Shown here: piece after piece, positions 1 through 33,056 of the stretch | How positions within the stretch are numbered: position 1 is the first letter of the stretch | Layout: each line of letters begins with the position of its first letter | Virus record (IMG/VR): IMGVR_UViG_3300045911_000146 | Span: 1-33,056 of that record | DNA length: 33,056 nt | Strand: one strand, 5' to 3' | Origin: a virus | Position numbers and translations under genes: made by a program | The notes under the pieces: generated by a model | Seen by the model: only the letters and a program-made list of their open reading frames with translations | Database searches by the model: none | What the model was told of the DNA's origin: nothing

Positions 1-127
1 AATATTAAATTTAAACGCCAGTAATCAGGTAACACTAAGCCCTGACACTACGGACAACGCAGACAATGCGCTTGTTGCTATTGGTGGTGGCGGTGGTGGG
101 GGGCTCCCTGTATCTACCTGCAACACT
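1..127. repeat. Terminal self-overlap. Bases 1-127 are identical to 32930-33056, indicating a circular or circularly permuted genome with a unique length of 32929 bp.
   Basis: Direct string comparison of both contig ends gives an exact 127-nt match. A reading frame runs uninterrupted across the junction. Confidence 0.95.
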
Positions 128-631
128 CGCGGCGCGTGTATTGCTTTGTATGGTAATGAGGACCCTGGAATCAACGATGGCAAAGTTGTTATTCAAGGTG
201 GAAATGTAGGATCTACAGCAACTCTAGACTTTAGAATTAATGCAACTGGCACATCCTTTAGATTTTTAAACTCCGCTGGCGGGGAGGTTGTTAACATTGA
301 TGGATCCGGTAATTACACGTCTAATGCTACAAACGGCGGCGATGTTATCATTGCTCGATCTGGTCGAACCCTTTCTATCCAAGAAGCTACTCCCTCCACC
401 GCTTGCATGGGCGTAGCGACCCCTAACGGAACAACTTCTGTTTCGGTTACTACTTCTTGTGCAGTTACCGGCTCTAGGGTGTTCTATTCTAGGGCTGGAG
501 CGGTCACCAACATGGGTACAATCAGTACGACTGCTGCGCCTTCAGGAAGTGGATTCTCTTTCGCTTCGACGGGAGCTAGTGACACGCTTGCGAACAGTGT
601 TATCTATCTCATCGTCAAAGAATCGGCCTGA
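2..631 (+). CDS. 3' part of the wrap-around CDS that starts at 32724. The full product is 278 aa: a secreted Ser/Thr/Gly/Asn-rich fibre-like protein.
   Basis: The frame of ORF 146..631 is open back to base 2 and is in phase with ATG 32724 once the 127-bp overlap is collapsed. It contains a GGGGGGG tract and many N-x-S/T motifs. It sits in the position of a tail fibre gene. Confidence 0.75.
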   Translation: MLNLNASNQVTLSPDTTDNADNALVAIGGGGGGGLPVSTCNTRGACIALYGNEDPGINDGKVVIQGGNVGSTATLDFRINATGTSFRFLNSAGGEVVNIDGSGNYTSNATNGGDVIIARSGRTLSIQEATPSTACMGVATPNGTTSVSVTTSCAVTGSRVFYSRAGAVTNMGTISTTAAPSGSGFSFASTGASDTLANSVIYLIVKESA

Positions 632-633
632 TC

Positions 634-807
634 ATGAAGAAGCCGGTAAGCTTGGTGGCGGCAAGCTTGATGCTTAGTGCTTGCGCGCCACAAGCGTATA
701 CAAAAGAAGAAATTGAAGCTGCGTTTGCTCAGAGGGACCAAGCGATTGAAGTTCTAGCCGACGCAATCCTTCGTTGCTGCGACAAGGAACTACCAGACCC
801 AAAGTAG
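634..807 (+). CDS. Small lipoprotein of 57 aa (MKKPVSLVAASLMLSAC...). It is below the 60-aa cutoff of the ORF track.
   Basis: ATG at 634, 3 nt after the upstream stop. The N-terminus is basic then hydrophobic and carries the lipobox L-S-A-C (Cys17). Stop TAG at 805-807. Confidence 0.7.
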   Translation: MKKPVSLVAASLMLSACAPQAYTKEEIEAAFAQRDQAIEVLADAILRCCDKELPDPK

Positions 808-810
808 ATC

Positions 811-1179
811 ATGGCTTTAGCGTCCGACCTTGCGATTATAGGAGTTACTTCAAGGCAAGCGGATTTTTTGGGCGATACCATGGGGGCTGAGCTGACTGCG
901 GCCGGGATATTCTCACAGGTTGACGCCACACAAATTGTAGCAGCAATAAATGAATTTACAACTGTCCCTGCAAGCAGCGGGGCGAGATTGCCACGAGTTC
1001 AAGCTACGCCATACAGTCGGATAATAGTTAAGAATATGCATCCAACAAACATACTACGGATTTATCCGGCATCAGGCGAAAGCATTGATGCGCTATTCGT
1101 TGATAGCCCTTGGTTATTGTCTCCAACCGACAGCAAAATGTTTGCTAAGATTAGCGCAACTAGGTGGATCTCACTATGA
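811..1179 (+). CDS. Hypothetical virion-module protein (122 aa).
   Basis: ORF tightly packed in the + strand structural operon. Its stop overlaps the next start as ATGA. Confidence 0.6.
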   Translation: MALASDLAIIGVTSRQADFLGDTMGAELTAAGIFSQVDATQIVAAINEFTTVPASSGARLPRVQATPYSRIIVKNMHPTNILRIYPASGESIDALFVDSPWLLSPTDSKMFAKISATRWISL

Positions 1180-1907
1180 CGCAATTTACTCTGTTACAAA
1201 TTGGTCAAAAAATTGCGCAAAGATTGCAACTTCCTATTATTTCAACAATTTTTGGAAGCACGGATAACAATCTTAATTTATTGTTGGCAATGATCGAAAA
1301 GGCGGTCAATGAAATTAAAGATGAATTTCCTTGGCCGGAACTAACTAAGCGAGCAACCATCACGCTCGTTACTGGGCAAAGTGAGTATGCATTGCCAGCT
1401 GACTACGATAGTCGCTTGACCGATACTTTATGGAATCAAACACAGCGCAGGCCGTTATTGGGTCCGATTGATGCGGTAACCTGGGAGACTGTCAAGTCGG
1501 GGTTGATTACTACGTTACCATTGCAGCGGTTTCGTGTATTTGGCTATGGCAACGCAACTTTTCAAATCGATCCTGTGCCTACGGCGGCAGAGAATGGGCA
1601 AGTCTGCGTTTATGAATATATTTCATCTTATGCGATTCAGACCGGTTCTGGCCCTAATACTTATGGAGAAGAGTTTACAGCAGACACAAATATAGTTTTG
1701 CTTGATGGTTGGTTAATAATTAATGGGGCTCTATGGCGTTATAAGCGCGAAAAGGGACAAGAGTATGAAGAGTTGCGCAGAGACGCAGAAGCTCAGATTG
1801 AGGCCGCCAAGACCAAGCTAATGGGGGCTACTGTGCTTTCTACTAATAGTATGAATAGAACCCCTCCGATGATTGGTGTGTGGTCTTATCCTGATGGGAA
1901 TTACTAA
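1176..1907 (+). CDS. Putative head-to-tail adaptor or tail structural protein (243 aa).
   Basis: ATG 1176 follows AGGTGGA and overlaps the upstream stop (ATGA). This is more likely the start than GTG 1164. The functional call rests on position only. Confidence 0.5.
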   Translation: MTQFTLLQIGQKIAQRLQLPIISTIFGSTDNNLNLLLAMIEKAVNEIKDEFPWPELTKRATITLVTGQSEYALPADYDSRLTDTLWNQTQRRPLLGPIDAVTWETVKSGLITTLPLQRFRVFGYGNATFQIDPVPTAAENGQVCVYEYISSYAIQTGSGPNTYGEEFTADTNIVLLDGWLIINGALWRYKREKGQEYEELRRDAEAQIEAAKTKLMGATVLSTNSMNRTPPMIGVWSYPDGNY

Positions 1908-2911
1908 TGGCGGCAATGCCTGGTCCAATTACTGCTGCTGAGGCAATAGCGCGTTATTTGAACACGCTAGGACAGCGTTACCCTACGCAGTTTGAAATGC
2001 AGCAAAGAATGTATGGCCCCCCGCCACCACAGCAACAAGGTGCGGGGCTGCTTGGGCAAGCGGCGCAGCTTGGCACAAGCTATGGAGTGAGGAAAGGACT
2101 GGAAGCGTTGCTTAGTTCTGGCGCGAGTAATGTGCTTCCGAATAGTGCGGGGGCGGTAGAAGCGGCGCTTGCTCAAGGAATTTATCAGACTCCGATGTCA
2201 ACGGTGCAAACCGTGGCCCCTGGGCTTGGCAGTACAGTAGGAAGTACTGCAAGTAGTGCGGCGGGTAGCGCGCCCACTACCATTAGCAACTTTGCGGGAA
2301 CAGCAACGCCGTATCTTGGCGCTGCGGGGGCAGCAGCAGGAACGTACGCAGCGTATCAGGGCATTAAAGACAAGAATCCTTTAACTGCGGGTCTTGGCGG
2401 ATTGGGAGCGGGGCTTGGTATTAATGCTATGGGGTATGCTTTAGGCCCCTATGGTTGGGTCGCCATGCTTGCCGCTCCCGCCGTTGGTGCTTTGGTGAAT
2501 AAGCTTGGCGACAAAGACCGTTGGAAGACTGAACAGAAGAAACTTGAGAAGCTGCTGAAAAGCGGTACTTACATTCCTGAAGCTATACTTGCTTCGATGC
2601 CAACGCGCGGGCGCTCAATGGATGAGCTTATTCGTAAGGACTTACCAGCGGATTTTATTGGCCGCGACTCACAGGGGAATTGGGTAAACAACGTGTTTGC
2701 AAGGTCGCGGCTAGAGTCCGATTTGCGACCTGAGGACATCATAAACTATGCGGCTTTTGCCGAGAAAGATAAGGATTGGTTTAATAAGCCGCTAGAAGTG
2801 CGTCTTAGTAAAGCCAAGGAAGCGCTTGACGCAAATGCTGTTCGAGAAGCAAGGGGAAGTATTTCCGTTGATTGGAACAAAATAGCGAGGGCACTTGCCA
2901 ATGCCCAATAG
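1907..2911 (+). CDS. Gly/Ala-rich virion protein with hydrophobic segments (334 aa).
   Basis: TAATG start-stop overlap. There is a long G/A/S-rich low-complexity centre and a putative membrane-like stretch (GWVAMLAAPAVGALV). Confidence 0.6.
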   Translation: MAAMPGPITAAEAIARYLNTLGQRYPTQFEMQQRMYGPPPPQQQGAGLLGQAAQLGTSYGVRKGLEALLSSGASNVLPNSAGAVEAALAQGIYQTPMSTVQTVAPGLGSTVGSTASSAAGSAPTTISNFAGTATPYLGAAGAAAGTYAAYQGIKDKNPLTAGLGGLGAGLGINAMGYALGPYGWVAMLAAPAVGALVNKLGDKDRWKTEQKKLEKLLKSGTYIPEAILASMPTRGRSMDELIRKDLPADFIGRDSQGNWVNNVFARSRLESDLRPEDIINYAAFAEKDKDWFNKPLEVRLSKAKEALDANAVREARGSISVDWNKIARALANAQ

Positions 2912-4547
2912 TATTTTACGCTTTCCATTGCCGCTTTCTGGGCTTAACACGGTCAACCCTTATACTGACTATGACAGCGGCTTTGCGAGGGAATTAACAA
3001 ACCTTGCCATATTTAACGGGCGATTGTTTTTGCGCCCACCGGTGAGGAGTTTTGCTTTTAACCCAGCTTTGGCGGGGGGTCCTAGAATCCGATGGTTTGA
3101 CCCGAATGGAACCCAGCAGTGTATTTTGAATAATGGAAGCTTGCTAACCTATTTAACTGGAGTAGTGACTTTAGGGGCGGGGACTTTTACCTTTTCCGCT
3201 GCTCAGCCTACTGAAGTTACTTTCTCTGGGACTGGAACAACATTAAATCTTGTTGTTGGAGTTAGCAGAGCAGCCAACCCGACAACTCCAATAACAAAAT
3301 TCGCGCCGTTCAACTCTTCTGGACCAGCAGCGAGTGCGACGCTTGGATCTCCTCGAGTAGCGTGTTCTCACAAAGGGCGATTGTATTATGCATCAGGAAC
3401 TCGGATAGAATTTGGTGCCATTGGACAAGTTTCTGGCGCTATCCCGGCTGCAAACTTTGTCGATATTGAACAATTCATGAATGGTCAGACCATTTCTCGC
3501 ATATTTTCAGTGTCGCTATCGCCTGGCCTCGCCCCCTCTCAAAACGTATTTGTAGTATTTGGCTCTGATGGTCGAGTATTAGTATTTGAAGGCGATAATC
3601 CTTCGAGCGCTACATGGAACATGATTGCAGCGTATGACATGCCTATGCCAATAGGTCGGCGCGCATATGTTGAGATTGATGGAGACATTTTCGTAGCAAC
3701 TAGCAGTTATGCTTATTGGTTTAGAGACTTATTTGCTGGCGGGGCACAAGGGGCCTATCAAAACAGCCCTTCGGTACCAGTTGAAAATCTCTGGCAACAT
3801 TTCTCGTGGACACTACCGGGGAGCGAGCCAGAGACTGGCCACATTTTCTATTACCCATTACTAGACGCTATAGTTTGTCAGTGCGCTGAAAAGCAATCAC
3901 TTTCTAAAGTGGTTAATTATCAAAATGAAGCGGTTTGCTTAGTCTACTTTAGAAAGTATCGAGCCTGGGCACTGTGGGCCGGAACGCCGTTCTTTTATCC
4001 GATTATAAATAGCCAGGGGGATTTGTACGGAACTGGTTACCAAGCAGCCATTTTCAAGATGCATAATGATATAACGCTACGTAGGGCCGATTCTTATGTT
4101 GACCTAGATGGCGTGTATTCACTGAAGGAGATCCGAGTTGAATCAAGCTGGAAAACGCCTTACGCATTTTTAGACAAGGGGATAGGGCTAACGCTGAAAT
4201 CTGCTAGGGCTTGGGTTGAAGTTCAAGAAAGTATTACCACGGCATCTATTTATAAAAGCCGAGCGATTTTTGACTATTCTGACTTAAACGCGCCCTTTGG
4301 TTTCTTTACTCAAAGCACTGTTTTGCCCATTAACCCAGGGCGATATACGGAATGCACTACTTTTATAAAAGAAATAAGTTCCGCGCAGTATAACCCGCTG
4401 TTACAATTGGGGGGGGATGGCGGCGGCGTTTCTATGCAAATATCATTTAGAGGGTACGGGTTCCCCGATCCTGGGTATTCAGAGCCTTATCAGCATTCGA
4501 TTTATGGTCTTTCAGCGTTAGTACAACCAGGGAGTGAGATATTTTAA
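2901..4547 (+). CDS. Large tail protein, nozzle or tail-tubular-B-like by size and position (548 aa).
   Basis: ATG 2901 lies about 10 nt after GAGGG. It is the second-largest ORF of the tail module (after the 815-aa 7221..9668) and is beta-rich. No named motif was recognised. Confidence 0.5.
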   Translation: MPNSILRFPLPLSGLNTVNPYTDYDSGFARELTNLAIFNGRLFLRPPVRSFAFNPALAGGPRIRWFDPNGTQQCILNNGSLLTYLTGVVTLGAGTFTFSAAQPTEVTFSGTGTTLNLVVGVSRAANPTTPITKFAPFNSSGPAASATLGSPRVACSHKGRLYYASGTRIEFGAIGQVSGAIPAANFVDIEQFMNGQTISRIFSVSLSPGLAPSQNVFVVFGSDGRVLVFEGDNPSSATWNMIAAYDMPMPIGRRAYVEIDGDIFVATSSYAYWFRDLFAGGAQGAYQNSPSVPVENLWQHFSWTLPGSEPETGHIFYYPLLDAIVCQCAEKQSLSKVVNYQNEAVCLVYFRKYRAWALWAGTPFFYPIINSQGDLYGTGYQAAIFKMHNDITLRRADSYVDLDGVYSLKEIRVESSWKTPYAFLDKGIGLTLKSARAWVEVQESITTASIYKSRAIFDYSDLNAPFGFFTQSTVLPINPGRYTECTTFIKEISSAQYNPLLQLGGDGGGVSMQISFRGYGFPDPGYSEPYQHSIYGLSALVQPGSEIF

Positions 4548-4549
4548 AT

Positions 4550-5155
4550 ATGAAACGATTACCAAGGGCTGACCAGATTACTAGATTACAGAATATGAGC
4601 GATCGTAATCCGCGGCAGGATATGCGGCTGCAATATTTGCAGAGGCAGCAGGGCCTGCGGCAAGAGCAGCCCATGCAAATCCCGCAACAGCCGCAACAGC
4701 CGCAACCAATGCAGACGCAGCAACAGATGCAACCGCTGCAACTATACCCGCAACAGATGCAGTTACCCCCGCAACAGCTGCCGCCATATCCAGGAGGGGC
4801 GCAATTGCCAACCCCTGGCTTTGGTATTGGGAAAGGCGCGTTTGACAGAGCAAAGCTAGAGCAGCAAGTAGGGCTTTTGCGCCCAATAGACGAGCTAGAA
4901 GCGCAGCAGCCTATGCAAAGGCCCAAGGGATTAAGGCCAACGCCGCCGCAGCCTAATTTTGGACCAGGGCCAGGGCCGAATCTCTATGCCGCCTATGCCG
5001 GGTGGCATCATTCTGGAATGTTGCCACCACAACAACCGGTGAATCATCCGGGCTCTTTAAGACTACAGTTTGCAGGGCAACAGCAACCACCAGCCCCACA
5101 GCAACCATTCATAAGTGGGCAGCTAGGGCGTGAGCCGACTAGAAATTGGGGCTGA
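4550..5155 (+). CDS. Gln/Pro-rich low-complexity virion protein (201 aa).
   Basis: ATG 3 nt after the upstream stop. The sequence contains QQPQQPQPMQTQQQMQPLQLYPQQMQLPPQQLPP. Confidence 0.65.
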   Translation: MKRLPRADQITRLQNMSDRNPRQDMRLQYLQRQQGLRQEQPMQIPQQPQQPQPMQTQQQMQPLQLYPQQMQLPPQQLPPYPGGAQLPTPGFGIGKGAFDRAKLEQQVGLLRPIDELEAQQPMQRPKGLRPTPPQPNFGPGPGPNLYAAYAGWHHSGMLPPQQPVNHPGSLRLQFAGQQQPPAPQQPFISGQLGREPTRNWG

Positions 5156-5215
5156 TAGGCAAGGGGTTTGCTATCGACTAAGCCCCCGCAAATTTAATTT
5201 AGGGGTGGGGTACTT

Positions 5216-6172
5216 ATGGGGGGATTACTTAGACGAAAGAATGCAGCGGCGGAGCGCGGCAGGCCCGTCCCTAGTGGGCCACTAAAGCAAGCCACGCAGG
5301 GGAAGAAGGCTGGCGGTCCCGGGAACATAAGCGGGAAGAAAAATTCGCAATTCCAAGGGCTTAGCAGACGGCAAAACCGTATAATTGGGCAGCAAGAGCG
5401 CGGCGATGTGCAACTAGGGCAGTTTGCGAGCGGCATGCTTCCGCGCATTCAAGAAACTTATTCGCAACCATTTGATTTTGGTACATTGCCTAGCGCTCCG
5501 GTTAGTGGCGACTTTAATCAGTGGAAACAGCAGCAGACTGACGATGCTTACAACATGTTCTTGTCTCGGTTTGAGCCGCAGTTTAAGCAACAAGTTGATG
5601 ATTTAGAGCAGCAACTACAAAACAGAGGTATCCCCGTTGGTTCTCCTTTGTACAATCAGCAGTTAGCGCAACTACAGCAGCAGCAAAATGATGCGAGGCA
5701 GTCGGCGCTTGTTAATGCGCAAGGCATTGCAGGACAAAATGCAGCGCAGTTCTTTAACATCGGCCAGCAAGCTAGGGGCAATGCGTTAAGCGAGGGGCTC
5801 CTGGCAAGGAACATGCCGCTTTCTGAGTACTCCGCACTTTACGGCGCTCAGTCGGGGCTTGGTCGGCAGTATGCTGATTATGGCATGCAGCGAGGATTGC
5901 AGCAGCAGCAAGCTGATTTGCAGTTACGTAATGCGCAGCAAGCGCCTCGCGGTGGTGGCGGTCAGGAGGTGTGGCAACAATACGGATTTTCAAGCCCAAT
6001 AGAATATGATGCTTACAAAACCTATCTCGCGCAGCAGCAACAGATGTGGGCATTCCAGAACGATCCGCGATACAGACAACCTAGGCAGCCAAGCTATGGC
6101 GCGCAGTTAGGGGGCGCGGTCTTAGGCGGTCTATCTCAAGGGCTGGGGTCTTATTTAGGGGGTCTGTTATAA
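5216..6172 (+). CDS. Gln-rich putative internal virion or ejection protein (318 aa).
   Basis: ATG is preceded by AGGGGTGGGG. Composition is Q-rich and helical. It lies upstream of the SLT-containing protein, as in T7-like core gene order. Confidence 0.6.
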   Translation: MGGLLRRKNAAAERGRPVPSGPLKQATQGKKAGGPGNISGKKNSQFQGLSRRQNRIIGQQERGDVQLGQFASGMLPRIQETYSQPFDFGTLPSAPVSGDFNQWKQQQTDDAYNMFLSRFEPQFKQQVDDLEQQLQNRGIPVGSPLYNQQLAQLQQQQNDARQSALVNAQGIAGQNAAQFFNIGQQARGNALSEGLLARNMPLSEYSALYGAQSGLGRQYADYGMQRGLQQQQADLQLRNAQQAPRGGGGQEVWQQYGFSSPIEYDAYKTYLAQQQQMWAFQNDPRYRQPRQPSYGAQLGGAVLGGLSQGLGSYLGGLL

Positions 6173-7221
6173 TGGCGGCATCAGACGAAATCCTAGCAGC
6201 GTTACAAGCAGAACCAAGTTTCTTCACAAACTTTGGTAATGCGCTATCTGGCGCAGAGCTCCCTTATGCAAGAACTAATGCCCAAGCATTACTTGGGCCT
6301 TTGGCGCTGGGGCTTACTGCTGGGCTGGCTCAAGGGTACGGGAAGAAATTAGACAAACAAGCAAACTTTGACCTATTTCGACAGAACGACTTACTAAGCG
6401 CACTTGCCGGCGCCGCGGCACCACTAAATACCATTGGTCCTGTTGCTGATGGTGGTGAGTACAGTAATTTGCTCAAACAAGCCCCTTTTGCCGCGTATCA
6501 ATCAAGCGAGCCTCCCCCAAATTGGACAGTGCGGCAGGGGCAGATGGACTTGCTTAAGGCGCTTGGGGCGCAGCAGGCTCAAGAAGCAGCAGCGGCACAA
6601 CAATCTGAACGAGATTTTGAATTGACTAAAGTGCTAGCCCCTAAAGGATTTATTGTACAAGGGGGAGAAATACAGGTCGAGCCTACAGTTATGGCAGTAC
6701 TAGAAAGCGTTGCAGCAAGGAAGAAAAACGAATTTGAGCTTAGTCAATCGGCCAAAGAGGAGCTCGGCAAGTCTTTTGCAACCATACAAGAAGCTGACAC
6801 TGTTGCGAAAATGCTTGAAAATTCTAATCAGGGCTGGGGCGAGTATCAGCTAATGAAGATGTTTGGCGCAGCGGACAAAAAAGGCGTTGGCGTGGCTATG
6901 AAAAATTTAGTCGATAGACTTGCTAGGGCAAGAACTGGCGCACAACTGAATAAGGAGGAAGAGAAACTGTACGATGAGCTTGTAGGTGGAGACATTTCCG
7001 TAGATCCGAAACATGCGGCCAAACTCTTAAGAAAACTCGCAGAAGCTGAAGGGCGATATATTAACTCTAGAATAGATGCGGAAAGGTTGATCAGCGAAGG
7101 CCCAGAATCCGTGCGAGCCAAAATAGCAGAAATGGACGCAGCTAGGGGGAGGCCTGCAATGAGCAAGGCTACTAACATCGTAACGGGGCCAGATGGTCAA
7201 TTGTATGAGATTATAGACTAA
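6172..7221 (+). CDS. Putative internal virion or ejection protein (349 aa).
   Basis: TAATG overlaps at both ends. Composition is helical and A/E/K-rich. Confidence 0.6.
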   Translation: MAASDEILAALQAEPSFFTNFGNALSGAELPYARTNAQALLGPLALGLTAGLAQGYGKKLDKQANFDLFRQNDLLSALAGAAAPLNTIGPVADGGEYSNLLKQAPFAAYQSSEPPPNWTVRQGQMDLLKALGAQQAQEAAAAQQSERDFELTKVLAPKGFIVQGGEIQVEPTVMAVLESVAARKKNEFELSQSAKEELGKSFATIQEADTVAKMLENSNQGWGEYQLMKMFGAADKKGVGVAMKNLVDRLARARTGAQLNKEEEKLYDELVGGDISVDPKHAAKLLRKLAEAEGRYINSRIDAERLISEGPESVRAKIAEMDAARGRPAMSKATNIVTGPDGQLYEIID

Positions 7222-9668
7222 TGGCGCCTATACCAATAACCAGAGCAGAATATGAGGCGCGATTTGGTCGCCCGCCAGTAGTCACGCCTATACCAATAAC
7301 AAGAGCTGAATACGCTGCAAAGTTTGGCAAGGCAGAAGAGCAAGATCCAGAAAGATTGCTTAACTTCGGGCGCTCTGTTGCAAAAGGCGCTAGTAGTTTA
7401 ATTGGCATTGCTAACGATATTGGTAATCTTCCGCGCAACATTGGGGCGTCTATTGCGTCTTGGTTAACTGATGGCCCTGAAACTAATTTCTTTAGCGGCT
7501 CTCAACTAACAGATGCTTTACGGCGCTCGTATGTAGATGAGCCAGTAGCTACAGACACCACGCAACGTTATTTGAATTCGATTGGGGAGATGCTCCCTAG
7601 CGCTGCTATTCCTGGCGGTGGATTAGGGCTTAGGGTTCTATCGGCTCTTGGCGCTGGTGTGGGCAGTCAGGGGGCAAGAGACATCGGGGCGCCAGAATGG
7701 GTAGGAGCGCTCGCGGGTGGAGTTGCTCCTAATGTGGCGAGTGGCGTTGTCAAAGCTGCAACTAGGCCATTTTATCAAAGCGGGAGAGAGGTGCTTGCGG
7801 GTAAAACTTTGCTTGCCAACGCTGGGCAAGAAGGCAAGGCGCGGCTTCTTAATAATTTAGACGATGTCGCAAGCTATGCGGAAGTTGCCAATACTCCAAC
7901 CGCCGCAGCGTTTCAAACTTCTCTTAGAAAGATTCCAGGAGAAGGCAAAGACATTATGGAGCGTGCGTTAGTTGACGTTCCATCTCAGCAAGCAAAAAGT
8001 TTGCTATCTCGCCTTGCGCCTGGATCGCTTGATGATGTTTCGCAAGTAGTTAGAGGCGAAGAGTTGCAAGCAGCTATAGTGGACCAAGTTAAGAAAGCTT
8101 GGGATTCTGCGGGCGAAGCGTTTGAAGCATTGCAGCTCCCGGCAAAAGCTAAAATTTCTGTTTCTAAAGCCAGTAAGGAAATTTCTTCGCTTTATGATGA
8201 AATGTTTGGGGCTGGGGCGCTTAGCCCTGATTCTGATGTTGTCAAAATTGTCAGCAAGCTTACTTCAGAAAAAAAGTTACCATTCAAAACTATCAAGGCA
8301 CTACAAACTGAAACAGGCGCAACAATAGGGAAAATTGCTAGAACAAACTCAAAAGCTACTGAGCTCCCAGTTCTTTACAAGATAAAAGAGGCGCTGAATA
8401 CTGCTATTGACGATGCAGTAACTAGCGGAAAAGTATTAGGGCTATCTAAAGAAAAGATTGCAGCTTACAAGCTTGCGAAAGCTAATTATGCAAAGACCGG
8501 TAAAATATACGGATCGAAGCTAATTAAAGACCTTACTAAGCGCGGAGACTTTGGTAGTTTGGAGGCCGGTTCGCCTGCTTCTGCTGTGGTCCCTAAAATC
8601 ACTAGAACGCCAGAGTCGGCAAAGCAATTCATGCGTGCATTTGGCGCTGATAAAGACTTAGTAACAAAAGCTAGAGCTGGTCTTGTTGATTCTACTCTGA
8701 CTGGGCCGATTGAGTCTTGGCCTAATAAGTTTGCAAAGAAGAAAGACGTTTTCAAAGAGCTATTCGGCGATGATTATAAGGAAGTTGAGCAGCTAATCGC
8801 TACAATTGCCCGGCGTAATAACGTGGGCACTTTAGCAACCAGAGCGAGCCGTGGGCAGTCAGCTACTCAAGAATTTAGGACGCAGGCTGAGAAGCTTTTA
8901 GTTAACGGGCCTAGATCAATAATGAGGTTAATTGGTTCTAAGGTTGCAACCGGGACAGCGGTAGGAACTGGCGCACTAACTGGTAATATATTTCTTGGTC
9001 TTGGCGCTGCCGGGATGAGTCGCGTTATTAATTGGGCAGAGAATAATATAGAGCTCCTATTACAGCGAGCAATGGTCGAGCCTGAATTGCGGAAGATGTT
9101 GCTACAGAAAGCTACGATAGCGGGGCAAAGGCGCATGATGGAGCGCATAATACCATTGGCGGCGCAGATTATGACTACACAAGACAAGGATTTGGAATTG
9201 CCTGAGCCAATTAAGGAGAAGCTGCAAAAAGTCGCAGCGATTGAGCCCGCGATGACTAAAGCAGCTAGAGCCACCACAGTCCCCGAGAAACTAATCCAAG
9301 CAGTAATCAAGCAAGAGTCAGCAGGAAATCCTAGGGCGGTTTCTAATAAGGGGGCTCGTGGCCTAATGCAGTTAATGCCTGCAACGGCGGCAGAAGTTGC
9401 TAAAGAGCTTGGGATTAAAGAATACGACTTAGAAGATCCAGAGACTAACGTACGTTTTGGAGCGCATTATTTGAAAAAGCAGCTAGATAGGTTTGGTGAC
9501 ATTGAGCTGGCGCTTGCCGCCTATAATGCAGGGCCTGCGCGCGTGGCTGATTGGCAACGTAAATATGGGGAGACTTGGAGAGAAATCAGCGCGGCGATTA
9601 AGCGCGAAGATCCTAAGCACGAAACACTTACTTACGTGCCTAAAATACTAGGATATTATAAAGCATGA
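7221..9668 (+). CDS. Internal virion protein with a C-terminal lytic transglycosylase (SLT) domain (815 aa).
   Basis: The C-terminus contains IKQESAGNPRAVSNKGARGLMQLMPATA ... LAAYNAGP, which are classic SLT/goose-type motifs including the catalytic Glu. The gene is large and sits in the position of T7 gp16. Confidence 0.85.
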   Translation: MAPIPITRAEYEARFGRPPVVTPIPITRAEYAAKFGKAEEQDPERLLNFGRSVAKGASSLIGIANDIGNLPRNIGASIASWLTDGPETNFFSGSQLTDALRRSYVDEPVATDTTQRYLNSIGEMLPSAAIPGGGLGLRVLSALGAGVGSQGARDIGAPEWVGALAGGVAPNVASGVVKAATRPFYQSGREVLAGKTLLANAGQEGKARLLNNLDDVASYAEVANTPTAAAFQTSLRKIPGEGKDIMERALVDVPSQQAKSLLSRLAPGSLDDVSQVVRGEELQAAIVDQVKKAWDSAGEAFEALQLPAKAKISVSKASKEISSLYDEMFGAGALSPDSDVVKIVSKLTSEKKLPFKTIKALQTETGATIGKIARTNSKATELPVLYKIKEALNTAIDDAVTSGKVLGLSKEKIAAYKLAKANYAKTGKIYGSKLIKDLTKRGDFGSLEAGSPASAVVPKITRTPESAKQFMRAFGADKDLVTKARAGLVDSTLTGPIESWPNKFAKKKDVFKELFGDDYKEVEQLIATIARRNNVGTLATRASRGQSATQEFRTQAEKLLVNGPRSIMRLIGSKVATGTAVGTGALTGNIFLGLGAAGMSRVINWAENNIELLLQRAMVEPELRKMLLQKATIAGQRRMMERIIPLAAQIMTTQDKDLELPEPIKEKLQKVAAIEPAMTKAARATTVPEKLIQAVIKQESAGNPRAVSNKGARGLMQLMPATAAEVAKELGIKEYDLEDPETNVRFGAHYLKKQLDRFGDIELALAAYNAGPARVADWQRKYGETWREISAAIKREDPKHETLTYVPKILGYYKA

Positions 9669-9937
9669 ACGATTTAAACGGCGTTTCTAACTACGATGTC
9701 TTGCAAGAAGTCCACGAAGCAAGGGTTGAGCAGGCCGCCAGCTTGGCCCGCCTCGAAAGCGCTTTGCGTGATGGGTTCGATAGTGTCGCGGGGGAGTTGC
9801 GGGCGCTGCGTGGCACTTTTGAGCAAGGATTTCTTAAGACCATCAATATTTTATGCTATTGTCTGGTAGCTATAATCATGTGGGTTACAGCTGTGAAAAC
9901 ATTACCAATGATATTAGGAGCTAGCGGAGATGGTTAA
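9665..9937 (+). CDS. Small protein with a C-terminal transmembrane helix (90 aa). Holin-like or membrane-anchor candidate.
   Basis: ATGA overlap with the upstream gene. The hydrophobic segment is INILCYCLVAIIMWVTAVKTLPMILGA. Confidence 0.55.
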   Translation: MNDLNGVSNYDVLQEVHEARVEQAASLARLESALRDGFDSVAGELRALRGTFEQGFLKTINILCYCLVAIIMWVTAVKTLPMILGASGDG

Positions 9938-10538
9938 GTGGCTTTTCTTGATTTGCTTGCTTCCTTCTATTGCGCTTGCGCAGCGCCGCAACGTTACTGT
10001 TGTTTACCTTGAACATCCAGACTCAAGCCTGCTGCAACTCAACAAGGCAGAGGCTAAGATAGCAGTACAGGGCACAAACAAACTATTTAGGCAGCTTGGG
10101 ATGCGAATTCAAATTCGCAACCTTCGCTTTGATCAAGACCCTGCGCCGCATATTACAGGGCTAAGCCCTGAAAGCCGTGTATACAAAATTTCCTATCTTA
10201 CAAGTTGGGGACAGAAATATAGAGGCCGTGCAGACGCTGTACATTATATGGTTGCGCCACTAGATGGCGGATACATGGCAGGGGTGGCTAGAGCAACTTG
10301 TTCCAATAATACACGTCTTGCGCATAGTCTTTCTAACGTAAAGACTGGGAGAGTTGATACAGCAATCGTAACGATGGCACATGAAATCGCGCACACTTTT
10401 GGCGCTGGACATTGGGATATGCAGCCGAATGTTATGCATTCAAATGCACTAAGCTATCTACCTTGGTCTGCCGGGTGGATTAATTGGGTAACTAGGGGCG
10501 ATATTAGTTTCTGTCAAAGAGTAATCAAACGAGAATAA
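9930..10538 (+). CDS. Secreted zinc metalloprotease, metzincin or reprolysin-like (202 aa).
   Basis: Sec signal peptide MVKWLFLICLLPSIALA|Q. Zinc motif HEIAHTFGAGHWD (HExxHxxGxxH-D), followed by a Met-turn candidate PNVMH. Confidence 0.75.
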   Translation: MVKWLFLICLLPSIALAQRRNVTVVYLEHPDSSLLQLNKAEAKIAVQGTNKLFRQLGMRIQIRNLRFDQDPAPHITGLSPESRVYKISYLTSWGQKYRGRADAVHYMVAPLDGGYMAGVARATCSNNTRLAHSLSNVKTGRVDTAIVTMAHEIAHTFGAGHWDMQPNVMHSNALSYLPWSAGWINWVTRGDISFCQRVIKRE

Positions 10539-10649
10539 TTTTAAGCTTAATTTTTCTTCTCTGTGCGACGAACAGGACGGAGCTATTTCAATTTATGGTA
10601 AACTGCATGCTTGTAAACTTTGCAGCTAATAAGCAGTTTTAAACAAATT

Positions 10650-10738
10650 ACACACACGAGAGTTTAGAACGTGAAATTCCAGAGGTTTTTGTGAAACGCT
10701 ATCCTCTTAAAGGGTTCTTTAAACTCTCCTCTGTGTGT
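10650..10738 (+). promoter_or_regulatory. Structured leader or possible small RNA upstream of gene 10774: a long-range imperfect inverted repeat enclosing an inner hairpin.
   Basis: 10650-10670 (ACACACACGAGAGTTTAGAAC) pairs with 10714-10738 (GTTCTTTAAACTCTCCTCTGTGTGT), about 19 bp with two bulges. The inner stem is AGAGG 10681-85 with CCTCT 10703-07. GTGAAA occurs twice. Confidence 0.35.
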
Positions 10739-10773
10739 ATTTTGGTGTTTGTGTATAAGTAATGGGAGAACAT

Positions 10774-10992
10774 ATGTTTAAGCTACTCAAACAAGCACTA
10801 GATCTTCTGCCATTCAATGGCGACAAAACTAAAATAACTGCTTGGGTTACTGCCAGCGTTGCGGCATTGCAGGGACTAGGGATTGAGCCCGCGGTAATAA
10901 TTGAGGCGATTGTACAAAACCCAACTAAATCAGGATTAATTGCTTTAGCAATTTCTTTAGGACACAAGGTGCTAAAAGCGAAATTCCCCTAA
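10774..10992 (+). CDS. Small hypothetical protein, weakly hydrophobic (72 aa). Possible membrane or lysis protein.
   Basis: The second in-frame ATG (10774) lies 5 nt after GGGAGA. The ORF track start at 10762 has no SD. Confidence 0.5.
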   Translation: MFKLLKQALDLLPFNGDKTKITAWVTASVAALQGLGIEPAVIIEAIVQNPTKSGLIALAISLGHKVLKAKFP

Positions 10993-11041
10993 AGTTATCA
11001 TTGTTTTCTAGCAGGGTTCAAAGAGCAGCGGAGAAGCCGAT

Positions 11042-11085
11042 CCCGACTAGTAGTCGGGGGGTCGTGTCTATTGTCGTTTTGTTAT
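11042..11085. terminator. Hairpin plus T-rich tract between convergent genes.
   Basis: CCCGACTA-G-TAGTCGGG palindrome at 11042-11058, followed by GTCGTTTTGTTATTTTC. It lies between the + gene ending at 10992 and the - gene ending at 11107. Confidence 0.5.
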
Positions 11086-11106
11086 TTTCTAAATAGCGCT
11101 TTACTA

Positions 11107-11616
11107 TTACCTGCGCTTTTTAACTGTATTGTAAAATTCTGCCTTAAAGTTCGTAAAAGTTGGGGGATCTTTTGCGTAGCGTATTATTATGTCTCGATAC
11201 ACATCAAACACGCTACAGCATACAATTAACGTTTTGCCCTTATATTCCGAATTGTTAATTATCTCTTGTCTGGCTCGTTCATATTGCGCCGCGAGCTCGT
11301 GCGTAAGCAGCTCACAGAGCTGTGAGCGCTCCCATTTAGTGGCTCGGGCATACATGGCGCGAAATATTTGATTGGCTTTCGAGCTTTTTAATTCTCTGTT
11401 AATTAAAATAGGGTGATATTCAAGAAGCTCGTCGTTAATTTGAAAATCAATTGTTTTTAGCCCAATTGGAATTTGGCAAGTTTTGCCAATTATAGGCTTC
11501 CAATTGGGTATATACTTTTCAAACAAAAAAGCTAAAGCATCTTCGGATCGCGAATGATAACGGGTCGGCCTAGCGGGGAAGGACAAGTCCTCGCTACGTC
11601 GATCTCGTTCAAGCAT
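11107..11616 (-). CDS. Hypothetical protein (169 aa). Possible PD-(D/E)xK-type nuclease.
   Basis: ATG 11616 is preceded by AGGAGAAAG. The segment KTIDFQINDELLEYHP resembles a D...ExK/H nuclease core. The functional call is weak. Confidence 0.55.
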   Translation of the reverse strand: MLERDRRSEDLSFPARPTRYHSRSEDALAFLFEKYIPNWKPIIGKTCQIPIGLKTIDFQINDELLEYHPILINRELKSSKANQIFRAMYARATKWERSQLCELLTHELAAQYERARQEIINNSEYKGKTLIVCCSVFDVYRDIIIRYAKDPPTFTNFKAEFYNTVKKRR

Positions 11617-11992
11617 CTCTTTCTCCTAAATATCCCAATAAGATTCTTTTAGCTTGCTCAACTGAACGCGGCACTGCGACTAAATAACCTTGTGCTTCCA
11701 GTTCGTCGAGCATGATGCGCTGTAATTTGCTAAGTGTCCCTCCTTCAGTTTTAAATTCCATGAATAATCCGTGATATGGCGTGCGTGGAATGGCAACAGT
11801 AACATCAGGGACGCCTTTTCTTAAACCCTCGGCTAAAGCTTTCGACGCTTCCCATGGGCTCCTTTTGCCACTGTTTGGTACTGCCCAGATCAGCTTCCAA
11901 TGGGGGCGCTCGATTTGATGGCTCCATACCCACTGAAAAAATTCGGCTTGAATTTTGAATTCGGTTAATTTTGTGCGCCTCGATATCGTCAC
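11609..11992 (-). CDS. VRR-NUC domain nuclease (127 aa as annotated).
   Basis: TEFKIQAEFFQWV ... GVPDVTVAIP ... GLFMEFKTEGGTLSKLQRIMLDELEAQGYLVAV matches the VRR-NUC pattern. The only possible start is GTG 11992, which has no SD, and a TAG stop lies 9 nt upstream in frame. Confidence 0.8.
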   Translation of the reverse strand: MTISRRTKLTEFKIQAEFFQWVWSHQIERPHWKLIWAVPNSGKRSPWEASKALAEGLRKGVPDVTVAIPRTPYHGLFMEFKTEGGTLSKLQRIMLDELEAQGYLVAVPRSVEQAKRILLGYLGERDA

Positions 11993-12143
11993 ACAAAAAG
12001 TCTATCACGTTATTTGCGCATGCAGCAGTGACTTTTGATGGTTGGTCTTTGAGCTTCCTCCAGTCAATATGATACTGCCTACAAATCTCGATAGCTTTAG
12101 TTAGGGCGTCTTCGTAGCCGACTTCATATTCTTTATTACCCAT
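11805..12143 (-). CDS. ORF with a strong SD. Its first roughly 47 codons look genuine, and its last 188 nt overlap the VRR-NUC gene out of frame.
   Basis: ATG 12143 lies 9 nt after GGGGAGGT. The downstream half translates to low-quality sequence. See the frameshift finding. Confidence 0.4.
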   Translation of the reverse strand: MGNKEYEVGYEDALTKAIEICRQYHIDWRKLKDQPSKVTAACANNVIDFLCDDIEAHKINRIQNSSRIFSVGMEPSNRAPPLEADLGSTKQWQKEPMGSVESFSRGFKKRRP

Positions 12144-12444
12144 CAAAAAAATACCTCCCCACTTTTCTTGCAATTGGCCAATATTTACAGATTTGTTTCA
12201 TGCGACGGCACTGTTCCATAGGATCCTCAGCGTTCCTGGCAAGGAGCGCCCAACGCCAGAACAGGTCAGAGTCAACTTCGCTGAGCCTGCGCCCTGATGT
12301 AACAGACTCCCTAAATTCTATATCATGCAGCCTAGCAGCCCTCTGCATCCAATCCGCATCGGCTGGTAAGCGAAACGGCCCCCACCCGGCCTCATCACTA
12401 GGATCCTGGGGGAGAAGGTTTAGGAGCCATTTTAGGGGGTTCAT
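12136..12444 (-). CDS. Hypothetical protein (102 aa).
   Basis: ORF in the leftward operon, 16 nt downstream of the helicase stop. No motif recognised. Confidence 0.55.
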   Translation of the reverse strand: MNPLKWLLNLLPQDPSDEAGWGPFRLPADADWMQRAARLHDIEFRESVTSGRRLSEVDSDLFWRWALLARNAEDPMEQCRRMKQICKYWPIARKVGRYFFDG

Positions 12445-12460
12445 TGGTTATTTTGATGCA

Positions 12461-14029
12461 TTATATATTAGGAAGTTCCAAATTATCTTCTTCCTCTTTT
12501 TCAAACCATTCTAAAATCTTAGTTACCCGGTAATACTTACCTTCTTTCTTAGTCTGGATTCGAAGCGGGCGTTTAAGCTCATATTTACGCTCCAGGGCTT
12601 CGTCGGCGGTTTCAGGGGCTGGTAGCGAGCCCCCAAGTGCAAGCCATTTCTGAACAGCCATTTGAGCCGCAAACCCACCGTGTTCAAAGCATAAGTAATC
12701 AGAGATTCTTTCGTCACCTTCCAGGAAGTAATCAACCCGAAACGATGGCGGCTTGCCTATTTTGTGATGAACAAAAAATTGCACATGTTCCAACCGGAAA
12801 GATGGCGCAACAGCGGTGGTCACTGGGGCAACATCAGCCTGTGCGGTATACTTGCTTTCGACCGGAAACGGGGCATTGCAGCCCGGGCACTCCATGATGC
12901 GAATGGGCACAACGCAACCGCATTCATCACAAGATTTTAAAGGCTGCAAAGAAAATTCAGGGGCTAATGGATTTTTATAACTCACTTCAATGCAGTCGAT
13001 AGGGCCGTGACGCTTAATGTTGCCCCCAAAATCCGCTACCAAACAGTTTTTCTTATCGGGAGCAATGCGTAATCCGCGTCCTACCATTTGCACATATAAG
13101 CCAACCGATTGAGTGGCGCGAAGGAGCACAACACAATCAATGTCAGGGAAATCAAATCCAGTAGTCAAAATATCACAGTTAGTCAAATATTTATTTGTAC
13201 CGTCTTTAAATCGATTGACTATTCTGTCACGTTCGAACGTTAGCAATCCGCCGTGTACGCACTCGCCCCCAATTTCAGTCGCGATTCGAAGCGCGTGATT
13301 TACGCCGCTACAAAATATCAATACATGTTTTCGGTCTTTAGTAATGCGCTTAATTTCCTCACAGTGCTCTTCGATTTGAAGCATTGCCTCGGCTTCTAGC
13401 TGCTCAAGGTTATAATCAAACCCGCGTAAGCTTATGTTTTTAGTGTTTATTTGTGCGGATTGCGGGACAGAAATCAAAGGAGACAGAAATTCTTGAGCAA
13501 TCAAGTGCTCGATTTTGATTTCATATGCAACTTCGCTAAACAGCGTTCCTTCTCCGATCAAGAACCCATGATCCATCCTGTATGGTGTTGCGGTCAGCCC
13601 AATAATTCTACAATTCCGCTGATTTGAGAAAAGCTTGGCGTACATTGACTCGGGCTTGCCGCTAATCAAATGCGCTTCATCAACTATAATCAAATCCCAA
13701 GTAACTAGGCTCCTGTAAATCGATTGGATATTTGCAAAAGTAACTTGTCTGATGGTCTTTTGACCTAATCCGGCAGACATTACGCCGATGGGCATTTTGG
13801 TGAGTTCTTGGAATTTCCTAGCATTTTGCTCAACTATTTCTTTCCTATGCGTAACAATTAACACTTTGAAGTGCGGGCGCTTCTCTAGTACTTGGCGCAC
13901 TATTTCTGCGGCTAAAATTGATTTTCCTGAACCAGTTGGGCACACGATTAACGGGCGTGCTTTTGGATTCGCGCGAAATGTTGCCCATAGCCCAGCGATG
14001 GCATCGGTTTGGTATTCTCTTAATTGCAT
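12461..14029 (-). CDS. Superfamily 2 DEAD/DEAH-box DNA helicase with a C-terminal zinc ribbon (522 aa).
   Basis: LREYQ (Q-motif-like), Walker A CPTGSGKS, DEAH box IIVDEAH, motif III LTATP, and VQMVGRGLR (motif VI). The Cys4 element is CDECGCVVPIRIMECPGC. Confidence 0.9.
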   Translation of the reverse strand: MQLREYQTDAIAGLWATFRANPKARPLIVCPTGSGKSILAAEIVRQVLEKRPHFKVLIVTHRKEIVEQNARKFQELTKMPIGVMSAGLGQKTIRQVTFANIQSIYRSLVTWDLIIVDEAHLISGKPESMYAKLFSNQRNCRIIGLTATPYRMDHGFLIGEGTLFSEVAYEIKIEHLIAQEFLSPLISVPQSAQINTKNISLRGFDYNLEQLEAEAMLQIEEHCEEIKRITKDRKHVLIFCSGVNHALRIATEIGGECVHGGLLTFERDRIVNRFKDGTNKYLTNCDILTTGFDFPDIDCVVLLRATQSVGLYVQMVGRGLRIAPDKKNCLVADFGGNIKRHGPIDCIEVSYKNPLAPEFSLQPLKSCDECGCVVPIRIMECPGCNAPFPVESKYTAQADVAPVTTAVAPSFRLEHVQFFVHHKIGKPPSFRVDYFLEGDERISDYLCFEHGGFAAQMAVQKWLALGGSLPAPETADEALERKYELKRPLRIQTKKEGKYYRVTKILEWFEKEEEDNLELPNI

Positions 14030-14106
14030 ATGGAGGTAAGCGCCCCGTTATGTGCCCACGGGGCCACGGGCATCTCCTCCTGGGAAGACTTTAGGATATT
14101 CAAAGA

Positions 14107-14541
14107 TCAAAAACGGATGTCATCGTTTTCTGGAATCCCAGCGGCTGGCTTTGCCATTGGCTTATATTCTACTACAGCGTTCTTCGCAGGGTATCCGTCT
14201 TTAGCTGGTATGGTCTTTAAGCGCGCCAGCACTTTTTTATTATGCAATTCGGAAGAGTCTTTGACTAGACCTAATTTCCCGACAGCGCGGCACAATGCGC
14301 TAAACTGTCCGCGTGCAATTTGCTGCGCTTTTTCGCTTGGGTTCCACAGATTGAAATTCTCCCAATGCTTTCTAGCGTTGTCTTCGACCGAGAATTCTAC
14401 TTTTAAGTACTGTCCTTTCCCGCTGCGAGTTTCTTTTATTTCTGTTGTGTCGATCTTCAGCGTATACCACCCTTCAGGCAATGGCTCAAACTCCAATGAA
14501 GTTGGTTCAACTGATGCTGAGTCGAAATTAAGGTTGCCCAT
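14107..14541 (-). CDS. DUF669-type single-strand DNA-binding-like protein (144 aa).
   Basis: FEPLPEGWYTLKI ... is the typical DUF669 N-terminus. The acidic C-terminal tip ENDDIRF resembles the SSB DDDIPF tail. Synteny with the AAA_24 gene supports the call. Confidence 0.7.
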   Translation of the reverse strand: MGNLNFDSASVEPTSLEFEPLPEGWYTLKIDTTEIKETRSGKGQYLKVEFSVEDNARKHWENFNLWNPSEKAQQIARGQFSALCRAVGKLGLVKDSSELHNKKVLARLKTIPAKDGYPAKNAVVEYKPMAKPAAGIPENDDIRF

Positions 14542-14564
14542 TTTATTTTCCTTTTTATGTTGTT

Positions 14565-15374
14565 TTATTCGGTAAGTTTCTCTAAGTCCGCGGCCTGCTT
14601 ATCAGCTCGCACACTTTCGAGATTTGGTTTTTTGGCGCGGCTTGCGCGTTTCTCTTTTATTGCAGCAGCCACTGCGTCCCAAGCAAGCGGGAGCTCGTGC
14701 GGTAGGCCGTAGCGATTTTTCGCATCATAGGCAGGCCGCTCTTCAAGGTATAGAATGCGGTCGCCGCTAGAGCTTGCCTTAGTGATTTGCTGTCCAAACT
14801 TGCCGTCTTTTGTTTTGATGGTCTTGTCAAATGTTGCAAAGCCTAAAATGTCGCACCACTCAGCTACTAACGCGGCAGCTTTGGCTTGCAAGTCAAGCTG
14901 ATATCTATCATACCCTTCGCGCTCTGGGTCTTCGAAGCGCTTAATTTGTGAATGCGCTATTGCGACAATTAACATTTTTTTGTGCGTGTTGAGATAAGAC
15001 AATGCTTCCAGAAATTCGCGCCAGAGCTTTTCAGCTTGTGAGTACCCGCGGCCGAACGGGATATCACCAATAGCCTTAACGTTTGCTTCTTTGCAAACTT
15101 TATCAAACGCTAGTTTCTCGGCCCAATCAAGCGAATCAATTGCAAGCGTTTTATATGGGTGCTCGTTGTTTGCCAGGAAATCAACTGCCTTGTGTAGGTC
15201 TCCCCATTCTGTAGCAAGCTCAAACGCATCAACTTCTAACGCATCTAACCCTCGCTCTGTCTGTATAAAGATGGGCGACGGGCAATCAGCGGCGAAGGTG
15301 GATTTGCCCACGCCGTGCACACCGTACAGGACTATGCGCGGAGGTTGGGATATTTTTGTTTGTATGATTTTCAT
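14565..15374 (-). CDS. AAA_24 / Sak4-like RecA-fold ATPase (269 aa).
   Basis: Walker A YGVHGVGKST near the N-terminus. SD AGGAG lies 8 nt upstream of the start. It shows the classic AAA_24, DUF669, helicase, VRR-NUC gene order. Confidence 0.8.
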   Translation of the reverse strand: MKIIQTKISQPPRIVLYGVHGVGKSTFAADCPSPIFIQTERGLDALEVDAFELATEWGDLHKAVDFLANNEHPYKTLAIDSLDWAEKLAFDKVCKEANVKAIGDIPFGRGYSQAEKLWREFLEALSYLNTHKKMLIVAIAHSQIKRFEDPEREGYDRYQLDLQAKAAALVAEWCDILGFATFDKTIKTKDGKFGQQITKASSSGDRILYLEERPAYDAKNRYGLPHELPLAWDAVAAAIKEKRASRAKKPNLESVRADKQAADLEKLTE

Positions 15375-15418
15375 TTTTTATTCTCCTACTTTCCTATATC
15401 AAATTATTTTGATGCTTG

Positions 15419-15676
15419 TCAAATGTTTCCCCAATCTTCGTCCGTTATTTCTTGCTCGTTATGGCAAAAAGGCGGGATCTCCTCGCCGTCAAGGCTAAAC
15501 AGTGTAATCCCCTCCTGTTTTGCAAGAGCCCTTAGGTAGAATTCTGCCTTAGTCATTTCAATGCGAAGCGGTAACAGCGCTTGAATGCAAGCCGCATTCA
15601 GTAGGTCCCATCTTACGCAGTCACGCGAGCGATGAATCATTCTCAAGATTTCTATGTAAATTTCTTTTCGTTCCAT
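15419..15676 (-). CDS. Small early protein (85 aa), first gene of the leftward operon.
   Basis: The internal ATG 15676 (MERKEIY...) is chosen because the longer ORF to 15811 would run through the divergent promoter region and the opposing gene start. Confidence 0.5.
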   Translation of the reverse strand: MERKEIYIEILRMIHRSRDCVRWDLLNAACIQALLPLRIEMTKAEFYLRALAKQEGITLFSLDGEEIPPFCHNEQEITDEDWGNI

Positions 15677-15757
15677 TGTAAATAATCTATATCCAAAAGC
15701 TACAGTTAGACATATATATATTTTCGCTGTGATTGTATATATAAAAAGAGGGGGGCT
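15677..15757. promoter_or_regulatory. AT-rich divergent intergenic control region. Early promoters or operators are likely.
   Basis: 81 bp separate divergently oriented first genes. It contains TAGACA and several TATATA/TATAAA hexamers. The exact -35/-10 pairing is not resolved. Confidence 0.5.
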
Positions 15758-15976
15758 ATGAAAATAAAAACCATAGATGACTTGTTTGATCTGGCACAAG
15801 GAAGCGTGCAACTAGCGGCTAAACTAAACTTGCATCAAACCACGGTCATTCAGTGGCGTAAGATTGGAATACCAATCAAATATTGGTCGAAAATCATGGA
15901 CTTTTTGAAAGTTTCTGTTGAAGACCTTTATAGAGTGTCGGAGCGCGCACTGAATGAAGCCCGCAACGCAAAATAA
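15758..15976 (+). CDS. Cro/YdaS-like helix-turn-helix DNA-binding protein (72 aa).
   Basis: SD AGAGGGGGG precedes the ATG. The HTH segment is GSVQLAAKLNLHQTTVIQWRKIGIP. Confidence 0.7.
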   Translation: MKIKTIDDLFDLAQGSVQLAAKLNLHQTTVIQWRKIGIPIKYWSKIMDFLKVSVEDLYRVSERALNEARNAK

Positions 15977-17195
15977 GTCTAGCACCTTGCTAGCTTTGTG
16001 CCCCGGCACTACTGGCGATTTAGCTCGAGCAATCGACAGCACGTTCAGAGTTACCGATCCAATGCTATCCCTTGCTGTCGCCTTCTCTGTAGGAGGCGCG
16101 GTGCGTTCCGGTCGCATCAAGTATAAGGGATGCCATGCTAATGCGTATCACGCGATCATTGGCCCGACTGGGATTGGTAAAACAGTCGCGCAGAACTATG
16201 CTTTTACCGCGTTAATAGAAGCGGGATTAGGTGATATGCTTGCGGGGGACTTTACCAGCGAAGCCGCGCTTATTTCTAGGCTTTGTACTCATCCGATTAC
16301 TCTTGCGACATTTGATGAGCTTGGGCTTGCGCTTCAGAACATGGCCGAAGATCGCGGGGGGAATAGACGCGAAGTCTTTGCATGCATGCTTAGAGCTTTT
16401 TCAGCGACTAACGGGGTGTTGCTCGGCAAGCACTACTCTCCGCGCACCGGGGCAAGTACGCAAATGTCCGCAGCGGCTCCCCTGCTTTCTATCGTGGGCT
16501 CAAGCACTCCTAGCAGCTTTTTCGCGGGGATGACTGCAAGGGCAGCGACGGATGGTTTGCTGGGAAGATTTTTTTGCTGGTTTGCGGGCAATTTAGACCC
16601 GACTGCAAAAGAGCGTAATAGAAACGAATTCATTTTACCTGTTGGGGTTGTTGCTGAATATACAGGATTTGCAACATTAAAATCTGGCTTAACAAGGCCG
16701 GAAACGCAAGAAGCAAGATTTGCTGATGAACCAACAGTTGCTTTTATTTTGGAATCGCTTGAGCGAGATATTAGGCTTGAGCAGAATGAAGCGCGTAGGG
16801 CGTTGATTGCACGCGGGCCTGAGCTCTTTCTCAAGCTCGCTTTAGCATTGTGTGATGAGCATTTTCATATTAGCGCTGAAGCGGTTTGCTTCGCTCAAGA
16901 GCTCCTTGAGTATTTATACACCGAGGCATGGGATAAGTGTGGAGATGCGATTGGGAGGTCGAAGCAAGAAGATCAGCAGTTGCGCTTGAGAGAGAAAATT
17001 TTGCAGGTGATACCAATAGGGCGAGAGAACGCGATTACAAGAGGAGCCATAACACGCAGGACGCAATCGATAAAAAGTGCGGACAGGAAAAGTATCTTGC
17101 AAGATTTGATAGAAAGTGATGATGTAATTGAACATGAGTACTACGTCGACGAAATTTCTAGCCGCAAAGCGTCTGTCTTCTATAGACCAGGGTAA
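15954..17195 (+). CDS. DUF3987-like P-loop NTPase, putative replication initiator or helicase-loader type protein (413 aa).
   Basis: Walker A IIGPTGIGKT is preceded by the YHAIIG context typical of DUF3987. A Walker B-like motif LATFDELG is present. It lies next to an iteron-rich region. Confidence 0.65.
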   Translation: MKPATQNKSSTLLALCPGTTGDLARAIDSTFRVTDPMLSLAVAFSVGGAVRSGRIKYKGCHANAYHAIIGPTGIGKTVAQNYAFTALIEAGLGDMLAGDFTSEAALISRLCTHPITLATFDELGLALQNMAEDRGGNRREVFACMLRAFSATNGVLLGKHYSPRTGASTQMSAAAPLLSIVGSSTPSSFFAGMTARAATDGLLGRFFCWFAGNLDPTAKERNRNEFILPVGVVAEYTGFATLKSGLTRPETQEARFADEPTVAFILESLERDIRLEQNEARRALIARGPELFLKLALALCDEHFHISAEAVCFAQELLEYLYTEAWDKCGDAIGRSKQEDQQLRLREKILQVIPIGRENAITRGAITRRTQSIKSADRKSILQDLIESDDVIEHEYYVDEISSRKASVFYRPG

Positions 17196-17208
17196 CGCCC
17201 TGATAAAA

Positions 17209-17520
<312 letters not shown>

Positions 17521-17526
17521 TCATAA

Positions 17527-17557
17527 GCTAGGTAGTCGCGTAGCGCGACTACCTAGC
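17527..17557. terminator. GC-rich 14-bp perfect hairpin between convergent transcription units.
   Basis: GCTAGGTAGTCGCG-TAG-CGCGACTACCTAGC. It lies directly downstream of the stop of the - strand gene 17565..17726. Confidence 0.6.
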
Positions 17558-17564
17558 AGCCCCG

Positions 17565-17726
17565 CTATTGCGTTTCAGCTAGTGGGTATAGCCTGGGTGG
17601 CTGCCAGGCAATTTCATAGCCACCTAGGGCTACAGCGGCTATAATAAGCGCAAAGATAAGCCCTAGCGCGGCTAAATTATACGCAATCCATCCCAAAAGC
17701 TTTTCAAATGAAAACATCGTTTGCAT
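17565..17726 (-). CDS. Small single-pass membrane protein (53 aa).
   Basis: ATG 17726 lies 7 nt after AGGAGGGG. The TM helix is WIAYNLAALGLIFALIIAAVALGG. The start is 1 nt after the upstream TAA. Confidence 0.65.
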   Translation of the reverse strand: MQTMFSFEKLLGWIAYNLAALGLIFALIIAAVALGGYEIAWQPPRLYPLAETQ

Positions 17727-17727
17727 A

Positions 17728-17928
17728 TTAACACCCCTCCTGGGCCGACCACAGGCATTTGAGCGGCTTGCTGCGAGACTTGGTCGTCTGAACCTCCTCA
17801 CGCTGGTCTACAGCATAGAAACCAGCCTTGCCCCCTAGCTCCACCCCTGCGCACCCAGCACTCACCGTAGAGACCCAAAGTAAAGCTGAAATACCTGCGG
17901 CGTAAAACACTGTTTTATAAACTCCCAT
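17728..17928 (-). CDS. Small lipoprotein (66 aa).
   Basis: ATG 17928 lies 4 nt after GGAGG. The signal is MGVYKTVFYAAGISALLWVSTVSAGC with lipobox S-A-G-C. Confidence 0.65.
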   Translation of the reverse strand: MGVYKTVFYAAGISALLWVSTVSAGCAGVELGGKAGFYAVDQREEVQTTKSRSKPLKCLWSAQEGC

Positions 17929-18012
17929 ATAACCTCCGTGTTGCGCAAGCGACATTGCCCGCGCGTTCGTGGAAATATGATTCGGCAGCAGTCAAAAAAG
18001 CTTTAACTTTTT

Positions 18013-18041
18013 GTTGACGAAATCAAAATAATTTGATGAGA
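18013..18041 (+). promoter_or_regulatory. Candidate sigma70-type promoter for the rightward accessory operon.
   Basis: TTGACG (18013-18018), a 17-nt spacer, then TGAGAT (18036-18041). The -10 match is poor. Confidence 0.3.
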
Positions 18042-18091
18042 TGTGCGTGCCGCAGGGAAGCGGCAAAAAACAAAAACAATACCGTGAGTAT

Positions 18092-18307
18092 CACATGACT
18101 AACTCTTATAAACTCGTAATCGCGGACTTTGTCCGCGACACTTACGAACACTGGCCCTCCCTCACACTCGAGGGAGCAATAGCTTACGATAAAATAAGCG
18201 CGGCTATTTTAGAATTGCCACCGCTTAGATCAATCGCACCAGATATTTTTGATGCGACAATACAAACACTTTTGTATACGGAGACCGTCTATGCCGTCGA
18301 AAGGTAA
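18092..18307 (+). CDS. Hypothetical protein (71 aa).
   Basis: ORF 18041..18307. The internal ATG 18092 (MTNSYKLV...) is preferred if the candidate promoter is real. The start is uncertain. Confidence 0.5.
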   Translation, partial: HMTNSYKLVIADFVRDTYEHWPSLTLEGAIAYDKISAAILELPPLRSIAPDIFDATIQTLLYTETVYAVER

Positions 18308-18680
18308 AGACTGCTGTAAAATCTGCGAGCGCCCAATCGGACGCGAAGACACTTGCAATTATTTAACTTGCGTAGTTTGCGAAGAATCAGTCTGTGAACG
18401 TTGCTGCCTCGATTTCAGCGAAGCAATCCTTGAAATCGACGGCGCTGAAGTTTGCGCAGACTGTCAGTGTAAACCACGCATCGATGACATCCGGCCATAC
18501 CTCCGCAGCGGAGAGCATTTTGTCGTTTCACGCGATAAGCGCGATAAATGTTGGTTCGGCGTGCGCCGATGCGTCGAAAGCGACGGCATGATCCGCGGGT
18601 GGTTACTCGCGCACAATGGGCGCGTGTGGGCGTGCGAATCACCGCTCGAAGTAGAAGCAGCAATAATGAGCATGTTTTAA
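18291..18680 (+). CDS. Cys-rich zinc-finger protein (129 aa).
   Basis: ATG 18291 lies 6 nt after GGAGA. Paired Cys motifs are CCKICERP...CNYLTCVVCEESVCERCC...CADCQC. Confidence 0.65.
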   Translation: MPSKGKDCCKICERPIGREDTCNYLTCVVCEESVCERCCLDFSEAILEIDGAEVCADCQCKPRIDDIRPYLRSGEHFVVSRDKRDKCWFGVRRCVESDGMIRGWLLAHNGRVWACESPLEVEAAIMSMF

Positions 18681-18694
18681 CGGTCGACGAGCAC

Positions 18695-18979
18695 CGAGTT
18701 CAAAAATGAAGGCCCTTATTCTGCGAACAGCATATGATCACTTGCGCTTGCGATCAGGCTCGTGGTCGGGGTCGTGGTCGCGGTCGGGAGTGTGGTCGCG
18801 GTCGGGGTCGCGGTCGGGGGCGTGGTCGCGGTCGTGGTCGTGGTCGCGGTCGTGGTCGCGGTCGGGGTCGTGGTCGCGGTCGGGAGTGTGGTCGCGGTCG
18901 TGGGCGGGGTCGTGGTCGCGGTCAGGGGCGTGCTCGCGGTCAGGCAACAAAACTCGATGAAAACGGTCGACGAGCACCG
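18695..18979 (+). repeat. Hexamer-array element A: a conserved 5' flank, 33 copies of GGTCGN (array 18746-18943), and a conserved 3' flank.
   Basis: The 5' flank CGAGTTCAAAAATGAAGGCCCTTATTCTGCGAACAGCATATGA and the 3' flank GCGGTCAGGCAACAAAACTCGATGAAAAC are shared with element B. The array is open in all six frames. Candidate ORFs are 18706..18960, 18734..18982 and 18762..18989. Confidence 0.9.
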
Positions 18980-19011
18980 TAAAATGTAAGAAAAAAACAA
19001 AGGATGAACAT

Positions 19012-19353
19012 ATGAGTGAATGTATAGACAACTTAAAACTAAAAGAGATTAAAGAATTGCTTTCTATTGTCGGAGGATCAGCAGCAAAGACAGAGTTGCC
19101 CTTTAAAATCGGGGAAAAGGTTTTTATCCGAACCGTTACTCATTATCTCACCGGGCAAATTAAAGACATAGTTGGAAAGTTTTTAGTACTCAAAGACGCC
19201 GCATGGATAGCAGACAGTGGAAGGTTCACGCAGGCAATCGAGGAGGGGAGATTAAATGAGGTAGAGCCGGTAACCTCAGACGTGCGTGTGAATACAGATT
19301 CAATTGTAGATTGTTATCAGTGGGCTTTTGAATTGCCGCGAGTTCAAAAATGA
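19012..19353 (+). CDS. Hypothetical protein (113 aa).
   Basis: ATG is preceded by AAAGGA. The composition looks like an ordinary globular protein. Its last 15 nt form the 5' end of element B. Confidence 0.7.
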   Translation: MSECIDNLKLKEIKELLSIVGGSAAKTELPFKIGEKVFIRTVTHYLTGQIKDIVGKFLVLKDAAWIADSGRFTQAIEEGRLNEVEPVTSDVRVNTDSIVDCYQWAFELPRVQK

Positions 19354-19638
19354 AGGCCCTTATTCTGCGAACAGCATATGACCACTTGTGCTCGCGGTCA
19401 GGCTCGCAATCGGGGGCGTGGTCGCGGTCGCAGTTGTGGTCGTGGTCGGGGTCGTGGTCGCGGTCGGGGGCGTGGTCGGGGTCAGGGGCGTGGTCGCGGT
19501 CGCAGTCGTGGTCGTGGTCGGCGTCGTGGTCGCGGTCGCGGTCGTGGTCGGGGGCGTGGTCGCGGTCGCGGTCGTGGTCGCGGTCAGGCTCGCAGTCGCG
19601 GTCAGGCAACAAAACTCGATGAAAACAGTCGAGCATCG
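19339..19638 (+). repeat. Hexamer-array element B: a paralogue of element A with 36 copies of GGTCGN (array 19390-19605).
   Basis: It has the same flanks as element A. Candidate ORFs are 19350..19622 (ATGA-coupled to the upstream gene), 19378..19647 and 19388..19669. Confidence 0.9.
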
Positions 19639-19678
19639 CATTATTGAATTAAGACGCAAAAAGCAGTGATGAGAATTT

Positions 19679-20302
19679 ATGAAAACATTTACAATCGACC
19701 ACATCCGCTCATGGAACCCTTGCTACAATCTAATCAAACACCTGCCCGAAAGGTGGTCTGGTACGGTAATAGACATACTCAAGCACAGCACCATCCCGCC
19801 CGAAGATAAAATCTCGGTCATATGTCGAAATGAATTAATCAACGCAAAAACCTTGCGATCGTTTGCGGTCGAATGCGCTCGGCAGGTGCAGCATCTAATG
19901 AAAGACAAACGAAGTGTTGCTGCGCTAGACGTATCTGAAAGATACACAAACGGGCAAGCGACTGATAACGAGCTTGTTGCTGCTTGTGAGGCTGCTCATG
20001 CCGCTGCTTGTAACGCTACCGGGGCTGCCGCTTGGGAGGCCGCCTGGGCTGCTGCTTGGGCCACCGCCTTGGCTGCCGCTCAGGAAGCCGCTCAGGAAGC
20101 CGCTCAGGCTGCCGCTTGGGCTGCCGCTCGGGAAGCCGTTCAGGCGGCTAAGGCCGCCGCCCAGGCTGCCAATTGGCCTGCTAGGGGTGTTAGGGAGGCG
20201 TCTAAAGTTGCTGGGGCTATTGCTATGGCTCTTGTTAGGGAGGCCCAGATCGCAAAATTAATTCAGATGGTGGAAGAGGGAGATGAAAGCCTACTGAATT
20301 AA
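19679..20302 (+). CDS. Ala/Trp-repeat protein (207 aa) with a globular N-domain and an AAWxAA-type helical repeat region.
   Basis: Contains GAAAWEAAWAAAWATALAAAQEAAQEAAQAAAWAAAREAVQAAKAAAQAA. It resembles widespread uncharacterised bacterial and phage proteins with (A-A-x-x) periodic Ala repeats. Confidence 0.65.
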   Translation: MKTFTIDHIRSWNPCYNLIKHLPERWSGTVIDILKHSTIPPEDKISVICRNELINAKTLRSFAVECARQVQHLMKDKRSVAALDVSERYTNGQATDNELVAACEAAHAAACNATGAAAWEAAWAAAWATALAAAQEAAQEAAQAAAWAAAREAVQAAKAAAQAANWPARGVREASKVAGAIAMALVREAQIAKLIQMVEEGDESLLN

Positions 20303-20304
20303 AC

Positions 20305-20526
20305 ATGAAAACAGATTACCGGATACGAAGCGTAACGCATGGTAAAACACACAAACAACAGCTTAAACGTAGGTGCCAGATGAAAACAAAAATTAGAAAA
20401 CGCAATCCGCAAGATGCTACACTCAGGAATATTAACGCGCTAAAGAAGCGAGTCGCAAAGCTTGAACGAGACTTAAAAAAGGCTAAGACAATAATCGGGC
20501 ATTTGTTGCGGCAATCTCATTGCTAG
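20305..20526 (+). CDS. Small, highly basic coiled-coil protein (73 aa, or 48 aa from the internal ATG).
   Basis: ATG 2 nt after the upstream stop. The K/R-rich segment is NINALKKRVAKLERDLKKAK. Confidence 0.5.
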   Translation: MKTDYRIRSVTHGKTHKQQLKRRCQMKTKIRKRNPQDATLRNINALKKRVAKLERDLKKAKTIIGHLLRQSHC

Positions 20527-20638
20527 TTACTAATGCGATCATACCTTACCGCAATAAGCTCACACCTTGCCATCGTAACCCCAAATCACCAAATTTATAC
20601 GCCCACTCGCTCAAATAATACGCTCTAAAAGGATTAAC

Positions 20639-21613
20639 ATGTTTGGACTAGACTTGCTCGGCATAGCCGCATTTCCTAACGCAATGTCTCGGGCCTTCCC
20701 TAAAGGCTTTGCCTTAGGCGCTTTTGCAAACACATTTGGCAACCCTTACCCGCATATAAAGCGCATACTACAAACAGGGAAATGCCCGCGCGTTCGTATC
20801 CATGCAGTGTGGGAGGATAATCATAGATATATCCCTGCACTCCACGATCCAATCATTCGTAAAGAGCACAATAAATTAAAACAGTTTGCAGCTAATTATG
20901 ACGGAATAGAATTCAACTTCTCACCATTCTGCGAGGCTATCGGGGATTTGACCGCAATACTAGAAGAGCTTAAAGCCGACACCCCATTTTTGTTAATTAA
21001 TTCCGTTTGGCAAGGGCCAGCACAAAAGCCAGCACTCGCAATAAACGAATATCACGGGGAAGCATCAAGACAGCGCGGAGTGTATAATTACAGTTGGGAC
21101 GGGGATAGCACAGTCGACGGGGACGTCACGGCAATGAGGAAACGGCACAAATCCGCTTACACTCATTTCTTTTGGCATCCATCGTTCAACGGTAAGCGCA
21201 ACGTATCCGACTCAACTCCAAGACCAAAACGCAGGTTCTGGCCAACGCCACAATTAATTGAATCAATCGGATATTTAGAAACACAGCGCGGTCGCACTAG
21301 CCTTGCCAACGGCTGGCTGTGGAAGTCTCACGCCGATGTGCATTCTGTCCCTCCAGAGCCTAGAGCGTATAAACCTGTATTAATTACACCACTAAAAAAA
21401 GACTTTATCGAGTTGCGTTCTGCTAACAACAAGGTGATCGAGCGCATGCCCTACGGAGGTATGTTCGACGATGGCTCAGGGCGCCATAGGTACTATGCAA
21501 GTCGCTACGGATACGAAATATCAAAAGACTCGTATAGCAACGGCGGCACCCCAACCGTTCGATTTGAAGGACAAAAAGTTAACCCAGCATTCCGCGATGG
21601 GGGCTTCCGCTGA
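20639..21613 (+). CDS. Hypothetical protein (324 aa). Possible hydrolase, unassigned.
   Basis: Long ORF with AAGGA 7 nt upstream of the ATG. No confidently recognisable motif. Confidence 0.6.
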   Translation: MFGLDLLGIAAFPNAMSRAFPKGFALGAFANTFGNPYPHIKRILQTGKCPRVRIHAVWEDNHRYIPALHDPIIRKEHNKLKQFAANYDGIEFNFSPFCEAIGDLTAILEELKADTPFLLINSVWQGPAQKPALAINEYHGEASRQRGVYNYSWDGDSTVDGDVTAMRKRHKSAYTHFFWHPSFNGKRNVSDSTPRPKRRFWPTPQLIESIGYLETQRGRTSLANGWLWKSHADVHSVPPEPRAYKPVLITPLKKDFIELRSANNKVIERMPYGGMFDDGSGRHRYYASRYGYEISKDSYSNGGTPTVRFEGQKVNPAFRDGGFR

Positions 21614-21654
21614 TTCCTCTTGCATGATAGGCAGTAACGGCGCAAAATAATTGT

Positions 21655-21879
21655 ATGAATAAGCCAGGGCTGCTTAAGCAGTGGAGGGAGCAGTGTAGAA
21701 TAAGCCAGAGCGAAGCTGCAAAATTGCTCGGCGTTTCTCCACAACGCTATTCATATATGGAACATCACGGGAAAGTGATCCCTCATTCTGCACTTCGCCT
21801 CATGGCTAATGCATGGGCTGAAAGCACAGAACAATCAGTAGTAAAGTTTTATGGGTGGTATCATAATAGTGGGCGATAG
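21655..21879 (+). CDS. XRE-type helix-turn-helix protein (74 aa).
   Basis: The HTH segment is ISQSEAAKLLGVSPQRYSYMEH. Confidence 0.65.
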   Translation: MNKPGLLKQWREQCRISQSEAAKLLGVSPQRYSYMEHHGKVIPHSALRLMANAWAESTEQSVVKFYGWYHNSGR

Positions 21880-22159
21880 CGGCACTATAAAGACTTATTT
21901 GCTCTTCTCATACCCACAAAATGTGCGTAAACACAGCGAAAAGCAGGTTTCGCTTAAACAAGGCGAAGCCGTTCTAGACATTTTTCTCGGCTCTGGCTCA
22001 ACACTAATCGCAGCCGACCAGCTTGGGCGCATTTGCTACGGTATGGGGATAAGCCCCGTATATTGTCAGGCAATACTAGAACGATATCAGAGCTACTGCG
22101 CCGATAGTGACAAGAAATGCATCATTAAAATAAACGGCGAGCCATTCTATGCCAACTAA
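21851..22159 (+). pseudogene. Internally deleted remnant of a beta-class N6/N4 DNA methyltransferase (102 aa ORF).
   Basis: An N-terminal IIIVGDS motif and a C-terminal AdoMet motif I block, VLDIFLGSGSTLIAADQLGRICYGMGISPVYCQAILERY, are present. The roughly 150 aa that normally carry the DPPY catalytic motif are absent. Confidence 0.55.
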
Positions 22160-22502
22160 AGGGACTTCACGATTTAAAGCTACAGATGAGCAGCGTAAGC
22201 TCGTTGAGCAAATGGCCGCATTTGGCGTATCACAAGAGCAAATTGCCGGTGTGTTAGGCGTTTCAGTGGATACTATTCAGCGGCACTTTAGAAAAGAAAT
22301 TGATACGGCAGCAACGCGCGCGAATACAAGAGTTGCAGGCGCTTTATACAAAAACGCCATGGAAGGTAACGTGTCTGCGCAAATATTCTGGATGAAGACT
22401 CGGGGGAAATGGAGAGAAGTGCATGACGTTGAAGTCAGCGGAAAAGACGGAAGCGGAATCATCCCTTCAATTACCATCGGGGTTAATAAATCTTCAGTTT
22501 AA
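22149..22502 (+). CDS. terS: Terminase small subunit (117 aa).
   Basis: HTH segment VSQEQIAGVLGVSVDTIQRHF, followed by AQIFWMKTRGKWRE, a typical small-terminase motif. It lies immediately upstream of the large subunit. Confidence 0.8.
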   Translation: MPTKGTSRFKATDEQRKLVEQMAAFGVSQEQIAGVLGVSVDTIQRHFRKEIDTAATRANTRVAGALYKNAMEGNVSAQIFWMKTRGKWREVHDVEVSGKDGSGIIPSITIGVNKSSV

Positions 22503-23967
22503 CCTACATCCACAGCAAGCCAATTTACTAAACACCACAGCGACCGAAATACTATTCGGCGGCGCAGCAGGAGGCGGCAAAAGCTTTTTGACGCGCGTTT
22601 TGTCAATCCTTTGGTGCGTTGAAATCCCCGGGCTAAACGTATTCTTGTTTCGTCGATTATATGACGACTTAATCAAGAATCATGTGGAAGGCCCGACAGG
22701 TTACCGCGCAATGCTGGCCCCTTGGCTTAATGCCAAGCATCCACAGTCTCCGCTACTCGCCGGGCGCGTGTGCGAAATGTTGCAGACCGAGATTCGATTC
22801 TGGAACGGTAGCAAGATTTTCCTTTGTCATTTGCAGCATCAAAAAGATATTACTAAATACTATGGTCCTGAATTCCATGTGCTGTTCATTGAAGAAGCGA
22901 CGCAGTTCACTGAGTTCATGATCCGCTTTTTGCGCGGTCGCTTGCGTATCCCTGACGCTTTAAAAATACCAGATAAATACAAGAAGCCTGAAGCTGAATG
23001 GCGCGACCCTAAAGTGCCTGATTACTATTTCCCCCGAGCTATCTATACGAGCAACCCCGGGGGAGTAGGGCATGCGTATTTAAAGCGCTCGTTTATTACC
23101 GGGTTCAAGCCGCTGCAATTACACAAGGCGCCCGATGACGACGGTGGGCACACTAGGATGTACGTACCAGCCAAAGTAGACGACAACCCAAGCGTGAACC
23201 GTGAGCAGGTCAAAGAGCAATTGCGCGGGCTACCACCCGCACTGGTAAATGCGCTTTTATTGGGAGATTGGAACGCTGTTGTAGGCGCGTTCTTCCCGGA
23301 GCCTGGTCCGCAGCACGTTGTCCCTAATTTTCAGATCCCTGATTACTGGCCCAGGTTTATGAGTATGGACTGGGGCGCGTGCGGAGAGGGAGACCCTTTT
23401 GCCATTGGCTGGTGGACTGTAAGCGACGGCACATATTTACCGAGGGGGAGTTTAATTTGCTATCGTCGATGGTATGGGCGCGGACTGCCTAAAGTTACTG
23501 CGCACATGGTGGCGCTCGGCATAAAAGAAAGAGAGCAAGGCGAGAAGATTGTAGCTAGACACGCCGGTGGTGACATCCTAGAAAAACGAGGGACCGGCCC
23601 AAGCTTATTTGAGATCTTTGCAGGCGAGGGTATTCACTTTCAGCGCGCCGATATGCGCCGCATAAATGGCTGGGCACAGGTCAGAGAGAGATTAGTAGGC
23701 AAAAATGGCAAGCCATTGCTCTATTGGACAGAAGAAACTTCAGAAAGTTTAGAATTGCTAGGGAATTTACAACATGACATAAATAACCCTAGCGATATTG
23801 CGCCTGGCGACGATCATGAAGCGGACATGATTCGTTACATGTGCATGTCAAGACCATTCACCCGCAATATGCCAGCAGCTAAATTGCCTCAAGCGGAAAG
23901 ATTTAAAATGCCCACAATGGATGAAGCATGGAGTCAGAGAGAGCAGAGGAACAACCCAAGGCGCTAG
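22423..23967 (+). CDS. terL: Terminase large subunit (514 aa).
   Basis: Walker A FGGAAGGGKSF and Walker B VLFIEEA. The C-terminal nuclease region contains MSMDWG and DDHEADM. ATG follows GGAGAGAAG. It overlaps terS by 80 nt, with no alternative start in frame. Confidence 0.9.
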   Translation: MTLKSAEKTEAESSLQLPSGLINLQFNLHPQQANLLNTTATEILFGGAAGGGKSFLTRVLSILWCVEIPGLNVFLFRRLYDDLIKNHVEGPTGYRAMLAPWLNAKHPQSPLLAGRVCEMLQTEIRFWNGSKIFLCHLQHQKDITKYYGPEFHVLFIEEATQFTEFMIRFLRGRLRIPDALKIPDKYKKPEAEWRDPKVPDYYFPRAIYTSNPGGVGHAYLKRSFITGFKPLQLHKAPDDDGGHTRMYVPAKVDDNPSVNREQVKEQLRGLPPALVNALLLGDWNAVVGAFFPEPGPQHVVPNFQIPDYWPRFMSMDWGACGEGDPFAIGWWTVSDGTYLPRGSLICYRRWYGRGLPKVTAHMVALGIKEREQGEKIVARHAGGDILEKRGTGPSLFEIFAGEGIHFQRADMRRINGWAQVRERLVGKNGKPLLYWTEETSESLELLGNLQHDINNPSDIAPGDDHEADMIRYMCMSRPFTRNMPAAKLPQAERFKMPTMDEAWSQREQRNNPRR

Positions 23968-26165
23968 ACACTAAAGCATTAGCGCTTAAGTGGTTAAAAG
24001 AAATTGATAGAGTTCAGCGCTCTAAAGAGCAAAAAGCATTTGAGAATATCGGCGAGCGCATTGTCAAAAAGTACCGCAACGCTGACGCGCTACAAGTTTA
24101 CAGCTCCAACGTAGGCAATAGCACGCGCGTTATGCTTAATGCGCTTTGGACCGTCGTTGAAATCATGAAGCCTGTGCTTTATGCGCGAATGCCTCAAATC
24201 GTAGTAGAAAGAGAATTTAAAGACAAAGACGACGTTGCGCGAGTAGCTGCAATGGGCGCAGAGCGTTGTGTAGGGTATATGCTGCGCAGTCAGCAGAATC
24301 AGTTTAATTATGCAGTTAAAGGAGCAGTATTAGACAGACTGCTGTCAGGGCGCGGGCAAGTGTGGCCACGGTTTGAGTACAAAGAGGAAGAGCCCTACAG
24401 CGAGAAAGTCTGTATCAGCCCGCTCAATTGGCTTGATTACTTAGAGTCCCCGGCGCGCAATCAATATGAAATTAGATGGCGCGCGAAACGCGCGCACATG
24501 AGCAGGCAAGCCTTAATCAATCGCTTTGGCGAAAAGATTGGAAACGCTGTTAAGTTTGAGACTGAGGATAAGCGCGGCAAAGATGCTGATGACATAGAGC
24601 ATCAAGCGGAAGTTTGGGAGATTTGGGACAAAGACACTAAGCGCGTGTATTGGGTATCAAAAGGCTACAAGGACGATTTGCTAGATTGGAAGGATGACCC
24701 GCTGCGCTTAAAAGAATTCTTCCCGTGCCCTATTCCGTTGCTTGCTACCACTGTTACTGACACCACCTATCCAACTCCAGACTTTAAGATATATGAAAAG
24801 CTCGCTGACGAAGTTGATTATATTACTAAGCGCATTGCTTCCATTGTAGATTGCATACGAGTTGTCGGCGTTACTGCCGCAAGCCTGAACGCAGACCTAA
24901 AGAACATGCTTAAGCTTAACGATGGCGACCTGTGGCCCATTGAGCAATGGGTTACATTCTCAGAACGCGGCGGATTAAGAGGCGCAGTCGATTGGTTCCC
25001 GTTTGAACAAGCAGCTAACGTATTGCCAACGTTGATTCAGTATCAACAACATTGCATAAGCTTAATTTTTGAACAGATTGTTGGATTGCCTGACATTGTT
25101 AGGGGGTTTAGCGATCCAAACGAAACTGCCGCAGCGCAACAAAAGAAATCACACTGGACTGTTGTCCGAGTCGCCGAAAAGCAGCAAGACGTTCAGCGAT
25201 TTTGCCGCGATATTGTAGGCATTACCGCTGAGATAATGTTTGAGCCTGGCCTGTTTAGTGATGAAACACTGTCGCTGATGGCGGGGGCCGAACAATTTAG
25301 CCCAGAAGATCAAGCGCTTTGGCCTGAAGCTTTAGCGATGTTGCGTAATGATAGATTGCGCACATTCCGCGTAGATATTGAGACTGATTCAACTATTGCG
25401 GCGGATCAAGAATTAGATAAGCAATCACGCACCGAATTCATAGGCGCAATCACGCAGTTATTCGGGCAAGTGCAGTCTGTTGTTCAGTTCTCTCCTGAAC
25501 TAATGAAACCAATGCTTGAGTCCGCGTTATTTGCCGCTAGAGCATTCAAAGCAGGGCGCGCATTAGAGGGGGCATTCGAGCAGGCGATTGACAGGATAGT
25601 AGAACAGCAAAAGCAACCGCCTCCGCCCCCGCCTCCAGACTATGAAATGCAGAAGCTTCAGCTTGAATCGCAGGGGTTGCAGCTAAAGGCGCAAGAGGCG
25701 CAAGGCAAAGCGCAGCTTGAAATGCAAAAGTTGCAGCTTGAAGCAGAAGATAAGCGCGCAAAAATTGATATTGAAATGCAAAAGATGCAGCTCGAAATGC
25801 GGCGCATCATGTCCGACGAGCAGCGCGATAGTTTTGATGCGCGATTAGAAGAGTTTAAAGAACAATTCAACCAGTGGGCTGAATCGCAGCGTCTACAATT
25901 GCAGCAAATGACAGAATCGCAGCGCTTGGAGCTTGAAAAGGCGGCGACTATACTGCAAGAGCGGGAAAAGCTAATTGAAGAAGCGCGGCTAAAACAAGAG
26001 CAAATGTTGCGCAGTGCCGAGCTACTTGCCGCGAAACAACCAGCGCAACAAGCGGCGCCGAATATTACTATTGTCAATGACGATGGCGAGAAGGAAGTAT
26101 TATTATCCAGAGATGCAATGGGCGGACTAGTTGGTAGAACTAGGCGGGTAAAGCGTGACGTATAA
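23928..26165 (+). CDS. Portal protein with an extended C-terminal coiled coil (745 aa).
   Basis: Assigned by size and by position directly after terL. The last roughly 186 aa start with P7 and are heptad-like (EMQKLQLE repeated 3 times). The start codon is uncertain by a few codons. Confidence 0.8.
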   Translation: MESERAEEQPKALDTKALALKWLKEIDRVQRSKEQKAFENIGERIVKKYRNADALQVYSSNVGNSTRVMLNALWTVVEIMKPVLYARMPQIVVEREFKDKDDVARVAAMGAERCVGYMLRSQQNQFNYAVKGAVLDRLLSGRGQVWPRFEYKEEEPYSEKVCISPLNWLDYLESPARNQYEIRWRAKRAHMSRQALINRFGEKIGNAVKFETEDKRGKDADDIEHQAEVWEIWDKDTKRVYWVSKGYKDDLLDWKDDPLRLKEFFPCPIPLLATTVTDTTYPTPDFKIYEKLADEVDYITKRIASIVDCIRVVGVTAASLNADLKNMLKLNDGDLWPIEQWVTFSERGGLRGAVDWFPFEQAANVLPTLIQYQQHCISLIFEQIVGLPDIVRGFSDPNETAAAQQKKSHWTVVRVAEKQQDVQRFCRDIVGITAEIMFEPGLFSDETLSLMAGAEQFSPEDQALWPEALAMLRNDRLRTFRVDIETDSTIAADQELDKQSRTEFIGAITQLFGQVQSVVQFSPELMKPMLESALFAARAFKAGRALEGAFEQAIDRIVEQQKQPPPPPPPDYEMQKLQLESQGLQLKAQEAQGKAQLEMQKLQLEAEDKRAKIDIEMQKMQLEMRRIMSDEQRDSFDARLEEFKEQFNQWAESQRLQLQQMTESQRLELEKAATILQEREKLIEEARLKQEQMLRSAELLAAKQPAQQAAPNITIVNDDGEKEVLLSRDAMGGLVGRTRRVKRDV

Positions 26166-26874
26166 CGAAACAAAAGTATCTAACGGATACTTATCTAACA
26201 ATCCTGATTTTGATGTTGCTAACGATACGATCAGCAACAGAAAATATCAGGCCATTAAACTAATTGATGCCACTGAAGGCAGTACAGCCCCCATTGGGGT
26301 TGCGGCTAATCCTTTGCCCATACAGGGCACTGTTAGCCTTGCAGGTATTGCCGACGCAGCCACAGAAGCAACTCTCTCGACAATCAACAGCAAAATCACA
26401 TCATGTAACACCGGAGCTGTAAATGTTTCATCGTCGGCATTGCCTACGGGCGCAAGTACCGAAGCCACATTATCAGCGTTAAATGGTAAGGTAATTGCAT
26501 GTAATACTGGCGCGGTGGTGGTCTCGTCGTCGGCTCTCCCTGCTGGTGCCGCGACTAGTGCAAATCAAATTACAATTAACAATAATCTTTCGAGGCCGTC
26601 AGGCTCTTCAGTCACTCAAAAGAGCGTAACCACTTCTAACACTTCACTATTAGCCAGTAATCCGAATCGTAAAGGATTTATAATCGCGCACGATTTGTCT
26701 TCAGGGGCAGCGGTTCGGGTGAAGTTAGGGGCCGCGGCAAGCGCATCAAGTTACTCAGTTTATATCAACGTAGGCGATCCGCCATTCATTGCTGGTTTTG
26801 GTTGTTATACCGGACCAATTGATGCAATTACGGACTCTGGCACGGCAACGCTACAAGTAACGGAGATAACCTAG
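26155..26874 (+). CDS. Ser/Thr-rich virion-associated protein with a tandem 32-aa repeat (239 aa).
   Basis: GTG start overlaps the portal stop. The repeat is TEATLS(T/A)(I/L)N(S/G)K(I/V)..CNTGAV.VSSSALP.GA, present twice at 26362-26553. Confidence 0.6.
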   Translation: MTYNETKVSNGYLSNNPDFDVANDTISNRKYQAIKLIDATEGSTAPIGVAANPLPIQGTVSLAGIADAATEATLSTINSKITSCNTGAVNVSSSALPTGASTEATLSALNGKVIACNTGAVVVSSSALPAGAATSANQITINNNLSRPSGSSVTQKSVTTSNTSLLASNPNRKGFIIAHDLSSGAAVRVKLGAAASASSYSVYINVGDPPFIAGFGCYTGPIDAITDSGTATLQVTEIT

Positions 26875-27311
26875 TGACGTACTCGTTTTCTCCGCAGCAG
26901 CGGGTTTATCGCACTACGATAACATTTGATCATTTCTTCAGTGGTGCGGGGAGCACCACGATATACACTTCTATCCCTAAATTCTCATCAGAAGCAGAAG
27001 CTTATATTACAAGCAGTAGCGTGCCGTCGGGGTCGTTTGGTGGAGGGCCGCTATATTTTGGGGCAGTAGTGCAGGCGCGACAAGCAAGCTCTGGCTCAGA
27101 GAAGGTTGCTGCAAACCTAAGCTCTTATTCCGGAATTGGTACAAGCATGCGTTCTACCGTTGGATGTACTGATAGGTATTTTGGTAGTGGTATTTATTTG
27201 GCTGATTTTTACATAGACAACCCGAATAGTCGGGTCGCTTGGGTATGGACTAAAGCGGTATCAGGGACAGGGTCGCTAGATGCTTATGCCCATTTGCTGG
27301 TGAAACCGTGA
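26874..27311 (+). CDS. Hypothetical beta-rich protein (145 aa).
   Basis: GTG start within TAGTGACGTA, the same GTGACGTA start context as the previous gene. Confidence 0.55.
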   Translation: MTYSFSPQQRVYRTTITFDHFFSGAGSTTIYTSIPKFSSEAEAYITSSSVPSGSFGGGPLYFGAVVQARQASSGSEKVAANLSSYSGIGTSMRSTVGCTDRYFGSGIYLADFYIDNPNSRVAWVWTKAVSGTGSLDAYAHLLVKP

Positions 27312-28504
27312 CAAAAGCATTGATTCTTTGCACTGAAACCGACCGAATTTGGGGTGGTCGCGGCGAACACGTGCAGCAAGTTGCTAAGCGGTTGCATGCT
27401 AATGGTGTTACTCCTTATCTCATTACTATTGATAATAAATGGTTAGAGACACCTCCTTGCTACACTCGTTCTATCCACGAGATTCCTAACGCATTTATCC
27501 CGCGTACAAACGAAGAATCTAGGCTATCTAATCAAATGGCCTGGATTGAGCTAGGGGCTAAAGTCATTAGAGAGCAGGGATGTAACGTAATTCAAGCGCA
27601 CGATTGGGATGCGGTTACCCCGGCGCTGGCCTTGAGGGGGATTTTTAATATTCCTGTAGTAATATCGTTTCATCTGTTTCAGTACCAGCTAGTTATGGAG
27701 ATGGGGCAGGAAGAAACAGAGGACACTAGAGTCTCTATGATGGAAGAAGTCAGGGGGCATTCTGAGGCAAATCTAGTTACTTATTGTTCTGTTTCTATGC
27801 AGCAATTCGCGCTGAGGCAATTATTACCGGCGCAAGATTCTCTAGTGCTTTATAATGGCGTGGATGTTCAGGAATGGATTACTCCGATGAGCCGCAGCTT
27901 AAACAGTCGAAAAATTGTTTTGTATTGTGGGCGGCTATGTTCACAAAAGGGATATGACATTTTTCTTGATTTAGTAGAGCAAGACATAGCTGGTCGTTTT
28001 GAGTGGCAGGTAATGGGGCAAGTCCCCGCATTGGAACAGGAAGATGCTGAGAAAACGGTGCCAATGCGGCGAGTACGAAAGTTAGAGTCCGAAGGCAAGC
28101 TAAAATATTTGGGGCATCTTTATGGGGAAGAAAAGCGCAAGAAAATTCGACAGGCTGATGCTATTGTTGTTCCCTCCCGGAAGGAGCCGTTCGGCATTAT
28201 CGCACTAGAGGCGTTTGCTGCGGGGGTACCTCTATTTACTACTCGAGTGGATGGTCTAGCTGAGTTTTGTACTGATGATAATAGCTATACGATGGGGGAG
28301 CTGGTGCCATTTCTTGAGAGTGGGGGGATACATTTTAAGCAAGACGCAGCGCTTCAAACGGCTAGGTTATTTAATTGGGATAAGTGTGCGGCTAGTACAG
28401 CAAGATTTTTAAAAGAGGTGTGTAATGTTAAGATTAGCTCAGCCAAAAGTAGCAGCGAATGTAGATGTAAGCCACTTGTTTATCACGATGGATCCGGTGC
28501 TTAA
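27308..28504 (+). CDS. Family 1-fold (GT4-like) glycosyltransferase (398 aa).
   Basis: N-terminal ALILCTE...WGGRGEHV. The C-terminal Ex7E-type motif is SRKEPFGIIALEAFAAGVPLFTTRVDGLAEF. GTGA overlap with the upstream gene. Confidence 0.8.
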   Translation: MTKALILCTETDRIWGGRGEHVQQVAKRLHANGVTPYLITIDNKWLETPPCYTRSIHEIPNAFIPRTNEESRLSNQMAWIELGAKVIREQGCNVIQAHDWDAVTPALALRGIFNIPVVISFHLFQYQLVMEMGQEETEDTRVSMMEEVRGHSEANLVTYCSVSMQQFALRQLLPAQDSLVLYNGVDVQEWITPMSRSLNSRKIVLYCGRLCSQKGYDIFLDLVEQDIAGRFEWQVMGQVPALEQEDAEKTVPMRRVRKLESEGKLKYLGHLYGEEKRKKIRQADAIVVPSRKEPFGIIALEAFAAGVPLFTTRVDGLAEFCTDDNSYTMGELVPFLESGGIHFKQDAALQTARLFNWDKCAASTARFLKEVCNVKISSAKSSSECRCKPLVYHDGSGA

Positions 28505-28694
28505 GGACCAGACTGAGGCACATATCTATTGTCGATTGCAGTATAAAGACGATGCGGGCAACGAACTGATTTCTCAGGAGCTGAGAATCAGTGGCCAGGC
28601 GCTAGATAGGTTTTTCCAGGCGTTTAGTTCATTGCGCGAGGGGTTCTTGCGGTTTTTGGCAAGCGAGAGGCATCTTCAGTTAGAAGAAGAATGA
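28425..28694 (+). CDS. Hypothetical protein (89 aa).
   Basis: ATG lies 6 nt after AGAGGTG. It overlaps the glycosyltransferase 3' end by 80 nt. Confidence 0.55.
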   Translation: MLRLAQPKVAANVDVSHLFITMDPVLKDQTEAHIYCRLQYKDDAGNELISQELRISGQALDRFFQAFSSLREGFLRFLASERHLQLEEE

Positions 28695-29026
28695 CATTCT
28701 TTTTCCTTTATAATCCTAAATACTATGACCCTGGCGCGGTAATTAGAGATCATTACGATGCGTTACCCGAGAAACGTAAAGACGAAGAAAAAGAAATTCC
28801 AAAGACTAAAGAATTAAAAGAAAAGCACGAAACATTTGCCAAAATTGCAAAGAAAGCAAACGCAATCAGACAAAAAGTTATTGAAACAAAAGCTAATGAA
28901 GCAGCGAGGCTTGAGTTAATTGCAAAATACCAAGACGTCCTTAAGAAAGAAGCAGAGATTGCAAGGCTACTCTTAATGATGGAAGAAGAAGAGCTTGCGG
29001 CTATATTATTATTGCTAGAAAAATAG
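28691..29026 (+). CDS. Lys/Glu-rich coiled-coil protein (111 aa).
   Basis: ATGA overlap with the upstream gene. The sequence is a charged helix. Confidence 0.55.
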   Translation: MTFFFLYNPKYYDPGAVIRDHYDALPEKRKDEEKEIPKTKELKEKHETFAKIAKKANAIRQKVIETKANEAARLELIAKYQDVLKKEAEIARLLLMMEEEELAAILLLLEK

Positions 29027-29046
29027 TTTTATGTGTCTAATTAATT

Positions 29047-29427
29047 ATGAGTCGAAAGCTCTACAAAAAAATTCACGGTAAATATCAGTGGATTGAAATA
29101 GATGAGACAGTTAAAGAAGAAACTGTTCCGGCAGTACACACTGATACTCTTAAAGAGCCTCTTAAGCATCCGGTTACTGGTAAAATATTTGAATCGCGCA
29201 GTGCGTACGAGAAAGAAACTAAAAGATTGGGCCTTGAGGTTGTTGGGAACGATAAGCTTTCAGAAAAACCAAGACAATTAAAAGATAAAATAACAGAATC
29301 TCAAATAATGGATGCAATTCATCACGCTGAAGCAATTCATAGCGATCCTGCAAAATTAAGAGCGCAGCGTGCAGAGAATAAACGCAGATTAGAGCTTATA
29401 AATAAGTTATTGTATGGCAAAAGATAA
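29047..29427 (+). CDS. Basic hypothetical protein (126 aa).
   Basis: ORF in the operon, overlapping the scaffold start by 14 nt. Confidence 0.55.
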   Translation: MSRKLYKKIHGKYQWIEIDETVKEETVPAVHTDTLKEPLKHPVTGKIFESRSAYEKETKRLGLEVVGNDKLSEKPRQLKDKITESQIMDAIHHAEAIHSDPAKLRAQRAENKRRLELINKLLYGKR

Positions 29428-30427
29428 AAATGTTATTGACGAAGCACTCGATTCAGCGGAAGAATTGATTGCAGATAAAAAATCTGACCAAGAGCCAGAA
29501 GCGGCAGAGCCCGAACCTAAGGCTGAAGAACCGGAAGTTGTAGAGCCTGAAGTTGAGGCCCCTATTGCTGAACCGGAATCAGAGGCAGAACCGGGAATCG
29601 AGCCACCGCGTTTTTGGTCAGCGGAAAAGAAAGCCCTTTTTGCTAAGGCCCCCCTAGAGGTACAGCAAGCTGTTTTGGAATATGAACAACAGCGCACAGA
29701 ATGGGCTAACCGACTGGCGAGCGAGTCCGAACAAGGACGCAGTTACCGGCAGAAAGTAGAGGAAACGTTTAAACCTTACCAGGAACGCTTAAAGGCTGAA
29801 GGAATTTCAGATCCAATACAGGCGGCAGCGCAGTTATTGGAATGGAATGAGGCTTTTGAGAAGGATCCTGTAAGCGGCGTTATCTCTCTCATGCAGGAGA
29901 ATGGCATAACCTTAGAGGACTTGTACGGAGTTATAAATTCGGGGGGCTCTAATGCTCTTCCGCCTAATAATTCCTATCGTGATCCTAGAATTGAGCAAGC
30001 ACTTGCAGAAGCGGCAGAGGCTAAGAAATTAGCCTCTGAACAAATGCAATTGATTCAGGCGGCCCAGCAGCAAGCTTTTTTGTCCGAGATCGAAAGATTC
30101 AAGAACGGGAAAGATTCTTCGGGGAACCCTAGAAAACAATTTGCAGAAATGTATGCGCCGCAAATTTCTCAAGTTGCTGAGCAAATTCAAAAGATCACGC
30201 CAGGGGTAACGCTGTATGATGCACTGGAACATGCCTATGAGCAGGTTCTTAGTAACGCAAAAAAAGCGTTTGGTGTTTCTTTAGCACAGCCAAAGCCTGA
30301 AAAAGCAAAGGCAGCGGCATCAAGTGTTATGGGGGCACCGCTTGCAGGCGGAGTAGTCAAAAAGCCCAAAGCTAAAACAATAGATGAGGCCCTAGATATG
30401 GCCGAAGAGCAGCTAGGGGCTCGATAA
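29414..30427 (+). CDS. Putative scaffolding protein (337 aa).
   Basis: Acidic and helical, with an E/P-rich N-terminal third. It lies immediately upstream of the major capsid gene. Confidence 0.6.
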   Translation: MAKDKNVIDEALDSAEELIADKKSDQEPEAAEPEPKAEEPEVVEPEVEAPIAEPESEAEPGIEPPRFWSAEKKALFAKAPLEVQQAVLEYEQQRTEWANRLASESEQGRSYRQKVEETFKPYQERLKAEGISDPIQAAAQLLEWNEAFEKDPVSGVISLMQENGITLEDLYGVINSGGSNALPPNNSYRDPRIEQALAEAAEAKKLASEQMQLIQAAQQQAFLSEIERFKNGKDSSGNPRKQFAEMYAPQISQVAEQIQKITPGVTLYDALEHAYEQVLSNAKKAFGVSLAQPKPEKAKAAASSVMGAPLAGGVVKKPKAKTIDEALDMAEEQLGAR

Positions 30428-30441
30428 TTTAAAAGGGGAAT

Positions 30442-31419
30442 ATGCCAAGTCCAAACAGTACGTATGACGAACTGTTGTCGACCACAATTCAGCTTTTGGA
30501 AGATGAGTTGTTCGACAATATTCTTGATAAAAATGCTTCAACCGCAATGCTTAAGAGCTATGGCTCAACGGGCACTAGAGATGGCGGGCCATCCGTTGTT
30601 GTGCCTGTTATCTATGCTCAAAACGGGTCTTACAAGCGTTACAGCGGCGGACAGCAACTAAATACCGCGTTTAATCAGACAATGACTAGCTTTCAGTATA
30701 ACTGGAAGCAGGTCGCATTGAACATTCAGGCTGATGGTCGTGAAATCTTGCAAAATAGCGGGAGATCTCAGAACCGGGCGCTTGTTAAGTCTCGTGTAGA
30801 AGTCGCTAAGATGACTTACGAGAATGAGTTCAACAGGGACATTTGTTCTGACGGCTCGGCTGATGGTGGCTTGCAAATTGGTGGATGGCAGCTTTTGATT
30901 GCTGACGATCCAACTACCGGCACGGTTGGTGGAATTAGTAGAAGCTATACCTTCGCAAGGAATCAGCGTTATCGTGCAGTCGCTGACGGCGGCGCGGCTC
31001 TGTCTGCAAGTAATATCTTTACTTACATGGACAGGCTCGACATTGCTATCTCAGCGGCACGCGGGAAGACGAAGTTGATTCTTGCTGATGATTTGGCGTT
31101 TGGATTCTTCGAAGCGGCGGTACATCCATTGCAGCGTTTGACAGACCCAAACGGGAAGATGGCAAAGCTTGGGTTCGGTGCTTACAAGTACAAAAATGCA
31201 GAAGTTGTTTTAGAGCCTTCGTCCTCTGGAATGCCGAGTGCAACTATGTACTTCATTGACCCTGAAGTGGTTGAGCTTATCAGCCATGCGGATCGGAACC
31301 TTGTGCGGCTTCCGCTTAGATACTCTTTCAACCAAGATGCTCAAATTGAGTACTTGGCATGGATGGGCGCTCTTTGCGTGAAGAATTTCCGTCGCTTGGG
31401 TGTGTTGAATAACGACTAA
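30442..31419 (+). CDS. Major capsid protein (325 aa).
   Basis: Strong SD AAAAGGGGA. Assigned by size and by position after the scaffold and before a strong terminator. The fold could not be verified. Confidence 0.75.
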   Translation: MPSPNSTYDELLSTTIQLLEDELFDNILDKNASTAMLKSYGSTGTRDGGPSVVVPVIYAQNGSYKRYSGGQQLNTAFNQTMTSFQYNWKQVALNIQADGREILQNSGRSQNRALVKSRVEVAKMTYENEFNRDICSDGSADGGLQIGGWQLLIADDPTTGTVGGISRSYTFARNQRYRAVADGGAALSASNIFTYMDRLDIAISAARGKTKLILADDLAFGFFEAAVHPLQRLTDPNGKMAKLGFGAYKYKNAEVVLEPSSSGMPSATMYFIDPEVVELISHADRNLVRLPLRYSFNQDAQIEYLAWMGALCVKNFRRLGVLNND

Positions 31420-31441
31420 TTCCAAGTAAGGGGGGAAGTAT

Positions 31442-31963
31442 ATGCCAGTTGCAAATAGTCCAGTAACGATTGCCAAGGCGGAATTTGAAGAGGTGAGTAC
31501 CTCTCCATTGTTCGCTCTTGGTACTGTATGTATCGACGATCAGGGCGGCCAGTGGCTCTATGTTAGAGCTGCTGAAAATTTGACCGCATTCAGCTTGTGC
31601 CATGTTACTAACGCTTCGGTAGAGAACGGGACATGGTTAGCTGAAATGACAGAAGCGTCAGACATAGCCAACGGGCCTAAGTTTCTTGGATTAAACCAAG
31701 TTGCTTTTGCCACGAATGATTATGGCTGGATCGCTCGAGGGCCAGGCGGGGGATTTGGCCGAGGGATTAGGGTTCGATCTCAAAACATGATAAAGGGAGC
31801 GCTTGCGTTCCCATTGTCTGGAACCCCCGGAGCGATTGACGATGCAAACGTAGATGAAGGTGTAATTGCTGGTCTAACCACAATTACTACTACAACCTCG
31901 CTTGCTGCGGTTGAAGCAATGATGACAACTATCATTACTTGCAATCTTGGTGAAACGGATTAA
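31442..31963 (+). CDS. Capsid-associated protein, decoration or minor head candidate (173 aa).
   Basis: Strong SD AAGGGGGGAAG. It is co-transcribed with the capsid gene and ends at the strongest terminator in the genome. Confidence 0.55.
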   Translation: MPVANSPVTIAKAEFEEVSTSPLFALGTVCIDDQGGQWLYVRAAENLTAFSLCHVTNASVENGTWLAEMTEASDIANGPKFLGLNQVAFATNDYGWIARGPGGGFGRGIRVRSQNMIKGALAFPLSGTPGAIDDANVDEGVIAGLTTITTTTSLAAVEAMMTTIITCNLGETD

Positions 31964-31966
31964 CCG

Positions 31967-32001
31967 AAAAGCCGGGAGCCTTTACGGCTCCCGGCTTTTT
32001 A
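31967..32001 (+). terminator. Rho-independent terminator.
   Basis: AAAAGCCGGGAGCC-TTTAC-GGCTCCCGGCTTTTT: a perfect GC-rich stem with a T5 tail. Confidence 0.9.
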
Positions 32002-32016
32002 TTAGGACAAGAAAAT

Positions 32017-32727
32017 ATGAGTCTACAGAAAGTTTCTCATATTGAAGGACTCGACACTTTTCAAGACGTCGATTTACACAATGACGATGACCCCGGAGCG
32101 ATGAAAGTTCATTTTGAAGTCCGCTCCATTGAAATCCCAGCAAAGACGCTAGAAAAAGGTGTAATAGTTCGTGAGAATTGGGTTTATATCGTAAAGAACA
32201 TGGAAGTAGGCCACAGCATTTTTGGCCGGAAAATTCGTGATTCGGTGTGTTTTGATGAGGCAAGCAACAAGTGGAAAGTTTTAAGGCTTGCTCCTGAAAT
32301 GCATTCCGACATTTTGAGGTACCCTGCGGAATGGAACGCTTTTGCAACTGGCGTGCTCCCTAATGAAGTAGGGACTCCGCTAGAAGTGCTTTTTAAGCAC
32401 GACCCGTCTCGAGTGCTAATGTACAAGGACCGGCATATTGAAACTGTTGAGCGGCTTGCCGGGGTGAATGCTACCGATGCTTCTATCCTTGGCTTTGGTG
32501 TTAGTGACGATATCGCAAAAGCTAAAGCTTATCTTGCCAAGCTTAACGCGCAGGCAAGCAACGGCGTTGGGCTTTTGTCTAAGCTAGAAGACCAAGAGCA
32601 TGAAATCTCGGTGTTGCGACGTACCATTGCAGAGATGCAGCAAGCAACTAGAGAGCCGGTAGTTAAGAAGACTAGAGGGAGACCGTCTAAAAAAGTAGAA
32701 TTTAACGAGGAGTCGTTTGCGCCATGA
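32017..32727 (+). CDS. Hypothetical protein with a C-terminal AT-hook-like motif (236 aa).
   Basis: ORF after the terminator. The C-terminus has a coiled coil followed by KKTRGRPSKK (RGRP core). Confidence 0.6.
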   Translation: MSLQKVSHIEGLDTFQDVDLHNDDDPGAMKVHFEVRSIEIPAKTLEKGVIVRENWVYIVKNMEVGHSIFGRKIRDSVCFDEASNKWKVLRLAPEMHSDILRYPAEWNAFATGVLPNEVGTPLEVLFKHDPSRVLMYKDRHIETVERLAGVNATDASILGFGVSDDIAKAKAYLAKLNAQASNGVGLLSKLEDQEHEISVLRRTIAEMQQATREPVVKKTRGRPSKKVEFNEESFAP

Positions 32728-33056
32728 TTAAGCGTTTATTGTTAGCACTTTTATTGGTTCCAAGCCTTGCGTTTGCGCAGGAGAATAGGCTTCAGGCTAC
32801 TAATAGCCTTATGGCTTTTGGTATGCCTGGCCCGCTTGCTGAGAAAGTAGCGGAGCTTGCTACTGGTAATGCAGTGTTTAGTAATAACACTCCACTTAGG
32901 TGGAACAATATAAGCGGAACGCCTGTTTCAATATTAAATTTAAACGCCAGTAATCAGGTAACACTAAGCCCTGACACTACGGACAACGCAGACAATGCGC
33001 TTGTTGCTATTGGTGGTGGCGGTGGTGGGGGGCTCCCTGTATCTACCTGCAACACT
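32724..33056 (+). CDS. 5' part of the wrap-around CDS (continues at base 128 of the window, ends at 631). Secreted fibre-like protein.
   Basis: ATGA overlap with the upstream stop. Sec signal peptide MIKRLLLALLLVPSLAFA|QE. The ORF is open to the contig end. Confidence 0.75.
   Translation, partial: MIKRLLLALLLVPSLAFAQENRLQATNSLMAFGMPGPLAEKVAELATGNAVFSNNTPLRWNNISGTPVSILNLNASNQVTLSPDTTDNADNALVAIGGGGGGGLPVSTCNT
32930..33056. repeat. Second copy of the 127-bp terminal self-overlap (equals 1-127).
   Basis: Exact match to the window start. Confidence 0.95.

Follow-up and report, generated by a model that had tools for sequence, protein, structure and literature searches.

Elements A and B, two hexanucleotide-repeat elements of the DNA analyzed here (33,056 nucleotides of the IMG/VR record IMGVR_UViG_3300045911_000146; hereinafter referred to as the window), are very probably protein-coding genes in which the repeat unit is read as TCG-NGG, that is, as Ser-[Arg/Trp/Gly]. 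Genes of this type (hereafter S-X genes) appear, with equally high confidence, to form a large unannotated phage family, in which the S-X gene is the downstream, translationally coupled (ATGA) partner of a gene for an Sm/LSm-like protein of 85-115 aa. The original prediction had given the elements no assignable function and had placed them after ordinary genes; the arrays are better described as the second gene of a conserved coupled cassette with the Sm-like protein. The explanation as a whole, in which this coding cassette is combined with a joint action of its two products on RNA or another polyanion, could be right or wrong with similar likelihood.

Structure and reading frame of the arrays

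The GGTCGNGGTCG core was found in 30 copies on the plus strand, all of them within 18764-18918 and 19420-19580 (0.06 copies expected from 100 shuffles), and TRF placed the arrays at 18760-18941 and 19392-19603 (scores, 178-246). Both results agree with the two hexamer arrays as originally delimited (Table 1). Alignment of A and B likewise confirmed a common 49-nt 5' flank with one mismatch and a common 3' flank. The 41-bp perfect repeat described in A was exact (18764-18804 and 18860-18900), and the flank of B takes in the last 15 nt of gene 19012-19353, as had been noted. In exact units the sixth base was C, T, or G, with A absent, and recounting in the Gly-Arg frame again gave CGT 10, CGC 10, and CGG 7. 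Two descriptions needed correction: GGTCG had been called almost invariant, which is too strong for the number of slots holding an exact GGTCGN unit (Table 1), and of the six frames said to be open, five are open and one minus-strand frame contains three to four stops. The window is a phage contig that also encodes a primase (15954-17195), a helicase (12461-14029, minus strand), a large terminase (22423-23967), and a portal protein (23928-26165).

Table 1. Features of the two S-X genes and the gene for the Sm-like protein in the window.
Feature	Position	Strand	Description
17-bp direct repeat ACGGTCGACGAGCACCG, copy 1	18680..18696	+	Directly upstream of element A; identical to 18963-18979
17-bp direct repeat ACGGTCGACGAGCACCG, copy 2	18963..18979	+	With copy 1, brackets gene A
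Remnant copy of the Sm-like gene's 3' end	18695..18709	+	CGAGTTCAAAAATGA, corresponding to ..RVQK* and an overlapping ATG; identical to 19339-19353
Predicted S-X gene A, 84 aa	18706..18960	+	MKALILRTAYDHL, then (Ser-[Arg/Trp/Gly])n, then SGNKTR*
Hexamer array, gene A	18746..18943	+	33 slots, 22 of them exact GGTCGN; predicted coding register TCG-NGG
Partner gene, 113 aa, predicted Sm/LSm-like fold	19012..19353	+	Conserved C-terminus LPRVQK*
Predicted S-X gene B, 90 aa	19350..19622	+	Leader and tail as in A; ATG overlaps the partner TGA (ATGA)
Hexamer array, gene B	19390..19605	+	36 slots, 20 of them exact GGTCGN

The view that the elements are not a CRISPR array, a DGR, an iteron origin, or a plain microsatellite was upheld. 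The arrays have a period of 6 nt without spacers, whereas a CRISPR array requires repeats of ~23-47 bp and unique spacers of similar length. The variable position holds no A in either array, so neither can be the DGR template of the other, and no RT was present among the window ORFs scanned, which included part of the small ORFs.

A scan of IMG/VR with the pattern (GGTCGN)5GGTCG returned at least 120 matches, which indicates that the feature is widespread. The exact 3'-flank pattern gave 0 matches in the same database, and the flanks are, as far as these scans indicate, lineage-specific. What a scan with AGCNGG yielded was mostly simple repeats of a single dipeptide, (SR)n or (SW)n, without a leader, and this pattern is an unspecific probe for the family.

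Frame statistics were obtained from 139 arrays, comprising those from the IMG/VR matches listed and those of the window. An ATG between the preceding stop and the array was present in the TCG-NGG (Ser-X) frame in 95 of 115 cases (83%), compared with 28 of 118 (24%) in the Gly-Arg frame and 18 of 115 (16%) in the third, Val-Ala frame. The Gly-Arg frame lacked a start codon in more than half of the 139 arrays. ORFs in the Ser-X frame had a common N-terminal leader, M-N-x-A-[ILV]-[LM]-R-x-G-[FY]-[DE], which recurred in unrelated contigs (e.g., MNAALLRAGLD, MNQAILRAGFD, and MNQAFLRTGFD; MKALILRTAYD in the window). Behind the leader came (Ser-[Arg/Trp/Gly])n and then a stop, which in most ORFs lay as early as 0-2 codons past the array. 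Arg7 of the leader was encoded by AGG, AGA, CGT, CGA, CGG, or CGC, and Gly9 by all four glycine codons; codon entropy was 1.55 at the third position vs 1.08 at the first and 0.77 at the second. On sequence grounds, the leader is conserved as a peptide whose codons vary synonymously.

The closest relatives of the partner protein (77 and 73% identity) pointed to the same frame. Their genes are overlapped through ATGA by downstream ORFs reading MNGTILRLGFEN and MNGAIARVGYEN, which continue as (S[RGW])n made of AGC-NGG hexamers; a third relative uses TCG-NGG. AGC units would turn the Gly-Arg frame into Gly-Ala, and therefore only the Ser-X peptide is conserved, the nucleotide unit differing between relatives. 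Of the roles originally listed, dipeptide-repeat microproteins appear to be the correct option, in the Ser-X frame according to these comparative data.

The Gly-Arg frame, suggested at first by the wobble pattern and implied by the codon counts of the original prediction, was rejected on the basis of the start-codon statistics and the switching of serine codons, relatives keeping the Ser-X peptide while exchanging these codons. If the arrays were read GGT-CGN as poly-GR microproteins, the variable sixth base would be an Arg wobble position; N6 and some T3-to-G changes are indeed synonymous in this frame, and the window has ATGs in it (18734 and 19378). These two ATGs are, however, by-products of the Tyr-Asp codons of the leader (TAT GAT), an ATG in this frame precedes only 24% of the arrays, and units with AGC, TCT, TCA, or AGT would give Gly-Ala, Leu-Gly, and so on, so that Gly-Arg is not conserved. 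The comparative data already contradict poly-GR, and we consider it very improbable.

A repeat without any coding role (an RNA sponge, a quadruplex, or a protein-binding array in the DNA), or else an artefact of assembly, would agree with the gene callers behind the protein collection having called no ORF here, and with the location of repeats at many contig ends. Against both stands the conservation of the leader and of serine as a peptide over hundreds of independent assemblies from several sources, while the nucleotide unit is not kept between relatives; these data contradict the explanation, which seems hardly credible. A structured repeat RNA was rejected, with fold z-scores of -1.6 and +1.6 and no Rfam 15 match to the arrays (E <= 1). 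A role as repeat RNA or as DNA-binding array, as named earlier, is accordingly unsupported, given fold z-scores that are not significant, the empty Rfam result, and an unconserved nucleotide unit.

Rather than being non-coding, the conserved 5' flank combines a start codon and a predicted leader peptide of 13 codons with a duplicate of the upstream gene's 3' end. The predicted S-X proteins A and B have identical leaders (MKALILRTAYDHL) and identical tails (RSGNKTR), and are 76% identical overall. Each would consist of a conserved leader of 11-13 residues, ~30-35 Ser-X dipeptides, and a short tail. The frame of gene A was assigned from the statistics on start codons, from the leader and its conservation, and from the way relatives switch their serine codons. 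Both genes have an ATG start in the Ser-NGG frame, the leader (in the form M-[NK]-x-A-h-h-R-x-[GA]-[FY]-[DE]), and an early stop. Family members are further defined by a position after or beside an Sm-like gene ending in LPxxQK*; B holds this position through the ATGA overlap, and A lies upstream of the partner with a duplicated partner 3' end. The copy of the partner end, together with the 17-bp direct repeat that brackets gene A as a duplication junction would (Table 1), shows at the sequence level that gene A is a duplicate of a B-type gene, sited upstream of the partner and with the partner's last 15 nt carried along. Gene A has no upstream gene for coupling, and its Shine-Dalgarno sequence is weak.

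A coupled cassette with an Sm-like partner

The partner gene was encoded on 295 viral contigs. Among 102 loci found through the partner, an S-X array lay at most 200 nt downstream of it in 83, and at least one array was present in 94, some of them upstream and up to six per locus. The starts of 77 of 96 S-X ORFs abutted or overlapped an upstream stop, 70 of these as ATGA, and a Shine-Dalgarno core preceded 39% of S-X starts vs 10% in the control. Members of the partner family end in LPxxQK*, and the sequence coding for this C-terminus is part of the supposed 5' flank. A second, distantly related partner subfamily (~88 aa, ..IVYETG..AIESFGLGK*; hmmsearch E-values of 2e-7 to 5e-5) is located in front of S-X ORFs whose leader differs, reading M-x-R-S-x-K-Q-K-Y-R-S. 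In testable loci found through the nucleotide pattern, the first subfamily was adjacent in 52 of 87 and the second in at least 11 more.

The cassette is located among accessory genes in variable genomic neighborhoods, and no third conserved gene was found within +/-3 kb in 83 loci. A link to the GT4 glycosyltransferase of the window, through serine glycosylation, was tried and rejected: this protein had no relatives in IMG/VR, and no homolog was found in 1.5 Mb of cassette loci.

The 113-aa partner had 174 database relatives, all hypothetical proteins. When its profile was searched against 1.84 billion cluster representatives (50% identity), 2,020 matched at E <= 1e-3 and 1,485 at E <= 1e-10. 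INPHARED contained no related isolate phage at the DNA level and one uncultured record only at the protein level. GTDB yielded 23 partner matches. Nearly all were in MAGs, which were assigned to many phyla, and the contigs concerned were mostly no longer than ~35 kb; mis-binning of phage DNA is the probable cause, and the matches therefore carry no host information.

The AF2 model of the partner (pLDDT 88) had Sm/LSm chains as its top PDB matches in Foldseek, with E-values of 2.5e-4 to 3e-3 and TM-scores, normalized to the target, of ~0.7. One of these was the archaeal SmAP1 (1i8f; TM 0.72, rmsd 2.0 A). The list also included spliceosomal Sm subunits and the LSm domains of LSm14 and Edc3 (6f9w, 6am0), which bind short helical peptides. 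By these matches, the partner is predicted to have the Sm fold, which is defined by an N-terminal helix and a strongly bent five-stranded beta sheet. Matches in BFVD were uncharacterized phage proteins, DUF6948 proteins, and one protein annotated as 'RNA binding protein'. At the sequence level, neither the partner nor 51 family members had a Pfam match, the LSM profile included, and canonical Sm1/Sm2 motifs were not seen. Further, the partner sequence had no PHROG or PADLOC match, and no PDB sequence match at E <= 10. The likeness to Sm proteins, as modeled, is therefore one of fold only, and RNA binding and ring formation are assumptions.

The short conserved leader followed by a hypervariable core is also the layout of a RiPP precursor, in which a leader peptide precedes a repetitive core modified by enzymes. 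Such a precursor would be expected to have a gene for a modifying enzyme or an RRE protein beside it. The only conserved neighbor is the Sm-like protein, however, with no third gene within the +/-3 kb examined, and the partner model is a small beta-barrel without an enzyme signature. Known RiPPs have, moreover, much shorter and less repetitive cores, and a RiPP precursor is accordingly a most doubtful interpretation.

The S-X proteins had no PADLOC, PHROGs, or Pfam match, and a protein-database search with S-X protein B gave nothing at E <= 1e-3, probably owing to composition filters and uncalled ORFs. An exact look-up of four candidate ORFs found none of them in a collection of 15 billion proteins. 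From this and the empty search, S-X genes are uncalled at least in this window. Nothing relevant was found in full-text searches of the literature, whether for the peptide strings or for dipeptide and hexanucleotide repeats in phages. As no family was present in Pfam, PHROGs, PADLOC, or Rfam and nothing was found in the literature, the S-X and Sm-like cassette was rated as a new kind of phage gene pair, with an inferred function.

Codon architecture and composition

Codons were counted in 94 distinct arrays from the loci found through the partner, a search that is unbiased as to the nucleotides of the repeat. Serine was encoded by TCG (788), AGC (400), TCT (191), TCA (148), AGT (99), and TCC (20). 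All six codons thus occurred across arrays, and 84 of the 94 arrays were more than 90% pure in one of them. At the X position, GGG (495), TGG (485), AGG (416), and CGG (200) predominated, NGG making up ~97% and other synonyms ~3%. The array codons are rare in the ordinary genes of the window, where TCG accounts for 13% of Ser codons and CGG for 9% of Arg codons. No tRNA genes were found.

Two nearly identical phages, represented by loci L200 and L204, agreed at 99.7-99.9% of positions over 6 kb but had arrays that differed by a clean indel of 120 nt. Very probably, the arrays evolve as blocks of hexamers are gained and lost, which would produce both the single serine codon of each array and the length polymorphism.

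Selection at the protein level alone does not explain the ~97% NGG at X or the use of rare codons. The restriction to NGG may reflect mutational accessibility, since Trp is encoded by TGG only and Arg, Trp, and Gly interconvert by first-position changes. Alternatively, the RNA itself may be under constraint, as would be the case if a GG-periodic RNA were the ligand of the partner. The latter idea corresponds to a dual-level module, in which the S-X ORF is translated and the periodic NGG mRNA, with GG every 6 nt, is also a functional ligand; a ring of the Sm-like protein, whose gene lies just upstream, could, for instance, bind this mRNA for autoregulation or RNA sequestration, like TRAP or Hfq on repeated motifs. 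The near-uniform NGG at X in ORFs whose leaders mix Arg and Gly codons, the rarity of the array codons in the phage's other genes, and the Sm-like fold predicted for the partner would fit such a module. On the other hand, serine is kept across TCN and AGY codons, which is a constraint at the protein level, and the fold z-scores gave no RNA structure signal. NGG could also have arisen otherwise: Trp has a single codon, and an array that is reseeded from one unit needs an NGG codon there if one change at the first position is to be enough to restore R, W, or G. We regard a dual-level function as rather unlikely.

Predicted S-X proteins had a median length of 70 aa (range, 26-155 aa), and usually ended in Ser-[I/Y/V/L/F]-stop. 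The array core consisted of S (48%), R (18%), G (16%), and W (14%), with a near-random order of X residues. An AF2 model of the S-X protein from a two-sequence alignment was of low confidence (pLDDT 61); besides a helix at the N-terminus, it contained long beta strands instead of disorder. The model suggests that a beta strand would set all Ser residues on one face and R, W, and G on the other.

Possible function and relation to known systems

In the mechanism proposed here, the S-X protein and its Sm-like partner would act together as a translationally coupled pair. The short N-terminal leader, predicted to be helical with low confidence, would dock onto the Sm-like protein, and the strongly cationic and aromatic repeat, in which Ser alternates with Arg, Trp, or Gly, would bind RNA or another polyanion, or drive its condensation, in the infected cell. 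Such cooperation, with docking of the leader and binding or condensation by the repeat, is proposed tentatively and may well prove incorrect. Eukaryotic RNPs would offer a parallel, in that RS, RGG, and GR low-complexity regions cooperate there with Sm/LSm domains. A link of RS repeats to aromatic stacking and phase separation has been described (PMC10023157).

A variant of this joint action appears improbable, namely that the pair is a widespread phage device, so far unrecognized, made up of a hyper-evolvable, combinatorial cationic and aromatic polymer and its Sm-like partner, capturing host RNA or blunting an immune sensor of the host, possibly with the GG-periodic mRNA as a ligand of the partner. 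Here, the Ser-NGG design would let a single mutation turn any variable position into Arg, Trp, or Gly, and slippage of hexamers would alter the length.

Arg/Trp-rich peptides are classic membrane-active antimicrobials. The S-X product, with its Arg/Trp-rich composition, could thus be a toxic or membrane-active peptide that harms the host or competitors, serving host takeover, lysis, or exclusion, and the Sm-like partner its chaperone or antitoxin, as in type II toxin-antitoxin systems. Two small genes with overlapping stop and start codons, in an accessory-gene setting with variable neighborhoods, would be consistent with this. The S-X protein has no signal peptide or transmembrane segment, however, and no toxin, antitoxin, or defense match was found in PADLOC, Pfam, or PHROGs. 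In addition, up to six S-X genes accompany a single partner gene, and the cassette is not beside lysis genes in the window. A toxic role is considered unlikely, and joint action on RNA or another polyanion is the preferred reading.

The cassette resembles Sm/LSm proteins with Arg-rich tails (GR in SmD1/SmD3, RGG in LSm4; LSm14 and Edc3) in combining an Sm-like beta-barrel with an arginine-rich repeat, and the leader could be a docking motif, as the LSm domains of LSm14 and Edc3 bind short helical motifs. It differs from them in that the phage repeat is a separate coupled gene, consists of Ser-[R/W/G] instead of GR or RGG, and accompanies a partner without an Sm sequence motif.

Long Ser-X runs from a near-uniform hexanucleotide unit are known from the serine-rich repeat glycoproteins Fap1 and GspB of Gram-positive bacteria. 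These are very large, secreted, LPXTG-anchored adhesins with Ala, Val, Glu, or Thr at X, which are glycosylated by GtfA/B and exported by SecA2/Y2. The S-X genes share the Ser-X runs from a hexanucleotide unit but lack those adhesin features: their ORFs are 26-155 aa in length, with a conserved non-signal leader and no conserved neighbor gene besides the partner.

The poly-GR and poly-PR products of C9orf72 likewise derive from a hexanucleotide repeat that yields arginine dipeptide polymers, with several frames open. In contrast, translation of S-X genes would be ATG-initiated, confined to a single defined frame, and would begin with the conserved leader, and the S-X repeat is heterogeneous at one position. 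The C9orf72 repeat is a pathological expansion, whereas the S-X repeat would be an evolved gene.

To our knowledge, T4 GoF and its relatives are the only other phage LSm-like proteins described. The T4 early proteins GoF, MotB.1, and Frd.2 resemble the partner in being small and phage-encoded, in the LSm-like fold predicted for them, and in their suspected role in RNA (PMC12152347), but they have no sequence relationship to the partner and no associated repeat-peptide gene.

The RS domains of eukaryotic SR proteins are similar to the S-X repeat in their alternating Ser and Arg and as cationic low-complexity sequences that engage RNA and aromatics (PMC10023157). Unlike SR proteins, S-X proteins have no RRM, carry Trp at about one third and Gly at about one third of X positions, are free-standing at 26-155 aa, and have no SRPK-type kinase context.

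If this interpretation is true, thousands of environmental phage genomes carry genes for dipeptide-repeat microproteins that are absent from Pfam and PHROGs. These genes would combine a regular codon design, with one serine codon per array and NGG at ~97% of X positions, with fast change in length and linkage to an Sm-like family of ~2,000 clusters. They would offer an entry to the possible roles of phage low-complexity proteins in RNA capture, condensates, toxicity, or immune evasion, as well as to diversification by tandem coding repeats and to the small-ORF content missed in viral metagenomes.

Sequence features around and away from the cassette

Features in the window outside the cassette, which comprises the gene for the Sm/LSm-like-fold partner protein and the S-X gene
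Feature	Position (nt)	Remarks
SU10-type adaptor protein	1164-1907	
Reprolysin-like metallopeptidase	9930-10538	202 aa
Repeated motif of ~24 nt, ATTAAACATTCAC-N5-TTCAAGG	within 17200-17560	present four times, directly 3' of the primase gene
(ATT)16	17471-17520	3' of the four motif copies
Hairpin	17527-17557	perfect 14-bp stem, after (ATT)16
143-aa ORF	18249-18680	Cys-rich, several CxxC pairs; upstream of element A
207-aa protein gene	19679-20302	next gene after element B
DNA repeats of the 207-aa protein gene	20022-20145	
Short ORF	21851-22159	match confined to the C-terminal end of N6/N4 DNA methylase
Glycosyltransferase ORF	27308-28504	GT4 family; the "GT4-conflict" Pfam family also matched

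Two of the four motif copies downstream of the primase gene were direct and two were inverted, and together they made up a 116-nt imperfect inverted repeat. Judged from its sequence, this region looks like either an origin composed of iterons and an AT-rich stretch or a regulatory region.

The cassette was also adjoined by a second low-complexity protein, the 207-aa protein, which contained Ala/Trp/Gln-rich repeats with a 12-nt period (AAAWEAAWAAAW.., AAQEAAQEAAQ) and whose sole match was phrog_18326 (function unknown). For the Cys-rich 143-aa ORF, only weak, sub-threshold matches to zinc-finger-like families were obtained from Pfam. The GT4-family glycosyltransferase was considered as a possible glycosylator of the Ser-rich proteins, but it was not linked to the cassette, because no relatives were found in IMG/VR and no homolog was present in the 1.5 Mb surrounding 227 cassette loci.

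Length, number and class of Ser-X repeats

S-X genes, in which a short conserved leader precedes (Ser-[Arg/Trp/Gly])n, varied in array length and number. Two phage contigs (L200 and L204) shared 99.7-99.9% identity over 6 kb and were separated by a clean 120-nt (20-hexamer) indel in the S-X array (L200, 3258-3563; L204, 3258-3443), which may represent either a real length polymorphism or an assembly collapse. In some phages (L009, L091, L049, L127, and L166), 3-6 S-X genes were arranged head to tail, each with its own leader and often with the stop overlapping the next start.

Many viral contigs matched by the AGCNGG pattern (L228-L347) contained a simple repeat of one uniform unit, either (AGCAGG)n or (AGCTGG)n, which would read as (SR)n or (SW)n, respectively. 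Because these had neither the S-X leader nor an ATG close by, they are assigned on sequence grounds to a class different from the mixed S-[R/W/G] genes.

Partner variants and leader types

Among the partner-family proteins, P0121, P0122, and P0127 were two-domain tandem forms of the Sm-like protein (211-258 aa), while P0116 and P0219 were gene-caller fusions in which the Sm-like protein was joined to array sequence. In addition, a second partner subfamily of ~88 aa (..LFCLNYIYTGKLVGVN..IVYETG..AIESFGLGK*), distantly related to the 113-aa family, was found in the contigs L066, L082, L087, L052, L002, L006, L013, L026, L048, L049, L083, and L095. The S-X genes located 3' of this subfamily carried a different leader, M-x-R-S-x-K-Q-K-Y-R-S, and the partner subfamily is therefore tracked by the leader type.

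Follow-up and report, generated by a model that had tools for sequence, protein, structure and literature searches.

Sm-like proteins and short-repeat peptides

Several eukaryotic Sm and LSm proteins carry Arg/Gly-rich tails, among them SmB, SmD1, SmD3 and LSm4, along with Scd6/LSm14, whose tail contains RGG. The phage locus described here combines the same two ingredients, an Sm-like beta-barrel and a basic, glycine-containing low-complexity repeat, and its array DNA, if read on in the frame of the Sm-like gene, even gives (GR)n, echoing the eukaryotic tails. However, the phage repeat is predicted to be a polypeptide of its own, translated from another frame, and to consist of Ser-[Trp/Arg/Gly] rather than RG or RGG units. 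Trp fills one-third of its variable (X) positions, and the likeness to Sm proteins is one of predicted fold only.

Other low-complexity systems offer partial parallels. The RS domains of SR splicing proteins, which have nucleic-acid-related and condensate-related roles, are similar in their Ser/Arg alternation and low complexity, but the phage microproteins are 84-90 aa long and have no RRM, and only about one-third of their dipeptides are Ser-Arg. Identification as an SR protein or RS domain was rejected, as there is no domain match, Arg accounts for about 34% of X, and no kinase recurs among the neighbours. The SD repeats of staphylococcal Clf/Sdr proteins are likewise long Ser-X arrays encoded by short DNA repeats that gain and lose units, but their X is acidic and they are domains of large cell-wall-anchored proteins that come with glycosyltransferases. 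The C9orf72 repeat is also a hexanucleotide with every frame open, Gly-Arg among them; the phage arrays differ in having a conserved ATG, frame and stop, and a conserved product that is not poly-GR. Comparison of homologous phage arrays gave no evidence for translation in several frames.

Small proteins of Sm-like fold include T4 GoF, MotB.1 and Frd.2 as well as bacterial Rof and Hfq, all thought to act on RNA or Rho; the three T4 proteins are LSm-like early proteins (PMC12152347). None of the five has a detectable sequence relationship to the Sm-like protein of the present locus, and abstracts on these proteins, that of PMC12152347 included, make no mention of a coupled dipeptide-repeat microprotein. 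The literature searched contained no description of Ser-[Trp/Arg/Gly] repeats or of a module made of an Sm-like protein and a microprotein.

Two paralogous repeat elements

The window, a stretch of 33,056 nucleotides from an uncultivated-virus record (IMGVR_UViG_3300045911_000146), contains two paralogous elements of about 290 nt, A and B, each with an array of about 30 GGTCGN hexamers (Table 1). TRF found the arrays with periods of 18, 30, 36 and 48, all of them multiples of the hexamer, and every indel that separates A from B is a multiple of 6. The flanks are near-identical, with CGAGTTCAAAAATGAAGGCCCTTATTCTGCGAACAGCATATGA on the 5' side and GGTCAGGCAACAAAACTCGATGAAAAC on the 3' side. All three plus-strand frames are open across both elements, and the variable base of the hexamer is C, T or G (C9 T7 G6 in array A; C10 T5 G5 in array B), with A found in neither. 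The original prediction, made from the sequence of the window, had described the paired elements, their shared flanks, the three open frames and the missing base, and its coordinates and open reading frames were reproduced.

Table 1. Coordinates, in the window, of elements A and B and of associated features
Feature	Position	Strand	Product or basis
18-nt direct repeat AACGGTCGACGAGCACCG, left copy, flanking element A	18679..18696	+	sequence
CGAGTTCAAAAATGA, upstream of A; copies the last codons (R-V-Q-K-stop) of the Sm-like gene	18695..18709	+	alignment, translation
Repeat microprotein gene A, frame 2, 84 aa (predicted)	18706..18960	+	MKALILRTAYDHL, then Ser-X repeats, then SGNKTR-stop; frame assigned by comparison with homologous loci
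Frame 1 ORFs (Gly-Arg)	18734-18982, 19378-19647	+	
Hexamer array A, (GGTCGN)n, read TCG-NGG = Ser-[Trp/Arg/Gly]	18760..18941	+	TRF
Frame 3 ORFs, GTG starts	18762-18989, 19388-19669	+	
18-nt direct repeat AACGGTCGACGAGCACCG, right copy	18962..18979	+	sequence
Sm/LSm-like-fold protein gene, 113 aa (predicted); stop overlaps gene B ATG	19012..19353	+	AlphaFold2, Foldseek
Repeat microprotein gene B, frame 2, 90 aa (predicted)	19350..19622	+	MKALILRTAYDHL, then Ser-X repeats, then SGNKTR-stop
Hexamer array B	19392..19603	+	TRF

Gene B is coupled to the gene upstream of it, as had been proposed, its ATG overlapping the stop of the Sm-like gene within an ATGA (19350-19353), which makes it probable that both products are synthesised at one time. 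Gene A shows no coupling to an upstream gene. The codons that end the Sm-like gene are found in front of both genes, translation giving ..HRVQK-stop before A and ..LPRVQK-stop before B, and CGAGTTCAAAAATGA, as a copy of these last codons, shows element A to have arisen by duplication of a B-like junction. The 18-nt direct repeat that brackets element A recurs in diverged form, AACAGTCGAGCATCGC, after the 3' flank of element B. Both frame-2 ATGs of the window have only a weak Shine-Dalgarno, with just a GAG at about -12, the original prediction having seen none at the ATG of any frame; relatives have AGGAG at the same place. Arrays of the same kind occur in at least 120 viral contigs and are therefore far from a chance feature of this one.

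The conserved reading frame

The family was traced through DNA patterns and through the neighbouring Sm-like gene, because a protein-database search with the frame-2 product returned no match at E <= 1e-3; the 318 word-sharing candidates were probably eliminated by low-complexity correction. Among GenBank phages, the 2.4-kb region used as query gave only low-complexity matches to a neighbouring Ala-rich gene, and an exact search of IMG/VR for the 5' flank gave nothing. Pfam, PHROGs, NCBIfam and PADLOC yielded no meaningful family for the microproteins, the Sm-like protein or their neighbours, the sole family matches of the microprotein being to Ser-Asp repeat adhesins (E 0.008-0.03), which are far below cut-offs and driven by composition.

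Comparison of the loci gathered in this way shows frame 2 to be the conserved one, and A and B are very probably small phage protein genes translated in it, with Ser-[Trp/Arg/Gly] repeats as their product. The original prediction had listed this frame as one of three candidate microprotein frames, and it is the relatives that single it out. Over the loci to which the Sm-like protein led (L121-L162), serine is written TCG 626 times, TCA 193 times and AGC 133 times, and the Ser-[Trp/Arg/Gly] dipeptide is maintained through these switches, with 278 Trp, 333 Arg and 272 Gly at X. In AT-rich relatives the arrays are written (TCA-NGG)n. Two close relatives, L130 and L131, have Sm-like genes with 77% and 73% identity to that of the window, and in both the ATGA-coupled downstream ORF reads MNGTILRLGFENS(RS/GS/WS)n from (AGC-NGG)n DNA. 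In the other two plus-strand frames the dipeptide changes along with the hexamer type, and the same was found by hand for the three minus-strand frames.

The N-terminal leader behaves in a similar manner. Its family consensus, M-N-x-A-[ILV]-[LA]-R-x-G-[FY]-[DE], is conserved in amino-acid sequence, with variation at synonymous positions; class-I leaders write Arg as both CGN and AGR and use all four Gly codons. Entropy at codon positions 1, 2 and 3 of 40 distinct class-I leaders is 0.93, 0.80 and 1.72 bits, a period-3 pattern, though the test is partly circular as these leaders were picked by a protein pattern. An in-frame upstream ATG with no intervening stop precedes 92 of 118 arrays in frame 2, compared with 23 in the Gly-Arg frame and 28 in the remaining plus-strand frame, and the stop follows the end of the array after a median of 3.7 codons in frame 2, against 24.5 and 47.3 in the others. 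One homologous CDS of 43 aa has already been annotated in frame 2, in the uncultured GenBank record MW202573.1; in the window's own gene calls, the frame-1 and frame-2 ORFs are both absent from the protein collection.

Pairwise comparison of A with B appears to point elsewhere. Counted over the whole ORFs, synonymous and non-synonymous codon differences number 14 and 15 for frame 1, 3 and 20 for frame 2, and 3 and 24 for frame 3, a recount that bears out the earlier impression that array differences look synonymous in frame 1 only. This apparent preference for frame 1 is misleading, because the variable base opens the NGG codon and Trp, Arg and Gly are all accepted units. The original prediction had also objected that plain poly-GR coding does not explain the near-invariant T of GGT; the puzzle disappears in frame 2, where this T is the first base of the Ser codon.

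Two further coding possibilities were set aside. Minus-strand ORFs over the arrays have dipeptides that vary with the hexamer, and the Arg-Pro frame of the window holds stops. A -1 frameshift at CAA-AAA-UGA, fusing the Sm-like protein to the microprotein, is possible in the window and is not conserved, the slippery run being present in only about one-third of leaders.

The probable Sm-like partner

The product of the gene between the two elements is confidently predicted to have an Sm/LSm-like fold (AlphaFold2 pLDDT 88); the likeness is one of fold alone. That fold is a strongly bent beta-barrel of five strands, as a rule with a helix in front. Of the 50 best Foldseek matches in the PDB nearly all are Sm/LSm chains, such as 1i8f and 9dtr_g, with E values of 4e-4 to 4.5e-3 and TM scores mostly of 0.45-0.8 when normalised to the target; at E about 4e-4, TM is 0.45-0.5 on the query and 0.65-0.8 on the target. 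No Pfam model, including the LSM models for Sm1/Sm2, passes for this protein or for 55 of its relatives, and a profile search of the sequences of solved structures with the Sm-like protein gave no match. The family comprises 2052 clusters at 50% identity and is found almost only in uncultured phages and prophages, candidate prophage loci on large contigs being L148 (Solirubrobacterales, 2.3 Mb), L144 (Acidimicrobiia) and L150 (Chlorobiota); a search for a cultured phage with the module found none, GenBank providing one uncultured record.

There is a close association between this family and the arrays. Among 93 evaluable viral loci collected by hexamer pattern alone, an Sm-like gene adjoins the array on the same strand in 74. 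It is the only neighbour that recurs, being present at 107 loci, where any other protein cluster reaches at most 4; a few loci each have neighbours that, from their sequences, we take to be replication and recombination genes (RecT-like, Sak4-like, exonuclease and methyltransferase). Coupling of the repeat ORF to the Sm-like gene through ATGA or GTGA is seen in many homologous loci. Moreover, the Sm-like proteins fall into two divergent subfamilies that are homologous (hhalign 95%, E 2.8e-8), and each goes with its own leader class, a match that could be plain shared ancestry.

Some Sm-like proteins occur naturally as tandem two-domain versions (P0121, P0122, P0126 and P0250), which is compatible with oligomeric assemblies. 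No convincing natural fusion of an Sm-like domain to a repeat tail was found: the two candidates, P0220 and P0042, look like gene-calling artefacts that enter arrays in the wrong frame. The repeat microprotein and the Sm-like protein are likely to be functionally paired, and it is likewise likely that A and B are paralogous frame-2 genes that form a module with the Sm-like gene lying between them.

Array composition and proposed turnover

As predicted in frame 2, the microproteins are of about 9-10 kDa and consist of the N-terminal motif followed by some 25-30 Ser-X dipeptides, with Trp, Arg and Gly dividing the X positions about evenly. Array A uses TCG for 24 of 27 Ser and has 10 CGG Arg, 11 Trp and 10 Gly codons; array B uses TCG for 27 of 31 Ser and has 10 CGG Arg, 12 Trp and 9 Gly codons. 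In the arrays the shares of Trp, Arg and Gly are 0.30, 0.34 and 0.30, in random order. Codon choice within an array is uniform, the dominant codon making up 0.96 of all codons for Arg and 0.98 of those for Ser, and it is not that of the phage's other genes: in the window's ordinary genes TCG supplies just 13% of Ser codons and CGG just 9% of Arg codons. The third base of the X codon is nearly always G, as in 270 of 272 Gly codons (GGG).

All told, the arrays are strings of three hexamer unit types (Ser-Trp, Ser-Arg and Ser-Gly), with a single Ser codon and a single Arg codon in each array, that probably evolve mostly by duplication and loss of units rather than by point mutation. Such turnover would account for codon usage being atypical, for GG being nearly invariant, for the fourth base that never appears at N and for the misleading A/B counts. 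The near-invariant third-base G, which protein-level selection alone does not require, is probably also due to unit turnover; a constraint at the level of mRNA or translation is the alternative. Arrays differ strongly between paralogues and between close relatives.

One other source of such diversity, the variable region of a diversity-generating retroelement, was considered and rejected: A and B differ among T, C and G only, and no enzyme recurs as a neighbour.

Possible functions of the pair

There is some reason to suspect, tentatively, that the role of the microprotein and its Sm-like partner is directed at nucleic acid. The N-terminal motif would dock the microprotein on the Sm-like protein, presumably a ring, and the basic, aromatic, low-complexity tail would provide multivalent contacts of an RNA, ssDNA or condensate type in early infection. 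Put more broadly, and as speculatively, tailed phages of many bacterial phyla may possess an undescribed module in which a presumably ring-forming Sm-like protein is joined by one or more detachable Ser-[Trp/Arg/Gly] microproteins that dock by their N-terminal motif and provide multivalent contacts, of cation-pi and charge type, to RNA or ssDNA, perhaps with formation of condensates. In such a module the RG/RGG-tailed Sm/LSm proteins of eukaryotes would have a viral counterpart divided between separate genes, and the NGG codon box would let the tail be re-tuned quickly by shuffling of the three unit types. A single-sequence AlphaFold model of the microprotein was of low confidence (pLDDT 63).

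The microprotein might instead act alone, as a membrane-active or toxic Trp/Arg peptide, a fast-evolving decoy or an anti-defence factor, with the Sm-like protein as chaperone, antidote or bystander. In composition the microproteins, with Trp plus Arg and a net charge of about +12 to +14, are similar to Trp/Arg antimicrobial peptides. The divergence of arrays even among paralogues and close relatives is what an arms race predicts, and gene A has no coupled upstream partner. That said, the sequences show neither a hydrophobic segment nor a signal peptide, scans with PADLOC and other family collections gave no match, and the Sm-like gene is linked very tightly and in conserved orientation, which together make independent action unlikely.

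The leader-like N-terminal motif also recalls a RiPP precursor, an identification rejected because the sole conserved neighbour is the Sm-like protein of about 110 aa and there are no modifying enzymes.

Alternatives to a functional frame-2 product

Less probable still is that frame 2 is translated and its peptide irrelevant, the run of TCG, CGG, GGG and TGG codons serving to tune or sense translation and to couple the Sm-like gene to the gene downstream. Codons of this type are indeed uncommon in this phage, the third-position G is nearly invariant, and the repeat ORF, coupled upstream, is in some loci coupled downstream too, its stop overlapping the next ATG in L121 and lying inside the next gene's Shine-Dalgarno in L135. 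However, a mere spacer would need neither an N-terminal motif conserved as amino acids nor one that differs by Sm-like subfamily. Trp, Arg and Gly stay near 1:1:1 whether Arg is written CGG or AGG. Some lineages write serine as AGC in place of TCG, and AGC is common among the serine codons of the phage's ordinary genes. The genes downstream of the arrays are not conserved.

Translation of frame 1, alone or in addition, would give poly(Gly-Arg) peptides, which the original prediction had likened to the products of C9orf72. In the case of B, read-through of the UGA might even yield an SmD1-like Sm-(GR)n protein, since B's GR frame and the Sm-like gene share one phase, and GR tails are found on eukaryotic SmD1, SmD3 and SmB. 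Both elements have frame 1 open and starting with an ATG, and its mostly synonymous A/B differences have been discussed above. The comparison with relatives nevertheless makes a phage poly-GR analogue very improbable, as Gly-Arg gives way to Gly-His/Gln where serine is TCA and to Ala-Gly where it is AGC. The frame-1 ATG of the window is itself composed from the codons for Tyr-Asp (TAT GAY) in the frame-2 leader and, as worked out by hand, is missing where the leader has Phe; GR-frame starts are scarce, as noted earlier (23 of 118 arrays, against 92). In the GR frame an upstream stop typically lies 9-40 nt before the array, and in several loci two in-frame stops separate the Sm-like gene from it.

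We give as little weight to the arrays working as DNA iterons, G-rich structure or structured RNA with incidental ORFs: the hexamer is strikingly uniform, GG is present in every variant, array codon usage is atypical for the phage, and B, as RNA, folds better than its shuffled counterparts (z -3.4), but the RNA of A reaches only z -1.7, the hexamer itself differs among relatives (GGTCGN, GGTCAN, AGCNGG) as the frame-2 dipeptide and N-terminal peptide are kept, and the arrays always lie within an ORF with a conserved start, a fixed phase to that start and a stop nearby. The purely nucleic-acid-level constraint raised in the original prediction is unsupported on the same ground, and DNA iterons, or any repeat acting at the DNA level, were rejected because the unit is not conserved as DNA between loci with homologous flanking genes. 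Scans of the whole window gave no Rfam match at the gathering threshold and no tRNA.

Implications

These arrays carry a caution for the study of ORFs built of short repeats, in that the conserved frame is not the one picked by a pairwise count of synonymous and non-synonymous differences. Several contigs break off inside arrays, so genes of this kind may often go missing at contig ends or be called in the wrong frame. The Sm-like family they accompany is large (about 2,000 clusters) and mostly unannotated, and it has an obligate-looking microprotein partner of unusual composition. If the reading as an Sm-like protein plus tail is true, the module would offer a tractable bacterial-virus system for learning how low-complexity tails of Arg, Trp, Ser and Gly modulate RNA-binding proteins of the Sm type.

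The two repeat elements

The original prediction described two paralogous hexamer-repeat elements, A and B, and both were confirmed, with a common 5' flank (CGAGTTCAAAAATGAAGGCCCTTATTCTGCGAACAGCATATGA) and 3' flank (GGTCAGGCAACAAAACTCGATGAAAAC) around GGTCGN arrays. Every indel between them is a multiple of six. The claim that all three plus-strand frames are open in both elements, with conserved starts and stops, was borne out by a listing of ORFs; across the array these frames read Gly-Arg (frame 1), Ser-[W/R/G] (frame 2) and Val-X (frame 3). Between A and B lies an Sm-like gene, and A retains the last five codons of such a gene (R-V-Q-K-stop) ahead of its own ATG. Together with the 18-nt direct repeat that brackets A, these codons imply that A was born by duplication of a B-like junction. 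A diverged copy of the 18-nt repeat lies 3' of B, at about 19624-19640. The repeat looks like a scar left by the recombination behind this duplication. Arrays on both sides of an Sm-like gene recur in other loci (e.g., L127 and L138), and three to five repeat ORFs can stand in tandem (L009, L012, L091, L148).

Features of the repeat region and neighbouring genes
Feature	Position	Strand	Remarks
Virion protein with transglycosylase domain	7221-9668
Helicase	12461-14029	minus
Sak4-like protein	14565-15374	minus
Primase-like protein	15954-17195
AT-rich intergenic stretch	17444-17520		(ATT)16 and TTAATATTA repeats
Gene upstream of A	18249-18680		143 aa
18-nt direct repeat, AACGGTCGACGAGCACCG	18679-18696 and 18962-18979		brackets element A
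Frame-2 ORF of A	18706-18960	plus
Hexamer array A, GGTCGN	18760-18941		~30-35 hexamers
Sm-like gene	19012-19353	plus	113 aa; ATGA overlap with B start
Frame-2 ORF of B	19350-19622	plus
Hexamer array B, GGTCGN	19392-19603		~30-35 hexamers
Gene directly 3' of B	19679-20302		207 aa; PHROG 18326
12-nt repeat array, GCYGCCGCTNNN	20022-20145		within the gene 3' of B
Large terminase	22423-23967
Portal	23928-26165

Which frame is conserved

In IMG/VR, (GGTCGN)x6 occurs in at least 120 viral contigs. Among those listed, the Gly-Arg frame is usually closed by a stop codon 9-40 nt before the array, and the Ser-[W/R/G] frame typically has an ATG 12-20 codons upstream and a stop near the array end. Where sequence was available on both sides (118 arrays), an in-frame ATG without an intervening stop was found for frame 2 in 92, for Gly-Arg in 23 and for Val-X in 28, and the stop lay a median of 3.7, 24.5 and 47.3 codons beyond the array end, respectively.

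Three independent lines of evidence show that frame 2 is the conserved frame: the leader peptide, the switching of serine codons, and an existing annotation. The leader, from ATG to array, has a conserved amino-acid sequence (M-N-x-A-[ILV]-[LA]-R-[AT]-G-[FY]-[DE]; MKALILRTAYDHL in the window), and its DNA varies at synonymous sites, with Arg written as both CGN and AGR and Gly by all four codons. Mean entropy at codon positions 1, 2 and 3 of 40 distinct leaders was 0.93, 0.80 and 1.72 bits, a test that is partly circular because the leaders were selected by protein pattern; the switching of six-fold-degenerate codons is not circular. A second sample, reached through the neighbouring Sm-like protein and hence unbiased as to hexamer, contained (TCA-NGG)n arrays in AT-rich phages (L127, L128, L138) and (AGC-NGG)n arrays even in L130 and L131, the window's closest relatives (Sm-like proteins 77% and 73% identical to that of the window). 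Frame 2 reads Ser-[W/R/G] in every TCA- and AGC-type array sampled, while the other two plus-strand frames change: the "Gly-Arg" frame yields Gly-His/Gln or Ala-Gly, and frame 3 yields Val-[K/M/R] or [Q/R/L]-Glu; the dipeptides of the minus-strand frames, translated by hand, likewise shift with hexamer type. Serine codons in this sample were TCG (626), TCA (193) and AGC (133), and X residues were R (333), W (278) and G (272), with others at about 9%. Since no single step leads from TCN to AGY serine without passing through a non-serine codon, the amino acid is the common feature. Finally, the one GenBank phage carrying the module, MW202573.1, has a 43-aa CDS (MNAAIIRAGLDASWSWSWSWSRSRSWSWSGSRSGSRSRSGSGS) annotated in frame 2; a "zinc finger domain protein" is encoded directly downstream of it.

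A and B thus stand as microprotein genes, as first proposed, but the favoured poly-GR reading, a phage analogue of C9orf72, does not: Gly-Arg is lost with TCA and AGC arrays. The puzzling invariant T of GGT is solved as well, being the first base of the frame-2 serine codon.

Turnover of the arrays

Differences between A and B do have their highest synonymous share in frame 1, as first noted (14 synonymous and 15 non-synonymous, versus 3 and 20 in frame 2), but this count misleads about the frame, because the variable N opens an NGG codon and that box encodes Trp, Arg, Arg and Gly, all of them accepted. In 128 arrays of at least 15 units (median length 25.5), mean unit shares were 0.30 for W, 0.34 for R and 0.30 for G, and the units follow one another in statistically random order. 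Within an array, nearly all Arg is written with a single codon (share 0.96), which is CGG in 91 arrays and AGG in 28, and nearly all Ser likewise with a single codon (share 0.98). Even shares, random order and single codons indicate that the three unit types spread by duplication and loss of units rather than by point mutation. Such turnover accounts for an array codon usage foreign to the phage (TCG makes up 13% of Ser codons and CGG 9% of Arg codons in the window's ordinary genes), for the absence of A at N in the window lineage, and for much, though not all, of the near-invariance of third-position G (GGG at 270 of 272 Gly X positions).

Some arrays include a fourth unit type, Ser-Met (ATG) or Ser-Val (GTG) (L134, 4325-4462; L149, L147, L159), where the X codon differs at its second base but the third-position G is still retained. 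This retention is a component of the pattern beyond protein-level selection alone, and a constraint at the level of mRNA or translation may lie behind it.

The Sm-like partner

The product of the gene between A and B had no match in Pfam, PHROG, NCBIfam or PADLOC, nor any sequence match among proteins of solved structure. Its AlphaFold2 model (pLDDT 88) confidently predicts an Sm-like fold: the best 50 PDB matches are nearly all Sm/LSm chains (E 4e-4 to 4.5e-3, target-normalised TM mostly 0.45-0.8), and among viral structures the model matches, for example, DUF6948 proteins and a Gordonia phage "RNA binding protein". The family is large: word search finds 174 clusters at 90% identity, and exhaustive profile search finds 2052 at 50% identity, 1512 of these with E <= 1e-10.

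Among the 120 hexamer-pattern loci listed, an Sm-like gene adjoins the array on the same strand in 74 of 93 evaluable loci. It is the sole recurrent neighbour in the loci listed (107 loci, usually upstream), other protein clusters occurring at most four times each. A few loci each have neighbours that by eye resemble RecT, Sak4, exonuclease, methyltransferase or DUF1376 proteins, and so look like replication and recombination genes. There is also a second, divergent Sm-like subfamily (ending ...WYVQTSAIESFGLGK), whose homology to the first is shown by hhalign (95%, E 2.8e-8); the leaders that accompany it are of another class, M-x-R-S-S-K-Q-K-Y-R. Some family members (P0121, P0122, P0126, P0250) carry two Sm-like domains fused in tandem within a single chain of 211-258 aa, compatible with ring-type oligomers built from fewer chains.

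At 19345-19353 and 18701-18709, a CAA-AAA-UGA junction overlaps the AUG, where -1 slippage of tRNA-Lys at the stop could fuse the Sm-like protein to the microprotein. As a conserved feature this was rejected, the A-run being present in only about a third of leaders.

Genome setting and hosts

The window is a tailed-phage genome, and the A/B region sits amid small genes with the replication module on one side and the packaging module on the other. The repeat genes are apparently unannotated in the window itself. Rfam and tRNA scans of the window gave no match, and a search of GenBank phages with DNA of the A/B region found no close relative. The sole "distant" matches came from the 12-nt array in the gene 3' of B, which encodes Ala-rich units (e.g., AAAWEAAWAAAW, AAAQEAAQEA); they fall in Mycobacterium phage Maddy2 (a hypothetical protein) and Curvibacter phage P26059A (a tail fiber). 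PHROG 18326, to which that gene belongs, is of unknown function. The gene upstream of A has many Cys pairs (CCKICE..., CVVCEE..C..CC, CADCQC), suggesting a zinc-binding protein; no family match was found for it. The AT-rich stretch 3' of the primase-like gene has several sigma-70-like promoter matches nearby (17375-17484, 17617-17645) and may be a promoter or origin region.

Module matches in species-representative genomes are mostly ~35-kb contigs binned into MAGs, so hosts are uncertain. The few on large contigs (Solirubrobacterales, Acidimicrobiia, Chlorobiota, Elusimicrobiota, Gammaproteobacteria) are taken to be prophages.

How the module might work

In the repeat ORF a conserved N-terminal motif precedes the Ser-[W/R/G] body, and the stop comes soon after the array. 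The ORF is tightly linked to the gene of the Sm-like fold, usually overlapping its stop. The two products would act jointly, the N-terminal motif perhaps docking on the Sm-like protein. Short helical peptides bind LSm domains in Edc3-Dcp2 and LSM14-4E-T, and both complexes are among the fold matches of the model. The tail, with a net charge of about +12 to +14 and Trp at a third of X positions, could make multivalent contacts with RNA or ssDNA, or self-associate. At low confidence (pLDDT 63), single-sequence AlphaFold predicts three long strands and a short helix at the N-terminus; such strands would fit the alternation, with Ser on one side and W/R/G on the other.

It is possible that the microprotein is instead an autonomous toxic or decoy peptide. 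A purely regulatory ORF is hard to reconcile with an N-terminal motif that is conserved and subfamily-specific, and with the stable W:R:G ratio. The idea that the arrays act at the DNA or RNA level is contradicted by the relatives, in which the hexamer itself differs; predicted RNA folding is moderate for B (z -3.4) but unremarkable for A (z -1.7). Translation of poly-GR, also if it arose by reading through the UGA of the Sm-like gene (B's GR frame being in phase with that gene), would depend on a frame that is not conserved in relatives and is often blocked by stops.

Among known systems, the closest analogies come from Sm/LSm proteins with RG/RGG tails, RS domains, staphylococcal Ser-Asp repeats, C9orf72 dipeptide repeats and the phage LSm-like proteins GoF, MotB.1 and Frd.2 (PMC12152347), but the module belongs to none of these groups. 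Save for the Sm-like fold of the partner, the testable defining features of these systems were not found here, and full-text literature searches found neither Ser-[W/R/G] repeat microproteins nor the array/Sm-like module described. Several contigs end inside or at arrays, e.g., 70-140 nt after the Sm-like gene (L132, L133, L134, L141, L142, L157 and several of L001-L120), which suggests that the repeats break short-read assemblies and that array-bearing genes may be under-represented or truncated in databases. The original observation holds. The pairing of a dipeptide-repeat protein with a protein of Sm-like fold is widespread, with a function that we infer.
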